Shown here piece after piece: positions 1 through 64,000 of a stretch of 64,000 bases of DNA. The notes beneath the pieces are model-generated. The model saw only the letters and a list, made by a program, of their open reading frames with translations, had not been told where the DNA came from and searched no databases. The stretch is from Chlamydiales bacterium STE3 (GTDB lineage: Bacteria; Chlamydiota; Chlamydiia; Chlamydiales; Parachlamydiaceae). Numbering within the stretch: position 1 is the first letter of the stretch; each line of letters begins with the position of its first letter. The position numbers were made by a program, and so were the translations under genes. The stretch covers positions 138,724 to 202,723 of the forward strand of contig VKHO01000025.1 of NCBI GenBank assembly GCA_011125455.1, given 5' to 3'.

Positions 1-595
1 GAATATTGGCAATGTAGGTCATGGGATCAAAGTGATGGTTTCGACTTGAAACGTAGATATTATTGACATCGAGCATCATGTAGATGCCTGCTTTATCCAC
101 AATGGTAGAATAAAATTCCCACTCAGCCATTTCATCTTGTTTGAAGGTCACATAAGACGAGAGGTTTTCTAAAGCAAAAGGAAGCTCTAAGTAATCCTGA
201 ACAATCCGTGCGCGCTCTGCTACAAAATCTATAACTTCTTTTGTGTAGGGGAGGGGAAGTAAATCGTGGTAGTGAGCACCTGGAGCCCTCCCCCAGCAAA
301 GATGATCCGAGACCCAAGGCGTTTTTGTTTTTTTAGTCAGCTCCTTCAAACGCTTGAGGTAATTAAAATCAAGAGGAGCCGGGCTCCCTATAGCGAGGGA
401 GACCCCATGTTGCACAACTTTATAGCGATCGAGGATTCTTTCCAGGTTTTCAAGAGGCTTTCCTCCTTCGACCATAAAATTTTCACTGATGATTTCAAAC
501 CAATCGATTGCCGGTTGATGGGTAAATATCTCTTCATAATGCGGGACGCGCAGGCCGATTCCGATACCTAAATTGGGGAGTTTTGGCAATGTCAT
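1..595 (-). CDS. DUF692 family (MNIO, MbnB/TglH/BufB-like) RiPP-modifying oxidase; partial, C-terminus beyond window edge
   Basis: Minus-strand translation from the ATG at 595..593 reads MTLPKLPNLGIGIGLRVPHYEEIFTHQPAIDWFEIISENFMVEGG... and stays open to position 1 (about 198 aa present). GIGxGLR...H...WFEIxSEN is the characteristic DUF692 TIM-barrel N-terminus. The track ORFs 132..317(-) and 266..571(+) lie inside it in other frames. Confidence 0.8.
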   Translation of the reverse strand, partial: MTLPKLPNLGIGIGLRVPHYEEIFTHQPAIDWFEIISENFMVEGGKPLENLERILDRYKVVQHGVSLAIGSPAPLDFNYLKRLKELTKKTKTPWVSDHLCWGRAPGAHYHDLLPLPYTKEVIDFVAERARIVQDYLELPFALENLSSYVTFKQDEMAEWEFYSTIVDKAGIYMMLDVNNIYVSSRNHHFDPMTYIANI

Positions 596-605
596 AGATT
601 AAGAA

Positions 606-1031
606 TTATTGTGTGGCTTTAGCCCTTTTTTTAGCCATTTTGTCGGCTACTAATTTTACAGCTTCGTTCTTATCATCGACAGAACAAGTGCTTTGCCCTT
701 TGCAAGAACCCTGTCCTTGGCAAGAATTTTTTTCTGTTTTGCAGCGATTCAATCCTGCGCATTCGTTAAAGCCACTGCAGTATTGACTCGCAACTCGGCG
801 AGCCAATAGCTTGCCTTCTGCATCTAAGCTAGTATACGTTTTCTTTCCTTCCGCATTTAGCTCTTTTAACAGCTCTTCTTCAGGGATCACACGACCATTG
901 ATTAGTCCTGTAATTGCATCAGAAGCACTATTAGAAGATGGGGGTGGAGTGACAGCTTGAGCTTGCTCCACGCTTAGCAACCCGCCGACTAATCCGAGTA
1001 AGGCCAGGTTTTTTAGCGATTTTTTTTTCAT
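606..1031 (-). CDS. Secreted Cys-motif precursor peptide, bufferin (DUF2282/BUF_6Cys)-like, immediately upstream of the MNIO gene
   Basis: 141 aa with a Sec signal peptide (MKKKSLKNLALLGLVGGLLSVEQAQA). The C-terminal core holds 6 Cys in the motifs YCSGF, NECAG, NRCK, NSCQGQG, GSCKGQS and STCS, resembling the C(F/Y)G, N(D/E)CAG and (S/T)CxGxS motifs of DUF2282 bufferin precursors. The stop lies 10 nt from the DUF692 start, and a GGGAAA RBS precedes the gene. Confidence 0.65.
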   Translation of the reverse strand: MKKKSLKNLALLGLVGGLLSVEQAQAVTPPPSSNSASDAITGLINGRVIPEEELLKELNAEGKKTYTSLDAEGKLLARRVASQYCSGFNECAGLNRCKTEKNSCQGQGSCKGQSTCSVDDKNEAVKLVADKMAKKRAKATQ

Positions 1032-1113
1032 AAAATTTCCCGACGTTAAAGATTGTTATAATGGCCCCATTAGATCTGAGGTCTAAATATTTTGTTCTGT
1101 GCCACCTGTAAGT

Positions 1114-1141
1114 AAAAAAAGGGGCTGTACTAAGACAGCCC
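1114..1141 (-). terminator. Rho-independent terminator (hairpin GGGCTGTCTTAGTACAGCCC plus T7 run on the minus strand) between the two precursor-like genes
   Basis: Perfect stem gggctgt/acagccc at 1121..1141 is preceded on the plus strand by AAAAAAA, which is a T-run on the minus strand. Confidence 0.55.
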
Positions 1142-1164
1142 ATAAAATAGCGGTATCAATTCCT

Positions 1165-1623
1165 CTAGCCTTCATCTGCAGCTAAGTAGTGATCTTGCTG
1201 TATTGAAGAAGGGTAGCTTGTTGATGGATTGTTATAGGAAGGTTCCTCTTGCATTTGGCCTTGTTGGGTTGTTCCTTGGTTTGGATTTACACTTCTATAA
1301 TTTCCACTTTGTGTAGGTGTTCCCGCTTTGTGGTAATTACTGCTACCCGTGCTGCCTGTCGCGCCGGTACTGTATGGGTTATTGCTACCTGATTGATAAC
1401 CACTTTGTCCACTGTAATCGGCGTTGTCTGAAGTGTAATCTGGGTATTGAGGTTGTTTTGGTTTATTCCCTCCACAAGAACCAGCACCACATTTACCTGC
1501 TAAGTATTGTTCGTAGTTATTCGCTTCGCCCTCTTGCACGTCAGCTGTCAAAGACTGAGATCCAATTAGTGAGCCTGCAGCCATTCCCATTAACACAAGC
1601 TTAGTGAAATCACGTTTGTCCAT
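1165..1623 (-). CDS. Secreted protein with an AGKCG-AGSCG double Cys motif and a long Q/N/S/Y/G-rich low-complexity tail; possible second MNIO substrate
   Basis: 152 aa with signal peptide MDKRDFTKLVLMGMAAGSLIGSQSLTA, then LAGKCGAGSCGGNK, which resembles the EGKCG repeats of oxazolin/HvfA-type MNIO substrates. The rest is low-complexity SGYQSGSNNPYSTGATGSTGSSNY... sequence. Confidence 0.55.
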   Translation of the reverse strand: MDKRDFTKLVLMGMAAGSLIGSQSLTADVQEGEANNYEQYLAGKCGAGSCGGNKPKQPQYPDYTSDNADYSGQSGYQSGSNNPYSTGATGSTGSSNYHKAGTPTQSGNYRSVNPNQGTTQQGQMQEEPSYNNPSTSYPSSIQQDHYLAADEG

Positions 1624-1762
1624 TATAATCTCCTTTGAATTTGATAATCGCTTAAGGGTCTAAAAGCTGTTTTTAACTATCATTAAAAATCTTGCGTCTA
1701 AAGGCTTGTTTTTTAACATAAAATTAAAAGCTCGTCTTTTAAACACTTTGTAGATAAGAAAC

Positions 1763-1789
1763 CCCTTACTCTACTGTAGGTGAAGGGGA
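1763..1789 (-). terminator. Hairpin terminator downstream of the DUF302 operon (minus strand)
   Basis: ccccttac...gtgaagggg inverted repeat followed on the minus strand by TTTCTTATC. Confidence 0.4.
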
Positions 1790-1914
1790 TTTCTTCCTTT
1801 GAAAGGTAGATGTAGCACTATTTTTAAACTTTAGCAAGAAATTTTTTGGATCGATTTTTTTATAAATTAACAGCTGTCTAAATCTGGCAAATCCTTAGAA
1901 CGCACTATCCATTG

Positions 1915-2331
1915 CTATAGTCTTTGCCAGATTTCATAGACTTGGCCGTTTTGTGCTTGAAACGTCTTTGGGCGTTCTGCGGCTTGTCCTGGAATAGAAA
2001 AAATGGCCTTTAAAATATCGTGATCTAACTCGAGAATGCCTTTAAAAGGTTTCCCTGCAAAAGGGCCCGTCGCAGGAATGAGATCGATTGCATGGGGTTG
2101 CTCTTTAAGGTTGAGAGTGATGGCCCCATGATCGCTTTTAGGAAAACCTCCCATATAGTTTCCATAAGAAAGTTCTCCCCATGCCAACTTGAAGTGTTCT
2201 AAGTCGGGAAATTCATAGATAAATTTATCAAAAATAGGTGGTGGCAACCAAATGCCATTGAGTTGGCATCCAATCACTTTCCATTTTCCTTCCAGATGAA
2301 AATCTGCTTTTTTATTCATATTATTCCTCAA
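1915..2331 (-). CDS. Hypothetical protein (138 aa), operonic with the DUF302 gene
   Basis: ORF overlaps the stop of the upstream DUF302 gene by 11 nt. No recognisable catalytic motif. Confidence 0.5.
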   Translation of the reverse strand: MRNNMNKKADFHLEGKWKVIGCQLNGIWLPPPIFDKFIYEFPDLEHFKLAWGELSYGNYMGGFPKSDHGAITLNLKEQPHAIDLIPATGPFAGKPFKGILELDHDILKAIFSIPGQAAERPKTFQAQNGQVYEIWQRL

Positions 2332-2713
2332 GTGTAGAAGTTAGTTGGTGGAGGGCCTTACTCATATTTTTTAAGGTTTCGCTATTTTTGGTAATTCCAT
2401 AAGCTTTTTCTAAAAAGAGGGGATCTAGATAAGCAACCTGGGTGCCTTTTTCCTCATCGTGCCAAACAAGAATTTTCAAGGGGAGCTCTAATCCTATTAG
2501 AGGGTTTTCCTGCATAAGAGCCGTACCCACTTTAGGATTGCCAAAAATAATCAACCTCTCTTCTGCAAGTTCAAGATGGGCAATTTTGGCCTCTTCTGAA
2601 TGGTCAATAACGGCAAAAAGTGTCGCCTCTTTGCTTGCTAGGATGGCTGTAATTTTATCAATTGTTTCCGAAACTGAAAGAAAACTATTTTTAATTACAA
2701 TAGAACGGTTCAT
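2321..2713 (-). CDS. DUF302 domain protein
   Basis: 130 aa. The FAVIDHSEEA...IFGNPKVGTALM...LPLKILVWHDEEKGTQVAYLDP pattern is typical of DUF302. Confidence 0.7.
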   Translation of the reverse strand: MNRSIVIKNSFLSVSETIDKITAILASKEATLFAVIDHSEEAKIAHLELAEERLIIFGNPKVGTALMQENPLIGLELPLKILVWHDEEKGTQVAYLDPLFLEKAYGITKNSETLKNMSKALHQLTSTLEE

Positions 2714-2852
2714 CGTCTCCCTCCTCTCTTAGACCTCTTTGATCGGAAATTAAAATAGTTTTAGTTTTTCTGTCAAATTATTATTATAATTATTTCCCTC
2801 GATTTTTATGAAGTAAAGGGATATAATTTAAAATTATTAATTTTTTAAAGTA

Positions 2853-4079
2853 ATGAGATCTATGAGGACTGAGCGCTCAATTCTTGTTTCCGTGACTTTG
2901 CTTTGGATAGGACACTTTTTCGTCGATTTTATGCTTGGTATATGGCCGGTTTATAAAACGATGGCTGGCTTAGACATTGCTGTTGCAGGAACAATTGCTG
3001 CTTGCTGCGCATTCCTTGGCGAGGGGATGCAGCTGTTGTTCGGAGGGCTCTGTGATAAAGGTTTCAAAAAAAGACTTATTTTATTTGGCCTTTTTTTCAC
3101 CTCAGCGAACGTACTCCTTATCTTTACGGAAAATTATTTCATTCTTTTTGCCCTTTTTTTCCTAACGTGTATGGGGTCTGGAGCATTTCATCCTGCCGCC
3201 ACGGCCTTAGTTGGAGGCTTCACTGAAAATAGAAAAAGTTTTTATATCGCTCTATTTTCTTCCGGTGGTGCGCTTGGACTTGCTGTTAGTCAGATTATCT
3301 ATTCAAATTTGCTGACTACGCTACAAAACCATGTGGTGCTTATCGCTGCCCCCTCTCTTTTACTCGTCCTGTTCCTTCTGCTGTTTGGCTATTTTAAAAG
3401 AGAAGATGAGGCACGATCCAAAACAGCTCCGTTCACAACTAAAAATTTTAAATATTTCTTTAAAAATAGAGAGCTCCTCTCGTTATATGTTAACCAAGTG
3501 TGTAACCAAACTATCGCATGGGCTGCCATTTTTTTGCTTCCAGATGTGTTAGTTAGCAGGGGTTACAGTAGCACCATCTCTTTTGGAGGAGGGCATTTAG
3601 CTTTTATCATTGGAAGCGCTATTATGATGATTCCAAGCGGATACTTGGCAGACAAGTACTCTTCGCAGCGCATAATGTTGATTGCTACATTTGTTGGCAT
3701 GATTCTTTTTTACACTTTTCTTTTTTCACCGCGTTTAGAAACAACACCTCTTCTTGTCATTCTTTTTTTCATGGGTGCAGCAATTGGGGTCATTCAACCG
3801 GTCGCTGTAGCATTTGGAAATATCTTATGCAAGAGCAATCCTGGGATGGTCAGTGCCTTTTTAATGGGAATGGTTTGGTGTGTGTCCGAATTCTTAGGTC
3901 CTGCGGGTGGGGGGCTGTTAACAAAATGTTTTGTAGAGGATGCTCCTGCTAAAGCACTAAGCTTAATTGGTGTTTTATTTATCGTGAGTTTGGTTGCTAC
4001 GTCCCTATTGCCTAGGAGGGAAACAGAAATCTTTTCAACTCAAAAGACTATTGCAAGTTTTAATATGAACACTGTTTAG
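2853..4079 (+). CDS. MFS transporter
   Basis: 408 aa with about 12 predicted TM helices and Gly-rich inter-helix loops typical of the major facilitator superfamily. Confidence 0.7.
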   Translation: MRSMRTERSILVSVTLLWIGHFFVDFMLGIWPVYKTMAGLDIAVAGTIAACCAFLGEGMQLLFGGLCDKGFKKRLILFGLFFTSANVLLIFTENYFILFALFFLTCMGSGAFHPAATALVGGFTENRKSFYIALFSSGGALGLAVSQIIYSNLLTTLQNHVVLIAAPSLLLVLFLLLFGYFKREDEARSKTAPFTTKNFKYFFKNRELLSLYVNQVCNQTIAWAAIFLLPDVLVSRGYSSTISFGGGHLAFIIGSAIMMIPSGYLADKYSSQRIMLIATFVGMILFYTFLFSPRLETTPLLVILFFMGAAIGVIQPVAVAFGNILCKSNPGMVSAFLMGMVWCVSEFLGPAGGGLLTKCFVEDAPAKALSLIGVLFIVSLVATSLLPRRETEIFSTQKTIASFNMNTV

Positions 4080-4446
4080 AAAGGATAGCCCCTTTTCTCC
4101 TGTCCTTATCCACTATTTCTCTAGAACTTTCTTTTTTGTTTTTTTTTGGACAGAGTTTTTTTGAAGATGTGCTAAGCGTAGTTTTTGTTGCATAGCTTAA
4201 AGGTTTCTAAGGTGGTCTTAATGCTAGGCAGTAAGATTTAAGCTTACACAAAAAAGACAGCTTGAAAAAAGGACGACAAGTGTGCAAGGAGCCTTTTAAA
4301 AGAGTGTTTATCTAATTAGAAGTATGTGAAGTAGTTCTTAATCAAAGTTAGATTATTTTAATGGCAAAAAATTAGGGTAGTTGATTAAGAATGAAGGAGA
4401 GAAACTTGAATAAGAATTTAACTTTGAAAAAAGTAAGGTCATTAAA

Positions 4447-4728
4447 ATGAAGGCTTTTTGCTGGCACTGTGCAGAAGAAATCCAAGATTTACCTAAACAG
4501 ATTCCCTTTAGACTAACATGTCCTCATTGTGATACTTACTTACACTGCTGCTCCAATTGTAGCCATTACCAGCCAGGGCGTTCCAACGATTGCAAAATTC
4601 CTGGAACAGATTGGGTTGCAGATCGACAAGGGATCAACTTCTGCGAAGATTTTGTCCTTTTGGGAAAGGCATCGCCGCCCAAAAAAAGCCATCTTGATAA
4701 CGTTTCTAAAAGATTATTTGGAGAGTAA
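4447..4728 (+). CDS. Small Cys-rich zinc-ribbon-like protein
   Basis: 93 aa with CWHC, CPHC and CCSNC clusters. The stop overlaps the start of the fasciclin gene (TAAATG). Confidence 0.5.
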   Translation: MKAFCWHCAEEIQDLPKQIPFRLTCPHCDTYLHCCSNCSHYQPGRSNDCKIPGTDWVADRQGINFCEDFVLLGKASPPKKSHLDNVSKRLFGE

Positions 4729-5223
4729 ATGAAAAAAGCCCTTTTCAACCTTCTGAGCTTTATTTTTTGTATTCCTGTCCTCTGCAGTGCAGAGAACCCT
4801 TATGTTAAAGAAGAGGTTTTGACTGTTGTCGATGTCATGACTCTTGAGCCTAATTTCTCTCATTTTATCACTTTGTTAAATGTTGCACATTTAACCCATT
4901 TTTTAGAAGATGAGGGTCCTTTTACAATTTTTGCTCCGACCAATTCTGCATTCGATGCTCTCCCTAAAGGGACCTGGAGCGAGTTCTTAAAACCACAAAA
5001 TTTTACCACATTACAAAAATTTTTGAAGGAGCACATTATTGCAAAAAAAGTAATGTCTCCAAATTTGAAAGCTTTTGAATTACAAACAATTAGTGGCAAA
5101 CAACTCGAAGCTCAAGTGAACGATGGCATCGTTACGATTAACGGTGCACAGATTGTCATCCCTAATAGACAGGGGGCCAACGGTGTCGTCCATGGAATCA
5201 GCTCATTGATGCCTCAAAAATAA
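4729..5223 (+). CDS. Fasciclin (FAS1) domain protein, secreted
   Basis: Signal peptide followed by the FTIFAPTNSAF fasciclin H1 box and a C-terminal GVVHGISSLM H2-like box. Confidence 0.75.
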   Translation: MKKALFNLLSFIFCIPVLCSAENPYVKEEVLTVVDVMTLEPNFSHFITLLNVAHLTHFLEDEGPFTIFAPTNSAFDALPKGTWSEFLKPQNFTTLQKFLKEHIIAKKVMSPNLKAFELQTISGKQLEAQVNDGIVTINGAQIVIPNRQGANGVVHGISSLMPQK

Positions 5224-5233
5224 GGAATTTTCT

Positions 5234-6226
5234 ATGACTTTTTTTTCTAATTGCCTTGAACTCGTTAAATCGATCGTTCCGCTAAATAGAAATCAGGACG
5301 AGGCTAAGGTAAAAAATAAACAAGAGAAAGTTAAGCTAAGAGATTTTCAAGATAGGTTAATTTATGAATCTATGCTTGAGATCCTTAATAGCTTAAACTC
5401 CATTAGTTTTAGGTCTTTTGAATTTTGCTATGCAATTCAAGGCTATTACAATGGACATGATGTGTGGGCTTTAAAGCTACATCGTAATCACTCCCCGACA
5501 TTTGTATCTCCCACCATAAATATTTCTGATGATTCGTGGCCAGCCTTTGCTGCCAGTTTGGACAGGCCAGAAACAAGGACACATGTTGGATCGAACTTTT
5601 ATACAACAACCATCACCCGCCATGTCTGCGATATAAAACTTGTCGGCTTGAATGCTTTTCCAGGTGAAGGAAAATGCTGGCTAGCGGGAGACACTTTTAG
5701 GACAAATTCTCACGATTTAAATCGAGATACTTGGCAATGGATTGTGAATCAATCATTTGCCAGCATGAGTTCTACAATAAAGTCACTTGCAAAGGCTACC
5801 CTTCAGGGGTTTGAGGATTACGATAAGATCTACGATAAAAGCACTAACTATCTCTCTAGGAGAAGATCGTTGACAGGCGAAGAGTTGCAACTGCAAGTGA
5901 GATTGAAAGTGATCGTTGCAGAAATTTTAATGAAAAATAAAGACTTAAAAACTCATTTTGAGCGCTTGAAGATGGTTGAAAATACCGATAATGAAACATT
6001 TAAATCTTCCCCCTTACTCGATCTAGCAACGAGAATCGCGATAGTACAAAGCATTTCCAAGGGGGAAGAAATACCTGAAGGGGGGATGGATTTTTCTTCT
6101 TATTGGGGGATCTGCGGAAAGATTAAGAATATTCCTGTTATCAGCAAGTTAATAGAAGAGAGTAAGGACTATATAGTTGGAGATAGCTATGATGAATTTA
6201 TGGCCAACAAGCAACTAAAAAAATAA
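5234..6226 (+). CDS. Hypothetical protein, paralog A of a tandem pair
   Basis: 330 aa. The C-terminus (EIPEGGMDFSSYWGICGKIKNIPVISKL) is shared with the next gene. Confidence 0.55.
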   Translation: MTFFSNCLELVKSIVPLNRNQDEAKVKNKQEKVKLRDFQDRLIYESMLEILNSLNSISFRSFEFCYAIQGYYNGHDVWALKLHRNHSPTFVSPTINISDDSWPAFAASLDRPETRTHVGSNFYTTTITRHVCDIKLVGLNAFPGEGKCWLAGDTFRTNSHDLNRDTWQWIVNQSFASMSSTIKSLAKATLQGFEDYDKIYDKSTNYLSRRRSLTGEELQLQVRLKVIVAEILMKNKDLKTHFERLKMVENTDNETFKSSPLLDLATRIAIVQSISKGEEIPEGGMDFSSYWGICGKIKNIPVISKLIEESKDYIVGDSYDEFMANKQLKK

Positions 6227-6318
6227 CCATTCTGCATTGCAAAATAGTAAATACTTGAAAGATATTAGGATCCTAAGCGACGGTGCCATTTCATGGCACC
6301 ACTTTAAAATAAGGAGTA

Positions 6319-7182
6319 TTGATGATCCCTGCTGTAAATTGGCTAAATCCTTTTTCTCGAAGGCAAAAACAGCTTGACCCTGTCCAGAAGATTCAGCTTG
6401 ATGCGACTTCTCAAGTTGTACAAAGAGTTCTTAAACAGGTTAAAGTCAATAGCGATCCCTGCTACCTTATCGAATGTCTATGTGAAGATCGCAAAATTTA
6501 TCTTATAAAAGTGCATCCAGAAAGCGATCCCTATTTTGTGGCAAAGCACATGTCTTGCTCAGCCTCTCCTTGGAAAGTTTTTATCAAAAGCATTCTCTAT
6601 AATACTGATTTGCCAATCCCTAAGATCCGAGAAGGGGCCCTTGTACACCCAGTTTCTGTGTCTCAATTTCCAAAAATGCTTTTACCCCAAAAGACATACG
6701 TTTTTGATCCTCCAGCAACACTCAAATTCACTGCCCAGAATTTTCCTGTGATGAGTAAAGAAGAATGGCAAGCAAAAGTGGAAGATTTATTCATCTTTAT
6801 GGAGGAAGAGGCACAGCAAAAAGCCAAAGCATACTTAGATGAAATCAATCACATTGAAAACTTTGTGTCCGAGGAAAAGAAGGAAATGGATCCAAACCCC
6901 TATTTTCAGTTTTCAGGTGAAAAAGAACGATTTTATCAGGGGATAACGAAGCTTGTCTTAAACGTGCTTAAACAGGATATTTTTAGAAGCCAATACAATA
7001 CTCTTGAAACTTTAGATAGAGATCATCGACTTATTGAAATTGTGACAAGGCGTGTTGTCGCGGAATCTGATGAGCCTTCTAAAGGTTGTGGTGACTTTTC
7101 AAGATACTACAAAAAGACAGGGAAAATTAAAAAATCCTTTCTCAAGCAGTTCAATGCTTATCAACAAGCAGAAAGCGGTTGA
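6319..7182 (+). CDS. Hypothetical protein, paralog B of a tandem pair
   Basis: 287 aa. The C-terminus (DEPSKGCGDFSRYYKKTGKIKKSFLKQF) is homologous to the preceding gene. Confidence 0.55.
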   Translation: MMIPAVNWLNPFSRRQKQLDPVQKIQLDATSQVVQRVLKQVKVNSDPCYLIECLCEDRKIYLIKVHPESDPYFVAKHMSCSASPWKVFIKSILYNTDLPIPKIREGALVHPVSVSQFPKMLLPQKTYVFDPPATLKFTAQNFPVMSKEEWQAKVEDLFIFMEEEAQQKAKAYLDEINHIENFVSEEKKEMDPNPYFQFSGEKERFYQGITKLVLNVLKQDIFRSQYNTLETLDRDHRLIEIVTRRVVAESDEPSKGCGDFSRYYKKTGKIKKSFLKQFNAYQQAESG

Positions 7183-7209
7183 TGTTTCCTTCGATAGATA
7201 AAAGCGTAA

Positions 7210-7228
7210 GGGCATTTTAAATGCCCTC
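7210..7228. terminator. Bidirectional hairpin between convergent genes
   Basis: agggcatttaaatgccct perfect palindrome between the 3' ends of 6319..7182(+) and rsmD(-). Confidence 0.45.
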
Positions 7229-7272
7229 TAAGGGTGATTTATCGTACAATTGAAGGGTTAATAAAACCTTCT

Positions 7273-7833
7273 TTATGGTGCCATCTTTTGGTACTGATGA
7301 AGAAAGGAAGGACCGGCATGTCGCTCGCTAATTAAGCGTATAGTTTGCAACTTTTCGATCGGGTGCTTAGGAAGCACATCCTCAATAAAAAGCATCCCAT
7401 CTGTTTTTAAGAGAGGGGTTTTATCAAAAAATTGCAAAAGAAACAGGGAAGGAGCCTTTTCTTGAGTGTAGGGAGCATCTGCAAAGACAATGTCGAAAGG
7501 TGCTCTTGGTGCTAATTGATCTAATAACCGGAAAATATCCCCTTTTAAAATATTTGTTCTCGATTCTAACTGCAATGCCTTTGCATTGGCTTGGATACAG
7601 GAGATGGCTTCACGGCTGTTATCGATAAAAGTTACCTGGTCAGCCCCTCTGCTTAACGCTTCTAACCCCATAGCGCCGGAGCCTGCATAGAGATCTAAAA
7701 AGGTTGCTTCTTCGATATAGTGCTGGACAATATTAAAAAGAGCTTCCCGAAGTCGTGAGGAGGTGGGCCGAGTGGCAGCACCTTTCGGAGCCTGGATTTT
7801 GCGGCCTCGGCATTTACCGCTGATGATTTGCAT
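7273..7833 (-). CDS. rsmD: 16S rRNA (guanine966-N2)-methyltransferase RsmD
   Basis: MQIISGKCRGRKIQAPKGAATRPTSSRLREALFNIV N-terminus, a DLYAGSGAMGLEA SAM-binding motif and an FADAPY substrate motif. Confidence 0.85.
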   Translation of the reverse strand: MQIISGKCRGRKIQAPKGAATRPTSSRLREALFNIVQHYIEEATFLDLYAGSGAMGLEALSRGADQVTFIDNSREAISCIQANAKALQLESRTNILKGDIFRLLDQLAPRAPFDIVFADAPYTQEKAPSLFLLQFFDKTPLLKTDGMLFIEDVLPKHPIEKLQTIRLISERHAGPSFLHQYQKMAP

Positions 7834-8191
7834 ACGATCGTCCTAATTTGACAGGATGGCTCCTCTGCTTAGAGGCTTCTTCAAAAACTTGCACCAAACA
7901 ATCTCCTATTGACCGTTTTCTTGGATGAATAAAATTGCATGAAAGGAACATCTAAATAAGTGAGAATCTGGCATTGAACGACATCTATATTATTATCAAA
8001 CGCCATTTTATAAAACTCCATTTTTCTCTAAAAAAACAAAAGGAGGGAAGAAAACTTGAAATGGGTCAAGAGTTATAGTCGTTTTGAAACCTTTTTAGGT
8101 CATCAATACTTGTGATCTGCCATCGATGGCGATCTACATTAGTTTTTAAAAGAAAGGACTTTTCCTTTCTAAAAAGTGAAGCTAGAAAAGC

Positions 8192-9232
8192 TTAGAATTT
8201 ATTTGTTCCATAATAGTCCATTAGCATCTCAGCTTTTTTAAAATGAGCTTTTTTTAATTCTTGGTAAACTTTTAATCCTAGGGCATTTTCTCCTTGCTTA
8301 AAATAAAGGAGCCCTAGCTTGAACAACGTATCATGATCATGAGGGCGAAGGCTGATGATGGCCTCATAGGCCTTCATTTCCTCTTCTGGCATCTGCAAAT
8401 CGCGATAGCTATAGGCGAGCTGTGTGTAAATCCAGGGATCGTTTGGCGCGAACTCCTTAAGGATTTTGAACTCTTCAATGGCGCATTCTGCAGCCGCTCG
8501 AAAACGTTGCACCATCTCTTCATTGTATTTGCTATTTGGAATCCACTCATCATTTTCATAGCCTTCCATTTGTCGAGGATCTAGGTAAAGGCCCGAAAGC
8601 ATCACATAGGCATTAGCTAGGGCAGCATGCACATGCAAATTGGTTGGCTCACAGCGCACAAGTTTAAGATGTTCTTCTAGAGATGTTTTTAGTAAAAGTT
8701 CTTTAAACGCGTGTAAATCTTCCCAATGCCAATAACAACTGAATCGTTCTAAAAAAGGAGTTAAAAAGGAGAGCCATTTGGGAGGACTGTAAAAATAAAA
8801 CTCTCTTCCGTGCATGAGGTCGGCTAATTTGCAGCAGGCTTTAGCCAAGGCGATATGGTGGTCGATTTCACCATCCTGATAATGGATGGCTTGCTTGTAA
8901 TTCTCGATAAATTGGTAGCAGAGCTCTAAGATTTTTTCTGGCCTCTGAGCATTCAAGTACTGCTTAAGCATGAGGCAAGCAAAGAGTGTCATAAAAAAAC
9001 CTGCCAGGCCAAAAGCAAATAAAGAACTTTGCAAAAGAGAAGGGAAAAAAATTACCAGGAATATCAATTCACAAAAAGCAAAAAGAGAGAGGAGAAGTGT
9101 ATAAATGAAATGTGAGACGATCAGTCGGTCGAAGGCCTTCAGGACAGGCGAACCGATATTCTTGATTTCTCCATTAACTGGGGAACGATCAAATAATTCA
9201 TCTGTCAAGCGTCCTGCTTGAGCAAAAGCCAT
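8192..9232 (-). CDS. Membrane protein with TPR-like repeats
   Basis: Two N-terminal TM helices followed by a helical repeat region (AYSYRDLQMPEEEMKAYEAIISL, GLLYFKQGENALGLKVYQEL). Confidence 0.5.
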   Translation of the reverse strand: MAFAQAGRLTDELFDRSPVNGEIKNIGSPVLKAFDRLIVSHFIYTLLLSLFAFCELIFLVIFFPSLLQSSLFAFGLAGFFMTLFACLMLKQYLNAQRPEKILELCYQFIENYKQAIHYQDGEIDHHIALAKACCKLADLMHGREFYFYSPPKWLSFLTPFLERFSCYWHWEDLHAFKELLLKTSLEEHLKLVRCEPTNLHVHAALANAYVMLSGLYLDPRQMEGYENDEWIPNSKYNEEMVQRFRAAAECAIEEFKILKEFAPNDPWIYTQLAYSYRDLQMPEEEMKAYEAIISLRPHDHDTLFKLGLLYFKQGENALGLKVYQELKKAHFKKAEMLMDYYGTNKF

Positions 9233-9362
9233 AGCACCTAAAAAAAGTAAGTGAGATTAAAACGGCAGTTTAAACGTAAGGTTAATTTTTTGCACTCACG
9301 ACATGCTATTAATTAAAGTCTGAGGACTTATTCCGACCCCAAACTTTTTTGGAAGGAGCGGC

Positions 9363-10325
9363 TTATGTTCTTACCGCTTCTAAAGTTTCCGATTTTAGCT
9401 CTTCTTGATTAAATAACGTCAGCCCTAGAAAGACAATACCGGCAGAAAGATAGAATGGCCAAGTGATCGTTTCTCCCAGATACAGCCAGCCAAAAAAAGC
9501 AGCGAAAAGAGGGGTTGTGAAACCTGCAAACGACATGAAAGTTGCAGAGTAGTGCTTAAGTAACCAACCATATAAGTTATAGCAAATAAAATTTGAAACC
9601 AGAATTAAAACAAGCGTGCAAGTCAGAAAAGGGGCAAATTCTGTGACGGGAACCGGCGTCCAGCTTTCCACAAAAAAAGAGTGAATAAGAGCTATAGATC
9701 CGCCAATAAACATGCTCATGCCGTTAGCCATAATAGGAGAAAGGTGATTCTCTGAAACTAGCTGCTTAAGTAAGATCCAGCCATAGACGCTGCATAAGGC
9801 TGCCATAATGACAGAAATTTCTGCCCAGGAAAGAAAGAGAAAATGGCCTGTTGTTTCTTCTGAGGCTGTTTGGCTGAGCAAAATGGGAATGAATCCTGCA
9901 AAGCCAGTAATTAAACCAAGCCACTTTTTGGAGGTCATTCTTTCACCAAATACGAAGTAGGAGAGAAGCGCAGAGGTAAAAGGGGAAAGACTATAGATAA
10001 AGCAAGTTTTAAAAGAAGTTAGATACTTAAGCCCCCAGAATTCAAAGGCATTTGTCAAATAAATGGCGAAAAGGGCTAAGAGGGTCAGCCGCAGCAGATC
10101 TTTTTTGCGAAGAATAAAATGCTTTCTATGGAAAAGATATTGGTAACCTAAAAGTAGAGCCCCGGCAAAAAGCATCCGACTCCCTACGAGGAAAAGTGGT
10201 TCTGTATAATCTAAGGCTGTTTTAGCTGTTGTGAAAACACTTGCAAAAAGTGCATAGACTAAAATGACTAAAAACATATTATTATCTTCTTTTGAAGAAG
10301 AAGTATAAACAAACGCTTTAATCAT
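9363..10325 (-). CDS. DMT superfamily (EamA-like) transporter
   Basis: 320 aa with about 10 TM helices and two EamA-like halves. Confidence 0.7.
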   Translation of the reverse strand: MIKAFVYTSSSKEDNNMFLVILVYALFASVFTTAKTALDYTEPLFLVGSRMLFAGALLLGYQYLFHRKHFILRKKDLLRLTLLALFAIYLTNAFEFWGLKYLTSFKTCFIYSLSPFTSALLSYFVFGERMTSKKWLGLITGFAGFIPILLSQTASEETTGHFLFLSWAEISVIMAALCSVYGWILLKQLVSENHLSPIMANGMSMFIGGSIALIHSFFVESWTPVPVTEFAPFLTCTLVLILVSNFICYNLYGWLLKHYSATFMSFAGFTTPLFAAFFGWLYLGETITWPFYLSAGIVFLGLTLFNQEELKSETLEAVRT

Positions 10326-10395
10326 ATCAAGAGGTTCTTAGTTGTTCTCTTGAGAATTTATGACCACTATGCTAGGTTAGTGGGACAATTGTGGA

Positions 10396-11097
10396 GTGAA
10401 TAAAATGCTCAAGCAGAAGCTTTTGCTGATAGAGGATGAAGAAGACATTGCCGCATTGATTAAGATGCAAGCCGAGATGTCTGGCTTTAAAATTTACATT
10501 GAGACGGATGGATTAAATGGGTTTAGAGCAATAGAAAGAGAAAAACCCGAGCTAATTATCTTAGACATTATGCTCCCTGGATTAAATGGTCTTGACGTCT
10601 GTCGCAAAGTGAAAAATAATCCCGATTTAAAACACATTCCTATCATTTTGATTTCAGCGAAGAGTGAAGAGCTCGATGTCGTGTTAGGGCTAGAGCTCGG
10701 TGCAGATGACTATGTGACAAAACCCTTTTCTCCGAAAGTTCTTTTCTCCCGCATTAAGGCTGTATTGAGAAGAAAAGCCGAGCCTGAGGTCGCAATTCAG
10801 CTGATTGAGTTTGGGGAATTCTCCATGGACGTTGATCGCTATCAACTAAAAAAGAAAGACAAGCATATTCCTCTCACTCTGTCTGAATTTGGGATTCTGC
10901 GCCGTTTAGTCAGTCATCGAGGCAAAGTGTTAACACGCAATCAGCTTCTTGATGATCTTCAAAATGATGATGCTTTCATCGTGGATCGCAATATTGATGT
11001 GCATGTTGCTGCGTTGCGCAAAAAGTTAGGACCTTCTTTCGATTGGATCGAAACCGTTAGAGGCGTAGGTTACCGTTTTAAAGACGATGAGGATTAA
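10396..11097 (+). CDS. OmpR/PhoB-family response regulator
   Basis: Receiver domain (LLIEDEEDIA...ILDIMLPGLNG...ISAKSE...GADDYVTKPF) plus a winged-helix C-terminus (VDVHVAALRKKLG...IETVRGVGYRF). Confidence 0.85.
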   Translation: MNKMLKQKLLLIEDEEDIAALIKMQAEMSGFKIYIETDGLNGFRAIEREKPELIILDIMLPGLNGLDVCRKVKNNPDLKHIPIILISAKSEELDVVLGLELGADDYVTKPFSPKVLFSRIKAVLRRKAEPEVAIQLIEFGEFSMDVDRYQLKKKDKHIPLTLSEFGILRRLVSHRGKVLTRNQLLDDLQNDDAFIVDRNIDVHVAALRKKLGPSFDWIETVRGVGYRFKDDED

Positions 11098-11262
11098 TAG
11101 ACTTCTTACATAATTTGCTTTGCTTGAAAAAATTGATTATTTTTTTGAGTGAGAATTTATCGAAAAATTTTGAGAGCATATAAGTACATATGGTGGAAAA
11201 ATTTAACGATAAAGGCGCCAAAAAGGGTAATTTTAGCAAGCAAATGAAATGATGCAAGATGT

Positions 11263-12153
11263 CTAATGTTTTCTTGCTTTTAAGCGCGCCTTGATCTCTT
11301 GGATTCTTTCTTTGTCTAAGTTCACAAAAATGTTTTTCTTTCTGCTTATCTGGACTTTCCCTGCCTCTTTGCCTAACTTTGTCACATATTTTTTCTGGGT
11401 TAAGGCAATTTCTGCTTTGCTGCTTTCTCTCCCTTTGCTAAAAAAAAGAGCAAGTTGCAGCGCATCTTGCAACGCTTCTTCATCAATTTCCTTTCCTGAA
11501 GTGCGGAGGACAACATGTGAGCCTGGATATTCGTTGATATGCATCCAGTGATCATTCCCCTTGGCATAGCGAAATGTCAGTAAATCATTCCCTTTTGCAT
11601 TTTTTCCTACCCAAATCGATAAACCCGATGCGCTGAAGAACTCGTAAAAGGGGAGAGGAGGTTCTTCGCGTTGATTCTTTTTTTTTGCCTGTTGGGGATT
11701 AAGGTTTGTTTTGGCTTTAAACGCAAGGAGTTCTTCCTCTGTGACAATGGCTTCCAGTTCAATAAGTAAAGCTTCTTGCTTATTGAGTTCTTGCTGAGCT
11801 AATAAAAGCTGCCTTTGAAGAGGCTCTTGGCTTGCTTTAAGTTTTTTACTTTTTTTGAATCGCGCTGCGATCTCTTCATGAGGTTTTAGCCGAGGATCTA
11901 AAGCCATGCATATTATGCGCCCCTCTTGCTCCCAATCGGGTAGGGAAATCTCGCTAAGGCCTTTATTTAGCAAATATTGATACGAACTGAGAAGTTCTGC
12001 TTGATGATACTCTTTTTGCCAAGCAAGAGCGTGATTTAATGCTTCTTGGCATTTCAAAAGATACTTTTTGGTGGCTTTAAGATGCCTTTTAACAAGCTTT
12101 TTAAATTTTTTCTTTTCAGCACTTAAGAATGACTCAGCGGGGACATCCATCAA
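11263..12153 (-). CDS. DUF814 (NFACT-R) domain protein
   Basis: SASGLSIWVGKNAKGNDLLTFRYAKGNDHWMHINEYPGSHVVLR matches the DUF814 signature. The N-terminus is a Lys-rich coiled coil. Confidence 0.7.
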   Translation of the reverse strand: MMDVPAESFLSAEKKKFKKLVKRHLKATKKYLLKCQEALNHALAWQKEYHQAELLSSYQYLLNKGLSEISLPDWEQEGRIICMALDPRLKPHEEIAARFKKSKKLKASQEPLQRQLLLAQQELNKQEALLIELEAIVTEEELLAFKAKTNLNPQQAKKKNQREEPPLPFYEFFSASGLSIWVGKNAKGNDLLTFRYAKGNDHWMHINEYPGSHVVLRTSGKEIDEEALQDALQLALFFSKGRESSKAEIALTQKKYVTKLGKEAGKVQISRKKNIFVNLDKERIQEIKARLKARKH

Positions 12154-12156
12154 ACC

Positions 12157-13335
12157 TTATTCACTTGCAGTATAGCTCTCTTGCTTGATGGCCTCCAAGA
12201 GTTTTTGTGTGCGATCAGTACGCTCCCAGGTAAATTCTTCTTCGCTTCTTCCAAAGTGTCCCCCAGAAGCTGTTTTTAAAAAGATAGGCCGTCTTAAATG
12301 CAACATGTGGATCATGCCTTTTGGAGTTAAGTCAAAGACTAGCGGTAGGGCCCGCGCGATGATGCTTTCTGCAATTTTTCCAGTTCCCATTGTATCAACA
12401 CGAATCGAGATAGGGTGGCAGATGCCAATGGCATAAGAAATTTGCACTTCGCATCTTTTCGCGAGTCCTGCTGCGATGATATTTTTAGCAACGTAACGAG
12501 CTGCATAGGCTCCGGAGCGGTCAACTTTAGAAGGGTCTTTTCCGGAAAAGGCGCCTCCGCCATGGCGGCCAATACCCCCATAAGTATCTACAATGATTTT
12601 TCTTCCAGTCAATCCGGTATCAGCATCAGGTCCTCCAATGACAAAGCGTCCTGTGGGATTGATATAGAAAAGGGTGTTGTCATCGATCATTCCTGGAGGA
12701 GCAATTGAGAGAATTAATTGCTTCATGTCAGTTGTAATTCTTTCCAGAGACGCTTCTTCTCGATGTTGTGTGGAAAGGATAACAGTATGAATACGCACAG
12801 GTTCATGTTTTTCGTTATACTCGACTGTGACCTGTGACTTAGCATCAGGAAGGAGATAGGGGAGTGTTTTGTTGATACGGTAAAGGTTGAGAGTGCTCAA
12901 AATTTTATTAGCAAATGACAAAGGCAAAGGCATAAGTTCCGGTGTTTCATCAGAGGCATAGCCATACATTAACCCTTGGTCGCCGGCCCCCAATTCTTTA
13001 AATTCACTCTCGTCTACACCGAGGGCAATGTCCGGAGATTGCCTATTTAGCGTAGCTAAAATTCCGCAAGTCCTATAATCAAACCCAAGTTTTGGATCAT
13101 CATAGCCTATGCCCTTGATGATAGAGCGTACTACGTCTTGATAAGAAATAGTTGCATTTGTTGTTATTTCTCCTGCAAGAAGCACAAGCCCTTTAGTCAC
13201 TAGTGTTTCGCAAGCAACTTTTGAATAAGGATCTTGCTCAAGGCAAGCATCTAAGATGCCGTCAGAAATTTGATCGGCAATTTTATCCGGATGTCCTTGA
13301 GAAACAGATTCTGAGGTATAAAGATAATGGCTCAT
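12157..13335 (-). CDS. metK: S-adenosylmethionine synthetase
   Basis: MSHYLYTSESVSQGHPDKIADQISDGILDA..., GGGAFSGKDPSKVDRSGAYAARYVAKN. Full-length MetK. Confidence 0.95.
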   Translation of the reverse strand: MSHYLYTSESVSQGHPDKIADQISDGILDACLEQDPYSKVACETLVTKGLVLLAGEITTNATISYQDVVRSIIKGIGYDDPKLGFDYRTCGILATLNRQSPDIALGVDESEFKELGAGDQGLMYGYASDETPELMPLPLSFANKILSTLNLYRINKTLPYLLPDAKSQVTVEYNEKHEPVRIHTVILSTQHREEASLERITTDMKQLILSIAPPGMIDDNTLFYINPTGRFVIGGPDADTGLTGRKIIVDTYGGIGRHGGGAFSGKDPSKVDRSGAYAARYVAKNIIAAGLAKRCEVQISYAIGICHPISIRVDTMGTGKIAESIIARALPLVFDLTPKGMIHMLHLRRPIFLKTASGGHFGRSEEEFTWERTDRTQKLLEAIKQESYTASE

Positions 13336-13428
13336 AGTGATTGCCTATTGTAAAGGAGATAAGATTTCGATGGTATAGCAAAAAAAGTTTTTTCTGATAG
13401 TCTAAAACTTAAAAATAGGGAAGCCTTA

Positions 13429-13905
13429 ATGGCCTGGTTTGTTTGCTCAGTTTTTTTCTTGTTTGGCAGTTTTTCAGCATCGCCTGGGGGTACGCTGCCT
13501 GTTTCTTTTGTAGAGTTGACCAAAGATCCAGATGTGGCAAAGCAATGGCATGAAAAGCCAGTTCTTCTCCGTGGATTCCTCTACCAAGATAAGCAAGGGC
13601 AGTGGATATTAGCTTCTGAACCTAATCTTAAAAGTTGCTGTGTTGGCTCAGAATCTAAGCGCACTCATCAAATTTTTGTGCAACCGAAAGGCGCTTTTAA
13701 AACAACTCCTAAATCAGCAGTGACATTAAAGGGGGAATTCACCGTTGATCCTCAGAATCGTTACAACTATGTATTAAAAAATGCCTATTTAACGGAGGGT
13801 AATGCCAACCTTCTGCATATGCTAATAGTAGGGTTTGTTCTGATAGGCGTCTTTTTTATTCTTTACGTCGTAAAATACTGTCTTGCTCTTTTCTCAACTC
13901 ACTGA
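13429..13905 (+). CDS. Hypothetical membrane-anchored protein
   Basis: 158 aa with an N-terminal signal/TM segment and a C-terminal TM helix. Confidence 0.45.
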   Translation: MAWFVCSVFFLFGSFSASPGGTLPVSFVELTKDPDVAKQWHEKPVLLRGFLYQDKQGQWILASEPNLKSCCVGSESKRTHQIFVQPKGAFKTTPKSAVTLKGEFTVDPQNRYNYVLKNAYLTEGNANLLHMLIVGFVLIGVFFILYVVKYCLALFSTH

Positions 13906-14724
13906 CTCATGCACTTTGAAAGGGAAAGCAATAGAAACTTTTTCCATTCCATCCTGGAAGAATTTTTGGCCAAGGAGTTGGAATTTTTCAGGGTTATCTG
14001 TCACAAAAAATTGGCCTGGTTGAGGACAATTTAGGGGCGTTTCTAGTTGACATTCCTGAAGAGTTTGCTTGACTCTTTCAGCACAAGTCGAGGCCGAATC
14101 TACAATGGCGATTTCAGGGCCTAAAAAATCCTGAATCTGTTCTTGTAGAATTGGATAGTGGGTGCAACCAAGCAGAAGCGTATCGATAGGGTGTGCTTTT
14201 AATGGTGCCAAATACTCCTCGATGAGCATTTGGGCTACTTGATGATGATGGAATCCCTCTTCAACTAGCGGGACAAATAAAGGACAGGCAATGGAAACAA
14301 CTTTAGCCTGCGGATTTAGCTCTTGTATTTTCCTTTCATAGGCTTTGGATCGAATGGTCCCTTTTGTCCCTATAACACCAATGTGATGATTTTTTGTCAC
14401 TTTGAGAGCTTGCTCGGCCCCAGGAGTGACGACGCCAATCACTGGAATATTGAAAATGTTTTGGATTTTAGAAAGGGCAAAAGCAGTTGCTGTATTGCAA
14501 GCAATGACAAAGACCTTAATGTTCTGTTCCATCAGAAAGATCGCATTTTCGATCGTATAGCGGATAATCGTTTCTGGGCTTTTTTCTCCGTAAGGAAGGC
14601 GTGCAGTATCGCCGAGATAGATGATTTTTTCATTGGGAAGAACCCTGGCAATTTGCTGCATCACAGTAAGGCCGCCAAGGCCTGAATCAAAGACCCCAAT
14701 GGCCTGTGTGCGTTTGGAGTTCAT
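13894..14724 (-). CDS. murI: Glutamate racemase
   Basis: GVFDSGLGGLTV...YLGDTARLPYG...ACNTA...GCTHYP motifs. Confidence 0.9.
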   Translation of the reverse strand: MNSKRTQAIGVFDSGLGGLTVMQQIARVLPNEKIIYLGDTARLPYGEKSPETIIRYTIENAIFLMEQNIKVFVIACNTATAFALSKIQNIFNIPVIGVVTPGAEQALKVTKNHHIGVIGTKGTIRSKAYERKIQELNPQAKVVSIACPLFVPLVEEGFHHHQVAQMLIEEYLAPLKAHPIDTLLLGCTHYPILQEQIQDFLGPEIAIVDSASTCAERVKQTLQECQLETPLNCPQPGQFFVTDNPEKFQLLGQKFFQDGMEKVSIAFPFKVHESVS

Positions 14725-15377
14725 GGCTTACAAGGGATTTTGAGCGTTTTGCCAACAATGATTTTATCAGAATGCATCCCGTTGAGGTCTTTTATGGCTT
14801 GAACGGAAGTTTGGTGCGCTTTAGCAATTTTGGCGAGGCTATCTCCATTTTTGACTTTATAAAAGGCGGTTTCTAAGCAGTCTGCTTTTCCTTGAAAGGC
14901 TTCTAAAAGTGAAGAGAGGGCATTTTGCATATTAGTTAGATTGCGATTTTGAAGGGCAATGGAACTTTCGAGCTCAGTGATTTTTTTTTGATAGGCTTTG
15001 ATTGCGGCGCTTGTTTCATTGGCATGGGTGGAGAATTGTTTAAGATCGGCAATCAGTGCTTTGTTGGACTGCTCAAGTTGTGCGATGCGTAACTCTAAAG
15101 ATTGGTTTTTTGTATTAAGGGACTCTTTTTGCTGCTCTTTGCTACTCCCCATCTCATCGCGAACCGCTTCAAGCATCACTTCAAAATTCAGCAAGCGTTC
15201 TTCAAACATTTTGATTTCAGACTTGCTGTTATTGAATTGATGCTGGAGGCGGCTGCATGTGCCTTGAAGATCATTGAGCGCAGCAGCCTGTTCCTTAGAA
15301 GCCTTACTGCTATAAGCTTCTATAAAAAAAGGCGCTTGAGCTAATAAAATAAAGGCTAGCAGTCGCTTAAAAATCAT
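14721..15377 (-). CDS. Secreted coiled-coil protein with a C-terminal LysM domain
   Basis: Signal peptide, long heptad-rich region, then YKVKNGDSLAKIAKAHQTSVQAIKDLNGMHSDKIIVGKTLKIP (LysM). Start and stop overlap pal and murI respectively. Confidence 0.7.
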   Translation of the reverse strand: MIFKRLLAFILLAQAPFFIEAYSSKASKEQAAALNDLQGTCSRLQHQFNNSKSEIKMFEERLLNFEVMLEAVRDEMGSSKEQQKESLNTKNQSLELRIAQLEQSNKALIADLKQFSTHANETSAAIKAYQKKITELESSIALQNRNLTNMQNALSSLLEAFQGKADCLETAFYKVKNGDSLAKIAKAHQTSVQAIKDLNGMHSDKIIVGKTLKIPCKP

Positions 15378-16147
15378 CTTTGATAGACTCGAAATTCAGC
15401 TCTTCTGTTTTGTGCCCATGCTTCATCATGGTGTTCGAAAATCACAGGACGTTCTTTACCATAGGAAATTGTAAATACACGATCTGGATTTGCTCCTTCG
15501 TTTATAAGCAAATTGCGTACAGAATTTGCCCTTTTAGCCCCTAATGTCAAGTTGTAAGCATCTGGACCTCTTTCGTCACAATGGCCTGCAACAAAAAGAT
15601 AGGTTTGAGGGTGTCTTTTGAGATATTGAGCTATTTTGCGGATTGTGGATAAATCTTCATCATCTTGGACAAGATTGCTATTGTAGGCAAAATGGATTGT
15701 GCGAAAGACGGCTGCAAGTTGAGGGTCCATTGCTGGATCTTTAAAAGCCTCAATTCCTGGGAGAGCGCTATTAGGATCACCCGGAATATCCCTTGGCTGG
15801 GGAGCCCGGTAGTCACCCATCGAGGGGTTTTCATTATAAACATCTGTAATAGGAATGTAGTCACTTTCGCTCATGTAGTTATCCTGAGGCATAAATTCTT
15901 CTCTGGCGCAGACTGCGCGAGAATCCCCGTGTTTCCCCCCTAATGAACGCATGCCGCGGTACATGTGGCGTTGTGCCGTTTGTGTGTCTTCCCAAACCTC
16001 GTTTCCTGAACGGTTACAACTTGATAAGGCTCCCGCTAAGGCGACAACGATTAATAGAAAAATTCTGTTGCTCATATTCCCTACCCTCTCCTTGAATTCA
16101 ACAAGCATGCTAACAAAATTTACATGGCAAGTCCACAGAAAATCCAA
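15374..16147 (-). CDS. pal: Peptidoglycan-associated lipoprotein Pal (OmpA family)
   Basis: Lipobox LSSC. The OmpA C-terminal domain reads IHFAYNSNLV...GHCDERGPDAYNLTLGAKRANSV...RRAEF. Confidence 0.85.
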   Translation of the reverse strand: MDFLWTCHVNFVSMLVEFKERVGNMSNRIFLLIVVALAGALSSCNRSGNEVWEDTQTAQRHMYRGMRSLGGKHGDSRAVCAREEFMPQDNYMSESDYIPITDVYNENPSMGDYRAPQPRDIPGDPNSALPGIEAFKDPAMDPQLAAVFRTIHFAYNSNLVQDDEDLSTIRKIAQYLKRHPQTYLFVAGHCDERGPDAYNLTLGAKRANSVRNLLINEGANPDRVFTISYGKERPVIFEHHDEAWAQNRRAEFRVYQR

Positions 16148-16231
16148 CGAAAAAGAAGGTTCTTTGTAAAGGAGCTAACGTGAGAAATGGGTTTGATGGG
16201 TGGATTAGGCTTACACTGCTTTAACCTAAAA

Positions 16232-16270
16232 ATACTAAAGGCCAAACTCTCACGGCTTGGCCTTTAGTAT
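16232..16270 (-). terminator. Strong hairpin (14 bp perfect stem) between the inserted membrane-protein gene and pal
   Basis: atactaaaggccaa / ttggcctttagtat inverted repeat with an 11 nt loop. Confidence 0.4.
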
Positions 16271-16340
16271 CTATTCTTTTACTCTCCCAGCCCGATAACC
16301 CGTAAACGTTAAGGTTACAGGGCAGAGAATGGATCGGAAT

Positions 16341-17459
16341 TTAAGGAGTAATTACTTTAATTTTTTTATGAAAACGTGTGTCAGCATACAAATCAAAACC
16401 CATTTTAAAGAGGTTAATTGCAAACAATATTGTTAAAATGCCAAGACCACTGATGGCTAAAGGAGCAAATAGTGGGCTAAAGAGAAAGAGTGCAGTGGCA
16501 ATAAGACCTAACTTAGTTGTTAAAATACTCAAAACGCTTGAAAATTGTTTGTATTGAATCCGTGTTTTTAATGCCTCAAAAATTTGATCCATGCGCTTAT
16601 TGTACCCTGCCTTATCCCCATTATACTCAGAAGGGCGTCTAGCGTTATAAACACTTGTGATCTTTTTTTGGAGTAATTTAGTATCAACGCTGCAGTGGTT
16701 CTCTAAGAAATAATTTTGTTTTTTGAGAACACGGCAAGCACCCTTATAATCCGGTGTTTCCGGTGTATTAGGTTTTAGATACTTGTCTAATTTTTTAACC
16801 GTTTTCGAACTAAAATAAAGGCTTCTTGCATTCATTAAGATAGAGACAGATGAAAGGATAGTGCAGCCCACGCTGAGGGGCGTTGCCCAGCTCATAGCAG
16901 AAGCTCCAAGTGCGCCAAGCTCTACAAAAACGGTGGCAAGGGTGGAGGCTGCGTCACCTACATCGCTGATTCCACCAAGAACTCCTAAATACGCATCAAT
17001 TTTAGCTTCTCCTTGATTAGCAAAAAAGTCATGGCAACTCATTACGAGATTCTGCGCATCAAAAGGTAGGGAGAAGATACGGGTGAGTTCTGTTGCTGCA
17101 AAAGCTTTTGAAGCCCGAATAAGTGTGCCGAAGTAGGGGGTTACCAGTCCATACACGGCACGAGCTTCGCCACCGATCGTGTTCACCCATGATAAAGCAT
17201 CTCCACTTAGGATAAAGTTACGAGTTTTTTTTAATACCTTGGCACAAGAATGGCTCTTTTTTGTTTTTAAATTTTTTATAAAAAGCCCAGAATCGATTCT
17301 GGGAAGTTCCCATGGAATGGATGTTATTTCTGGTTTGTCATCCTTAGACCGAGAGACAATATTATAGAGATCGATAAAGCTTCTTTTAGGGCCATTAGAA
17401 TAATCTGAGAGACTTGAAGCTAACCTTGAAAGTGATGCTGAAGACATATTTTTCCCCAA
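16341..17459 (-). CDS. Hypothetical membrane protein with a bilobed hydrophobic domain (Inc-like), inserted between tolB and pal
   Basis: 372 aa. The C-terminal LGLIATALFLFSPLFAPLAISGLGILTILFAINLF is two hydrophobic lobes separated by a short turn, and a second Gly/Ala-rich hydrophobic stretch lies mid-protein. Confidence 0.55.
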   Translation of the reverse strand: MGKNMSSASLSRLASSLSDYSNGPKRSFIDLYNIVSRSKDDKPEITSIPWELPRIDSGLFIKNLKTKKSHSCAKVLKKTRNFILSGDALSWVNTIGGEARAVYGLVTPYFGTLIRASKAFAATELTRIFSLPFDAQNLVMSCHDFFANQGEAKIDAYLGVLGGISDVGDAASTLATVFVELGALGASAMSWATPLSVGCTILSSVSILMNARSLYFSSKTVKKLDKYLKPNTPETPDYKGACRVLKKQNYFLENHCSVDTKLLQKKITSVYNARRPSEYNGDKAGYNKRMDQIFEALKTRIQYKQFSSVLSILTTKLGLIATALFLFSPLFAPLAISGLGILTILFAINLFKMGFDLYADTRFHKKIKVITP

Positions 17460-17552
17460 AAAAATTAATGATAGAGATCTTACTTTTAGATACTCACGCG
17501 GTGAAATCGAATAACAACTTACAGAAGAGATCGCTTATAGGCAAGGAATTAT

Positions 17553-18932
17553 TTATTTTTTTCGTGGTTCCCAGGAAGGGAATCGTTTGTCGCCTTTTCC
17601 GCTAGTAATTTTAATCGCCTTTTTGTCATTCAGATTCAAAATATAAACATCTGCTTGGCCATCTTCTTGTAAAGAGTTAAAGGCAATATGCAGGCTGTTT
17701 GGAGCAAAGGTGGGATTTTCTTTGTGAAAAGCGCCGTCTGTCAATTGTTGCTCGCGCCCTGTTTCGAATTCATAAACCCAAATTTGACGTACTCCTTTAG
17801 TGAGGGCCGAATAGGCGATTTTTTTTCCATCAGGAGACCAACATGGAGATGTATTTTCGCGATTTTGTTTTGTTAGTAAAGTCGCTTTTAGGTTTTTGGC
17901 ATTGTCGTTTTTGGGGAGAACAAGAGTGTAGATACGTGGAGCGCCATCTTTATTTGATACAAAAGCGAGCTTTGCCCCATCAGGGCTAAACGTGGGTGTA
18001 GCTTGCGTTCCATAAGCCGCGGTGAAAAGCTGGATCGGTTTCCCAACTGGCCCTTTTTCAGGGTCTAATGCTTGGATAAAAAGATCAGGGTTTCCTGTTA
18101 CATCGCAAATAAAAGCAAGTTTGTCTCTCGCCGGAGCAATCGCCGGCATAAATTGATTGCCTTTTAACAAGCTAAATCGTGTTATTTGACCATTTGCAAG
18201 ATTGCCAAAATAAATTTTTGGCTGGCCTGACTTGTAGGAAACAAAGGCAAAGTCGCGGGAGGGGCTCCCTTCTTTCGATGGGAAGTAGCAGGGCGATACA
18301 CAGAGTGCTTGTTGCTCTGTCACTACTTGAGCATTACCGCCATCATAGTCAGCTTCTACTACTTCTGAAGTGCTTTTCCCGGTACGCGGATCCTTGACTT
18401 TAATGGTATAGAGCAATTTTGTTTGTGCAATCCCTTCTTGGTTAAACAGCGCTTTAAAGATTAAATCAGCTAAAAGGTGCATTTTCTTGCGATCCTCTAT
18501 AAAACTGCCCGATAGGGGGAGCCCTTCTATTTTTTTTATGCTATCTGTATTTGCTAAAAATAATTTTGCTCCGAGCTGCCCATTGGAAATTTGCGTTTTA
18601 ATGGCGTAATAAACACGGTGTTGCTTCCACGCTGAAGCTTTTTCTGGATGCTGGAAGTTAATTGAAGCATCGAGCTTTGCCATCTCTTTGGTCGGTTTGA
18701 CAACATAGGTCATGCCATTAAAGTTTAAGTCATTGCGTAGAATACTTTCTAATTTTTTGAGATATTCGGAACTAAAGCCGGACTGCACATCTTGTAAAGG
18801 AGAAAGATAAAGAGGAAGCAGTTGATTTTCTGTTGTTAAATTGACGATAATCGGGTCATTTTCTGATGCATGAGAAAAGCCTATAACAGTCAAAATAAAA
18901 AACATGCAAAGTTGAAAAAATGCTGTTGCCAT
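17553..18932 (-). CDS. tolB: Tol-Pal system beta-propeller protein TolB
   Basis: Signal peptide, N-terminal TolB domain, then a WD-like propeller with repeated xPxFSPDG and xPxWSPDG motifs (FSPDGAKLAF, WSPDGKKIAY). Confidence 0.9.
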   Translation of the reverse strand: MATAFFQLCMFFILTVIGFSHASENDPIIVNLTTENQLLPLYLSPLQDVQSGFSSEYLKKLESILRNDLNFNGMTYVVKPTKEMAKLDASINFQHPEKASAWKQHRVYYAIKTQISNGQLGAKLFLANTDSIKKIEGLPLSGSFIEDRKKMHLLADLIFKALFNQEGIAQTKLLYTIKVKDPRTGKSTSEVVEADYDGGNAQVVTEQQALCVSPCYFPSKEGSPSRDFAFVSYKSGQPKIYFGNLANGQITRFSLLKGNQFMPAIAPARDKLAFICDVTGNPDLFIQALDPEKGPVGKPIQLFTAAYGTQATPTFSPDGAKLAFVSNKDGAPRIYTLVLPKNDNAKNLKATLLTKQNRENTSPCWSPDGKKIAYSALTKGVRQIWVYEFETGREQQLTDGAFHKENPTFAPNSLHIAFNSLQEDGQADVYILNLNDKKAIKITSGKGDKRFPSWEPRKK

Positions 18933-18933
18933 C

Positions 18934-19788
18934 TTACGTTCCTATCATAGTAATGGTAAAGGTGTAGTTTTCTACGTTACCAAACTGTTTTCCTAAACAA
19001 GGCATTGTATGCCGAAGCAGAGTTTTTTCAACATATTTTCTATTTAAAGAGCTTTCCGAGGAAAGAATTTCCAATTTTTTTATTGTGCCGTTTTTTTCAA
19101 TAGTGAGCTTTACATTAATTTCACCCATTTCGGGTAACCGAAGCAGCAGTTTTAAACGACTAGCAAGTTCTTCACGATAAAAAATCTCATTTTCTGAGAG
19201 TGATTCTGAAGTTAAAGAGACGCTTACGCTTTGCAAAGTTCCGATTTGGCTAACGGTCGGGATACTGTCGGAGGGCTCCTTGGAGCTGGTTATTTTTTTG
19301 CCCGTCTCAACTTTTCCAAGGCTAGCTTGGGCCTTAGCTAGCAATTGCTGCTTTAGGGATGAAGTTTGTGTTGGAGGAAAAGAGGGGGTTGGCCTTGCCG
19401 GCTTTTCGGAGGAGGATTGTTTTTTTGGTGTTTTAACGGGTTTTTTTTCTTCCTTTTTGGGAAGGATTTTAGGTTTTGGCTTTGGTTGCGTCTTAGGCGC
19501 ACTCTGCTGCAGTTTTTCTGTGGGCTTAACCTCAGTTTCTTTTGCTGTTTGAGGTAAAGAAATAGAGGGGGTTTCTGCTACTTCAGGCTTATTTTGGCTC
19601 GTTTCCTGCTTTAGAACCGGGGGCGAAGCAGGCGCTTCTCTTGGTTTTAAACGAATTGTAGTGACAGCGAGTTTGGTTTTTAACGGCATTTGGAGGGGAC
19701 TTGAGAGACTAAAAAAGTAGAGGAAAAGGGCGTGTACAGTAAAAACAATTCCGCAACAAACAGCTAAGGGGAAATTTATGGGTTTCAT
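18934..19788 (-). CDS. TolA/TonB-like energy-transducer protein (TM anchor, Pro/Lys-rich linker, C-terminal domain)
   Basis: N-terminal TM helix and a KPxxKPKPKILPKKEEKKP linker, positioned between tolR and tolB. Confidence 0.7.
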   Translation of the reverse strand: MKPINFPLAVCCGIVFTVHALFLYFFSLSSPLQMPLKTKLAVTTIRLKPREAPASPPVLKQETSQNKPEVAETPSISLPQTAKETEVKPTEKLQQSAPKTQPKPKPKILPKKEEKKPVKTPKKQSSSEKPARPTPSFPPTQTSSLKQQLLAKAQASLGKVETGKKITSSKEPSDSIPTVSQIGTLQSVSVSLTSESLSENEIFYREELASRLKLLLRLPEMGEINVKLTIEKNGTIKKLEILSSESSLNRKYVEKTLLRHTMPCLGKQFGNVENYTFTITMIGT

Positions 19789-19799
19789 TTAAGGATTTA

Positions 19800-20213
19800 T
19801 TAACTGGGTTTCAAGATTAAATCCATCTCTTCAAAGCCTGAGACTTCCAAGGCTGTTTTCACCTCTTGGTAGGTTCCAAAAAAAGCTTTTTTATCATGAA
19901 AGAGCTGCGGTTTTGCACTTGGATAAGCTTTTTTAAGTTCGATAAGCCGATCTGTGAATTGCGCTGGGATTGTCACGGCTTGATTGATTCTGACAGAATT
20001 ATCGCTTCGCACTTCAATGATTACAGGGCTTTTCTGATTCACACTAGAAACTTCTTTAGCAGCAGGTGAGGATCTAGGAAGTTCGATTTTCTCCATTTCC
20101 AAAAGAGGGGCAATAACAATAAACATAATTAAAATGACAAAGACAACATCGATAAGAGGTGTTAAATTGATAGAGGGCTCTTCTTCTATTACTCTTCTTT
20201 GAAAAAATCGCAT
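19800..20213 (-). CDS. tolR: ExbD/TolR biopolymer transport protein
   Basis: INLTPLIDVVFVILIMFIV motif. 137 aa. Confidence 0.85.
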   Translation of the reverse strand: MRFFQRRVIEEEPSINLTPLIDVVFVILIMFIVIAPLLEMEKIELPRSSPAAKEVSSVNQKSPVIIEVRSDNSVRINQAVTIPAQFTDRLIELKKAYPSAKPQLFHDKKAFFGTYQEVKTALEVSGFEEMDLILKPS

Positions 20214-20226
20214 GTCCTAAGAACCT

Positions 20227-20961
20227 TTAATTTAAATCAACTTTTCTGTAGCGCATTTCGAGCGTTGCTAAAAGCTCCCTTGAAAAACTGATCATGTCGG
20301 TTTCAAAGTCTTTCAAAGAATTTTTTAAATAATTATAGCCAATGAGCGCAGGAATTGCGTCAATAAGCCCAAGAACAGTTGTTGCAAGAGCGAGGGAGAG
20401 CCCATTTAAAACTGTTTGGTGTGCTGGTCCTCCCTGAGCTTGCAGTTCAGAAAATGTTGTTAAAATTCCCCAGACTGTTCCGAGCAACCCTAAAAAAGGA
20501 GCAAGGGTAATAATCGTAGCCAAGATAAAAAGATTTTGCTCTAAATGCTTGCTTTCTTTAGACACTGTTGTAAGTAGCTTTGCCTCGACACAATCGATAT
20601 CCCCCTGGGAGAGGAAAGAAGTTTCAGCGGTAGCATGTTGGTGTTTAAGAAAATGATGATTTTTATTAAGGAGTTCTAAAGAGACCTTTTTTAAAGAGAG
20701 ATAGATCTCCTTGAAAGAACTAGAGGGTACCGTAATGTCATGGTCGAGATTAAGAACTTGCCCTTTCTGTTTTTCTAGCCTTTCTTTGAATTTAAAAGAA
20801 TTTTTCTTAGTAATTAAAGTCTGGCGAGTCTTATATATAATGATTATCCAACTTAAAATAGATAAGATAATTAATCCGATAAAAATTAGTTTACCTAGAA
20901 AGTCGGAATGAATATAAGAATCAAAGAAAGGGTTGTTAATTAATAAAATTTTTAGTAACAT
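20227..20961 (-). CDS. tolQ: MotA/TolQ/ExbB proton-channel protein
   Basis: GLLGTVWGILTTF...GPAHQTVLNGLSLALATTVLGL... conserved TM2-3 region. Confidence 0.85.
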   Translation of the reverse strand: MLLKILLINNPFFDSYIHSDFLGKLIFIGLIILSILSWIIIIYKTRQTLITKKNSFKFKERLEKQKGQVLNLDHDITVPSSSFKEIYLSLKKVSLELLNKNHHFLKHQHATAETSFLSQGDIDCVEAKLLTTVSKESKHLEQNLFILATIITLAPFLGLLGTVWGILTTFSELQAQGGPAHQTVLNGLSLALATTVLGLIDAIPALIGYNYLKNSLKDFETDMISFSRELLATLEMRYRKVDLN

Positions 20962-21028
20962 ACATTTTCTTCATTAATTTAAGTCTCATTAAACGAAAGT
21001 TTGGTTTGACAAAGAGGAGGTCAACATT

Positions 21029-23200
21029 TTGCTGAAGCAAATAATTTATTTTTGCTTTGTCTTGGTATCTTGTTTTAACACTATTTCTATTGAAGCTCAA
21101 GAATTATCCTCTCCCGAATCACCCGCTCATATAACCCTTTTTGCTGAAAAACAAGCCATTACGACAAATGATTCATTTTGGGTCTCTCTTCAATTCACTC
21201 TCGAAGATTCGTGGCATGCTTATTGGAAAAATCCAGGTGACGCAGGCATGGCCCCTTCTATTGATTGGCAGCTTCCCGATGGGTTTAGGGTAGAGAGGGT
21301 GGAATGGCCAGTTCCCCAGAAGTTTGAAAAAGATGAGGCGGTCACTTTTGGCTATAATGGGACTTTTGAACTTTTAGCGCTTCTTAAAACTCCAACAGAC
21401 CTTAAGGCTGTAGAAGAACTGGAGATTGGTACGAATGTGCATTGGGTTCTTTGCTCTGAGGATACCTGTATGCCAGGAGAATCTGAGTCAAAATTAACGT
21501 TACCGGTCAATCTTGCTTCAGCCCCTTTTTCTGAGCATGCAGTAAGAATTCAACAAGCTTTGGCAAAAAAACCAAAGCCACTGGACGGATCAGCCTATTA
21601 TCAAGATGCATTTGTCCACTTTGAATTTCCAGGATCTCTTGCTGTCCCAGCAGTGAAGCCTTTCTTTTTTCCAGAAGCATCCGGTGTAGATTATCACAAG
21701 GATCCCTTTTTAAAGGTCTCTCTCGACCAAACTAAGAACCACAGAATTAGTTTAATGGTTGATGATGAGCCAAAGCTTTTAAAAGGACTTTTGGTTATGG
21801 GAGATGATGTGTGGGAGGTTGAGACACCGGTTGTTAAAAAACAGCCTGAAATGCTTAGTCAAGCAGATGTTTTTTTTATGCCTTCTTTAAATGTCCCCTC
21901 GGAAGAAAATCAGGTCGATTTCGGTCCTTTTATTTTGGCTCTTGGTTGTGCCTTTTTGGGTGGCATGATTTTGAATTTAATGCCTTGTGTTCTCCCTGTC
22001 GTCTCTTTTAAGATCATGAGCTTCGTCAAGCTTGCTGGACAAGAGCGGTTGACCGTTTTTAAGCATGGCCTAGCTTTTGCTTTGGGGGTACTCCTATCTT
22101 TTTGGACCTTGGCAGGGGTTTTGATGCTTTTAAAGGCTTACGGCCATGCTGTAGGTTGGGGTTTCCAACTTCAAGAGCCCTTTTTCGTTGCTGTTCTAGC
22201 GACACTTCTGCTGATCTTTGGTTTAAGCCAGTTTGGTGTTTTCGAGTTTGGGACAAGCTTTGCTTCGTACGCTGGGGATGCTCATATCAAAACTGTCAAA
22301 AAAGAAGGCTACTCCGTTTCCTTAATGAGTGGGGTGTTTGCCACTGCTGTCGCAACCCCTTGTACTGGCCCCTTCTTAGGTTCAGCCGTTGGATATGCGA
22401 TCACTTTGCCTCCTATTTTTGGCATGATTATTTTTACTTCCTTGGGATTAGGGATGGCCTTTCCTTATGTGGCTCTTTCCGCTTTCCCAAAGCTATTGCG
22501 CTGGATGCCAAAGCCTGGGGCCTGGATGGATGCTTTTAAACAATTTATGGGCTTTTTGATGATGGCCACCGTCCTTTGGCTTGGATGGGTGTTTGGTGCT
22601 CAAACAAGCGAAAATGCGATTTTCATCCTTTTAGGAGCTTTGCTTGTCATCTCTTTGGGATGCTGGATTTATGGAAAATGGGGTACCCCTCTTCAACGTA
22701 AAAAAGTGCGTATGATAAGCTATACATTGACACTAGGATGTCTCTTAGTTGCCTCGTTTATGATTCGCGAAGCCCTGCATTCAGTCGATGTAAGACAAGG
22801 GGTGGCTTTATCCGGTCAAGGTGATAAGCTTGGCTGGGAGCCGTTTTCCCAAGCGCGCATTGATGAGCTGAAGGCAAATAACATTCCCTTTCTAATCGAT
22901 TTTACGGCCAAGTGGTGCTTGATTTGTCAAGCAAACCATGTTGTGTTGAACAAACAAGAAGTTGAAAGGAAGCTCGATGAAATGGGTGTTGTAAGGATCA
23001 AAGCAGACTGGACAAGAAATGATCCAACAATCACAGCAGAACTGCGTAAGTTCGGTCGTAGTAGTGTTCCTCTTTATGTTCTTTATGGAACAAATGAAAG
23101 TCAGGATCCAGTTATTTTACCTCAGGTCTTGACTGCGGATAACGTAATTAGCTCATTAAAACTCATAAATGCCTCTTCAAATGTCTCTTCACTACATTGA
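21029..23200 (+). CDS. dsbD: Thiol:disulfide interchange protein DsbD
   Basis: N-terminal periplasmic alpha domain, central TM core, and a C-terminal thioredoxin fold with WCLICQ (CxxC). TTG start preceded by GAGGAGG. Confidence 0.85.
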   Translation: MLKQIIYFCFVLVSCFNTISIEAQELSSPESPAHITLFAEKQAITTNDSFWVSLQFTLEDSWHAYWKNPGDAGMAPSIDWQLPDGFRVERVEWPVPQKFEKDEAVTFGYNGTFELLALLKTPTDLKAVEELEIGTNVHWVLCSEDTCMPGESESKLTLPVNLASAPFSEHAVRIQQALAKKPKPLDGSAYYQDAFVHFEFPGSLAVPAVKPFFFPEASGVDYHKDPFLKVSLDQTKNHRISLMVDDEPKLLKGLLVMGDDVWEVETPVVKKQPEMLSQADVFFMPSLNVPSEENQVDFGPFILALGCAFLGGMILNLMPCVLPVVSFKIMSFVKLAGQERLTVFKHGLAFALGVLLSFWTLAGVLMLLKAYGHAVGWGFQLQEPFFVAVLATLLLIFGLSQFGVFEFGTSFASYAGDAHIKTVKKEGYSVSLMSGVFATAVATPCTGPFLGSAVGYAITLPPIFGMIIFTSLGLGMAFPYVALSAFPKLLRWMPKPGAWMDAFKQFMGFLMMATVLWLGWVFGAQTSENAIFILLGALLVISLGCWIYGKWGTPLQRKKVRMISYTLTLGCLLVASFMIREALHSVDVRQGVALSGQGDKLGWEPFSQARIDELKANNIPFLIDFTAKWCLICQANHVVLNKQEVERKLDEMGVVRIKADWTRNDPTITAELRKFGRSSVPLYVLYGTNESQDPVILPQVLTADNVISSLKLINASSNVSSLH

Positions 23201-23951
23201 TTCACATGCCCATGTAACGTCTGATGCTACCTTTTTAGTTGCTGAAGAGCTACTAAAAAGGGCAAAGGACGTCGGGTTATCAGCCATTATTAATATCTGT
23301 ACTGATCTTGAAACCCTGGAAAGAGGGCTTCAGCTTTCTAAAGGCTATCCTTGGCTCTATCACACTGCCTCTACCTCACCACATGATGTTGACAGGTATG
23401 GGGAGGCTCATTTCCCTATTTTTGAACAAGCGGCCAAAAACGGTGATTTGAAGGGGATTGGTGAAACGGGATTGGATTATTTTTATGAACACTCCCCAAA
23501 AGAGCTGCAGAAAAAATATCTTGTGAAGTATCTCCATCTTGCCCTTGAGACAAAGCTTCCTGTGGTTATTCACTGCCGCGAAGCATTTAACGATTTTTTC
23601 GAAATCATTGACGCTGAATACCAAAGCGCAGATGGCATTTTGCATTGTTTTACAGGCACAATGGAAGAGGCTAAGCAAGTCATTAAACGCGATTGGTATC
23701 TTTCTTTGAGTGGAATTGTCACCTTTAAAAAAAGTGTGGCTTTACAAGAGGTTGCCAAGTGGGTCCCTTTAGAAAAATTACTGATTGAAACAGACACTCC
23801 TTACCTAGCACCACAAGGCAAAAGGGGGCGGCTAAACGAGCCAGCCAATTTACCGGAAATTGCCCAATTCATAGCTCATTTGAAGGGAATTTCTGTGGAT
23901 GAGGTTGCCCAAGCTACGGCACAAAACGCTTACGAGGTTTTTCGTTTATGA
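23181..23951 (+). CDS. tatD: TatD-family metal-dependent hydrolase
   Basis: IDSHAHV...IGETGLDYFY...IHCREAF...E.D.PYL motifs. Overlaps the dsbD 3' end. Confidence 0.85.
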   Translation: MSLHYIDSHAHVTSDATFLVAEELLKRAKDVGLSAIINICTDLETLERGLQLSKGYPWLYHTASTSPHDVDRYGEAHFPIFEQAAKNGDLKGIGETGLDYFYEHSPKELQKKYLVKYLHLALETKLPVVIHCREAFNDFFEIIDAEYQSADGILHCFTGTMEEAKQVIKRDWYLSLSGIVTFKKSVALQEVAKWVPLEKLLIETDTPYLAPQGKRGRLNEPANLPEIAQFIAHLKGISVDEVAQATAQNAYEVFRL

Positions 23952-24814
23952 AGCAGACAAAAGATTTGCAAAAAGTCATTGAGAGTGCTCGTGAATGTTA
24001 TGATCATTTTCTCTATTGGCCCCATTACTATAAAAAATTTCCACCTATAGAATGCTCGGTAGCTTTAAAAGAGGTGCATAAAGAAAAAAATCACGCCCTT
24101 TTTTATGCCTATCCTTTCGACCATAATTTGCTGACAACCATTCCCTATTTTAACGCAAGCCCAATGCAATTTGGTGCCAATCGCTACATTGCTTCTCAGG
24201 GGCCGCGCCATGAGACCTTAAGCGATTTTTGGGAGATGATTTGGGGAGAAAATAGCGAGCTGATTGTCAGTGTGACTAATGAAAGAGAAGAAGAAGGAAT
24301 GGGCCATCGCTATAAATTCGATGCGTTTTGGCCTCAACATCAATCCCAAGAATTTGGCAATTTCAAGGTAGCCCTTCTTAAAGATGAAGTCATCAAAAGG
24401 TGGGATGATGGACGTGTGGAGCAGATTCGTCTACGCCAATGTGAAGTCACTTATCAAGGAGAAAAGAAAATCGTCCACCAACTTCATATGGAAAATTGGA
24501 TGGATGGCAGTATTGTTTATCCAGAAAGCTTGATTGAACTGAGTTTATCTGCAGATCGCTGGAAAGGAGAAGGGCCTATTCTTGTACACTGTGCTGCAGG
24601 AATCGGTCGGACAGGCACATTTATTGCTTTCCACAGTCTCTACCACGATCTTCTAAATGCGTTAAAAAGAAGTGAGTCACACGCCCATTTTGATATTCTA
24701 AAAAGAGTTGCCGAAATGCGCGAAAAAAGATATGGGCCAATGATTGCGGCAAAAATTCAATTCTTACTTTTAGTCGAAGCCTTAGATTTAGCTCTACTAA
24801 AACTTTCTAATTAA
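23948..24814 (+). CDS. Classical (eukaryotic-type) protein tyrosine phosphatase
   Basis: VHCAAGIGRTGT is the HC(X)5R(S/T) P-loop. NRYIASQGP gives the pTyr-recognition and (I/V)AxQGP motifs. NWMDG is a WPD-loop-like acid and KIQF the Q-loop. The start overlaps the tatD stop (ATGA). Confidence 0.8.
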   Translation: MKQTKDLQKVIESARECYDHFLYWPHYYKKFPPIECSVALKEVHKEKNHALFYAYPFDHNLLTTIPYFNASPMQFGANRYIASQGPRHETLSDFWEMIWGENSELIVSVTNEREEEGMGHRYKFDAFWPQHQSQEFGNFKVALLKDEVIKRWDDGRVEQIRLRQCEVTYQGEKKIVHQLHMENWMDGSIVYPESLIELSLSADRWKGEGPILVHCAAGIGRTGTFIAFHSLYHDLLNALKRSESHAHFDILKRVAEMREKRYGPMIAAKIQFLLLVEALDLALLKLSN

Positions 24815-25400
24815 AAAACTATTTCTTTCTTTAAAATCTATCGCTATAAGATAAAAAAATGCTTGGGTAGGAAATTTTAAGGATTTTTGAATTTAGGTTC
24901 TCAAAATTTTCCGCTAAATGCACTCAAAAATGACCAATTTTTTCAAGCAAAGCAAGTTATGCAAGAGGTCTATTGCGAAACCAGTGAGTGTGTTGGATAG
25001 GCTCAAGTGGTCCATAAAGCCGATATAATCGGGCACTGTGCTTTTGAAAAACTATAAGAGGGTGATGCAAGATTTCCGCATCGGTGAACCATTAGCTATG
25101 CTCAAGAGCTACATTTGCCAAAGCTGCTGACCTTACAATCCGGAACCCGAGTTTTATGGCTTTAGGGGGCAAATGCTCAGTGAAAAAAATTTGCTTAAAA
25201 CCCCTATTGGTTTAGTTAAATGTCATTCACAATATAGAAAGAGCTTAAAAGCTGCTTGGTTGGCGGCATCAAGCGTTTTGCCTTCATTGAAGATACCAAA
25301 AGCTATTATTTGGCCTAGCAAGCCCATCATTAAATAATTGTAATCTTTTCTCTCTAAGTGATATACCAACTTGTTTTTCGTTTAAATTGGATGAACTACT

Positions 25401-26240
25401 ATGCGCTTCATTATTCTTTTTTTAATATCCTTGCAATCTTTAGCAGCTTTTCAATATGAACTTGCTATTTGTGCTATTTTTCAGAACGAAGCCAGATTTC
25501 TTTCTGAATGGATTGATTACCATAAAAAAGTGGGTGTGCAACATTTTTACCTATTTAATAATTGCAGTGATGACAATTTCCAAGAAGCTTTAGCTCCTTA
25601 TATAGAAACAGGAGAAGTTTCTTTAATCGATTGGCCTTATCGTTACGAAGACGGGGATATTTCTAGGTGGAATCTGATTCAATGCAATGCTTATTCGGAA
25701 GGCTTAAAAAGAAGTAAGGGCGTTGCCCATTGGCTAGCATTAATTGACACAGACGAGTTTATCATTCCAGTTAGAACGAGAACTCTTCCAGAAACGCTGC
25801 AATTTTTTGAAGCTGTACCGGCAGTAGGAGTCAACTGGCAAATGTATGGCACTTCTTATGTCCCTGAAATTCCTTTTGGGGAACGGATGACAGAATCTCT
25901 TTTAATGAGGGCAGTGGACGATGCTCCTGAACATTTTGTTATTAAAAGCATTGTCCAGCCTTTAAAAACTTCGCTGCATGTGATTAATCCTCATTTCTTT
26001 TCCTTCTTAAAAGGCGTTTGTGTGAATACAAATGGGGAAGAAATCAAAGGTGCAATAGCTCCCTACATTGTCACTAACGTGCTGCGGATCAACCATTATT
26101 GGTGCCGCGATGAAAAATTTATGCGCGAACAAAAAATACCAAGACGCCATCACGCCCTTAAAGAAAATGAAAAGGATATTTTGAAAATAAACGATCGGTA
26201 CAATATGGTTCATGATGATGTGATACTAAATAAATGGTGA
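25401..26240 (+). CDS. Glycosyltransferase family 92 (DUF23) protein with N-terminal signal anchor
   Basis: AICAIFQNEARFLSEWIDYHKKVGVQHFYLFNNCSDD matches the GT92 N-terminal signature. A hydrophobic N-terminus is present. Confidence 0.6.
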   Translation: MRFIILFLISLQSLAAFQYELAICAIFQNEARFLSEWIDYHKKVGVQHFYLFNNCSDDNFQEALAPYIETGEVSLIDWPYRYEDGDISRWNLIQCNAYSEGLKRSKGVAHWLALIDTDEFIIPVRTRTLPETLQFFEAVPAVGVNWQMYGTSYVPEIPFGERMTESLLMRAVDDAPEHFVIKSIVQPLKTSLHVINPHFFSFLKGVCVNTNGEEIKGAIAPYIVTNVLRINHYWCRDEKFMREQKIPRRHHALKENEKDILKINDRYNMVHDDVILNKW

Positions 26241-26243
26241 AAA

Positions 26244-26867
26244 ATGAAAAAAAAATTTCAATTTATCCTTTTTGCCTTTTTAACTTTTTGCAACCTGCAG
26301 GCCACTTTGCCGGAGCCTTATGCTTCAATTCATGTTTTGCCATTTGATGGACATGGGTGGTTTGGGAATCAGGAACCATTAAAAAATATCCTTCATGCGG
26401 GGTCGATTAATACGGTCATTGAGGTGGGATCGTGGCTTGGTTCCTCAACACGTTTTATTGCTTCTGAGCTTCCTGAAGATGGCGTCGTCTACGCGGTTGA
26501 CACGTGGCTTGGAACTCCGGAAGAAGTGCTTCATTGCACGGATCCTCGTCTCCCTTACCTCTACCAGCAATTTTTATCGAATGTGATCCATGCTGGTTTG
26601 ACGAAAAAGATTGTCCCTATCCGTATGCACTCACAAGAAGCTGCTAATGCGCTTCATTTAAAAGCAGGCCTTATTTATCTTGACGCTTCGCATGAAACAG
26701 AAAATGTTTACAAAGATATTTTAGCTTGGTATCCGCATTTAGCAGAAGGAGGGATGATGTGTGGAGATGATTGGCTATGGCCGACCGTTCAGGTTGCTGT
26801 GATGAATGCCAGTCAAGTGCTTCAGCGTAAAGTGCATAGTGTAGAAAACTTTTGGTGGTTTGAATAG
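26244..26867 (+). CDS. Class I SAM-dependent methyltransferase (Methyltransf_24/TylF-like) with signal peptide
   Basis: VIEVGSWLGSSTRFIA...YLDASHETENVYKDILAWYPHLAEGGMMCGDDW pattern. Confidence 0.6.
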   Translation: MKKKFQFILFAFLTFCNLQATLPEPYASIHVLPFDGHGWFGNQEPLKNILHAGSINTVIEVGSWLGSSTRFIASELPEDGVVYAVDTWLGTPEEVLHCTDPRLPYLYQQFLSNVIHAGLTKKIVPIRMHSQEAANALHLKAGLIYLDASHETENVYKDILAWYPHLAEGGMMCGDDWLWPTVQVAVMNASQVLQRKVHSVENFWWFE

Positions 26868-26917
26868 TTTTCTTAAGAAATGCCCGGGAAAAGCTTTCCT
26901 CCCGGGATTTTTCCTGT

Positions 26918-27484
26918 CTAGGCTTCGGCTTTTTTGACCGTAATCTTTTTGATCTGTTGTGCTTCTACAGGTTTGTCCTGAGGCCCTGTTTTTGTCGATT
27001 CGATTTTTTGAACGACATCATATCCACTGATCACTTCGCCAAAAATCGTGTGCTTATTGTTCAGCCAAGGAGCTGGTGCTGTTGTGATAAAAAATTGGCT
27101 ACCATTTGTTTTTGGACCGGCATTAGCCATTGCAAGAAGCCCTGGTTTGCTAAATGTCAAAGAGGAAGAAAACTCATCTTCAAATGGTTTGCCCCATATA
27201 GACGCTCCACCGCGACCTGTGCCAGTAGGGTCGCCTCCCTGAATCATAAAGCCTTTAATTACACGGTGAAAAATCACATCGTTATAGTAATTGCTTTCAG
27301 CGAGCTTTAAAAAATTTTCAACCGCTTTAGGCGCAACTTCTGGTCGCAAAGCGATCACAATAGGGCCTTGTGTTGTTTCGATGGTGACAATCGTCTGTTC
27401 AGCTTTCATAGTGTTGTTCTCCTCTGCAGATAAAGGGTAAATAGCAAGAAAAAATAGGAAGGTTGCAAGAAACATTTTTTGCAT
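26918..27484 (-). CDS. Cyclophilin-type peptidyl-prolyl cis-trans isomerase, secreted
   Basis: FHRVIKGFMIQGGDPTGTGRGGASIWG...FFITT cyclophilin signature. Signal peptide present. Confidence 0.9.
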   Translation of the reverse strand: MQKMFLATFLFFLAIYPLSAEENNTMKAEQTIVTIETTQGPIVIALRPEVAPKAVENFLKLAESNYYNDVIFHRVIKGFMIQGGDPTGTGRGGASIWGKPFEDEFSSSLTFSKPGLLAMANAGPKTNGSQFFITTAPAPWLNNKHTIFGEVISGYDVVQKIESTKTGPQDKPVEAQQIKKITVKKAEA

Positions 27485-27605
27485 ACATAATCCTTTTTGT
27501 AATTCACGTTTGCATCATTTAAAGGATGATACTCTTTCTTTGATTATATAGAAAGGTGGTGTATACAGCCTTATAGGCAAGCAGTTTAAAAAAAATGGGG
27601 AACGA

Positions 27606-28445
27606 TTGAAAGAAAAAATTAGTCAAAAAGAAAAAGAAGAATGGCTCTTGGAGACTGAAAACATTGCTCTAGCAGCAGGTAACGTTCTTAAAAAATATTG
27701 GGGGAAGCTCTCCTCCATACGCCAGAAGCAGTTTTACTGGGATTTGGTAACCGAAGCCGACACTGAATCGGAGCAGCTTATTCTTTCTTTGTTACAAGAG
27801 AAATTTCCCGAGCATAAAATTTTATCGGAAGAAGCTGGCCTAAAGGAAAAAGCTTCTGGGGATTTCATGTGGGTGGTAGATCCCTTAGATGGCACTACAA
27901 ATTATACGCATCAGTACCCCATGGTGGCTGTCTCTATCGGGTTGCTGTACCAACAAAAACCGTTGCTTGGCGTTATTTATAATCCCATTTTAAATGAGTT
28001 ATTTAAAGGTGCAGATGGCATGGGAGCTTTCTTTAATGCTGAACCCCTGCGTGTTTCTGGAATTAGTGAGTTAAATAAGAGTTTGCTCGCAACGGGCTTT
28101 GCCTACGATCGTAAAGAGACAAGTGATAATAATTATGCAGAGTTTTGCCATATGACGCATATTTCTCAAGGAGTTAGAAGAGGAGGGGCCGCAGCATTGG
28201 ACTTGGCTTATGTTGCCGCTGGGCGGTTAGATGGGTATTGGGAAAGAGGACTAAAGCCTTGGGATGTTGCAGCGGGTATTGTGTTAGTTAACGAAGCCGG
28301 TGGAAAAGTGACTTCTTACGAAAATGGCCCAATCGATTTAACCTCGGGCCGCATTTTAGCCACAAATCAAGCGATTCATGCTGCTTTAAGCTATGAGCTA
28401 ATCAAAGTGGGCAAGATTAAGCCACGATTTACAGCTTTCACTTAA
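27606..28445 (+). CDS. Inositol monophosphatase family protein
   Basis: WVVDPLDGTTNYTH and WDVAAG motifs. TTG start. Confidence 0.85.
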   Translation: MKEKISQKEKEEWLLETENIALAAGNVLKKYWGKLSSIRQKQFYWDLVTEADTESEQLILSLLQEKFPEHKILSEEAGLKEKASGDFMWVVDPLDGTTNYTHQYPMVAVSIGLLYQQKPLLGVIYNPILNELFKGADGMGAFFNAEPLRVSGISELNKSLLATGFAYDRKETSDNNYAEFCHMTHISQGVRRGGAAALDLAYVAAGRLDGYWERGLKPWDVAAGIVLVNEAGGKVTSYENGPIDLTSGRILATNQAIHAALSYELIKVGKIKPRFTAFT

Positions 28446-28760
28446 AATTCTTTCTCTATCCAAAGCTTGTGAACAAATGGTAATGGCCTCTTTTTTTCAA
28501 AGGCTTTAATTCTTTATCGCACTATTTCATAAATAAAGTGTTGTTCTACTCTTCTACTTTACAGGCTTAAGAAAAAAATACAGCAAAGGACCCTAACCCA
28601 CCTAATGCCTATTAATTAAAAGCTTCCAACCCCAAAGAAAACAAGCTAAATTAAGAAGTAATTTTTTAGCTTCTTTAATAATTCAAATTGCCTCAAATGG
28701 CCCATTAATAGATTTTTTACCGGAGGGCTAGAATGTAAAAAAATGCTCCTAGATTTAGAA

Positions 28761-30509
28761 TCAAGCAGCAATTTTTGCCTCCAAAATAGTTGATTGAATG
28801 AGCTCTTGTAAATGAAGCATCAGGTTGCTTTCCCAGTCAGCAACTTCTTTAAGCTTAAAAACGCTTGATTTTTTTTGAAGACAGGTTTCTATTTGATCGA
28901 TAAGAGGTTTTTTAGAGTCGAACCTTGTAGCCAGTCCAATTTCTTCTAAGAACGCGGCATTAACTTCTTCCCACGGATAGGAATTCATTAATAATAGATG
29001 GCTTTCGGTCGAGAAAGCTTCAATTACAGTGGCCCCTCCTGCTTTAGAAATACCCATATGAGAAATATTCATCATCTCATTCATTTCGGGAGGAGTTAAT
29101 AATCCATGAACAGTAAATTGCTCTTGTTTATTTGTCTTTTTAATTTTTTCTTGAAATTCAATTTGAAGATTTAAGTTTTTTCCACATATAAAAATAAACT
29201 TCAATGGGAGATGAGGAGCTGATTGCAGAAGCTCTTCAAAAATACCTTTAATGGCACCGGTACTATGTTTTCCCATGACAATAAATATAGGGATTTCATG
29301 TTCTTTAATATCCCATTTCTTTCGCAATCTTTGAAGATCTAGGTTATCGTCAATTTTATAAAAATTAGAACAAGGATATCCAATTAGTTCAAACTGGGTT
29401 TTCAAAGCTCCTATAGGAACTTGTAATATTTGGCTTATTTTTTGCATAAGGATGTCTTCTGAATCAGCTACATTATATTTGTCTAAGCTACAGTAGCTTT
29501 CAAAAAGAGGTTTGAACATGCTTGGACGAAATATGGGTAACCAAAACTTAGTGTTTTCTGGCACATTCCTATAATACGCTGCTAATGACGGGCATAATTC
29601 AAAATCGGGATGAAACATTCTAAAGGGAATTCCAAAAGAGGCAAGGGCGATGTCATCTGAGGTATAAGAACGCGTTGAAATAATTAAATCAGGATTGATC
29701 CCTGCTATTTTTTGCTTCAGCCTCGCTAATAAATTATTGGGTATATATTGTTGAATTTCTCGATTTAATTTTTTTCTTCCAGGAATGACACTAAAATCGT
29801 TTGTTTTTTGAAAGATGGATGAATAAATCATGTCATAGGTATAGGTTCCTGTGGCAATCATGACGGGGTCTGCTTCTTTGGCAATATCTTCAACATCGAT
29901 AATAATAGGAAGTATGCGATCCTGGTGTTTTAAATAGTGAGCCATTGATTCTGCAACCGAGAAATTACCACCACTAGCAGTAGTTGTGATAATGACAATC
30001 GTGAAAGGATCTTCAATTTTTCTTGGTTTTAATCTATACAGGGGAACGTTTGCTGCAACTACGAAATCGTGAATTTCTTTGCTATATTCTTCTACCCATT
30101 TTTTCCCGTAGGGACCGTGGTGTTGTAAGGCATATGTTAGAGCATCTTCAGGGGAATGTTTGGGATTACCAAATAACAAACAAACTTCAATTAAAGCTCG
30201 TGAAAAAGCTGCATGAGCAGCATTGGATGTACCATCCTCAGAAAGTTTGATAACAATAGGCAAAATATTATTTTTATAAGCTTTAAAAACAATATCAGCA
30301 GCTTTTAGATCTTTCATGTAATAAGAAAGATCAAAATGTAATTTACTTTCAAAGGGATGGCGAAAAAACTTTTCACCTATCGAGGTAATTAAAGTACTAT
30401 TTTCGATATCGAAAGTCTCTCTGAGGGCTTCTAACGAATCATAGGCAAAACAATGTAGGTTCGATAGGCTCCCACAAAAAACAACAATATGGAAAATAAA
30501 ACTTCGCAT
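28761..30509 (-). CDS. GT28-family (MGDG-synthase/MurG-like) glycosyltransferase with N-terminal extension and signal peptide
   Basis: FTIVIITTTASGGNFSVAESMAHYL resembles the MGDG-synthase N-domain, and the C-terminal ISKAGGATVIEAF resembles Glyco_tran_28_C. About 160 aa of extra N-terminal domain. Confidence 0.55.
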   Translation of the reverse strand: MRSFIFHIVVFCGSLSNLHCFAYDSLEALRETFDIENSTLITSIGEKFFRHPFESKLHFDLSYYMKDLKAADIVFKAYKNNILPIVIKLSEDGTSNAAHAAFSRALIEVCLLFGNPKHSPEDALTYALQHHGPYGKKWVEEYSKEIHDFVVAANVPLYRLKPRKIEDPFTIVIITTTASGGNFSVAESMAHYLKHQDRILPIIIDVEDIAKEADPVMIATGTYTYDMIYSSIFQKTNDFSVIPGRKKLNREIQQYIPNNLLARLKQKIAGINPDLIISTRSYTSDDIALASFGIPFRMFHPDFELCPSLAAYYRNVPENTKFWLPIFRPSMFKPLFESYCSLDKYNVADSEDILMQKISQILQVPIGALKTQFELIGYPCSNFYKIDDNLDLQRLRKKWDIKEHEIPIFIVMGKHSTGAIKGIFEELLQSAPHLPLKFIFICGKNLNLQIEFQEKIKKTNKQEQFTVHGLLTPPEMNEMMNISHMGISKAGGATVIEAFSTESHLLLMNSYPWEEVNAAFLEEIGLATRFDSKKPLIDQIETCLQKKSSVFKLKEVADWESNLMLHLQELIQSTILEAKIAA

Positions 30510-30522
30510 CAGGGATTCTCCG

Positions 30523-31686
30523 TTAATAATGAATCCTAATTAATAATTCATTCACTCGATTATGATATAAATTGGCATAGCAAATAACGCGGTCGTCTAT
30601 AAGCCTTTTGAAAAAACTAGGCAGATATCTACAAGAAGACTCTTCACAATTCTTGTCTAATTGATGCCAGTTAATAGTGAGCTGCCGCGAACATGTGACT
30701 TCAATTGAAAGCTCAGAATCAGAAGTTAGCCAATGATCAGATTTGCTTTTGGCAACAAAAATTAATTTAAGTACCCTTTCTTCTAAGTTTGAAAAACGGT
30801 GTTTTTCTTGCTGGTACTTTTCGATGGAGTCAGCATCTAGCCTGGCTTTTTTTATGGTAAGGAATTTGTAATGGCGTGTGTAAATATTTTCAAATTGCTT
30901 TTGCGTTGTAACTTGAATGTTTTGTAAAGTGGTTATTTGTTGATCAATTTCTGGACAAAACTTCTTAATTTCCTCAAGAATTTCATCAAAATGGTAAGGA
31001 AAAAGATAAATAGCTGTTTTTGCTGCTTCTAAAGCATCCTCAAATGTAAGGGGAGTATCTCTAAGGCGATATCCTCCTAAATCAATTAAAGCAATTTTAC
31101 CAATGCCGTTTTCTATCATTAAGGGAAGATTATCACATCTTATTAAAGGGATATTGCCATCAGTTGATTGATAGGGATGAATAGGGGCTAAAATGTCAGG
31201 TAAGATGGATTGGCATAAAAAACCGGTAAACTCTCTAACAGCAAGAACAAAGCTCTTTTTGTTATCCTCATAAAGAGCGATTTGTTCTCTCTGTTTAACA
31301 TCGACAATAGGAAATTTTTCTTCGATGTTAAATTGAGCATAGGGTTTAGCTTTTGGGATTAAAAGGGTTTGATAACCATTTTTCAGACATAAATCACGGG
31401 CTTGCCACATAGCAAAAAAACGCCTGATACTTCTTTCATTCCCTAAGGCCTTAAAAATGATGGGTAAGTTCGGAGGAATGTAAACTGGCGTTATACCCTT
31501 TGTAGCTCGTGGTAGTTGGTCAAGAGATCCACAAGCAATAGATTGAGTAATGAATTGCTTGGCTAAATGGTAGTTCTTAGCATTAAGATAATGCCTTCTA
31601 ACTTGATATCCACGCCAAATGCTCTGTATTTTAATAATAGGCCCAATTGCTGGGCCTACTGTTGTAGGATTAAATTCTATTTGCAC
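30523..31686 (-). CDS. Hypothetical protein with N-terminal IQ calmodulin-binding-like motif
   Basis: IQSIWRGYQVRR equals IQxxxRGxxxR exactly. The rest is uncharacterised (contains GKIALIDLGG). Overlaps the upstream GT32 gene by 10 nt. Confidence 0.5.
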   Translation of the reverse strand: MQIEFNPTTVGPAIGPIIKIQSIWRGYQVRRHYLNAKNYHLAKQFITQSIACGSLDQLPRATKGITPVYIPPNLPIIFKALGNERSIRRFFAMWQARDLCLKNGYQTLLIPKAKPYAQFNIEEKFPIVDVKQREQIALYEDNKKSFVLAVREFTGFLCQSILPDILAPIHPYQSTDGNIPLIRCDNLPLMIENGIGKIALIDLGGYRLRDTPLTFEDALEAAKTAIYLFPYHFDEILEEIKKFCPEIDQQITTLQNIQVTTQKQFENIYTRHYKFLTIKKARLDADSIEKYQQEKHRFSNLEERVLKLIFVAKSKSDHWLTSDSELSIEVTCSRQLTINWHQLDKNCEESSCRYLPSFFKRLIDDRVICYANLYHNRVNELLIRIHY

Positions 31687-32660
31687 TTCTGTTTATTTTT
31701 TTTCTTTTTATGGGTGCACCAAGAACCGTCCCATAGATGGATAGCTAAAGATTCTGGGCTTATGTAACTAATAATTTCTTCACGGGTTACGTCCCTTTGT
31801 TTCCATGGTAAAGGATATAGATAACTGCAGGGAAGAATTAGCACTTGTTCTTCACCGCTAGCTAAGACAGCTTGGCAAGCTCGACTAATGAGACCTGGCC
31901 CTGTGCGTTTAATAATACCTTCTTGAGGGGCGTCAGCTACCGAACGGAGATTTTCGAGACAATATTTCATAACAGCACTATTTTTGGCTGCTCCCATGAC
32001 AGCAGAACCCACAAAAAATGGCTCACCATAATGTTTTCCAATATAGTTCAGTTCAAAGCAACTAAAAAAGCCTATATTTTGAACAATCAAATCTTGAAAG
32101 GAATTTAAGCAGACAACATCAGCATCACTGTAAATACCTCCAAACTGATAAAGTAATTCAATTCGGAGTATATCTGCTTTTTCTGCCCATGTTGTTGCTT
32201 GTTCAAAAGCTAATTGCACTTTTTTATTAGTCCAAATGAAGTCACTTAAATCCTGATCAGTCCAAATTTTTATTGTCCAATGAGGATGATGGGTTTTCCA
32301 AGTATCAAAAGCAGAGGCAACTTGAAGAGGAATATCTGAACCTAACCAAATAAGGTGAATGATTGGGGGAATAGAAAATTGTTGAGGAATTACGCTATAA
32401 TCTTGTTTAGGAAGTCTTTTAAATTGATCGCAAAATAAAGAAAAGTTTTTTTCGACAGCCTGGACATCCTTGTCATGGATAAAAGATAGCTCAGAATCAC
32501 TTCTTTGCCATTTCATGGCATCCAAAAATGATGTAGATGTAAAGCCATAGGTTGATTGCCTATGCTTTAATAAGAGGTCAATCTCATAAGGAATTTTAGC
32601 TTCTAAAAAGAAAAAAGAGGACACAAGGATAAAAAAGGAAGTAAAAAAATTTAAGTTCAT
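31677..32660 (-). CDS. GT32-family glycosyltransferase (DxD sugar-binding region, Och1/Gb3-synthase/TcdA-like)
   Basis: IIHLIWLGSDIP...W...HPHW...IW and GGIYSDADVV (DxD). Signal anchor present. Confidence 0.65.
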   Translation of the reverse strand: MNLNFFTSFFILVSSFFFLEAKIPYEIDLLLKHRQSTYGFTSTSFLDAMKWQRSDSELSFIHDKDVQAVEKNFSLFCDQFKRLPKQDYSVIPQQFSIPPIIHLIWLGSDIPLQVASAFDTWKTHHPHWTIKIWTDQDLSDFIWTNKKVQLAFEQATTWAEKADILRIELLYQFGGIYSDADVVCLNSFQDLIVQNIGFFSCFELNYIGKHYGEPFFVGSAVMGAAKNSAVMKYCLENLRSVADAPQEGIIKRTGPGLISRACQAVLASGEEQVLILPCSYLYPLPWKQRDVTREEIISYISPESLAIHLWDGSWCTHKKKKNKQKCK

Positions 32661-32681
32661 AGCTATTTTTGGAGTTAATTG

Positions 32682-34277
32682 TTAATGGCTTAGAATCGAC
32701 TCTATCTTATGACATATATCAACTTGATATTTCAAACTTTTTTTTTGGTGTGGGTCGAGAAATTTATCAAGGATACTTCCAACTACCCGCAACGACCAAT
32801 AAGTAGCAAAGTAGCGCTGCGCTTCCTTTGTCGCAATATCCGTAGGAACATGTGAAAAATATTCTTGTTTATAGATATTTTGAATTTCTGAAATTTTTTC
32901 TTCATTGTATCGTCCCATGCTTCTTGCTGCTATCTTAACTGTTAATAAAGCTTCCTCGAGTTCGTTGATAGCAAACCCTATCGGTTTAGATTTCGGAGAC
33001 ATTGAACGATGGAAATGACTTAAATCAATATAAGTCACACATTCATTATCTAAATCTACAAGCCAATTGCTATGATTAGGATCCCCATGTGTGAAGCTTA
33101 GTAAGAGAGGCATTTTGATAAAATCTTGTTTTAGCTGACTCCAATGATCGCGTAATTTGGAAGTCAATTCTTTAAAAAAAGCGTTTTTTTCTAATTTATC
33201 AAAGATAGCTTGAATATCTTTTTCAAAGATACAGATGTAGTCTTGAGGAATTTCAGGGACTAGAGATCTCATGGATAAATGTAGATTAGCGTTAGCTTTT
33301 GCACATAATTTAATTGCCTCTTGACTGTCAAACATGAGTTCACAAAGCGGCTTGCCAGAAACAAAACTCATTCCAATAAATGCAAAGCCTTTTTCTTGAT
33401 AGTCGAAATAAATTTGTGGAACTTTAACAAAAGGAACCTTTAATGCTTCAATTTGTGCATAGCCCTTAAGCTCGCTATCGAACCGTGTTCGATAATGCTC
33501 TCTCCAAAAAACTTTTACTACCATACATGGGTATCCATTTTTATTTTTGATAAAACAAAGAATATCTCCAGAGAGGCCAGTCATTCCAAGATCTTGACCC
33601 AAATGAAAGGTTAAAGGAAATTGCGTTACAGGTATGATTTGTTTTGTTACAATTTCTTCTTCTGTCTTTTTTCGAACTAACTGAAGAATGGCTCGGTGGG
33701 TGTATTCTACCTCGGAAGGAATGAAAATATTTTGCTGAAGAAAGTAATTGAAGACTTTTTCTGGGAAGCCTTTTTTAGCCTCTTCGAAATTTCTTTTTGA
33801 TAATAAATGACGAAGCTTTGTAGAGGAATTATGTTGATGGTACAGCTCGCAGGAAGATCCAATTTTTGTTGGGCGGTTATTAAGGACACTGAAGCTATTG
33901 GGAAGGGGATTAGTTAATCTCGGAATGACAAGATACATTAATTTTGAGGGCTCATGAATGGGGCGCATTCGGATATTGATGAGATCAGAGCCTAGGATAT
34001 GGTAAATTTTAGCGATTGTAGGATTTGCCTCTAATTCAGCGAGAGCAGCTTTGTAGGATAGCTTGGAAATAATTACATTAGGCATGTCCTTAAACATGAT
34101 TTTTAGGAGTGTTTTTCGAATTTTATCGTTCGTTCGAAAAGGCTTAGTTGGATTAGAATCTTTATAAATAATTGTTACTTGTTTGATTCCGTTAAATAAT
34201 GCGTAATGGACACTTTCTAAGTGTCCTTTGTGAGGGGGATCAAAAGATCCTCGGTAAATGGCTACATCACAAGTCAT
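32682..34277 (-). CDS. Bifunctional cytidylyltransferase-like (HxGH) / APH-choline-kinase-like kinase fusion protein
   Basis: N-terminal YRGSFDPPHKGH is the (T/H)xGH nucleotidyltransferase motif of the NadD/CCT/ECT superfamily. C-terminal HGDPNHSNWLVD...YIDLSHF matches the HGDxxxxN and IDxE/D motifs of APH/choline/ethanolamine kinases. Confidence 0.65.
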   Translation of the reverse strand: MTCDVAIYRGSFDPPHKGHLESVHYALFNGIKQVTIIYKDSNPTKPFRTNDKIRKTLLKIMFKDMPNVIISKLSYKAALAELEANPTIAKIYHILGSDLINIRMRPIHEPSKLMYLVIPRLTNPLPNSFSVLNNRPTKIGSSCELYHQHNSSTKLRHLLSKRNFEEAKKGFPEKVFNYFLQQNIFIPSEVEYTHRAILQLVRKKTEEEIVTKQIIPVTQFPLTFHLGQDLGMTGLSGDILCFIKNKNGYPCMVVKVFWREHYRTRFDSELKGYAQIEALKVPFVKVPQIYFDYQEKGFAFIGMSFVSGKPLCELMFDSQEAIKLCAKANANLHLSMRSLVPEIPQDYICIFEKDIQAIFDKLEKNAFFKELTSKLRDHWSQLKQDFIKMPLLLSFTHGDPNHSNWLVDLDNECVTYIDLSHFHRSMSPKSKPIGFAINELEEALLTVKIAARSMGRYNEEKISEIQNIYKQEYFSHVPTDIATKEAQRYFATYWSLRVVGSILDKFLDPHQKKSLKYQVDICHKIESILSH

Positions 34278-34611
34278 ATCACCTGCCCAAACTATTTGTT
34301 AAAAAATGAATTTATATACAAAGAACGGCCATCATATTTTTTGATCGCTATTGAAATCAAGATAGAATTATCAAAGTTGATAGTTTGTCTTAAGCACTTG
34401 CAGCTTCTTGTTGATGAACATCAAGATGGCAGATGAGTCAAGGTTGTTTGTTGCCTTTTCGATACTCCACTTCCACCAAGCACTCTTTTCAAAACGTTCA
34501 ATGGTTTTGTCATCAAATCTCATTTTAACAACTTTTTTGCCGGTAAGTTTTGCAATACGCCCCCCTTAATCAAATCAAGACAGTTTGAAAATCAAAGAGG
34601 GGAGAAGAAAT

Positions 34612-35514
34612 CTAAAGTAGGGGAGTGGGACGAGAATTAGAGATATCGGATTCTGAATTACTCTGATTTGATTCAAATTTATTAATAAGTTCCCAAATTT
34701 TCAACATGGCCATTATTCTTTTCCTATAAGTCTCGGCATCCTCTGTTATTGGTCCCCGATATTTATCTTCTGCGTATTTGTTTAGCCATATTTTTTTTAC
34801 TTTGTGGGGTGAATCGAACTTATCAAAAGCTTTAGTATCTGAAGAAAAATTACGTTCGTTCTCACTAACATTTATCTCTTCTTCAAAACTGTCTATGTTT
34901 AAAAGAATTCTTTTTCGTATAGTTTTTTTAGCGGTAAAGTAAGCATCGCTTAGAGAAGGAATAGAGGCTTTTATTTCTTTTACTTGGCTGCCCTTATCAA
35001 AAAAACAAGCCCAAATATACCATTTAAGCTTTCCCCAGATGCTTCTTGTTTTTTCAGCTAATCGCTTGTTTCGCGATCTCTGGTATATTTTTTCTAAGGC
35101 AGTAGGCGTAAGCTGAAGAGTATCCACAGTAGCCTTCATCTGCTTTAGTTCTTGGGTAACTCTTCCTTCCATGTCGATGGAGAAAATATCCGTTAAACGA
35201 AGAAGTTTTTTAATACCCGATGCGGCATCAATTTTTGTAGCCTTCTTATAGGGGTTGGTTCTAGAGTCATCAGCCTGGGCAACTTGGGAGATCAAATCTT
35301 TAGATATGGAGATAATTTCTTGGAAAGATAATTTTCTGCGACAGTTATCCCACCTTGAATTTTTCTCGAAAAAGTTATCATATTCTTTTGTCGAAAGCAC
35401 TGCAATTTTTGAGTTGCGATACCGTTGAACTTCGCAAATCCACGAATGGGAAGCTGAATTATCTGATGTCACTTGAGCTAAATATCGGCACCAATTTTCT
35501 AGACTAACAAACAT
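34612..35514 (-). CDS. Hypothetical protein
   Basis: 300 aa, charged, no motif recognised. Confidence 0.45.
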   Translation of the reverse strand: MFVSLENWCRYLAQVTSDNSASHSWICEVQRYRNSKIAVLSTKEYDNFFEKNSRWDNCRRKLSFQEIISISKDLISQVAQADDSRTNPYKKATKIDAASGIKKLLRLTDIFSIDMEGRVTQELKQMKATVDTLQLTPTALEKIYQRSRNKRLAEKTRSIWGKLKWYIWACFFDKGSQVKEIKASIPSLSDAYFTAKKTIRKRILLNIDSFEEEINVSENERNFSSDTKAFDKFDSPHKVKKIWLNKYAEDKYRGPITEDAETYRKRIMAMLKIWELINKFESNQSNSESDISNSRPTPLL

Positions 35515-35744
35515 TGATTCCTCCTATAAACAAACAACTAAACTTGATTTTGTTAAATAAATCAAGTTTAAAATTAGATAGTTGATTTGTTTAATTGTAA
35601 AAATTTAGCTGAAGCTGCTTTTTTAAGAGAATTCTAAAATACCGGATGCGGTATAGAGGAGCATTGTTTTTTAAGGAGACTTGCAAAAAGATTTAGACGA
35701 GAAAAGGCCTGGGGAGGGAATATCTTCCCAAGCCTTGTTAAAAA

Positions 35745-38108
35745 TTAGCCACTGCAGCTTAGACAGCCAGGTTCAAGAGAACAAGCGGCAGTTTCCTCTA
35801 TTTCGCTCTCTTCGACGGTGGGGCCGGGAAGTGGAGCATTTTTATAGGATTGATCCACCGTAAACTTGATCGCTTCGGCTGCTGCCTTGGTGCGCAAGTA
35901 GTACATCCCTGTTTTTAAGCCCTGCTTCCAGCCGTAAAAATGCATTGAAGTCAGCTTGGCAAAATTCGGGTTTTCGACAAAAAGATTAAGAGATTGAGAT
36001 TGGCAAATAAAGGCTCCGCGGTCGCGTGACATATCGATCAAAGCCTTTTGTTTGATTTCCCAAACCGTTTTGTAGAGCATGCGGATCTCTTCTGGGATCT
36101 CTTCAATGTTTTGAATAGAGCCATTGGCTGCAATAATCATGTTCTTCATTCTGTCATTCCACATGCCAAGCCGCGCTAAGTCCTTCATTAAGTGCTTATT
36201 GACAACAATAAACTCTCCAGAAAGAACCCGTCTTGTGTAGAGGTTAGTTGTGTAAGGCTCGAAACATTCATTGTTGCCCAAGATCTGTGATGTCGAGGCT
36301 GTTGGCATCGGCGCAATCAGCAATGAATTACGTACGCCATAGCGGGCCACAGCTGCTTTTAACCCTGCCCAATCCCAACGAGGACCTGGGGTCACATTCC
36401 ACATGTCATACTGGAAAATGCCACGAGAAACAGGAGATCCCTCATAGGTTTCATAAGGGCCTTCTTCTTTGGCAAGCTCCATCGAAGCTGTCATTGCAGC
36501 AAAGTAAATAGTTTCAAAAATTTCTTTATTCACTTTTTGCGCTTCTTCAGAGTCAAAAGGATGCCTTAGCATGATAAAGGTATCTGCTAGACCTTGAACG
36601 CCAATACCGATAGGGCGGTGACGCAAATTAGACTTGAGGGCTTCTTCTACAGGATAGGCATTACTATCAATTAAACGGTTAAGATTCTTCGCAACAGTTT
36701 TGGTGACTTCAAAAAGCCTTTGATGGTCCAATGTCCCATCGATGACAAAGCGAGGAAGTGCAAGCGAAGCGAGGTTGCAGACGGCTACTTCATCCGGTGC
36801 TGTGTACTCTACAATTTCTGTGCACAAGTTGCTTGACTTGATCGTTCCTAAATTCTGTTGGTTTGATTTTCTGTTGCAAGCATCTTTATAAAGCATATAA
36901 GGATTGCCAGTTTCAATTTGCGATTCCAGAATTTTGAACCAAAGTTCTTGCGCTTTTAACGTTGTGCGTGCCCGACCTTCACTTTCATAACGCATGTAAA
37001 GTTCTTCAAACTGTTCTCCCCAGCAATCAGAAAGGCCTGGAGCTTCGTTAGGACAGAAAAGAGACCATTCGCCATTTTCTTCAACTCGCTGCATGAATAA
37101 GTCTGGGATCCAAAGCGCTGTGAAAAGGTCTCTTGCACGAGCCTCTTCTTTTCCATGGTTTTTGCGGATGTCTAGAAATTGGTGGATGTCGGCATGCCAT
37201 GGCTCAAGGTAAATCGCAAAGGAGCCTTTACGTTTGCCTCCCCCTTGATCGATGTAGCGCGCTGTATCATTATAGACACGTAACATAGGAATAATGCCAT
37301 TAGAGGTGCCTCCTGTGCCGCGAATATAAGAACCTGTCGCTCTGACATTATGAATGCTCAAGCCGATGCCACCGGCCGATTGAGAAATCTTCGCGCAGTT
37401 TTTCAACGTATCAAAGATACCATCAATGCTATCCTCTTTGGTCTGCAGTAAAAAGCAAGATGACATTTGTGGATTTGGGGTCCCTGCATTAAAAAGGGTG
37501 GGAGTGGCGTGCGTAAACCAACGCTCGCTCATCAAGTTGTAGGTGTTGATTACATCAGGGATGTTGTCTTTGTGAATGCCTACAGCGACGCGCATTAAAA
37601 GGTGCTGAGGACGCTCTGTCACTTTCCCATTCATTCTGAGAAGATAAGACCGCTCTAGCGTTTTAAAGCCAAAAAAGTCGTAACCGAAGTCACGATCATA
37701 AATAATTGCCGAATCTAAAGCTTCGGCATTATTTTGAATGATGTAATAGGTTTCTTCAGAAATGAGAGGTGCTTTTTTTCCTGTCTTTGGATCGACATAA
37801 TGGTAGAGCTCATGCATGGTTTGGCTAAAGGACTTGTTTGTGTTCTTCTGTAGATTAGAAATCGCTATCCTTGAAGCCAATAGTGCATAGTCGGGATGTC
37901 TGGTTGTCAATGTCGCAGCGACCTCCGCTGCTAAATTATCTAGCTCACTGGTTGTGACATTATCATAGATGCCCTCAATAACGCGCATAGCCACGAGAAT
38001 AGGCTCTACATGCACTGGATCTAGTCCATAGCACAGCTTTTGAATGCGCGCTGTAATCTTGTCAAATTTTACTTCCTGTCTTCTTCCGTCGCGTTTAATG
38101 ACATACAT
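35745..38108 (-). CDS. nrdA: Ribonucleoside-diphosphate reductase alpha subunit (class I)
   Basis: ATP-cone [20 protein letters not shown] and a C-terminal Cys pair. 787 aa. Confidence 0.95.
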
Positions 38109-38121
38109 GGGTGTTTACTCC

Positions 38122-39093
38122 TTAAAAATCTTCTGCAAGTGTGAATACATTATCTTCTTTGGAGGTCATCACGCCTGATTTTTGGTACTCAGAAACGCGT
38201 CTTTCGAAGAAGTTAGTTTTGCCTGTCAAGGAAATCATATCCATAAAGTCGAAAGGATTTGTGGCATTGTAAAGTTTGGGCGAACCTAAAGCCACAAGGA
38301 GCCTGTCAGCGACAAATTCAATGTATTGGCACATTAGGTCAGCGTTCATGCCAATGAGGCGAACAGGAAGCGCATCCCTAACAAATTCTTTTTCAATGGT
38401 TACAGCATCTGTAATAAGGGTTTGAAGCGTTTCAAGGGGAAGCTGATTCCTTAATTGAGAGTAAAGCAAGCAAGCGAAATCACAATGCAGACCTTCATCA
38501 CGGGAAATCAGCTCATTGGCAAAGCTAAGCCCTGGCATAAGGCCGCGTTTTTTGAGCCAGAAAATCGAACAGAAGCTGCCGGAGAAAAAGATTCCTTCAA
38601 CGGCTGCAAAAGCGACAAGTCTTTCGCTAAAGTTTCCCTGATCAATCCAGCGCAGGGCCCACTCTGCTTTTTTACTCACGCATGGTAGCGTTTCAAGGGC
38701 ATGAAAGAGATTATGTTTTTCTGCAGGGTCTTTGATGTAGCTGTCGATAAGTAGAGAGTAGGTTTCTGAGTGGATGTTTTCAATCATGATTTGAAAGCCG
38801 TAAAAGCAACGCGCTTCTGGATACTGTACTTCACGCATAAAGTTGACAGCGAGATTTTCGTTTACGATACCATCGCTTGCTGCAAAGAATGCGAGAACGT
38901 GTTTAATAAAATGTTTTTCATCCTCATTGAGTCTTCTGTCCCAATCTAGAAGATCTGAAGAAAGATCGATTTCTTCTGCTGTCCAAAAACTGGCTTCTGC
39001 TTTTTTATACATTTCCCATATTTCTCTATGGGTGATAGGGAAAAGAACAAAACGGTCTTTGTTTTCTTCCAAAATTGGTTCTTTTTGGGACAT
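38122..39093 (-). CDS. nrdB: Ribonucleoside-diphosphate reductase beta subunit
   Basis: [24 protein letters not shown] (radical Tyr present) and [17 protein letters not shown] ferritin-like motifs. Confidence 0.95.
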
Positions 39094-39258
39094 AAGAACA
39101 AACTCCTTTTCAAATTAAACTTTTTATTAAAACTTAAGGTCACGCAGGGGCTTTGATCACTCATGAGGATGAAACTCAGAAGGCAGCAAAACTTCCCATA
39201 GATGCTAAATGGGCACCGTGAATATTAGCAATAAAAAAACCCCTCAAAAGAGCGAAAA

Positions 39259-39296
39259 ACACAACATCTTGTGTTGGTCTCTACCATCTATTGTAG
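39259..39296 (-). promoter_or_regulatory. Tandem NrdR-box-like palindromes upstream of nrdB-nrdA
   Basis: ACACAACATCTTGTGT (39259..39274) fits ACACwAtATaTwGTGT. A second, weaker palindrome CTACCATCTATTGTAG lies at 39281..39296. Confidence 0.5.
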
Positions 39297-39466
39297 CAAA
39301 CAGCTGTTATCTATACAATTTTAATGCAACAAGGTCAAGGCTTTTTGGGAGATAATTTGCGCAATTGAAAGTATCTTATTGGAAATGAAAGAGCTAAAAT
39401 CCAAAAAAAAAAATAAGCAATCAATTAGGGGATTAAGAGATTCTGTAAGCCGTAAAAATTATACAT

Positions 39467-40906
39467 TTAATGGCAATTTTCACAAGAGAAGAATCCGCCT
39501 CCTAGGGCTTTGTAAAGAGAGATGTAGTGGAAGAGAAGGTCAGCCTGCCCTTGAATAAAAGCCTCCTCAGTTTCGAGGTAAGAGCGTTCTAGTACAAGGA
39601 GTTCCAGGTAACTTTTAAAGCCGTTTTGATAGAGGTCTGCGGCCAAGATTTTGGCTTCTTCATTGGCCTCAAAAGCTAAAAGAAGTCGGTCGTTGCGCTC
39701 AATTTCCCAATGAAAGGCGGCCAAAGCATTTTCTGCTTCTTCTAAGGCATTAAGGACAGCTTTGTGGTATTCGTAGTAGGCTTCTTGGACTTTTAATTTT
39801 GTGTATTCGACATCGTATTTCAACATCTTACTGTTAAAAATAGGTGCAAGAAGCTGCGGGGCAAAAAACAAAGAGTAGCTTTGAGGTGAAAAAAGAGAGG
39901 GGAAGTGGGAATTAATATTTCCTACAAAACCCTTTAAAGAAAAAGAGGGGAATAGTGAAGCAATTGCACTTCCTACATATTCTGTTGCCGAGGCTAGCTT
40001 TCTCTCGGCTCTTCTAATATCAGGGCGTCTTCTTAACAAATCAGAAGGAACTCCGATAGGCTGGTGAAAGGGAACTAAAGGTAATGGCTGTTCTTGGCAC
40101 AGTTCTTCTGCGAGTGCTCCTGGGTGCTTTCCCAGAAGCTTGGAAAGACAGTGGATACTTTTTTCTATAGAGAGTTCAATTTGCGGTGCTCTTGCCTGCA
40201 AAAAATGAAGCTGCTCTTCTGTTTGGCGAAAATCAATTCTGCTCGATGACCCAATTCCTAGCAGCTGATTTGTTAAATGCACTGTCTCTTGCTGTGCTCG
40301 AATATGCTCGTGCAGAAGCCCTAAACGCTTTTGAGCTAAGCGTAATTCAATGTAATTGCGAGCTATTTCTGCCGAAAGAGTGACCCACACATCATAAAAG
40401 GTCTCCTCTGTTGCCTCTACCTTGGCGGCCAAAGCTTTTAATTCGTGCGCTGTTTTGCCAAATAGATCGATTTCCCAGTCGGCGTCAAACCCTAGTTCAA
40501 AAAAATTAAAATTACGTTGATGTTTAGAGCTGTCTAAAAACTTATTAAGCAAAGCTTTTTTATTGTGATAAAGATGCCCTCCTGTAAAAGAGGCATCGAC
40601 GTGGGGAAGGGCATCGGCCCCTTTTGCTTTGTGCTCAGCTCGCGCTTCAATAATGTGTAAAAGCGCTAAATGGAGGTCCAAATTTTGCTCGCTTGCCTGT
40701 GCGATAAGTGAAGTTAGAATGGGATCATTTAGCGCTTCCCACCAGTTAATGCTGTCGCTTGAAATAGAGCTGTCCATTCCAGCGGCTGGTTGTCGGCACC
40801 ATGTCCTGGGCATTTCTACTTCCGGTGGAAAATATTTGGGGCCAACACAGCAGCTTGCCAAAAGTAAAGAAAAGCAAAAAAACTTAAAAAAATATAAATT
40901 TTTCAT
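39467..40906 (-). CDS. Outer-membrane efflux lipoprotein, TolC/NodT family
   Basis: Lipobox LLASC and two OEP repeats. Confidence 0.8.
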   Translation of the reverse strand: MKNLYFFKFFCFSLLLASCCVGPKYFPPEVEMPRTWCRQPAAGMDSSISSDSINWWEALNDPILTSLIAQASEQNLDLHLALLHIIEARAEHKAKGADALPHVDASFTGGHLYHNKKALLNKFLDSSKHQRNFNFFELGFDADWEIDLFGKTAHELKALAAKVEATEETFYDVWVTLSAEIARNYIELRLAQKRLGLLHEHIRAQQETVHLTNQLLGIGSSSRIDFRQTEEQLHFLQARAPQIELSIEKSIHCLSKLLGKHPGALAEELCQEQPLPLVPFHQPIGVPSDLLRRRPDIRRAERKLASATEYVGSAIASLFPSFSLKGFVGNINSHFPSLFSPQSYSLFFAPQLLAPIFNSKMLKYDVEYTKLKVQEAYYEYHKAVLNALEEAENALAAFHWEIERNDRLLLAFEANEEAKILAADLYQNGFKSYLELLVLERSYLETEEAFIQGQADLLFHYISLYKALGGGFFSCENCH

Positions 40907-40909
40907 TTT

Positions 40910-41974
40910 TTATGGAGCTATTTCATCCTTTATGAACACATCCATTTGCTGCCCCACAAAAACTTCTCGAGGATTATTTTTGAAGCGGTAGGTCACTTTT
41001 AGAACACGGGTATCTACGCGTTCTTGAATGTCGTTGGTAAGGTTCTGTTTATTCACAAGATAAGGATCAAGTCTGACAAATTCTAGCTCGAAAGCCTGCT
41101 TGGGATCACCTTGTAAAAAAGCTACGGCAGGGGCATCATGTCGAAAGTAGGGAGCATTATATTGGTTGATGCTAACCTCTAAATGCTTCTCGTCCGTATT
41201 ACCGACAATCATAATGGGTGTTTTTGATGTGTCAAGGGGAGGGAATTCTCCTCCATGAATTTTGACCTGCAAGACTTTGCCATCGATAGGTGAGCGAATG
41301 ATCGTACGCTCAATTTCCGTTCGTATTTTCTGAGTCTCGGCTCGTGCTTGAAGAACTTCAAGTTTAGCAATTTCTAGATCTGGCTGCCACGTGCCCCCCT
41401 CTATCTTGCTCAAGTTCGCCTTAGCTTGCTGGTACTTCGCTTCGGCTTGTTCAAAATGAAAACGTCGGCGATTGATTTCTTCCTGGCTTAAGGCTCGTGG
41501 ATCTTGGAGTTCTTGAATTCTATCGTACTGACTTTTAGCCTGAAGATAATCCACTTCGCTAGCTTTGACGACTGCTGTGCTAGAAGCGATGTCTTCTTTT
41601 CGTGGCAGAGCTTGCAGGCGTTCAAGCTTGGCGACCGTGATTTCATAAGCCGCTTGCTTGGCTACTAGTTCCGCTTCAAGATCCCTTGCCTCTAATTGAA
41701 GTAAGATATCGCCTTTTTTCACTTTTGTGCCGACATGGACCAAAACCTTTTCGATAATGCGATTCAAAGGTGTTCCAATAAAAATATTTTCACTACCGGC
41801 CTCAACAAGTCCCACTCCTGAAATGTATGTTTTGTAAGGAGCTATTGGGTGGAGCGCTTGAAGTGAAGTGGGGCTTGGGGTGCCCGGCTCTCTCCATTTA
41901 TAAACGGCAATAAAAAAGAAGGAGAGAACCGCTAAAGCTAAAATAACGTAAAAATGGATTCTATTCATTGTCAC
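40910..41974 (-). CDS. HlyD/MacA-family periplasmic adaptor (membrane fusion protein)
   Basis: N-terminal TM, biotinyl/lipoyl-like region (GDILLQLEARDLEAEL), coiled-coil hairpin and beta-barrel domain. Confidence 0.8.
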   Translation of the reverse strand: MTMNRIHFYVILALAVLSFFFIAVYKWREPGTPSPTSLQALHPIAPYKTYISGVGLVEAGSENIFIGTPLNRIIEKVLVHVGTKVKKGDILLQLEARDLEAELVAKQAAYEITVAKLERLQALPRKEDIASSTAVVKASEVDYLQAKSQYDRIQELQDPRALSQEEINRRRFHFEQAEAKYQQAKANLSKIEGGTWQPDLEIAKLEVLQARAETQKIRTEIERTIIRSPIDGKVLQVKIHGGEFPPLDTSKTPIMIVGNTDEKHLEVSINQYNAPYFRHDAPAVAFLQGDPKQAFELEFVRLDPYLVNKQNLTNDIQERVDTRVLKVTYRFKNNPREVFVGQQMDVFIKDEIAP

Positions 41975-42653
41975 TCACTGAAATAATCTGGCCATCATTC
42001 ATTTTTATAATGCGATCAGCAAATGGCAAAAGGCGTAAATCATGTGTGATAACGAGAACGGTTCTTGATGAACTCTCCGCAAGTTCGCGAAGGAGTGTCA
42101 TCACCTCGGTTCCTGTTGCTTGATCTAAAGAACTGGTCGGTTCATCACAAAGAATAATTTGTGAATCATTAATCATCGCCCTAGCTATAGCTACCCTTTG
42201 TTGCTGCCCTTTAGAAAGGGTTAGGGGAGAAGCGTGAGCGCGTTTATCGATGTGCAAAGCTTTTAGCAACGCCAATGCTTTGCTTAAGGCAATCGCTTCC
42301 TCTTTTCCAGCGACAATGAGAGGAAGGGCGACGTTTTCAAGAACCGTTAGCGTTGGGATGAGAAAAAACGATTGAAAGACAATCCCTAAAAAATCTCTTC
42401 TAAATAATGTTTTTTCATTTTCCGTCATTTTGCTGACTTCATGATCGAGTAAAAAAAGTTTCCCGGCATCGGAAGTTAAGATTGTTGCGATAATAGAAAG
42501 CAATGTCGTTTTCCCAGACCCTGATGGGCCAACGAGGAGTGTCAGTTGATTTCTGTAGATTTCGAGATCAACATTGCGAAGCGCCATGATGCCATTTTCA
42601 TCATTGCCATAGCTTTTCCTTAATCCTTCACAGCGAATCGCCACTTTGTTCAT
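41961..42653 (-). CDS. ABC transporter ATP-binding protein (MacB/LolD-like)
   Basis: Walker A GPSGSGKTT, signature LSKGQQQRVAIARA, Walker B ILCDEPTSSLD. Confidence 0.9.
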   Translation of the reverse strand: MNKVAIRCEGLRKSYGNDENGIMALRNVDLEIYRNQLTLLVGPSGSGKTTLLSIIATILTSDAGKLFLLDHEVSKMTENEKTLFRRDFLGIVFQSFFLIPTLTVLENVALPLIVAGKEEAIALSKALALLKALHIDKRAHASPLTLSKGQQQRVAIARAMINDSQIILCDEPTSSLDQATGTEVMTLLRELAESSSRTVLVITHDLRLLPFADRIIKMNDGQIISVSDNE

Positions 42654-42654
42654 T

Positions 42655-43806
42655 TTAAGTTCCCATCAATGCTTTTGGATCTACATGGAAAACTTTTCGA
42701 ATGCTTAATGCAGCAGCAGAAACGCAAATACCCAAAATAATTACCCCTGTAAAAAATAAAAGTTGCCATGGAAGAAGGAATGCGAGTGTTGTTCCTTCTG
42801 TGGCAATGCCCCATAAAAACGTCGTTCCGATGCCGAGCAAAAACCCTAATACCCCGACAACAAAGGCTTGCAGGGCGATCATGTGGAGAATCATTTTTTG
42901 GGTTCCACCCACGGATTTAATTAATGCATAATACATTAAGTTATCAAGTGTCATGTTATAAAAAATTTGGCCCGCAATAGAAAAGCCGATAATAATGCCT
43001 AATGCTACAGAAAGGCCGAAGTTGATTAAAATGCCAGTGCGTAAAAATGACTCAACGATACGCCATTTAAATTGGTCTTGTGTGAGAGCGTTAAGCCCGG
43101 GATGAGCGTTGATATCCTTAATAACTTGGTTTACGTCGGAGCTAGAGGTACTTTTGACAGCAATAAAAGAGAGGGGATTAGAGGAAAAAGAGGTAAAACT
43201 CAAGAATTCCTGATGCCCTGTGAAAAAAATAGGCTGTGGGTAAAACCCTGGGGTGATTTTACATATGCCGACGATGATGGCTCGACGCTCGTTGATTTCC
43301 AACTCATCCCCTATTTTTAAAGGGATGGTTGTTCCATCGTCTAAAGTTTTAGCGAGGAGGTTTTTCGCTGCATAAGCGTCGACAATAATTCCTCCTTCGC
43401 GTCTTAGGTCCCTAATATCCCCTTCAATCATCTCTTGAGGGGCTCCAATAAGAGTTGCATCATCGATACCGTATATCTTGCATATATCAAAAATTGTGCC
43501 GTTGGAAACAACTGGGACACTGGCTACACTGATCGGAACTGCCCACTCCACATTTGGAACACTTCTCACAATATCTAAGTAAGCGTGTGGCATGCCTCTA
43601 ATCTTATCCTCGCTATCTGTTGCAGGGTCCATTACCCAGACATTAGGTGACGGAATATCGGTGACCATGCGGTAAGAGCGGGAAACAAGGCCCAAAAAAA
43701 TAGCCGACTGCTGGGAAATCAGAAGTGTCGCCAGAAAAATCCCGAAAATTACCCCGAGAAAGGCGCCTCTATTGCCAATAAGCATTTTAAGAGCATAATT
43801 AAGCAT
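42655..43806 (-). CDS. ABC transporter permease, FtsX/MacB family
   Basis: N-terminal TM, large periplasmic domain and a C-terminal FtsX 3-TM bundle. Confidence 0.8.
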   Translation of the reverse strand: MLNYALKMLIGNRGAFLGVIFGIFLATLLISQQSAIFLGLVSRSYRMVTDIPSPNVWVMDPATDSEDKIRGMPHAYLDIVRSVPNVEWAVPISVASVPVVSNGTIFDICKIYGIDDATLIGAPQEMIEGDIRDLRREGGIIVDAYAAKNLLAKTLDDGTTIPLKIGDELEINERRAIIVGICKITPGFYPQPIFFTGHQEFLSFTSFSSNPLSFIAVKSTSSSDVNQVIKDINAHPGLNALTQDQFKWRIVESFLRTGILINFGLSVALGIIIGFSIAGQIFYNMTLDNLMYYALIKSVGGTQKMILHMIALQAFVVGVLGFLLGIGTTFLWGIATEGTTLAFLLPWQLLFFTGVIILGICVSAAALSIRKVFHVDPKALMGT

Positions 43807-44048
43807 GGAGTGGTTATCCTCTAAAAAATTTGCAATCTATCAAAGATGGGCGCGATTGCCAAATTTTTTTTTCAGCTTGCCTCTACATGCTAGTAATAAA
43901 AAATAAATTTTTTTTTAACTAACTAGCTTCGTTTGCAATAGAGAAGAATTAGAAAAATGTTTTTGATCTAATTAAATTAAAAAATTAGAGAAATGAAGTA
44001 TGAAAAAAAAGACTGACTTTGCCTTTGAAAACAAAGTCAGTCTAAAAA

Positions 44049-44381
44049 TTAGGGGCTTTCGGAGAAAGGGCAATTTCTGCCATAGCAACCGCCTTCTCTT
44101 TCGTAAGGATGGCCATTAGGGCAAGTGCCATAGATCCGCACACTGTATTGTCCATCATTCTGTAGGTGTAATTCTTGGATTTTTGCAAGAGAGTTATCTA
44201 TAACCGCATAGAGTTCTCCTTCATGGATGACAACCTTGCTTGGGGGGATAAAGATGAAATCTGGAACCCCGTGAAAAGCCTGGGTTTCTATTTCTGGCAA
44301 GTCGATAGTTGCGAAGCTAAGCGAAGAGAGAGAAACGAATAGTGGTAAGAAGAACAATGCAATTTTTTGTAGTCTTGACAT
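44049..44381 (-). CDS. Small secreted Cys-containing protein
   Basis: Likely start at MSRLQKIALFFLPLFVSLSSLSFA, a signal peptide. C-terminal GTCPNGHPYEREGGCYGRNCP. Confidence 0.4.
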   Translation of the reverse strand: MSRLQKIALFFLPLFVSLSSLSFATIDLPEIETQAFHGVPDFIFIPPSKVVIHEGELYAVIDNSLAKIQELHLQNDGQYSVRIYGTCPNGHPYEREGGCYGRNCPFSESP

Positions 44382-45071
44382 AAGAAACTCCTTATTTGCA
44401 ATTTTTGCTTGTCTTATTAGGACGAATTTCATGCAAATATGAACCGCCAAGAAAAATTGTTCAATAAAAAAATTTAATCAAATTAAAAATTTTTTTCTTC
44501 TGAAATAGGGTATTAGTTTAATTTAGATAAAAATTGGCTGAAGCCTCATATTTACCCTCAAAGCTCTTTGTACAATTATCGCTATAGATTAAGATAAAAA
44601 AAATGATGAGGGATCGATAAGAAGGATGAAAGAAGTAGTTCTATCGTCTTAATCTCATGTTTGGTTGATATGAAAGCTTTAGACATAGATTGCCGGCAGT
44701 GCCTATTTCATAAGTTCTTGCAAGCCTAGAGACAAAGCTGCTATCAAAACCTCTTTTTGCACCCGGTTATCTCTTTATTTTTTTGTCTTAGATGGTAAAG
44801 ACAACCTATTTAGCAAGTCGTTTCCATTTTAATAGCCTTTGATCAGGAAGGGCGTAAGAAAGCTGATCAACCGCAAAACGGGGCCCTTTTAGAAGGCTGT
44901 TCTTCTTTTTATTTAGTTTGCTGTGCTAACAATCTCTTTGAAAGTTCAAAAATTTGATATCAACTTAAAAAACTCATCTTTTTTGCTTCGTAATTAATGA
45001 TGATCTTGTTTCATTTTTGTCTTTATGATGGCATTTTGTGATAAAGGATTAAGGACGTTTGAGAGGGTAAT

Positions 45072-45362
45072 ATGTTATTAAAATCTGCTACTAAAATTTT
45101 AAAAGAACATCAAAAAGAGCTAACAGATCAAGGAGTTCGTTCACTCGGAATTTTTGGATCGCTCGCAAGAAATGAAAATACAGCTAAGAGCGATGTAGAT
45201 ATTCTGATTGATTTTGACTCTAAAAGAGGATTATTTGCTTTTGTGGATCTAAAAACTTATTTGGAAAGTATTCTTGATTGCGAAGTAGATTTAGTAACTA
45301 GAAATGCACTACATCCTGCTTTAAAACCTAAAATTTTACGTGAAGCAAAATATGTCTTCTAG
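45072..45362 (+). CDS. MNT-type nucleotidyltransferase antitoxin (HepT/MNT system)
   Basis: GIFGSLARNENTAKSDVDILIDF minimal nucleotidyltransferase motif. 96 aa. Confidence 0.8.
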   Translation: MLLKSATKILKEHQKELTDQGVRSLGIFGSLARNENTAKSDVDILIDFDSKRGLFAFVDLKTYLESILDCEVDLVTRNALHPALKPKILREAKYVF

Positions 45363-45696
45363 GGATTGGCGTTTTCGCATTCAAGATATTTTGAAAGCCA
45401 TTCAAAAGATAGAAGCATATATTGAAGGTATGACAGCTAGCCAATTCAAGAAAAATGAGCTTGTGATAGATGTAGTGGTTAGGAATTTGGAAATCATTGG
45501 TGAAGCAAGCAAAAATATCGCTCCAGCTATCCGACGCCTTCATCCTGATATTCCACGGGATCAAATGAACGGAATGAGCAATATTTTGATCCACAAATAT
45601 TCTGGGGTTGATGTTCCCACTGTGTGGCATACTGCAAAGACTCATTTACATTCTCTCAAAAAGAAATTAGAATCCATTTTGCTTGAGAAATCATAA
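45340..45696 (+). CDS. HepT (DUF86) toxin-family protein
   Basis: DUF86-like W..R..DIL.AI..I and RNLEIIGEA. The active-site region reads SNILIHKY (Sx4HxY). Overlaps the MNT gene. Confidence 0.7.
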   Translation: MKQNMSSRDWRFRIQDILKAIQKIEAYIEGMTASQFKKNELVIDVVVRNLEIIGEASKNIAPAIRRLHPDIPRDQMNGMSNILIHKYSGVDVPTVWHTAKTHLHSLKKKLESILLEKS

Positions 45697-45908
45697 TACC
45701 CTCCACAAATCCTCCGCTTGATCTCCAATCGCCAGGCAAGGAAGAGCCAATGTAGTTAGAGTGTTTTCTCAACTTAGTCAAAATAAAAAATATATGACTA
45801 CTCAGACTCTATTTCAAGGGCTCTATTCATCATCAATGTAATTACAAATTATAATTTACAAAAAGATTCAAAAGTAGGTAAGCTTTTATTTTCACAAAGA
45901 GGTACTTT

Positions 45909-47741
45909 ATGTCCCCTTTCTCTTTCCTCTTCTTTTTCACAAATTTACTTTTAATATCTACTCAAGTATTAGCCTCAATGTCATCTAAGCCAATGGACTA
46001 TGAGGATATTGTCACTCTAGAAAAACCTAGAGAAGTAGCTGTTTCTATTGATGGCAGGGTTGCTTTTGTTGTTCAAACCGTTAATATTGATAAAAATTGT
46101 AACAAGGACATCGTATATCTTTGCTGTCCCGAGAATAACACTCAGCAGAAACTTTGGGAATTGGATAAAGTTGAAAAACTCTTTTGGGGTAAGGGGATTC
46201 TTTATGCTTTAGTAAAAAAAGATGAAAGTTATCAGATTCTTTCCTTAACAAAGGACGCGACATCAATTCTTCTTTCAACCTCATTACGTATCGATGCTTT
46301 TGTGATAGACTCATTAAGATCTCGAATATACTACACCCAAACTAAATATACGCCTCAAACAATTGTACAAAATTCAAAAGAGGAAGGATACGTCTACCGC
46401 TGGGGTTCTGACTATAGCCTAATGATTTTTGGTGATCGCCAATATGCACATCGCGAATGGGAAGAAATTTGGTGCTTAGATATAGGTACAGAAAAGCCCT
46501 ATCTCGTAACTGCTTTGTCGTATAAAGATTGGTGCTTTGATGACTCATTAATCACGGATTTACGCATCTCTGAAGATGGAAATTTTCTTGCGATCCTTGC
46601 AAATAGGACGGGCCACCCAGAATTGGGAGAATCTATAGGTTGTCATGAGATCTGGTTATGGAATCGGAATCAAAGGACTCTTGATAAAATTCAATCTAAT
46701 GCTAAGAGCTTAGAGGATTTTTTGGTAAATAACAAAAATTTAGTCTTTCAAAAGGTTGATCAGAATACTCATATCTCAGGGTATGTTTTAGAAGATGTAA
46801 ATACTCCCCCGCAAGTTGTCATTTGTGATAGAGATAAAGGAATTTCTTTTCAACTTACTTCGTTAAATTCCAAATTAAACCAAATATCTCGCGGGCACGT
46901 GGAACCGATGACAATCACTAAAAATGATCAACTTTCGGTAAAAGGGTATCTTATTCACCCTGTTAATAAAGAGAAAGAAAAGCGTTATCCCTTAATCATT
47001 GCAACCTATGGATTTAGAGGTAAGACTTTTATTGCTGATGCCGAATGGCATTCTTCTTTTCCGGCACAGGTGCTTGCTAATGAAGGTTATTATGTTTTAT
47101 TACTCAATCACTGTGGCTTGGCTCAAAAATTAGTGGGTGATTCTCAAAGGGCAAGACAAATTGAGGGATGGAATGTCCTCGAAATTTTTGAGCATGCAGT
47201 TGACATGTTAGATAAGCAAGGACTGATCAACCCCGATCAAGTAGGGATTTATGGCTGGAGCCATGGAGCTTTCATGGTAGAATTTATCATCTCTCATTCT
47301 AATAAATTTCATGTTGCTTGTATAGGAGAAGGTGCTGATTACGGCCCGAGTGTCTTTTTCCTGTCAGGAGCACCCTACATGACTAAAATTTGTGATAATA
47401 TTTATGGAGGACCTCCTTGGGGAGACAATTTAAAAAACTATATTGATTTTTCAACTTTGTTCAATATTGAACACATACGAACGCCCCTTCTCATGGAATA
47501 TGCTGGAGGATTTGGAGCGGTTGGGGGTATGGAGATATATGTACCTTTGCGCTATTTAAATATTCCCGCTGAACTCATTGTTTATGAAGGTGAGGAGCAT
47601 AATTTTGTCAAACCCAAAGCCCGTATGGCTTCCATGGCTCGAAAAGTAGAGTGGTTTAATTACTGGCTTCTTAATAGAAGTAATCCAGAAAAAACAGAGC
47701 AAAATGCTCGTTGGGAAAAAATGAAAATGGAACGGTCATAA
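45909..47741 (+). CDS. S9-family serine peptidase (prolyl oligopeptidase/DAP-like), secreted
   Basis: Signal peptide and N-terminal beta-propeller-like region. C-terminal alpha/beta hydrolase with GWSHGAF (GxSxG) plus downstream Asp and His. Confidence 0.75.
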   Translation: MSPFSFLFFFTNLLLISTQVLASMSSKPMDYEDIVTLEKPREVAVSIDGRVAFVVQTVNIDKNCNKDIVYLCCPENNTQQKLWELDKVEKLFWGKGILYALVKKDESYQILSLTKDATSILLSTSLRIDAFVIDSLRSRIYYTQTKYTPQTIVQNSKEEGYVYRWGSDYSLMIFGDRQYAHREWEEIWCLDIGTEKPYLVTALSYKDWCFDDSLITDLRISEDGNFLAILANRTGHPELGESIGCHEIWLWNRNQRTLDKIQSNAKSLEDFLVNNKNLVFQKVDQNTHISGYVLEDVNTPPQVVICDRDKGISFQLTSLNSKLNQISRGHVEPMTITKNDQLSVKGYLIHPVNKEKEKRYPLIIATYGFRGKTFIADAEWHSSFPAQVLANEGYYVLLLNHCGLAQKLVGDSQRARQIEGWNVLEIFEHAVDMLDKQGLINPDQVGIYGWSHGAFMVEFIISHSNKFHVACIGEGADYGPSVFFLSGAPYMTKICDNIYGGPPWGDNLKNYIDFSTLFNIEHIRTPLLMEYAGGFGAVGGMEIYVPLRYLNIPAELIVYEGEEHNFVKPKARMASMARKVEWFNYWLLNRSNPEKTEQNARWEKMKMERS

Positions 47742-47895
47742 AAGGAGTTTTGACATGTAAGGAAAAGAGCTCCATTCATTTTGTTTTTCTGATAGCTCTT
47801 TCAAATTTCTTTGTTTGTTGTACCCAAGAAGATCTTAATATTTTATAGCTAAGCTTTGAAATAATCGTTCGGAAGAAGAAATAATGGAGTAATAC

Positions 47896-48640
47896 TTGAT
47901 ACTCCAAATGATTCATCAGGATTATCAGCACATTCCATTCACGCCGAATTTCATTCAACAATTTCGCGGGGAAATGTATAAATTTATTTCAGTTCGGGCT
48001 GAAAAATGGAAAACTTCTGACGATACAATTGAAGAATTATCCATCAGATTTCCGCCAGTAGCTGCTTATCTAACTTCTCAGGCTATGGAGAACTTACACC
48101 GAGAATTTGAGCAGGCTGTTGAAAAAGGAAGAGTCGATCCATTACTTTTGTTTGCATCCTACATTCTTGATTTTCTTTGCATTCATCTGTTCATCGCTGG
48201 TAATGGAAGAATGGCTAGATTGCTCACTTTATATTTGCTTTATGATTTTGGCTACGAAGTTGGTCGATCAGTTTGGAAAAAATAATTGAGAGAATAAAGA
48301 GTCTTATAATGGCAGCCTTCTGAGATCTTCGAAAGATTGGCGTGGAGGTAAGCACTCTTTACAACCTTGGTGGGAGTATTTTTTAGGGGTATTACGGCAT
48401 GCACATCGCTTATTTGAAAAGCGAGTTGGCCTAATAGCTGAAACACGTGGATCCAGAACCAAGGGAGTTTTGGGTATTTTGGAACATTTTCAAGGAGAGT
48501 GTTCACGTCAAGAACTTCAATAGCTTTGTCCACCCGTTGGAGTAGACTTAATTCGCCGCCTTCTCAGTGAAGAGAAAAATACTGACCAACTTGAAAGTCC
48601 TGGAAGAGGATCATTTGCGAAATGAAAAATTTCACAAATA
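47896..48640 (+). pseudogene. Fic/Doc-family (Fido) gene disrupted by a frameshift and an in-frame stop
   Basis: The first ORF ends with the Fic motif HLFIAGNGRMARLL. Near 48285 the reading continues in another frame as ENKESYNGSLLRSS...WWEYFLGVL, and an in-frame TAG falls in ...SRQELQ*LCPPVGVDLIRRLL. Confidence 0.6.
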
Positions 48641-48688
48641 AAAATTTTTAAAAACTGCATTGAAAAACATTTTTTAATGTCAGTAGAA

Positions 48689-57995: not shown

Positions 57996-58839
57996 ATCTT
58001 CCGATGGGCAATTGCTAGAAGCCTCCTTTCTCCCTGAACAGGGCATGAATATGGTGAGCTATAAAAAGGGGAATATCGAAGTGATCGACCAAAGTACGCG
58101 CGATCTTTTCGAAGAAAGGTTTTCAGGGCTTGGGCCATTAATTGGACCACATTTTCATAGACGCCACCCTCAGTCTCTTCCTGTAATTGAAAATGAAGCT
58201 CTGTTCCCGCACATTTCTCGAATTAAGGCTAAAGGAATTCAAGATCCCTTTTCACATGGTATTGCTCGCTATGCGCCATGGGTCTCAGAGGTAACGGAAA
58301 GTAGTATAAAAGGCACTCTTACAGGAAAAGATCTTTGGAATGGTGTCTCTCTAGCAGACTTAGAAGGCCAAAATTTCAAAATGACCTTTCAAGCAGAGTT
58401 GCTGCCTGAGGGTTTAAAAATGTACATTTCTATCGTAAGCGATACAAACTCTTTAGTGGGTTGTCATTATTTTTATCGCTTACCGCAAGGTGAGAACAAA
58501 GTGATCGCTCCCGTGAGGGATTTTTATATGGATAAAGAAGAAAAAAAAACCATTCCTCAAGAATGGTTGAATGAAGCCAAACAGTTGAATTTTCCTTTAG
58601 ACCAGAAAGCTGACTATACTTTTTTTTCTTTTCCCCAACCTTTAAGAAGTACGATAGTTTTAGCAACAAATGATTATCGCTTAACTACGACCTATGAATG
58701 TGATTCCCAGGAAAATTGTTGGCAGCTCTATCATCCAGAGGGCGCTTCATTTGTTTGCATTGAACCGATGAGTGCACAATTTCCCCGGCATCCTATTCTC
58801 AGTGTGAGTTCTTTGACAGTTTTATTAAGTATTGATTAA
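57976..58839 (+). CDS. Aldose 1-epimerase family protein (glucose-6-phosphate 1-epimerase-like)
   Basis: GPLIGPHFHRR...FSHGIARYAPW pattern resembles the YeaD/aldose-epimerase active-site region. Confidence 0.5.
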   Translation: MIVLKNRSSDGQLLEASFLPEQGMNMVSYKKGNIEVIDQSTRDLFEERFSGLGPLIGPHFHRRHPQSLPVIENEALFPHISRIKAKGIQDPFSHGIARYAPWVSEVTESSIKGTLTGKDLWNGVSLADLEGQNFKMTFQAELLPEGLKMYISIVSDTNSLVGCHYFYRLPQGENKVIAPVRDFYMDKEEKKTIPQEWLNEAKQLNFPLDQKADYTFFSFPQPLRSTIVLATNDYRLTTTYECDSQENCWQLYHPEGASFVCIEPMSAQFPRHPILSVSSLTVLLSID

Positions 58840-59605
58840 GGCTAAGATGTTTAAAACAAATTTCCCCCTCACTTATATGCATGTGGACCGCTTTAGAAGA
58901 GGCGCTCCTCATGAGGTTTTTTCCCAGAAGGGCTCTTTGAAGGGAAGAAGAGTATGTCGCCTTCTTTTTATAAAAAAAGCTCTTTTAAGTCCCCTTTCGC
59001 TTCCAGCTTTGACTCTCTACAGCGCACTTTTAACGGTCATCAAGTTGGCAGAATTGTCTGGAAAAACGTTTGCCTTAGTCCTTCCAAAAGAACAGAATGT
59101 ACAAAAGTTCATCCTTACAAGCAAAGGATTTACAGATCAACTTATGCTGACGGGATTAATGCCCATTAAAATTGTTGCTGAAATTACTCGCCTTGGCCTT
59201 TCCATGATTTTCGGCTCAAATATCTATTTCTCTCCCCTTGAAAAGCATCCTCCATCTATCCAAGTAGATTACTATAGCGATGCGGTAAAAAGCCAGCTTC
59301 AAAAGTTTTGGTCAAAAGGAAAAAACCGCAAAATTAATGCCGAAATCGTAGAAATCGAGCAGATTCACAGGCAAATTCTAGAGGAGCTTTTTGATGAAGA
59401 GGATAGGATTCGATTTTTAAAGCAGTTTAGAGTTGTTTTGAGAGATGTACGGAAGGCTTGTACGTTTCGCCTTGATTTGGATAAATTAAGGCAATTCTTT
59501 GTAGAATTTTGCCAAAAAGAAGGAATCCAAATGGAGTTGACAACTTTTCTGGCAAAGAAAGATGATGCTGATGATGACCCACAACCTAGTACTGAGCTAG
59601 ATTAA
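58832..59605 (+). CDS. Hypothetical membrane protein
   Basis: 257 aa, two hydrophobic segments, acidic C-terminus. Confidence 0.4.
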   Translation: MIKAKMFKTNFPLTYMHVDRFRRGAPHEVFSQKGSLKGRRVCRLLFIKKALLSPLSLPALTLYSALLTVIKLAELSGKTFALVLPKEQNVQKFILTSKGFTDQLMLTGLMPIKIVAEITRLGLSMIFGSNIYFSPLEKHPPSIQVDYYSDAVKSQLQKFWSKGKNRKINAEIVEIEQIHRQILEELFDEEDRIRFLKQFRVVLRDVRKACTFRLDLDKLRQFFVEFCQKEGIQMELTTFLAKKDDADDDPQPSTELD

Positions 59606-60004
59606 GACCTGTTTTGAATGGGAAAGGTAATCGTAAAAATCGGGTTCGCTTGTGATAAAAATATGATGGTGGTTAAGGCAAACCGGGATAATTGCATCGA
59701 TAATCTCCATGTTGCCGACACCAGGTGTGCAAATGGCCGAAATCTTGTCGATAAAAGGACTTTTTTCCAAAAGAATCAACCCTTGCATGTAGTCGGAAAG
59801 GCTAAAGCCTTCATCTTGAACTCTAAAAAAAATTAATGTGTGGCAATAATGAAGTGCTTGGATAGCAAAATAAAGGCCTTGACTATCGATAGGAGGATTT
59901 CCAAAGAAATCTTGTAATTCCTCTAAAGTTTTAATTTGGTACCCTTTGGTAAATTCACCGCGTTCTGCTTCCCCAAAAAGAGCGATAGAAGGGGAGTCGT
60001 TCAT
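59597..60004 (-). CDS. Hypothetical protein
   Basis: 135 aa ORF with an RBS-like upstream sequence. No motif recognised. Confidence 0.4.
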   Translation of the reverse strand: MNDSPSIALFGEAERGEFTKGYQIKTLEELQDFFGNPPIDSQGLYFAIQALHYCHTLIFFRVQDEGFSLSDYMQGLILLEKSPFIDKISAICTPGVGNMEIIDAIIPVCLNHHHIFITSEPDFYDYLSHSKQVLI

Positions 60005-60122
60005 GCGTTTCTCTCTTTTTATTTCTTATCTTCTTTAATTATAACATACACGGTTAAATCGAAATAGAGTTTGAATCTTAGAGGAGTAAGATAGTATAAT
60101 TCACTGATAATATAACTTTTTA

Positions 60123-60195
60123 GCCTAAATAGCTCAGTAGGTAGAGCAGCGCATTCGTAACGCGAAGGTCGTCGGTTCGATTCCGGCTTTGGGCA
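60123..60195 (+). tRNA. tRNA-Thr (anticodon CGU)
   Basis: GCCTAAATAGCTCAGTAGGTAGAGCAGCGCATTCGTAACGCGAAGGTCGTCGGTTCGATTCCGGCTTTGGGCA is near-identical in the D and T arms to canonical tRNA-Thr(CGU). The acceptor stem pairs. No CCA encoded. Confidence 0.85.
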
Positions 60196-60605
60196 ATCCC
60201 TTTCCAGTACCTGTGAGCATGATTCAGCTTGGATTCATCAACACTATCCAAGTTAAAGACGAAAAAAACTATTGGAACTTCCTACAAAGTGTGAATATTT
60301 ACGGAACCCTACCCCTGTTAATCGCTATTTTGCAACTCTCAGAAGAGCTTTTCGTTATGCCTTCAATGACCTTCGCTGAATTGAGGAGAATCCTTGTGGA
60401 AATTTCATAAAACTAAAAGCCAAACCTAAAACGTATCGAGCAGAAGAAGCTAACGAAATTAATATCTATCAATCTCCTGATTCCTCCAATTAAATCCCAC
60501 AGCACTCAATAGTTTTTTATCCTTTTGAACTGCTCAATAAGGGCTCGAACTGCTATTTGACTTATTTAAGTTTTTACGGCAAAATGATGATAGATAAGGA
60601 GGTGA

Positions 60606-60857
60606 ATGATGACCCAAAAGCAAAAACATGAAACGGTTCGTTTAACTGTTGATTTTCCTGTTGAGCAGCACACTTACATTAAAATGATGGCTGCTAAAGA
60701 AGGGATTAGCATGAGACAATTCATCATTGAGCATTTACCTGGGCCCCAATTAGAGAAAACTAAGAAAGGAACAGTCAAAAAAACAAAATTCGATGCATTG
60801 CTGGATGAGATTATGATTGAATACGCTGATGAGTTGAAGAGCTTATCAAAACGATGA
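60606..60857 (+). CDS. Ribbon-helix-helix antitoxin (Phd-like partner of Doc)
   Basis: TVRLTVDFPVEQHTYIKMMAAKEGISMRQFIIEHL RHH pattern. Stop/start overlap with doc (ATGATGG). Confidence 0.7.
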   Translation: MMTQKQKHETVRLTVDFPVEQHTYIKMMAAKEGISMRQFIIEHLPGPQLEKTKKGTVKKTKFDALLDEIMIEYADELKSLSKR

Positions 60858-61231
60858 TGGAATTCTTATCAGTTGAAGAAGTTATCGCTATGCACGAAGC
60901 ATTTTTGCAAGGATTTGGTGGTTTGCCAGGTATTCGAAACATTCATCTTCTGCTGTCTGCAGTAGAAATTCTTAAAAGTAAGATGTTTGGCCAAGATTTG
61001 TATCCGACTATTTATGACAAAGCTGCGGCTTATCCCTGACATATTGTTTGCAATCATCCATTCAATGATGGAAACAAGCGTGCAGGTTTTGGCTCTGCTC
61101 TGCTTTTCTTAAAAGCCAACTCTTTTCCCATAAGATTTAATAAGAAAAAATACGAAAACCTAGTTGTAGAAGTGGCAAAAGGCAAAGTCACTAAAGAAGA
61201 AATTGCCAGGTTCTTAGAACATGGTGAGTAA
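60854..61231 (+). pseudogene. doc: doc (death-on-curing, Fic/Doc family) toxin gene with an in-frame TGA
   Basis: MEFLSVEEVIAMHEAFLQGFGGLPG...AAAYP-TGA-HIVCNHPFNDGNKRAGFGSALLFLKAN. The Doc motif HxFx(D/N)GNKR is present. The TGA at 61037..61039 is in frame. Confidence 0.7.
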
Positions 61232-61432
61232 GCTTTTTAGGAAAAGTTGAAAAAATTTTTGATGGGGTGGTGAAGTAGGATGCTTGTCTCCCCAGGGGAC
61301 CACACCCCTCTTCCCCTATACAGCATATAATTTTCAAAAAGGAATCTCACGGTGCAAAAGCGGCCAGCGCGTGGCATATTGCACCATCAAAAACTGTCAG
61401 AATTCAGTTGCATTTTAGTTGTAACTGCCTTA

Positions 61433-61475
61433 ATTCGTGACGCGAAGGTCGTCGGTTCGATTCTAGCGTTGGGCA
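61433..61475 (+). repeat. Partial duplicate of the tRNA-Thr 3' half (att-site-like direct repeat)
   Basis: attcgtgacgcgaaggtcgtcggttcgattctagcgttgggca versus tRNA attcgtaacgcgaaggtcgtcggttcgattccggctttgggca. Confidence 0.75.
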
Positions 61476-61898
61476 TATCGATAACACTTCTGGACTGAAT
61501 GGCTTAGAAGGGGTTTCTTTTATGGATTCCTTTTAAAACTCATTTAAGGGGCAACGCGACATGCGGTATAGCCTTCGGCCCACTCTTATTCATTTAACCC
61601 TAGAAAGATAATATCGAAAGTGAGGATCGTAATACTCCCATTTTTTAGCTTGTCCAGTAGTAAAATCCTTGTTGAGGATCAGCAATTCCAAAAAATTTGT
61701 CTTGTTGCCTTATACAGAGAACCTAGCATTCTTGTAGGATTTACGTAAGAAACGTTAATTTCCATACAAATATTTTTAATCAATTTAAACAATCTCTCCA
61801 TATCGAAAAAATGTCCTTAATGCATTTATTCTCTTGATTTTGAGGGTAATAAAGGCTTATATTACTTTTTAGTTTGGGAAGTCATATTTTAATTTATT

Positions 61899-62459
61899 AT
61901 GAACCTGCAAAATTGGATTACAGGCGATTCGTTTTATTGGTTTTGTGCCCTCGCTGGCACTGGGCTGTTCGTTATTCAATTTTGCCTTAATTTGATGGGA
62001 TTAGATGACCAGGAAGATGTCGATGATAATGGTATAGATGATTCGAGAAAATTTAAATGGCTTTCTAGGCAAGCACTAACAGGCTTTTTAATGATGTTTG
62101 GTTGGAGTGCTCTTACTTGTCAAAAAGAATTCGATTTAGAGGGAGCGCCTAGGTTTGGCATTGCGCTTCTTTGTGGATTTATAGCTATCTTTGCCACCGC
62201 ATTTATTTTTAAAATAGCTAAGAGGCTTCATAGCAATGGGACTGTATTCAAAATAGAGGATGCAATAGGTCGAGAAGCTGTTGTTTATCAGCGTATCCCA
62301 CGAAATGGTATAGGAAAGGTTTCTGTCTGTGTTGAGAATTTCGTTAGAGAGATAGATGCTTGCGCAAATGACCGTAGGGAAGTCCCTTCATTTGTCAGAG
62401 TAAAAATAATTAATAAAGCTGATGATAAAACCGTTGTTGTCGAAATAATACAGGATTGA
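61899..62459 (+). CDS. NfeD-like membrane protein (flotillin partner, C-terminal OB-fold)
   Basis: TM helices followed by a beta-rich C-terminal domain. Immediately upstream of, and stop/start-adjacent to, the flotillin gene. Confidence 0.6.
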   Translation: MNLQNWITGDSFYWFCALAGTGLFVIQFCLNLMGLDDQEDVDDNGIDDSRKFKWLSRQALTGFLMMFGWSALTCQKEFDLEGAPRFGIALLCGFIAIFATAFIFKIAKRLHSNGTVFKIEDAIGREAVVYQRIPRNGIGKVSVCVENFVREIDACANDRREVPSFVRVKIINKADDKTVVVEIIQD

Positions 62460-63821
62460 ATGATGGAAAATGCCTATTTAGGAATCACAGTCATTGGATT
62501 TCTTTTTTTTCTTTTTTCTATAGTTTTTTTTCTAGCAAAACTCTATCGCAGATGTCCCTCAAACAAAGTGCTTGTTGTCTACGGTCGGGTGGGATTAAAT
62601 AAAACGGTCCAATGCTATCATGGCGGCGGTACATTTGTTTGGCCTCTGATCCAAGGCTGTGCTTTTTTAGATCTAACTCCACGAACGATTCATATTCCTC
62701 TTAAGGGAGCCCTTTCCCACCAAAATATCCGTGTTAATGTTCCTAGCACATTTACTGTAGCAATCGGTCTGACTTCTGAGATTATGAATAATGCTGCAGT
62801 TAGATTGTTGGAATTAGGCCATAAGGAAATCGAATCTATGGCGACTGAGATCATTATTGGCCAACTTAGGTTAACTGTTGCGTCGCTTAGGATCGAAGAA
62901 ATTAACCAAGATAGAGAAATGTTTCTTGAGGCGATAAAAAAGAATATTGAACCCGAATTACACAAGATTGGTCTTACCCTCCTTAATGTTAATATTACCG
63001 ATATCACGGATGAGTCCGAATATATTGAAAGTATTGGAAAGAAAGCCTCATCTATGGCGGTCAATCAAGCGAAGGTAGATGTTGCGGAGCAAGAGAAGCA
63101 AGGGGATATTGGGAAAGCTTTAGCCGAAAAAGATCGGCGCGTATCTGTTGCTTCTTACAATGCAGAGGCTGTGAAAGGTGAAAATGATTCCAAGGCTCAC
63201 ATTGCCCTAACTAACGCCATGTTAGCTGAAAAAGAAGCAGAAGCCTCTCGGCGGAGTCAGGTGGCTAAACAAAATGCTGAGGCTGAAATTCAAAAAGCCC
63301 GCGCTCAAGCACAAGCTCAACTTTTAGAGGCTGAACAAATAGTTCCTCAGGAAATTAATAAACGGAAAGTACAGATTGAAGCAGAAGCTGAGGCCCAAAA
63401 GAAAAAATTGATTGCCCAAGGTGAAGCTCAAGCCATTCTTGCAATTAGACAAGCAGAAGCAGAAGGTATTCAAAAATTGCTTGATGCAAAGGCAAAAGGT
63501 TATAAGCAGCTTGTTGAAGCATGCGGAAACGATGCCAAAAGTGCATCTACTATGCTGTTAATCGAAAAACTTGAAGAGATCATTCGCCTGCAAACAGAAG
63601 CAATAAAGAATATAAAAATTGATAAGATTACTGTGTGGGATAGCGCAAGCTCCGACAAAGGTTCTTCCACCTCTAACTTTATAAGTCAATTTGCTAAATC
63701 CTTGCCTCCTTTGCATGATATTGCATCATTAGCTGGGCTTGAATTGCCTCAGTATTTAGGAAAGATATCTCCTGATGCCGTAAAATTAGAGCACGAGATT
63801 AATGAGAAAAGCCATAAGTAA
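62460..63821 (+). CDS. Flotillin-like SPFH/band-7 protein (YqiK/FloT-like)
   Basis: N-terminal TM, SPFH domain, then a long Ala/Glu/Gln-rich coiled coil (AEAEIQKARAQAQAQLLEAEQ...). Confidence 0.8.
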   Translation: MMENAYLGITVIGFLFFLFSIVFFLAKLYRRCPSNKVLVVYGRVGLNKTVQCYHGGGTFVWPLIQGCAFLDLTPRTIHIPLKGALSHQNIRVNVPSTFTVAIGLTSEIMNNAAVRLLELGHKEIESMATEIIIGQLRLTVASLRIEEINQDREMFLEAIKKNIEPELHKIGLTLLNVNITDITDESEYIESIGKKASSMAVNQAKVDVAEQEKQGDIGKALAEKDRRVSVASYNAEAVKGENDSKAHIALTNAMLAEKEAEASRRSQVAKQNAEAEIQKARAQAQAQLLEAEQIVPQEINKRKVQIEAEAEAQKKKLIAQGEAQAILAIRQAEAEGIQKLLDAKAKGYKQLVEACGNDAKSASTMLLIEKLEEIIRLQTEAIKNIKIDKITVWDSASSDKGSSTSNFISQFAKSLPPLHDIASLAGLELPQYLGKISPDAVKLEHEINEKSHK

Positions 63822-64000
63822 GCTTTGTTCCCCCCGATGATGTTGCCGTCATTATTTTTACCTATTAATAGCGTTTCTTTCGCAGTATTTACCATAGCAA
63901 TAAGTTTTTTAACAGGGGATTTTAATTAGAAAGATTTGATAAAAAATTTCATAATAACCTCTGTTAAATAACTTTCATCCCAGCCAGCTTTTTTACGCCT

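What the first reader, a model, noticed from the sequence alone, without database searches (positions are those of the whole stretch)
28761..34277. Four-gene operon of eukaryote-like glycosylation machinery in an AT-rich segment
On the minus strand sit a cytidylyltransferase(HxGH)-APH-type kinase fusion, a GT32 DxD glycosyltransferase, an IQ-motif protein and a GT28/MGDG-synthase-like glycosyltransferase. They are spaced tightly or overlapping, and the segment is visibly more AT-rich than the flanking nrd and housekeeping DNA. Several products have N-terminal signal anchors like Golgi type II enzymes. The kinase plus cytidylyltransferase fusion would generate a CDP-activated alcohol (CDP-choline or CDP-ethanolamine-like) in one polypeptide, a domain order opposite to HldE and using a different kinase fold. 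This suggests horizontally acquired (possibly host-derived) glycolipid or glycoconjugate synthesis, or host-directed glycosylation.
Basis: partly seen in the sequence, partly recalled or inferred. Interest (0 to 1): 0.75.

Follow-up and report, generated by a model that had tools for sequence, protein, structure and literature searches.

The report
Conserved chlamydial exported-glycosyltransferase and kinase operon
An amoeba-dwelling chlamydia carries a tightly packed four-gene operon, conserved only in its relatives, encoding two exported sugar-transferring enzymes, a kinase-like protein with a eukaryote-type calmodulin-binding motif, and an unusual two-in-one activating enzyme, which together look like machinery for acting at the host interface rather than an ordinary cell-wall pathway.

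Summary
They form the most AT-rich 5.5 kb of the window (35.5% vs 39.4% GC). The window is Chlamydiales bacterium STE3, an Acanthamoeba symbiont.

The interpretation needs correcting in four places:
- **Cytidylyltransferase.** By sequence and predicted fold it is a NadD/NMNAT-type adenylyltransferase, not a CCT/ECT type. Its pyridine-recognition loops are altered, so CDP-choline is not specifically supported.
- **IQ protein.** It has a very divergent protein-kinase-like fold with conserved catalytic residues behind a conserved canonical IQ motif.
- **Signal anchors.** Those on both glycosyltransferases look like cleavable bacterial Sec signal peptides, conserved in orthologues. Both Leloir-type enzymes therefore leave the bacterial cytoplasm.
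- **Eukaryotic origin.** The few labelled relatives are all bacterial (Chlamydiae, Oligoflexales, Verrucomicrobia). The GT32 profile matches host-targeting glycosyltransferase effectors (SetA, YeGT, PaTox, TcdA/B) better than yeast Och1.

The gene order is kept in at least four chlamydial genomes with different flanks, and about 15 contigs carry two or more of the genes.

My best reading is a host-interface glycosylation/phosphorylation module, at confidence about 0.45. The substrates are unknown. I rate it a new variant of a known kind.

The parts
34278..34611 (-). 334-bp intergenic region upstream of the operon; probable promoter region with an AGGTG Shine-Dalgarno-like sequence just before the ATG
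   Evidence: Sequence read. A -35/-10-like site lies at 34360-34331, but such sites are no more frequent here than in shuffled sequence, so this is only positional inference.
32682..34277 (-). Gene 1: bifunctional NadD-fold nucleotidyltransferase plus APH-fold kinase (531 aa; PHSC3_000900)
33708..34277 (-). Nucleotidyltransferase domain (aa 1-190): GSFDPPHxGH, KPFR, GSD and SSSxIR motifs invariant
32685..33635 (-). APH-fold kinase domain (aa ~215-531): K255, E269, HGDPNxxN (397-404) and D418 invariant
31677..32660 (-). Gene 2: exported GT-A glycosyltransferase of the GT32/GT44 continuum (327 aa; PHSC3_000899)
   Evidence: Pfam Gly_transf_sug 51.6 bits. Profile vs PDB: SetA 3.4e-16, YeGT 1.5e-14, PaTox 4.2e-14, Och1 5.6e-10.
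32598..32660 (-). Predicted Sec signal peptide of gene 2 (aa 1-21, cleavage ...LEA|KIPYE)
   Evidence: N-termini of 24 close homologues share an n/h/c architecture and a conserved A|EIPYS junction. SignalP was not run.
32118..32126 (-). DXD motif D179-A-D181 of gene 2
   Evidence: Invariant in a 36-sequence alignment, together with the IHLIW(L)G, K161, D163, R166 and Y177 positions.
30523..31686 (-). Gene 3: IQ-motif protein with a divergent protein-kinase-like fold ('IQK', 387 aa; PHSC3_000898)
31588..31629 (-). IQ motif IQSIWRGYQVRRHY (aa 20-33)
   Evidence: Matches the full consensus [FILVM]Qxxx[RK]Gxxx[RK]xx[FILVWY]. The consensus is strict in 13 of 19 cassette orthologues and near-consensus in 4 more, at the same position.
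30952..31524 (-). Kinase-like core of gene 3 (aa ~55-245): invariant K79, R183-x-D185-N186, D202 (IDLG)
   Evidence: Invariant in all 24 family members including distant paralogues. Assigning these residues to catalytic roles is an inference from the fold match.
28761..30509 (-). Gene 4: exported GT-B glycosyltransferase related to GT28 diacylglycerol glycosyltransferases (582 aa)
   Evidence: ORF; NCBIfam UgtP models E 5e-16; PDB UgtP 8.8e-11 and MGD1 0.007; 57-62% identical orthologues.
30444..30509 (-). Predicted Sec signal peptide of gene 4 (aa 1-22, ...CFA|YDS)
   Evidence: All four cassette orthologues and most close relatives have a basic n-region, a short hydrophobic core and a small residue before a conserved xDS/T.
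30015..30443 (-). Conserved N-terminal domain of gene 4 (aa 23-165) with no match to any known family
   Evidence: Highly conserved block FESKLHFDLSYYMKD...EDGTSNA...LFGN. No Pfam, NCBIfam or PDB hit. It aligns in many of the full-length relatives.
28815..30008 (-). GT-B catalytic region of gene 4 (aa ~168-565): TTTxSGGN G-loop and SKAGGATVxE donor-binding motif
   Evidence: The alignment to UgtP covers ISKAGGATVIEA / ITKPGGITLTEA.

Best explanation
This is a conserved four-gene operon specific to environmental, amoeba-associated chlamydiae, and it works at the bacterium-host interface. Shown: both glycosyltransferases keep their catalytic motifs. The GT-A has the DXD and toxin-like UDP-sugar residues, and the GT-B has the UgtP-like donor motif. 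Both carry what look like cleavable Sec signal peptides. Inferred: they are exported from the bacterial cytoplasm into the periplasm or inclusion lumen, and possibly onward to the host. There they would use host-derived UDP-sugars, as secreted chlamydial GlgA does in the C. trachomatis inclusion. The GT-B would act on a diacylglycerol-like lipid, and the GT-A on a protein or a growing glycan. Shown: the third protein has a minimal, highly divergent kinase fold with a conserved Lys/Asp-Asn/Asp set, preceded by a conserved canonical IQ motif. Inferred: host calmodulin binds it and switches it on. This would mean it is translocated into the host cytosol, and it would phosphorylate a host target or a target made by the operon. 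Shown: the first protein joins a catalytically intact NadD-fold nucleotidyltransferase to a catalytically intact APH-fold small-molecule kinase. Inferred: it phosphorylates a small alcohol, sugar or riboside and then joins it to AMP (less likely CMP), making an NDP-activated compound in one polypeptide. The identity of that compound, and whether the other three proteins use it, is unknown.
For: Domains and motifs. Cassette conservation: the order fusion-GT32-IQK-GT-B is kept in the window, L001, L003/L004/L005/L092 and L089, with unrelated flanking genes. Matching contig lengths in the three homologue tables suggest (an indirect inference) that about 15 contigs carry at least two cassette genes. 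P0193 is an IQK-N-terminus/GT-B-C-terminus chimera, as expected if the two genes are adjacent in yet another genome. Export: signal peptides are conserved in 24 GT32 and most close GT-B relatives. Host-directed flavour: the GT32 profile hits 38 host-targeting glycosyltransferase toxins or effectors, with SetA best at 3.4e-16, against Och1 at 5.6e-10. The IQ consensus is conserved at a fixed position. The IQK fold resembles minimal effector and atypical kinases (Bud32, Rio1, Lpg2603, WaaP, HopBF1, NleH, OspG). The fusion and IQK families have 27 and 24 clusters in 5.8 billion proteins, and the few that carry a label are chlamydial. IQK paralogues are scattered singly around chlamydial genomes, as effector families typically are. 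Precedents: secreted GlgA/GlgB using imported host UDP-glucose in the inclusion lumen (PMC11046441), and the calmodulin-activated, IQ-bearing kinase-fold effector SidJ (PMC6858067).
Against: No experiment or localisation data exists. Signal peptides were judged by inspection, not by a trained predictor. If the glycosyltransferases stay in the periplasm or inclusion lumen while IQK acts in the host cytosol, the four products would work in different compartments, which fits poorly with such tight operon coupling. The known toxin-type glycosyltransferases have no Sec signal. The PDB holds many toxin glycosyltransferase structures and few GT32 ones, which biases the ranking. The fusion gene also occurs alone (L088 at 49% identity, L006, L090), so it does not strictly need the glycosyltransferases. 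The IQ helix could be a structural element that does not bind calmodulin. GT-B relatives in other phyla are fused to LicD, sulfatase-type phosphotransferase, GT25 and GH16 domains, which points to the bacterium's own envelope glycans.
Confidence: 0.45

Rival explanations
1. The operon modifies the bacterium's own envelope, as an analogue of LPS inner-core or teichoic-type decoration. In this reading the fusion makes an activated precursor (as HldE does for ADP-heptose, or LicA/LicC for CDP-choline). The GT-B and GT-A build a glycolipid or glycan on the bacterial membrane, and the kinase-fold protein phosphorylates a sugar as WaaP does.
Against: Both glycosyltransferases carry conserved Sec signal peptides. 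That places Leloir-type enzymes where bacteria have no nucleotide sugars of their own. The conserved eukaryote-type IQ motif has no partner in bacteria. The fusion and IQK are absent outside a subset of Chlamydiae. No flippase, polymerase, ligase or lipid A/Kdo gene lies nearby.
Confidence: 0.3
2. The fusion is a choline or ethanolamine kinase plus CTP:phospho-alcohol cytidylyltransferase that makes CDP-choline or CDP-ethanolamine for glycoconjugate decoration or lipid synthesis.
Against: No hit to the choline-kinase family or to any CCT, ECT or TagD sequence or structure. Every significant hit of the transferase domain is NadD/NMNAT, followed by PPAT. The C-terminal motif is the NadD/PPAT-type SSTxxR, not the CCT-type RTEGISTS (plus family knowledge). 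No LicD or CDP-alcohol transferase was seen among the neighbouring ORFs scanned (about 20-53 kb) or in the cassette loci.
Confidence: 0.12
3. The fusion is an NAD-salvage enzyme, a functional analogue of NadR in which an APH-fold kinase replaces the P-loop ribosylnicotinamide kinase (riboside to mononucleotide to dinucleotide). On this view it is linked to the glycosyltransferases only by co-regulation.
For: NadD/NMNAT is the closest family by sequence and fold. In L001/L002 an NrtR-type regulator (NUDIX plus WHD_NrtR) lies directly upstream on the same strand. The fusion occurs without the glycosyltransferases in three genomes.
Against: Scores are far below the NadD equivalog cut-offs (28 vs 167 bits). 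The alignment to NadD shows an 8-residue deletion in the GPSYTxDT loop, and there is no tryptophan at the pyridine-stacking position (plus knowledge of NadD structures). NrtR adjacency is seen in one species only. The cassette linkage in about 15 contigs would be left unexplained.
Confidence: 0.1

Closest known systems
HldE (RfaE), the bifunctional heptose kinase / heptose-1-phosphate adenylyltransferase of LPS core synthesis
   Same: One polypeptide combines a kinase with an HxGH-superfamily nucleotidyltransferase, and the gene sits beside glycosyltransferases. The likely logic is the same: phosphorylate, then nucleotidylate.
   Different: The domain order is reversed. The kinase is APH/protein-kinase-like fold, not PfkB. 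The transferase is NadD-like rather than RfaE domain II. No HldE hit was found in any search.
NadD / NMNAT (and NadR as a kinase-NMNAT fusion)
   Different: Scores lie far below family cut-offs. The substrate loop is shortened by 8 residues and the stacking Trp is absent. The domain is fused to a non-homologous kinase and is not universally present in the clade.
Host-targeting GT-A glycosyltransferase effectors and toxins: Legionella SetA, Yersinia YeGT, Photorhabdus PaTox, clostridial TcdA/TcdB/TcnA (GT44) and the related GT32 family (Och1)
   Same: The IHxIWxG, D-x-x-R, Y-x-D-x-D constellation and the profile matches (SetA 3.4e-16) are shared.
   Different: The protein is small (327 aa), has a cleavable Sec signal peptide, and lacks translocation, PI3P-binding or receptor domains. 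No target is known.
GT28 diacylglycerol glycosyltransferases: Bacillus/Staphylococcus UgtP(YpfP) and plant MGD1
   Same: C-terminal donor-binding domain and motif; these are the only solved structures hit.
   Different: Sec signal peptide; an extra 140-aa conserved N-terminal domain of unknown fold; the G-loop reads GGN where MGD1 has GGGH; scores lie far below the UgtP equivalog cut-off (58.5 vs 500 bits).
Legionella SidJ (calmodulin-activated, IQ-bearing kinase-fold glutamylase) and minimal effector kinases (Lpg2603, HopBF1, NleH, OspG)
   Same: A kinase-like fold plus an IQ motif in a protein of an intracellular bacterium. Activation by a host factor is the expected logic.

Membership tests
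HxGH nucleotidyltransferase superfamily (Pfam PF01467 CTP_transf_like) | HxGH motif, C-terminal SxxxxR-type motif, Rossmann-like fold, Pfam score above cut-off | tested here: met
NadD/NMNAT (NaMN/NMN adenylyltransferase) | Score above the NCBIfam equivalog cut-off | tested here: not met
   Best 28.2 bits vs cut-off 167 (NF000842); TIGR00482 26.9 vs 112.
NadD/NMNAT (NaMN/NMN adenylyltransferase) | Whole-domain homology and fold | tested here: met
NadD/NMNAT (NaMN/NMN adenylyltransferase) | Pyridine-mononucleotide recognition elements (GPSYTxDT loop; Trp-Tyr stacking pair) | tested here: not met
   HMM alignment shows an 8-residue deletion in the loop and no Trp at the equivalent position. The roles of these residues come from published NadD structures, recalled from memory.
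CCT/ECT/GCT cytidylyltransferases | Detectable homology closer than to other HxGH families; RTEGISTS-type motif | tested here: not met
APH / choline-kinase-like small-molecule kinases (PF01636) | Pfam above cut-off; ATP Lys and Glu; HxDxxxxN catalytic loop; metal-binding Asp; fold | tested here: met
Choline/ethanolamine kinase family proper (PF01633, LicA) | Family-level HMM hit | tested here: not met
HldE | N-terminal PfkB kinase plus C-terminal adenylyltransferase | tested here: not met
   Order reversed; no PfkB domain.
GT32 (PF04488 Gly_transf_sug) | Pfam above cut-off and DXD motif | tested here: met
   51.6 vs 23 bits. D179-A-D181 invariant in 36 sequences.
GT44-type toxin/effector glycosyltransferases | Homology to the catalytic core | tested here: met
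   PF12919 25.4 vs 23.6 bits, but over 21 residues only. Profile hits SetA 3.4e-16, YeGT, PaTox, TcnA, TcdA/B.
GT44-type toxin/effector glycosyltransferases | Delivery into host cells and glycosylation of a host protein | not testable with these tools
   Only a Sec signal peptide is seen.
GT28 / MGDG-synthase / UgtP | Pfam or NCBIfam scores above cut-offs | tested here: not met
   Glyco_tran_28_C 21.7 vs 22; UgtP equivalog 58.5 vs 500. MGDG_synth is not detected in the window protein, though it is in relative P0198.
GT28 / MGDG-synthase / UgtP | Homologous donor-binding C-domain with the GG-T-E motif | tested here: met
   UgtP E 8.8e-11, MGD1 0.007. SKAGGATVxE is invariant.
GT28 / MGDG-synthase / UgtP | G-loop histidine (GGGH in MGD1) | tested here: inconclusive
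   The orthologues read SGGN followed by F/Y/H/N. The position equivalence was judged by eye.
IQ calmodulin-binding motif (PF00612) | Pfam above cut-off and the full consensus | tested here: met
   25.7 vs 20.3 bits. Strict consensus in 13 of 19 orthologues.
IQ calmodulin-binding motif (PF00612) | Actual binding of calmodulin or a light chain | not testable with these tools
   No complex prediction or assay was available.
Protein-kinase-like fold | Bilobal fold match and conserved Lys / catalytic Asp / metal Asp | tested here: met
SidJ-type calmodulin-dependent pseudokinase | Sequence or structural similarity to SidJ | tested here: not met
Sec (SPase I) signal peptide | Basic n-region, 10-15-residue hydrophobic core, small residues at -1/-3 | tested here: met
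   Seen by inspection and simple counts across orthologues. No trained predictor was available.

The most novel reading that the evidence does not exclude
The operon reconstitutes a small Golgi-like glycosylation pathway outside the bacterium. Two Sec-exported Leloir glycosyltransferases would work in the inclusion lumen or host cytosol on host-supplied or operon-made donors. A NadD-derived enzyme would make a previously unknown ADP-activated sugar or alcohol. A new family of calmodulin-gated minimal kinases would couple the system to host Ca2+ signalling.
Probability: 0.12. Interest if true: 0.85.

Novelty: new variant of a known kind. Interest (0 to 1): 0.6.

Why it matters
Environmental chlamydiae are a reservoir of host-manipulation strategies, and most of their accessory genes are unannotated. 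This operon brings together three things that searches here found undescribed:
- a NadD-fold transferase fused to an APH-fold kinase, with only about 27 clusters in 5.8 billion proteins;
- a kinase-fold family recognisable only by structure prediction, carrying a eukaryote-type IQ motif;
- Leloir glycosyltransferases with bacterial export signals.

If the glycosyltransferases do work outside the bacterium, this would extend the C. trachomatis glycogen paradigm, in which secreted enzymes use imported host UDP-sugars, to glycolipid or glycoprotein synthesis. If IQK binds calmodulin, it adds a second, unrelated kinase-fold lineage to the SidJ principle of host-factor gating. Each hypothesis is directly testable with recombinant proteins.

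Tried and rejected
- **Exact look-up of the fusion.** It found nothing, although the identical STE3 protein is in the homologue table.
- **The single genome-contig scan.** It was swamped by ordinary nadD genes matching the SFDPPHxGH pattern. It returned no chlamydial locus and gave no taxonomic distribution. It only confirmed that the nearest non-family relatives of the transferase domain are NadD.
- **The metagenome scan with the IQK alignment.** It returned mostly solitary paralogues and only one further copy of a known cassette.
- **Promoter/terminator scan.** No more sites than in shuffled sequence, so it was uninformative.
- **tRNA scan.** No tRNA or obvious integration mark next to the segment. 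The plasmid search with the GT-B found no match.
- **afdb50 fold library.** It was not available, so eukaryotic structural relatives of IQK could not be looked for.
- **Three cluster look-ups.** They gave few taxon labels, so no proper phylogeny of either glycosyltransferase was built.
- **Literature searches** for the organism, IQ/calmodulin in chlamydiae, a NadD-APH fusion, and chlamydial glycosyltransferase effectors. No description of these genes was found.
- **Rejected: the upstream 300-aa ORF (34612-35514) as a fifth member.** It is AT-rich but has no homologue in any cassette locus.
- **Rejected: Golgi-type signal anchors and a lipoprotein signal for the GT-B.** The Cys is not conserved.


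Full report
**Source and observation.** The window comes from Chlamydiales bacterium STE3. The three searched proteins are 100% identical to PHSC3_000898-900. STE3 is an obligate Acanthamoeba symbiont of the Parachlamydiaceae (PMC7225534).

The four ORFs lie on the minus strand at the stated coordinates, with spacings of 21 nt, a 10-nt overlap, and 13 nt. A 334-bp gap with a Shine-Dalgarno-like AGGTG precedes the first gene. Pfam confirms CTP_transf_like plus APH, GT32 (Gly_transf_sug, Caps_synth, TcdA_TcdB), IQ, and a marginal Glyco_tran_28_C. NCBIfam and PDB searches back the last call through UgtP-type diacylglycerol glucosyltransferases.

The segment is 35.5% GC against 39.4% for the window, and it is the lowest 5.5-kb stretch. 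The four genes have a mean GC3 of 0.28 against 0.36 for the other 46 ORFs (p about 0.001). The flanks are nrdA/nrdB, an orphan 300-aa ORF, inositol monophosphatase and a cyclophilin.

**A conserved module.** The same order (fusion, GT32, IQ protein, GT-B) occurs in three further chlamydial assemblies (L001; L003/L004/L005/L092; L089). Protein identities there are 42-64%, and the flanking genes are unrelated.

Matching contig lengths across the three homologue tables suggest that about 15 contigs carry at least two of the genes. One database protein (P0193) is an IQ-protein N-terminus joined to a GT-B C-terminus. This is what a deletion between adjacent genes would give.

The fusion also occurs alone in three genomes. 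Solitary paralogues of the IQ protein (28-45% identical) are scattered in chlamydial contigs. The fusion and IQ families are tiny, at 27 and 24 clusters among 5.8 billion proteins. Most of those clusters carry no taxon label; the few that do are chlamydial.

**Gene 1, the fusion.** Both halves keep every catalytic motif. The transferase has GSFDPPHxGH, KPFR, GSD and SSSxIR. The kinase has K255, E269, HGDPNxxN and D418.

The transferase is cytidylyltransferase-like only in the Pfam superfamily sense:
- A family profile hits NadD over its whole length (1kam, E 1.8e-8), then other NadD/NMNAT and PPAT entries. It hits no CCT, ECT, TagD or HldE.
- Scores are nevertheless far below NadD equivalog cut-offs.
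- The HMM alignment shows an 8-residue deletion in the NadD GPSYTxDT loop, and no Trp where NadD stacks the pyridine ring.

It is therefore NadD-derived, but it probably does not act on NaMN.

**Gene 2, the GT-A.** The DXD (D179-A-D181) and the IHLIWLG, K161, D163, R166 and Y177 positions are invariant in 36 sequences. From memory, these correspond to the UDP-sugar-binding residues of clostridial toxin glucosyltransferase domains.

A family profile hits 39 PDB sequences, of which 38 are host-targeting glycosyltransferase toxins or effectors. SetA scores 3.4e-16, YeGT 1.5e-14 and PaTox 4.2e-14, followed by TcnA, lymphostatin and TcdA/B. Yeast Och1 scores 5.6e-10. The PDB is biased towards toxins, so this is suggestive only.

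The homologue family has about 100 clusters, and the labelled ones are all Chlamydiae.

K79, R183-x-D185-N186 and D202 are invariant even in distant paralogues. The IQ motif IQSIWRGYQVRRHY fits the complete consensus. It is strict in 13 of 19 cassette orthologues, and near-consensus in four more, at the same position. The design recalls SidJ, a calmodulin-activated kinase-fold effector with an IQ helix (PMC6858067). SidJ itself is not among the structural matches.

**Gene 4, the GT-B.** The C-terminal domain and its SKAGGATVxE motif align to UgtP (E 8.8e-11) and plant MGD1 (E 0.007). These are the only solved relatives.

A 140-aa conserved N-terminal domain has no known relative. An exhaustive phmmer search finds 472 representatives at E <= 1e-3. 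Labelled ones are from Chlamydiales, Oligoflexales and Verrucomicrobia. Some relatives are fused to LicD, sulfatase-type phosphotransferase, GT25, GH16 or a Ser/Thr kinase domain. That links the family to phospho-decorated glycans.

**Export.** In all close homologues, both glycosyltransferases start with a basic n-region and a short hydrophobic core. A small residue then precedes a conserved mature N-terminus...QA|EIPYS in the GT32, and ...A|xDS in the GT-B. This is the pattern of cleavable Sec signal peptides, not of Golgi type II anchors.

Leloir enzymes outside the bacterial cytoplasm need an external nucleotide-sugar supply. The precedent is C. trachomatis, where GlgA/GlgB are secreted and use host UDP-glucose imported into the inclusion lumen (PMC11046441).

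**Interpretation.** I favour a host-interface module, at confidence about 0.45. In this model:
- the exported glycosyltransferases use host donors on lipid or protein acceptors;
- the IQ kinase is gated by host calmodulin;
- the fusion activates a small molecule by phosphorylation followed by adenylylation.

The main rival, at 0.3, is decoration of the bacterium's own envelope in an LPS-core-like scheme. The component list, the WaaP similarity and the fusions seen in GT-B relatives support it. The signal peptides and the IQ motif argue against it.

The CDP-choline/ethanolamine model (0.12) and a NadR-like NAD-salvage model (0.1) remain possible for gene 1. None of the few labelled relatives is eukaryotic, so a eukaryotic or host origin has no support. 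The lower GC fits an accessory gene set, and the cassette's presence in different genomic contexts fits a unit that has moved.

**Limits.**
- No localisation, activity or binding data exist.
- Signal peptides were judged by inspection.
- The AF2 alignments are shallow (24 sequences), though confidence is high.
- Taxon labels were sparse, and no phylogeny was built.
- The genome-collection scan was lost to nadD matches.
- The AlphaFold database library was unavailable.

Noticed in passing
window 23948-24814 (+): A eukaryote-type protein tyrosine phosphatase (Pfam Y_phosphatase, E 5e-40) lies about 4 kb from the operon. It is another candidate host-directed enzyme.
   Followed up: no
window 25401-26240 (+) and 26244-26867 (+): A GT92-family glycosyltransferase (E 2e-22) is immediately followed by a Methyltransf_24 methyltransferase. 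Both have N-terminal signal-peptide-like segments, so they form a second pair of apparently exported sugar-modifying enzymes close to the operon. Neither has a homologue in the other cassette loci.
   Followed up: partly
window 34612-35514 (-): A 300-aa orphan ORF lies between nrdA and the operon. It is also AT-rich (GC 0.363), has no family hit, and has no counterpart in the other cassette loci.
   Followed up: partly
window 51998-53098 (+) and 48689-49384 (-): A Fic-domain protein and a small DnaJ-domain protein lie in the second AT-rich region of the window (GC3 0.27-0.28). They may be further accessory or effector-like genes.
   Followed up: no
L001 6464-7144 and L002 391-1071: An NrtR-type regulator (NUDIX plus WHD_NrtR) sits directly upstream of the fusion gene on the same strand in one chlamydial species. 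This hints at pyridine-nucleotide-linked regulation.
   Followed up: no
L001 9392-10365: The GT32 gene of this cassette is split into two overlapping pieces. This is a frameshift, either a pseudogene or an assembly error.
   Followed up: no
L107 208-1509: A solitary IQK paralogue begins with MGC..., which resembles a eukaryotic N-myristoylation/palmitoylation signal, and also carries a full IQ consensus (IQKIFKGFITRKDY).
   Followed up: no
P0193 (database protein, 270 aa): A chimera of the IQK N-terminus (49% identity over 156 aa) and the last ~115 residues of the GT-B (58%). It is either a natural deletion fusing the two adjacent genes or an assembly artefact.
   Followed up: partly
P0194, P0226, P0212, P0225, P0195, P0207, P0245 (relatives of gene 4): In other bacteria the same GT-B module is fused to LicD, sulfatase-type phosphotransferase, GT25, GH16 or a Ser/Thr protein kinase domain. 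The sulfatase fusions also carry N-terminal signal or TM segments.
   Followed up: partly
L088 11597-12703 and 12898-13956: Where the fusion gene occurs alone (49% identity), its neighbours are an adenylate-kinase-like protein, a faint chloramphenicol-phosphotransferase-like P-loop kinase and a large NRPS. None of the glycosyltransferases is present.
   Followed up: no

Follow-up and report, generated by a model that had tools for sequence, protein, structure and literature searches.

A chlamydia-like bacterium carries, in a 64-kb stretch of its DNA that was analysed here as a whole (the window), a decayed integrative islet of about 1.3 kb that adjoins a threonine tRNA gene and still holds part of an integrase gene, an antitoxin gene that is intact, and a doc toxin gene that a stop codon has inactivated. 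The islet is real and is supported at both of its ends as well as by its gene content. The data are compatible with a model, to which we assign a probability of roughly 85%, in which a site-specific element integrated into the tRNA-Thr(CGT) gene and then decayed in place, leaving a dead toxin gene and a persisting parD. Judged from its sequence, the locus has lost both mobility and toxicity. As a case of mobile-element decay it is ordinary and reveals no new mechanism; its value lies in documenting, cleanly and on a small scale, the death of an integrative element in a genome of the obligate intracellular type. All features of the islet described below lie on the plus strand.

The tRNA repeat and the integrase remnant

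The left boundary is an intact tRNA-Thr gene with anticodon CGT at 60123-60195, which was called by ARAGORN and is matched over its full length by Rfam RF00005 (62.1 bits). The part of this gene that starts at the anticodon loop and ends with the discriminator base (60153-60195) constitutes the attL copy of a direct repeat, as delimited by repeat search and by the points at which the att sites of cousin islands start, and the attL core corresponds to the 3' 43-45 nt of the tRNA gene. The second copy, attR, lies at 61433-61475 and is a displaced, non-functional tRNA-Thr 3' half, where neither ARAGORN nor Rfam calls a tRNA and where the 30 nt upstream hold no tRNA 5' half. The original prediction had noticed this 43-bp recurrence with about five mismatches; the repeat is borne out, with 39/43 positions identical (91%) and four mismatches by our count, two of which lie in the T stem. 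Specifically, a 22-nt core, GCGAAGGTCGTCGGTTCGATTC, is present in exactly two copies within the window and arose 0 times in 100 shuffles even with up to three mismatches permitted, which places the repeat beyond chance. The tRNA is the sole RNA family that Rfam matches across the islet. The composition profile has no step between islet and flanks (GC 0.35-0.44 inside versus 0.33-0.46 outside), and atypical composition is not obligatory for an integrative element, particularly if the element circulates among members of one phylum.

Directly downstream of the tRNA lies a fragment of a tyrosine-integrase pseudogene (60260-60475; 216 nt, about 72 codons) that covers residues ~111-186 of a ~360-residue protein and is devoid of the catalytic domain. 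The islet had been described as free of any integrase; the presence of this fragment corrects that description and strengthens the integration reading. The fragment was identified by tblastn against related loci and the integrase family, with 60% identity to P0145 (E 2.6e-22), 51% to P0122 (E 1.5e-19) and 49% to the integrase of the related locus L083 (E 2e-17). Across the ~360-aa integrases, which are widespread in Chlamydiota, identity amounts to 47-60% over the longest alignments and to as much as 65% over 60 residues, with E values down to 1e-24; the PHROG_1 integrase family is matched as well (E 3.6e-5). Pfam and NCBIfam do not recognize the fragment, and a word-indexed homologue search with its 78-aa translation returned no match. 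In the 64-kb window, 60260-60475 is the only tblastn match to this integrase family. An in-frame TGA at 60377-60379 interrupts it on the Trp of the relatives' NLRWIDENPC.

A 73-aa ORF at 60189-60410, which starts inside the tRNA and had been listed as part of the surviving remnant, proved to be a spurious, out-of-frame reading across the integrase remnant. It has no significant Pfam match (a weak HeH hit, E 0.068, is under the cutoff), no PHROG match and no tblastn match in the related loci, and it is not a gene because it is without homologues and overlaps the integrase frame. The start of this ORF (...TIQVKDEKNYW...) was also considered as the arm-binding N-terminus of the integrase and was dropped, as BLAST gave it no support.

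The sequences that flank the genes of the islet likewise resemble those of an element. The arm that adjoins attL (60196-60259) is recognized by its similarity to the arms of L083 and L087: 60151-60237 is 78% identical to L083 2220-2304, and 60209-60231 is 95.7% identical to L087 9862-9884. The distance from the tRNA end to integrase codon 111 is 64 nt in the window versus about 480 nt in L088, and some 400 nt, namely the integrase promoter, the start codon and the first ~110 codons, appear to be missing from this arm. At the opposite end, the spacer between doc and attR (61233-61432), which is without an RNA family match, represents the right arm of the element; its part 61344-61430 weakly resembles the corresponding spacer of L083, L084 and L086 in tblastx (59% across 29 codons, E 1.7e-5).

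An intact antitoxin gene and a broken toxin gene

The antitoxin gene parD (60606-60857) is intact and encodes a ribbon-helix-helix (RHH) protein of 83 aa. The module had been described as phd-doc with an RHH antitoxin, of which the RHH fold and Doc stand and Phd falls. A Phd/YefM identity is ruled out, as the sole significant family is ParD (PF09386; E 3.6e-6, 27.7 bits, cutoff 27.3) and the PDB match is the RK2 ParD structure 2AN7, which aligns along the RHH region (E 0.012); weaker Pfam matches are to the RHH families HicB, ParG and RHH_10. The TGA stop of parD overlaps the doc start (ATGA). Upstream, a conserved region at 60557-60601 contains a sigma-70-like promoter site (TTGACT-17-CAAAAT, 60557-60585) and may also act as an operator; it is 95.6% identical to L083 7706-7750, compared with 82% in the coding part. 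As had been predicted, the antitoxin is retained, with both parD and its promoter region intact. The protein is 90% identical to ParD of L081, whose parD-doc copy is the closest found (85% DNA identity), and 83% identical to ParD of L083, with the same C-terminus. In L081, L083, L090 and L092, too, a ParD homologue is accompanied by Doc.

Why an antitoxin should outlast its toxin is most likely explained by time, as too little of it has passed for parD to decay, and the gene would at present be neutral. A possible but less probable explanation is that the orphan ParD is under selection, either because it neutralizes Doc of parD-doc elements that arrive or already reside in the genome, as an anti-addiction or immunity factor, or because it regulates transcription, and that the islet has been domesticated. 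Residues 7-52 (HETVRL...KKG, the RHH core included) are identical to the L081 copy, the intact gene has no excess of private changes (three that are private to its lineage, equal to the L081 count), and the conservation of the 45 nt upstream would suit a gene in use. Furthermore, Chlamydiota genomes contain parD-doc cassettes in large numbers and in multiple copies, with two in L081 and 235 homologues found, and the anti-addiction concept as well as toxin-first decay of chromosomal ccd are on record (PMC2654758). However, doc is also largely intact 3' of its stop, and therefore recent inactivation without selection already predicts the conservation of parD. The three private changes, moreover, are located towards the C-terminus of ParD, in what is presumably its toxin-binding portion, and no further doc copy exists within the 64-kb window. 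If selection were nonetheless at work, the wreck would be a domesticated anti-addiction locus.

The toxin gene doc (60854-61232) belongs to the Fic-fold death-on-curing toxins, of which P1 Doc, the EF-Tu kinase of the type II toxin-antitoxin module Phd-Doc (structures 3K33 and 3DD7), is a member. It matches Fic/DOC PF02661 (E 4e-14, 53.6 bits against a cutoff of 24) and TIGR01550 DOC_P1 (49 bits against a cutoff of 38.65) and aligns with P1 Doc (3K33) over the full length (E 5e-13). An in-frame TGA at 61037-61039 occupies codon 62, six codons ahead of the catalytic His of the Fic motif. In the alignment with P1 Doc the TGA falls on V60, directly before A61-T-A-R-G-H66-I-F-N-D-A-N-K-R, and its placement relative to P1 Doc in the original prediction was exact. 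The motif HPFNDGNKR follows at codons 68-76, 3' of the stop, and the rest of the frame is open and conserved.

Several observations indicate that the stop is part of a wider decay. Its neighbour is L61P, the replacement of a nearly invariant Leu, and the two codons read CCC TGA in the window versus CTC TTC and CTT TAC in homologues, which amounts to three substitutions in a run of five bases. Opposite the P-stop of the window, 21/21 aligned Doc homologues (56-83% identical, mostly 125 aa) read AAAYL[YF]HIV, and the 120 Doc homologues listed are all 113-139 aa long and matched over at least 89% of the stop-spanning query. Besides L61P and the stop, five further changes affect positions at which the 21 aligned homologues do not vary. 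At columns conserved to at least 90%, doc has seven deviations, compared with 0-4 in the 14 aligned relatives of at least 74% identity, save for P0017 with five. The pairwise dN/dS of doc is still low at 0.135, and its excess of non-synonymous private changes (15:15 versus 6:12) is not statistically compelling alone. A genetic code in which TGA specifies Trp, as suggested by the Trp position of the integrase TGA, was ruled out, because TGA ends 9/42 long ORFs of the window and also terminates parD, at the point where its homologues end. With its frame broken by the TGA and L61P, doc is thus best read as a pseudogene of the Doc family, and not as a working member of it, in keeping with the prediction that the toxin is inactivated.

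It is very improbable that the doc TGA arose from a mistake in sequencing or assembly, or that it is read through efficiently, such that the toxin-antitoxin module still functions. The open and conserved remainder of the frame, HPFNDGNKR included, would be expected under such an explanation, and the stop is followed by C, which is a leaky termination context in E. coli and at which read-through by tRNA-Trp would place an aromatic residue at the position of Tyr or Phe in the homologues. These points are outweighed by the nature of the lesion, which consists of a cluster of substitutions and not of a homopolymer indel, by the adjacent Leu to Pro change together with the five other altered invariant positions, and by the regular use of TGA as a terminator in the window. 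Another in-frame TGA interrupts the neighbouring integrase remnant, and general decay therefore fits.

Cousin islands and genomic neighbourhood

Related loci reveal what a more complete element of this kind looks like. In L088, tRNA-Thr(CGT) at 9778-9850 is followed directly by a full integrase at 10001-11086. In L083, L086 and L087, integrases lie downstream of 45-nt tRNA-Thr 3' halves whose starting point within the tRNA (position 29-32) is the same as in the window; the copy in L087 is 95.6% identical to the tRNA 3' half of the window and is located 150 nt upstream of its integrase, and L086 holds three att copies and two integrases. The order in L083 is att (2220-2265), integrase, DUF1016, DUF3987, parD (7756-8004), doc (8001-8378) and att (8526-8571). 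As in the window, parD-doc occupies the attR-proximal end in both L083 and L086, and the arms beside both att sites of the islet are similar to those of the L083 island. The proposed integration into tRNA-Thr is thereby upheld, as an integrase pseudogene adjoins the tRNA and intact cousins occupy tRNA-Thr att sites; the small size of the remnant between the copies, 1.3 kb, holds as well.

The cassette is also encountered outside such islands. No att or integrase remnants were found around the parD-doc copies of L081 and L090-L093, and from the cassette-only contexts (L081, L090, L092) it follows that parD-doc also moves or persists independently of the island. Exact look-ups with four proteins of the window, namely the NfeD-like protein, ParD, flotillin and the left neighbour of 135 aa, gave no match. 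A contig scan based on flotillin retrieved relatives of at most 85% aa identity; a tRNA-Thr near nfeD-flotillin was absent in 23/23 Chlamydiota loci, as were the left-flank genes of the window. Among these 23 loci and the metagenome contig L085, none of which comes from a close relative, no empty-site allele was found. L085 is the sole metagenome contig with the 5' half of the window tRNA; its left flank and genomic context differ from the window, and its tRNA has no adjacent integrase in the 190 nt available downstream.

These cassettes without att or integrase, together with the absence of an empty site from the loci compared, could suggest that the half-tRNA copy is a local duplication or a decayed second tRNA and that parD-doc was inserted independently, an explanation that is scarcely tenable given that the copy begins at the anticodon loop exactly like the att sites of L083, L086 and L087 and lacks an upstream 5' half, that an integrase fragment of a tRNA-Thr-associated family adjoins the intact tRNA, and that both arms resemble the L083 island.

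Probable history and known relatives of the islet

Under the favoured model of integration followed by decay in place, attP of the element would have recombined with the 3'-terminal ~45 nt of the host tRNA-Thr(CGT) gene, a segment that starts in the anticodon stem/loop and ends with the discriminator base. Recombination would have rebuilt a working tRNA at attL (60123-60195) and displaced the other 3' half to attR (61433-61475). The parD-doc addiction module at the attR-proximal end probably penalized loss of the element. A first deletion may then have removed ~400 nt, including the integrase start and the arm-binding domain, and a further one may have taken out the sequence between integrase codon ~186 and a point shortly before the parD promoter, a stretch of ~5 kb in the L083 cousin. 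The remaining integrase fragment would have acquired its nonsense codon by a TGG to TGA change, and doc its three-substitution patch, CTC TTC to CCC TGA, that is L61P and the stop at codon 62, owing to which a doc product would be without the catalytic HxFxDGNKR loop. The presumed order of decay is thus mobility by deletion, followed by the addiction toxin by point mutation, with the antitoxin as the last intact piece.

For annotation, the analysis yields an integrase pseudogene, a doc pseudogene, a spurious 73-aa ORF and an antitoxin of ParD instead of Phd type. The locus further suggests that tRNA-Thr(CGT) is a hot spot at which elements have integrated repeatedly in Chlamydiota. A more far-reaching and rather doubtful idea is that the ~360-aa integrase family and its DUF3987/primase-type cargo define an undescribed tRNA-Thr(CGT)-specific, plasmid- or satellite-like element family in Chlamydiota that accretes in tandem, as in L086, with ParD of the window kept as immunity against incoming Doc.

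Chlamydial islands with related features include Protochlamydia naegleriophila PnaK_GI2, which follows a tRNA-Thr gene, and P. amoebophila Pam100G (PMC5010888, PMC548262); pseudogenized mobility genes have been reported for Protochlamydia islands. The islet shares with tRNA-integrated islands an intact tRNA at one end, a tRNA 3' repeat at the other, an adjoining tyrosine integrase and variable cargo, and with the Protochlamydia islands also the decay of mobility genes. It differs in its size of only 1.3 kb, in an integrase of which ~72 codons remain, one of them nonsense, and in the absence of a compositional signature and of an excision-competent form; the comparison with PnaK_GI2 covers the tRNA-Thr site.

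A genomic island stabilized by a toxin-antitoxin system is known from Shewanella, where HipAB resides in CGI48 (PMC8978831). Both are cases of a toxin-antitoxin module inside a tRNA-integrated island, at the attR end in the window and L083, whereas in the islet a stabilizing role is presumed and mobility and toxin are already lost. A parallel in mode of decay is ccdO157 of E. coli, a chromosomal module reviewed together with the anti-addiction model (PMC2654758), in which the toxin gene is likewise inactivated by mutation while the antitoxin gene and promoter are intact. The two differ in toxin-antitoxin family and host.

With P1 Phd-Doc, the module shares the DOC_P1 subfamily, the H-x-F-x-D-A/G-N-K-R motif and an upstream antitoxin gene that overlaps the toxin start. 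In contrast to P1, its antitoxin is a ParD-type RHH protein and not Phd/YefM, its doc is truncated at codon 62 ahead of the catalytic His, and it is chromosomal, within an island remnant, whereas Phd-Doc belongs to a plasmid prophage.

Antitoxin and toxin genes

The reading that we favour, at a probability of about 85%, is a succession of events at the islet (60123-61475) in which a tyrosine integrase would have targeted the 3' half of tRNA-Thr and inserted an element there, a parD-doc addiction module would have stabilised it, deletions would subsequently have immobilised it, and point mutations would have inactivated doc, with parD as the last gene still intact. This parD gene (60606-60857) encodes an 83-aa ribbon-helix-helix (RHH) antitoxin, matched by Pfam PF09386 barely over cutoff and by RK2 ParD in the PDB across the RHH region. 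The original prediction of a phd-doc module with an RHH antitoxin therefore stands for the fold and for doc, while Phd/YefM was rejected: the protein is a member of the ParD family.

No decay was seen in parD by comparison with the copy on the chlamydial contig L081 or in the count of private changes. Specifically, residues 7-52, including the RHH core, are identical between the two copies, a three-taxon comparison assigns three private changes each to the window lineage and to L081, and the TGA stop ends the protein at the residue where its homologues also end. Just upstream of parD, the 45-nt stretch 60557-60601 shares 95.6% identity with L083, an island-bearing locus, versus 82% across the coding region, and contains a promoter-like TTGACT-17-CAAAAT; it probably represents the promoter/operator as well as the left edge of a mobile parD-doc cassette. 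The main sub-rival, and a rather unlikely one, is that selection has kept ParD for an anti-addiction role, an idea that PMC2654758 reviews; selection on ParD and recent neutral persistence are not distinguished by the data.

The toxin gene (60854-61232), which overlaps parD by ATGA, is a Doc-family pseudogene: it matches Fic/DOC PF02661, exceeds the cutoff of DOC_P1 TIGR01550 and gives a full-length alignment with P1 Doc (3K33, E 5e-13). As predicted, an in-frame TGA (61037-61039) stands exactly ahead of the P1 Doc catalytic loop, at V60 and directly before A61-TARG-H66-IFNDANKR, so that the 61-residue product lacks this loop; the toxin is thus inactivated and the antitoxin retained. All 120 homologues listed measure 113-139 aa, and each match covers at least 89% of a query that spans the stop. 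Among 21 aligned homologues, mostly of 125 aa and up to 83% identical to the window copy, every one reads AAAYL[Y/F]HIV, versus AAAYP*HIV in the window.

That the TGA is a sequencing error or is read through is very improbable. The codons TAT CCC TGA CAT (TAT CTC TTC CAT in L081, TAC CTT TAC CAT in L083) represent three substitutions in five bases, which is atypical for sequencing error, and TGA is an ordinary stop in the STE3 genome, terminating 9 of the window's 42 ORFs with 200 codons or more, as well as parD. A leave-one-out count furthermore finds seven deviations in columns with conservation of 90% or more (Y4F, D15E, D29N, N31H, P40L, L61P, T77A), five of them at columns invariant in the other 21 homologues; the same count gives 0-4 in 13 of 14 aligned relatives at least 74% identical, and 5 in the remaining homologue, P0017. 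Private amino-acid changes in doc number 11 in the window lineage versus 5 and 6 in the other two taxa. Pairwise dN/dS is still low (0.135), and inactivation is therefore recent relative to the divergence between copies. Elsewhere in the window, a second, larger gene of the Fic family (51998-53098, + strand; 366 aa, Fic domain PF02661 E 4e-19) is separated by about 550 nt from tRNA-Ser(GGA) (53653-53743, - strand) and is unrelated to the small Doc.

The tRNA-Thr repeat and the integrase remnant

The tRNA-Thr (CGT) at 60123-60195 (+ strand) was called by ARAGORN and matches the Rfam tRNA model over its full length with 62.1 bits. As anticipated, its 3' half (60153-60195) recurs at 61433-61475; the 43-nt copies are 91% identical, with four mismatches rather than about five. 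The 64-kb window contains their common 22-nt core, GCGAAGGTCGTCGGTTCGATTC, exactly two times, and none of 100 dinucleotide-preserving shuffles contains it even with three mismatches permitted. The second copy has no tRNA 5' half ahead of it and receives no tRNA call from ARAGORN or Rfam, and its T stem is weakened at two of the four differing positions. The tRNA call, the identity, the shuffles and the half copy without a 5' half together indicate that the repeat is real and non-random. Position 39 of the tRNA (60161 and 61441) is C in both copies, which leaves A31·C39 mismatched in the anticodon stem of the window tRNA-Thr; L083, L085, L087 and L088, comparison loci, have T instead.

No integrase had been expected between the copies, yet the frame starting at 60197 encodes '…RKKLLELPTKCEYLRNPTPVNRYFATLRRAFRYAFNDLR*IEENPCGNFIKLKAKPKTYR…', a fragment corresponding to residues ~111-186 of tyrosine integrases of ~357-361 aa (up to 60-65% identity, E down to 1e-24; 49% and E 2e-17 with the L083 integrase). 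PHROG_1, an integrase family, also matches (E 3.6e-5), and names on the family members include Estrella lausannensis, Rhabdochlamydia and Waddliaceae. An in-frame TGA (60377-60379) stands at the Trp of the conserved NLRWIDENPC, and the first ~110 codons and the entire catalytic domain are missing. The 73-aa ORF (60189-60410), previously taken for a surviving gene, was rejected as such: it begins within the tRNA, overlaps the integrase fragment in another frame, and has no significant family match in Pfam or PHROG and no homologue in the fetched loci.

Related islands

In L088, a 3.9-Mb contig, tRNA-Thr(CGT) (9778-9850) is followed after 150 nt by a full 361-aa integrase and then by DUF1016, DnaG zinc ribbon and DUF3987 genes. 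L083 and L086 are one JGI contig, from a chlamydial metagenome, which carries, in this order, a 45-nt tRNA-Thr 3' half, a 5'-truncated integrase (301 aa versus ~360), DUF1016, DUF3987, further genes, parD, doc and, 148 nt past doc, a second tRNA 3' half. Upstream in L086 lie a third half-copy and a second, full-length integrase (half-copies at 25-58, 9837-9870 and 16147-16188), which points to tandem island accretion at tRNA-Thr. About 150 nt upstream of its integrase, L087 has a 45-nt att copy that shows 95.6% identity to the window tRNA 3' half. The att copies of L083, L086 and L087 share with the window copies a start at tRNA position 29-32; window 60151-60237 matches L083 2220-2304, 60209-60231 matches L087 9862-9884, and the doc-attR spacer weakly matches the cousin spacer. 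Given this shared architecture, att start and arms, the window element derives by deletion from an island of this type. That the half-tRNA copy arose by other means than integration is scarcely credible in view of the integrase fragment, the L083-like arms and the att start.

The distance from the tRNA end to integrase codon 111 is ~480 nt in L088 versus 64 nt in the window, where about 400 nt would have been lost at the integrase 5' end. A second loss appears to take in everything between integrase codon ~186 and a point ~50 nt ahead of parD, a stretch of about 5 kb in L083. DnaG zinc ribbon and DUF3987 (primase/helicase-like) genes occur in the intact islands of L088 (10001-15910) and L087 (10001-14890), and DUF1016/YhcG in L088 as well as in L083/L086. 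This cargo resembles integrated plasmid- or satellite-like replicons.

Genomic setting and cassettes elsewhere

No empty-site allele was found among the related genomes and metagenome contigs searched. The nearest genomes are distant (flotillin at most 85% identical, NfeD at most 58%), have just the nfeD-flotillin pair in common with the window and carry no tRNA-Thr near it; a single metagenome contig has the same tRNA 5' half with another left flank and ends 190 nt past the tRNA. On the left, a 135-aa ORF (59597-60004, - strand) adjoins tRNA-Thr and weakly matches a phage tail sheath N-terminal region (PHROG_23 E 0.046; Pfam Gp18_domIII_N E 0.1); it has no homologue in the fetched loci and may be a contractile-tail gene remnant or an orphan.

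The locus is a member of the tRNA-integrated element class and shows four of the six defining features tested; composition, which is not obligatory, is not among these, as islet and flanks show no base-composition contrast. The repeat, the integrase fragment, the cousins and the doc stop make the original prediction of such a remnant with a dead doc essentially correct. Precedents are established for tRNA genes as island integration sites, for pseudogenised integrases and for TA decay that begins with the toxin. A 15-kb island directly downstream of tRNA-Thr is reported for Protochlamydia naegleriophila (PMC5010888), and the same work describes frameshifts in mobility genes as well as doc genes carried by a chlamydial megaplasmid.

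In L081, L090 and L092 the pair also occurs with neither att nor integrase. parD-doc is a promiscuous cassette that, at least in the window and L083/L084, was carried as cargo by islands of this type. L081 carries two pairs (6170-6786 and 11284-11912) 5 kb apart; in L092 (9759-11499) a zeta-toxin-like gene comes after parD-doc, and a group II intron reverse transcriptase lies close by. These genomes thus have clusters of TA cassettes. Homology of several other cassettes to the window begins at 60492 (L081/L082) or 60556-60557 (L083/L084, L092/L093), within about 65 nt of 60557-60601.
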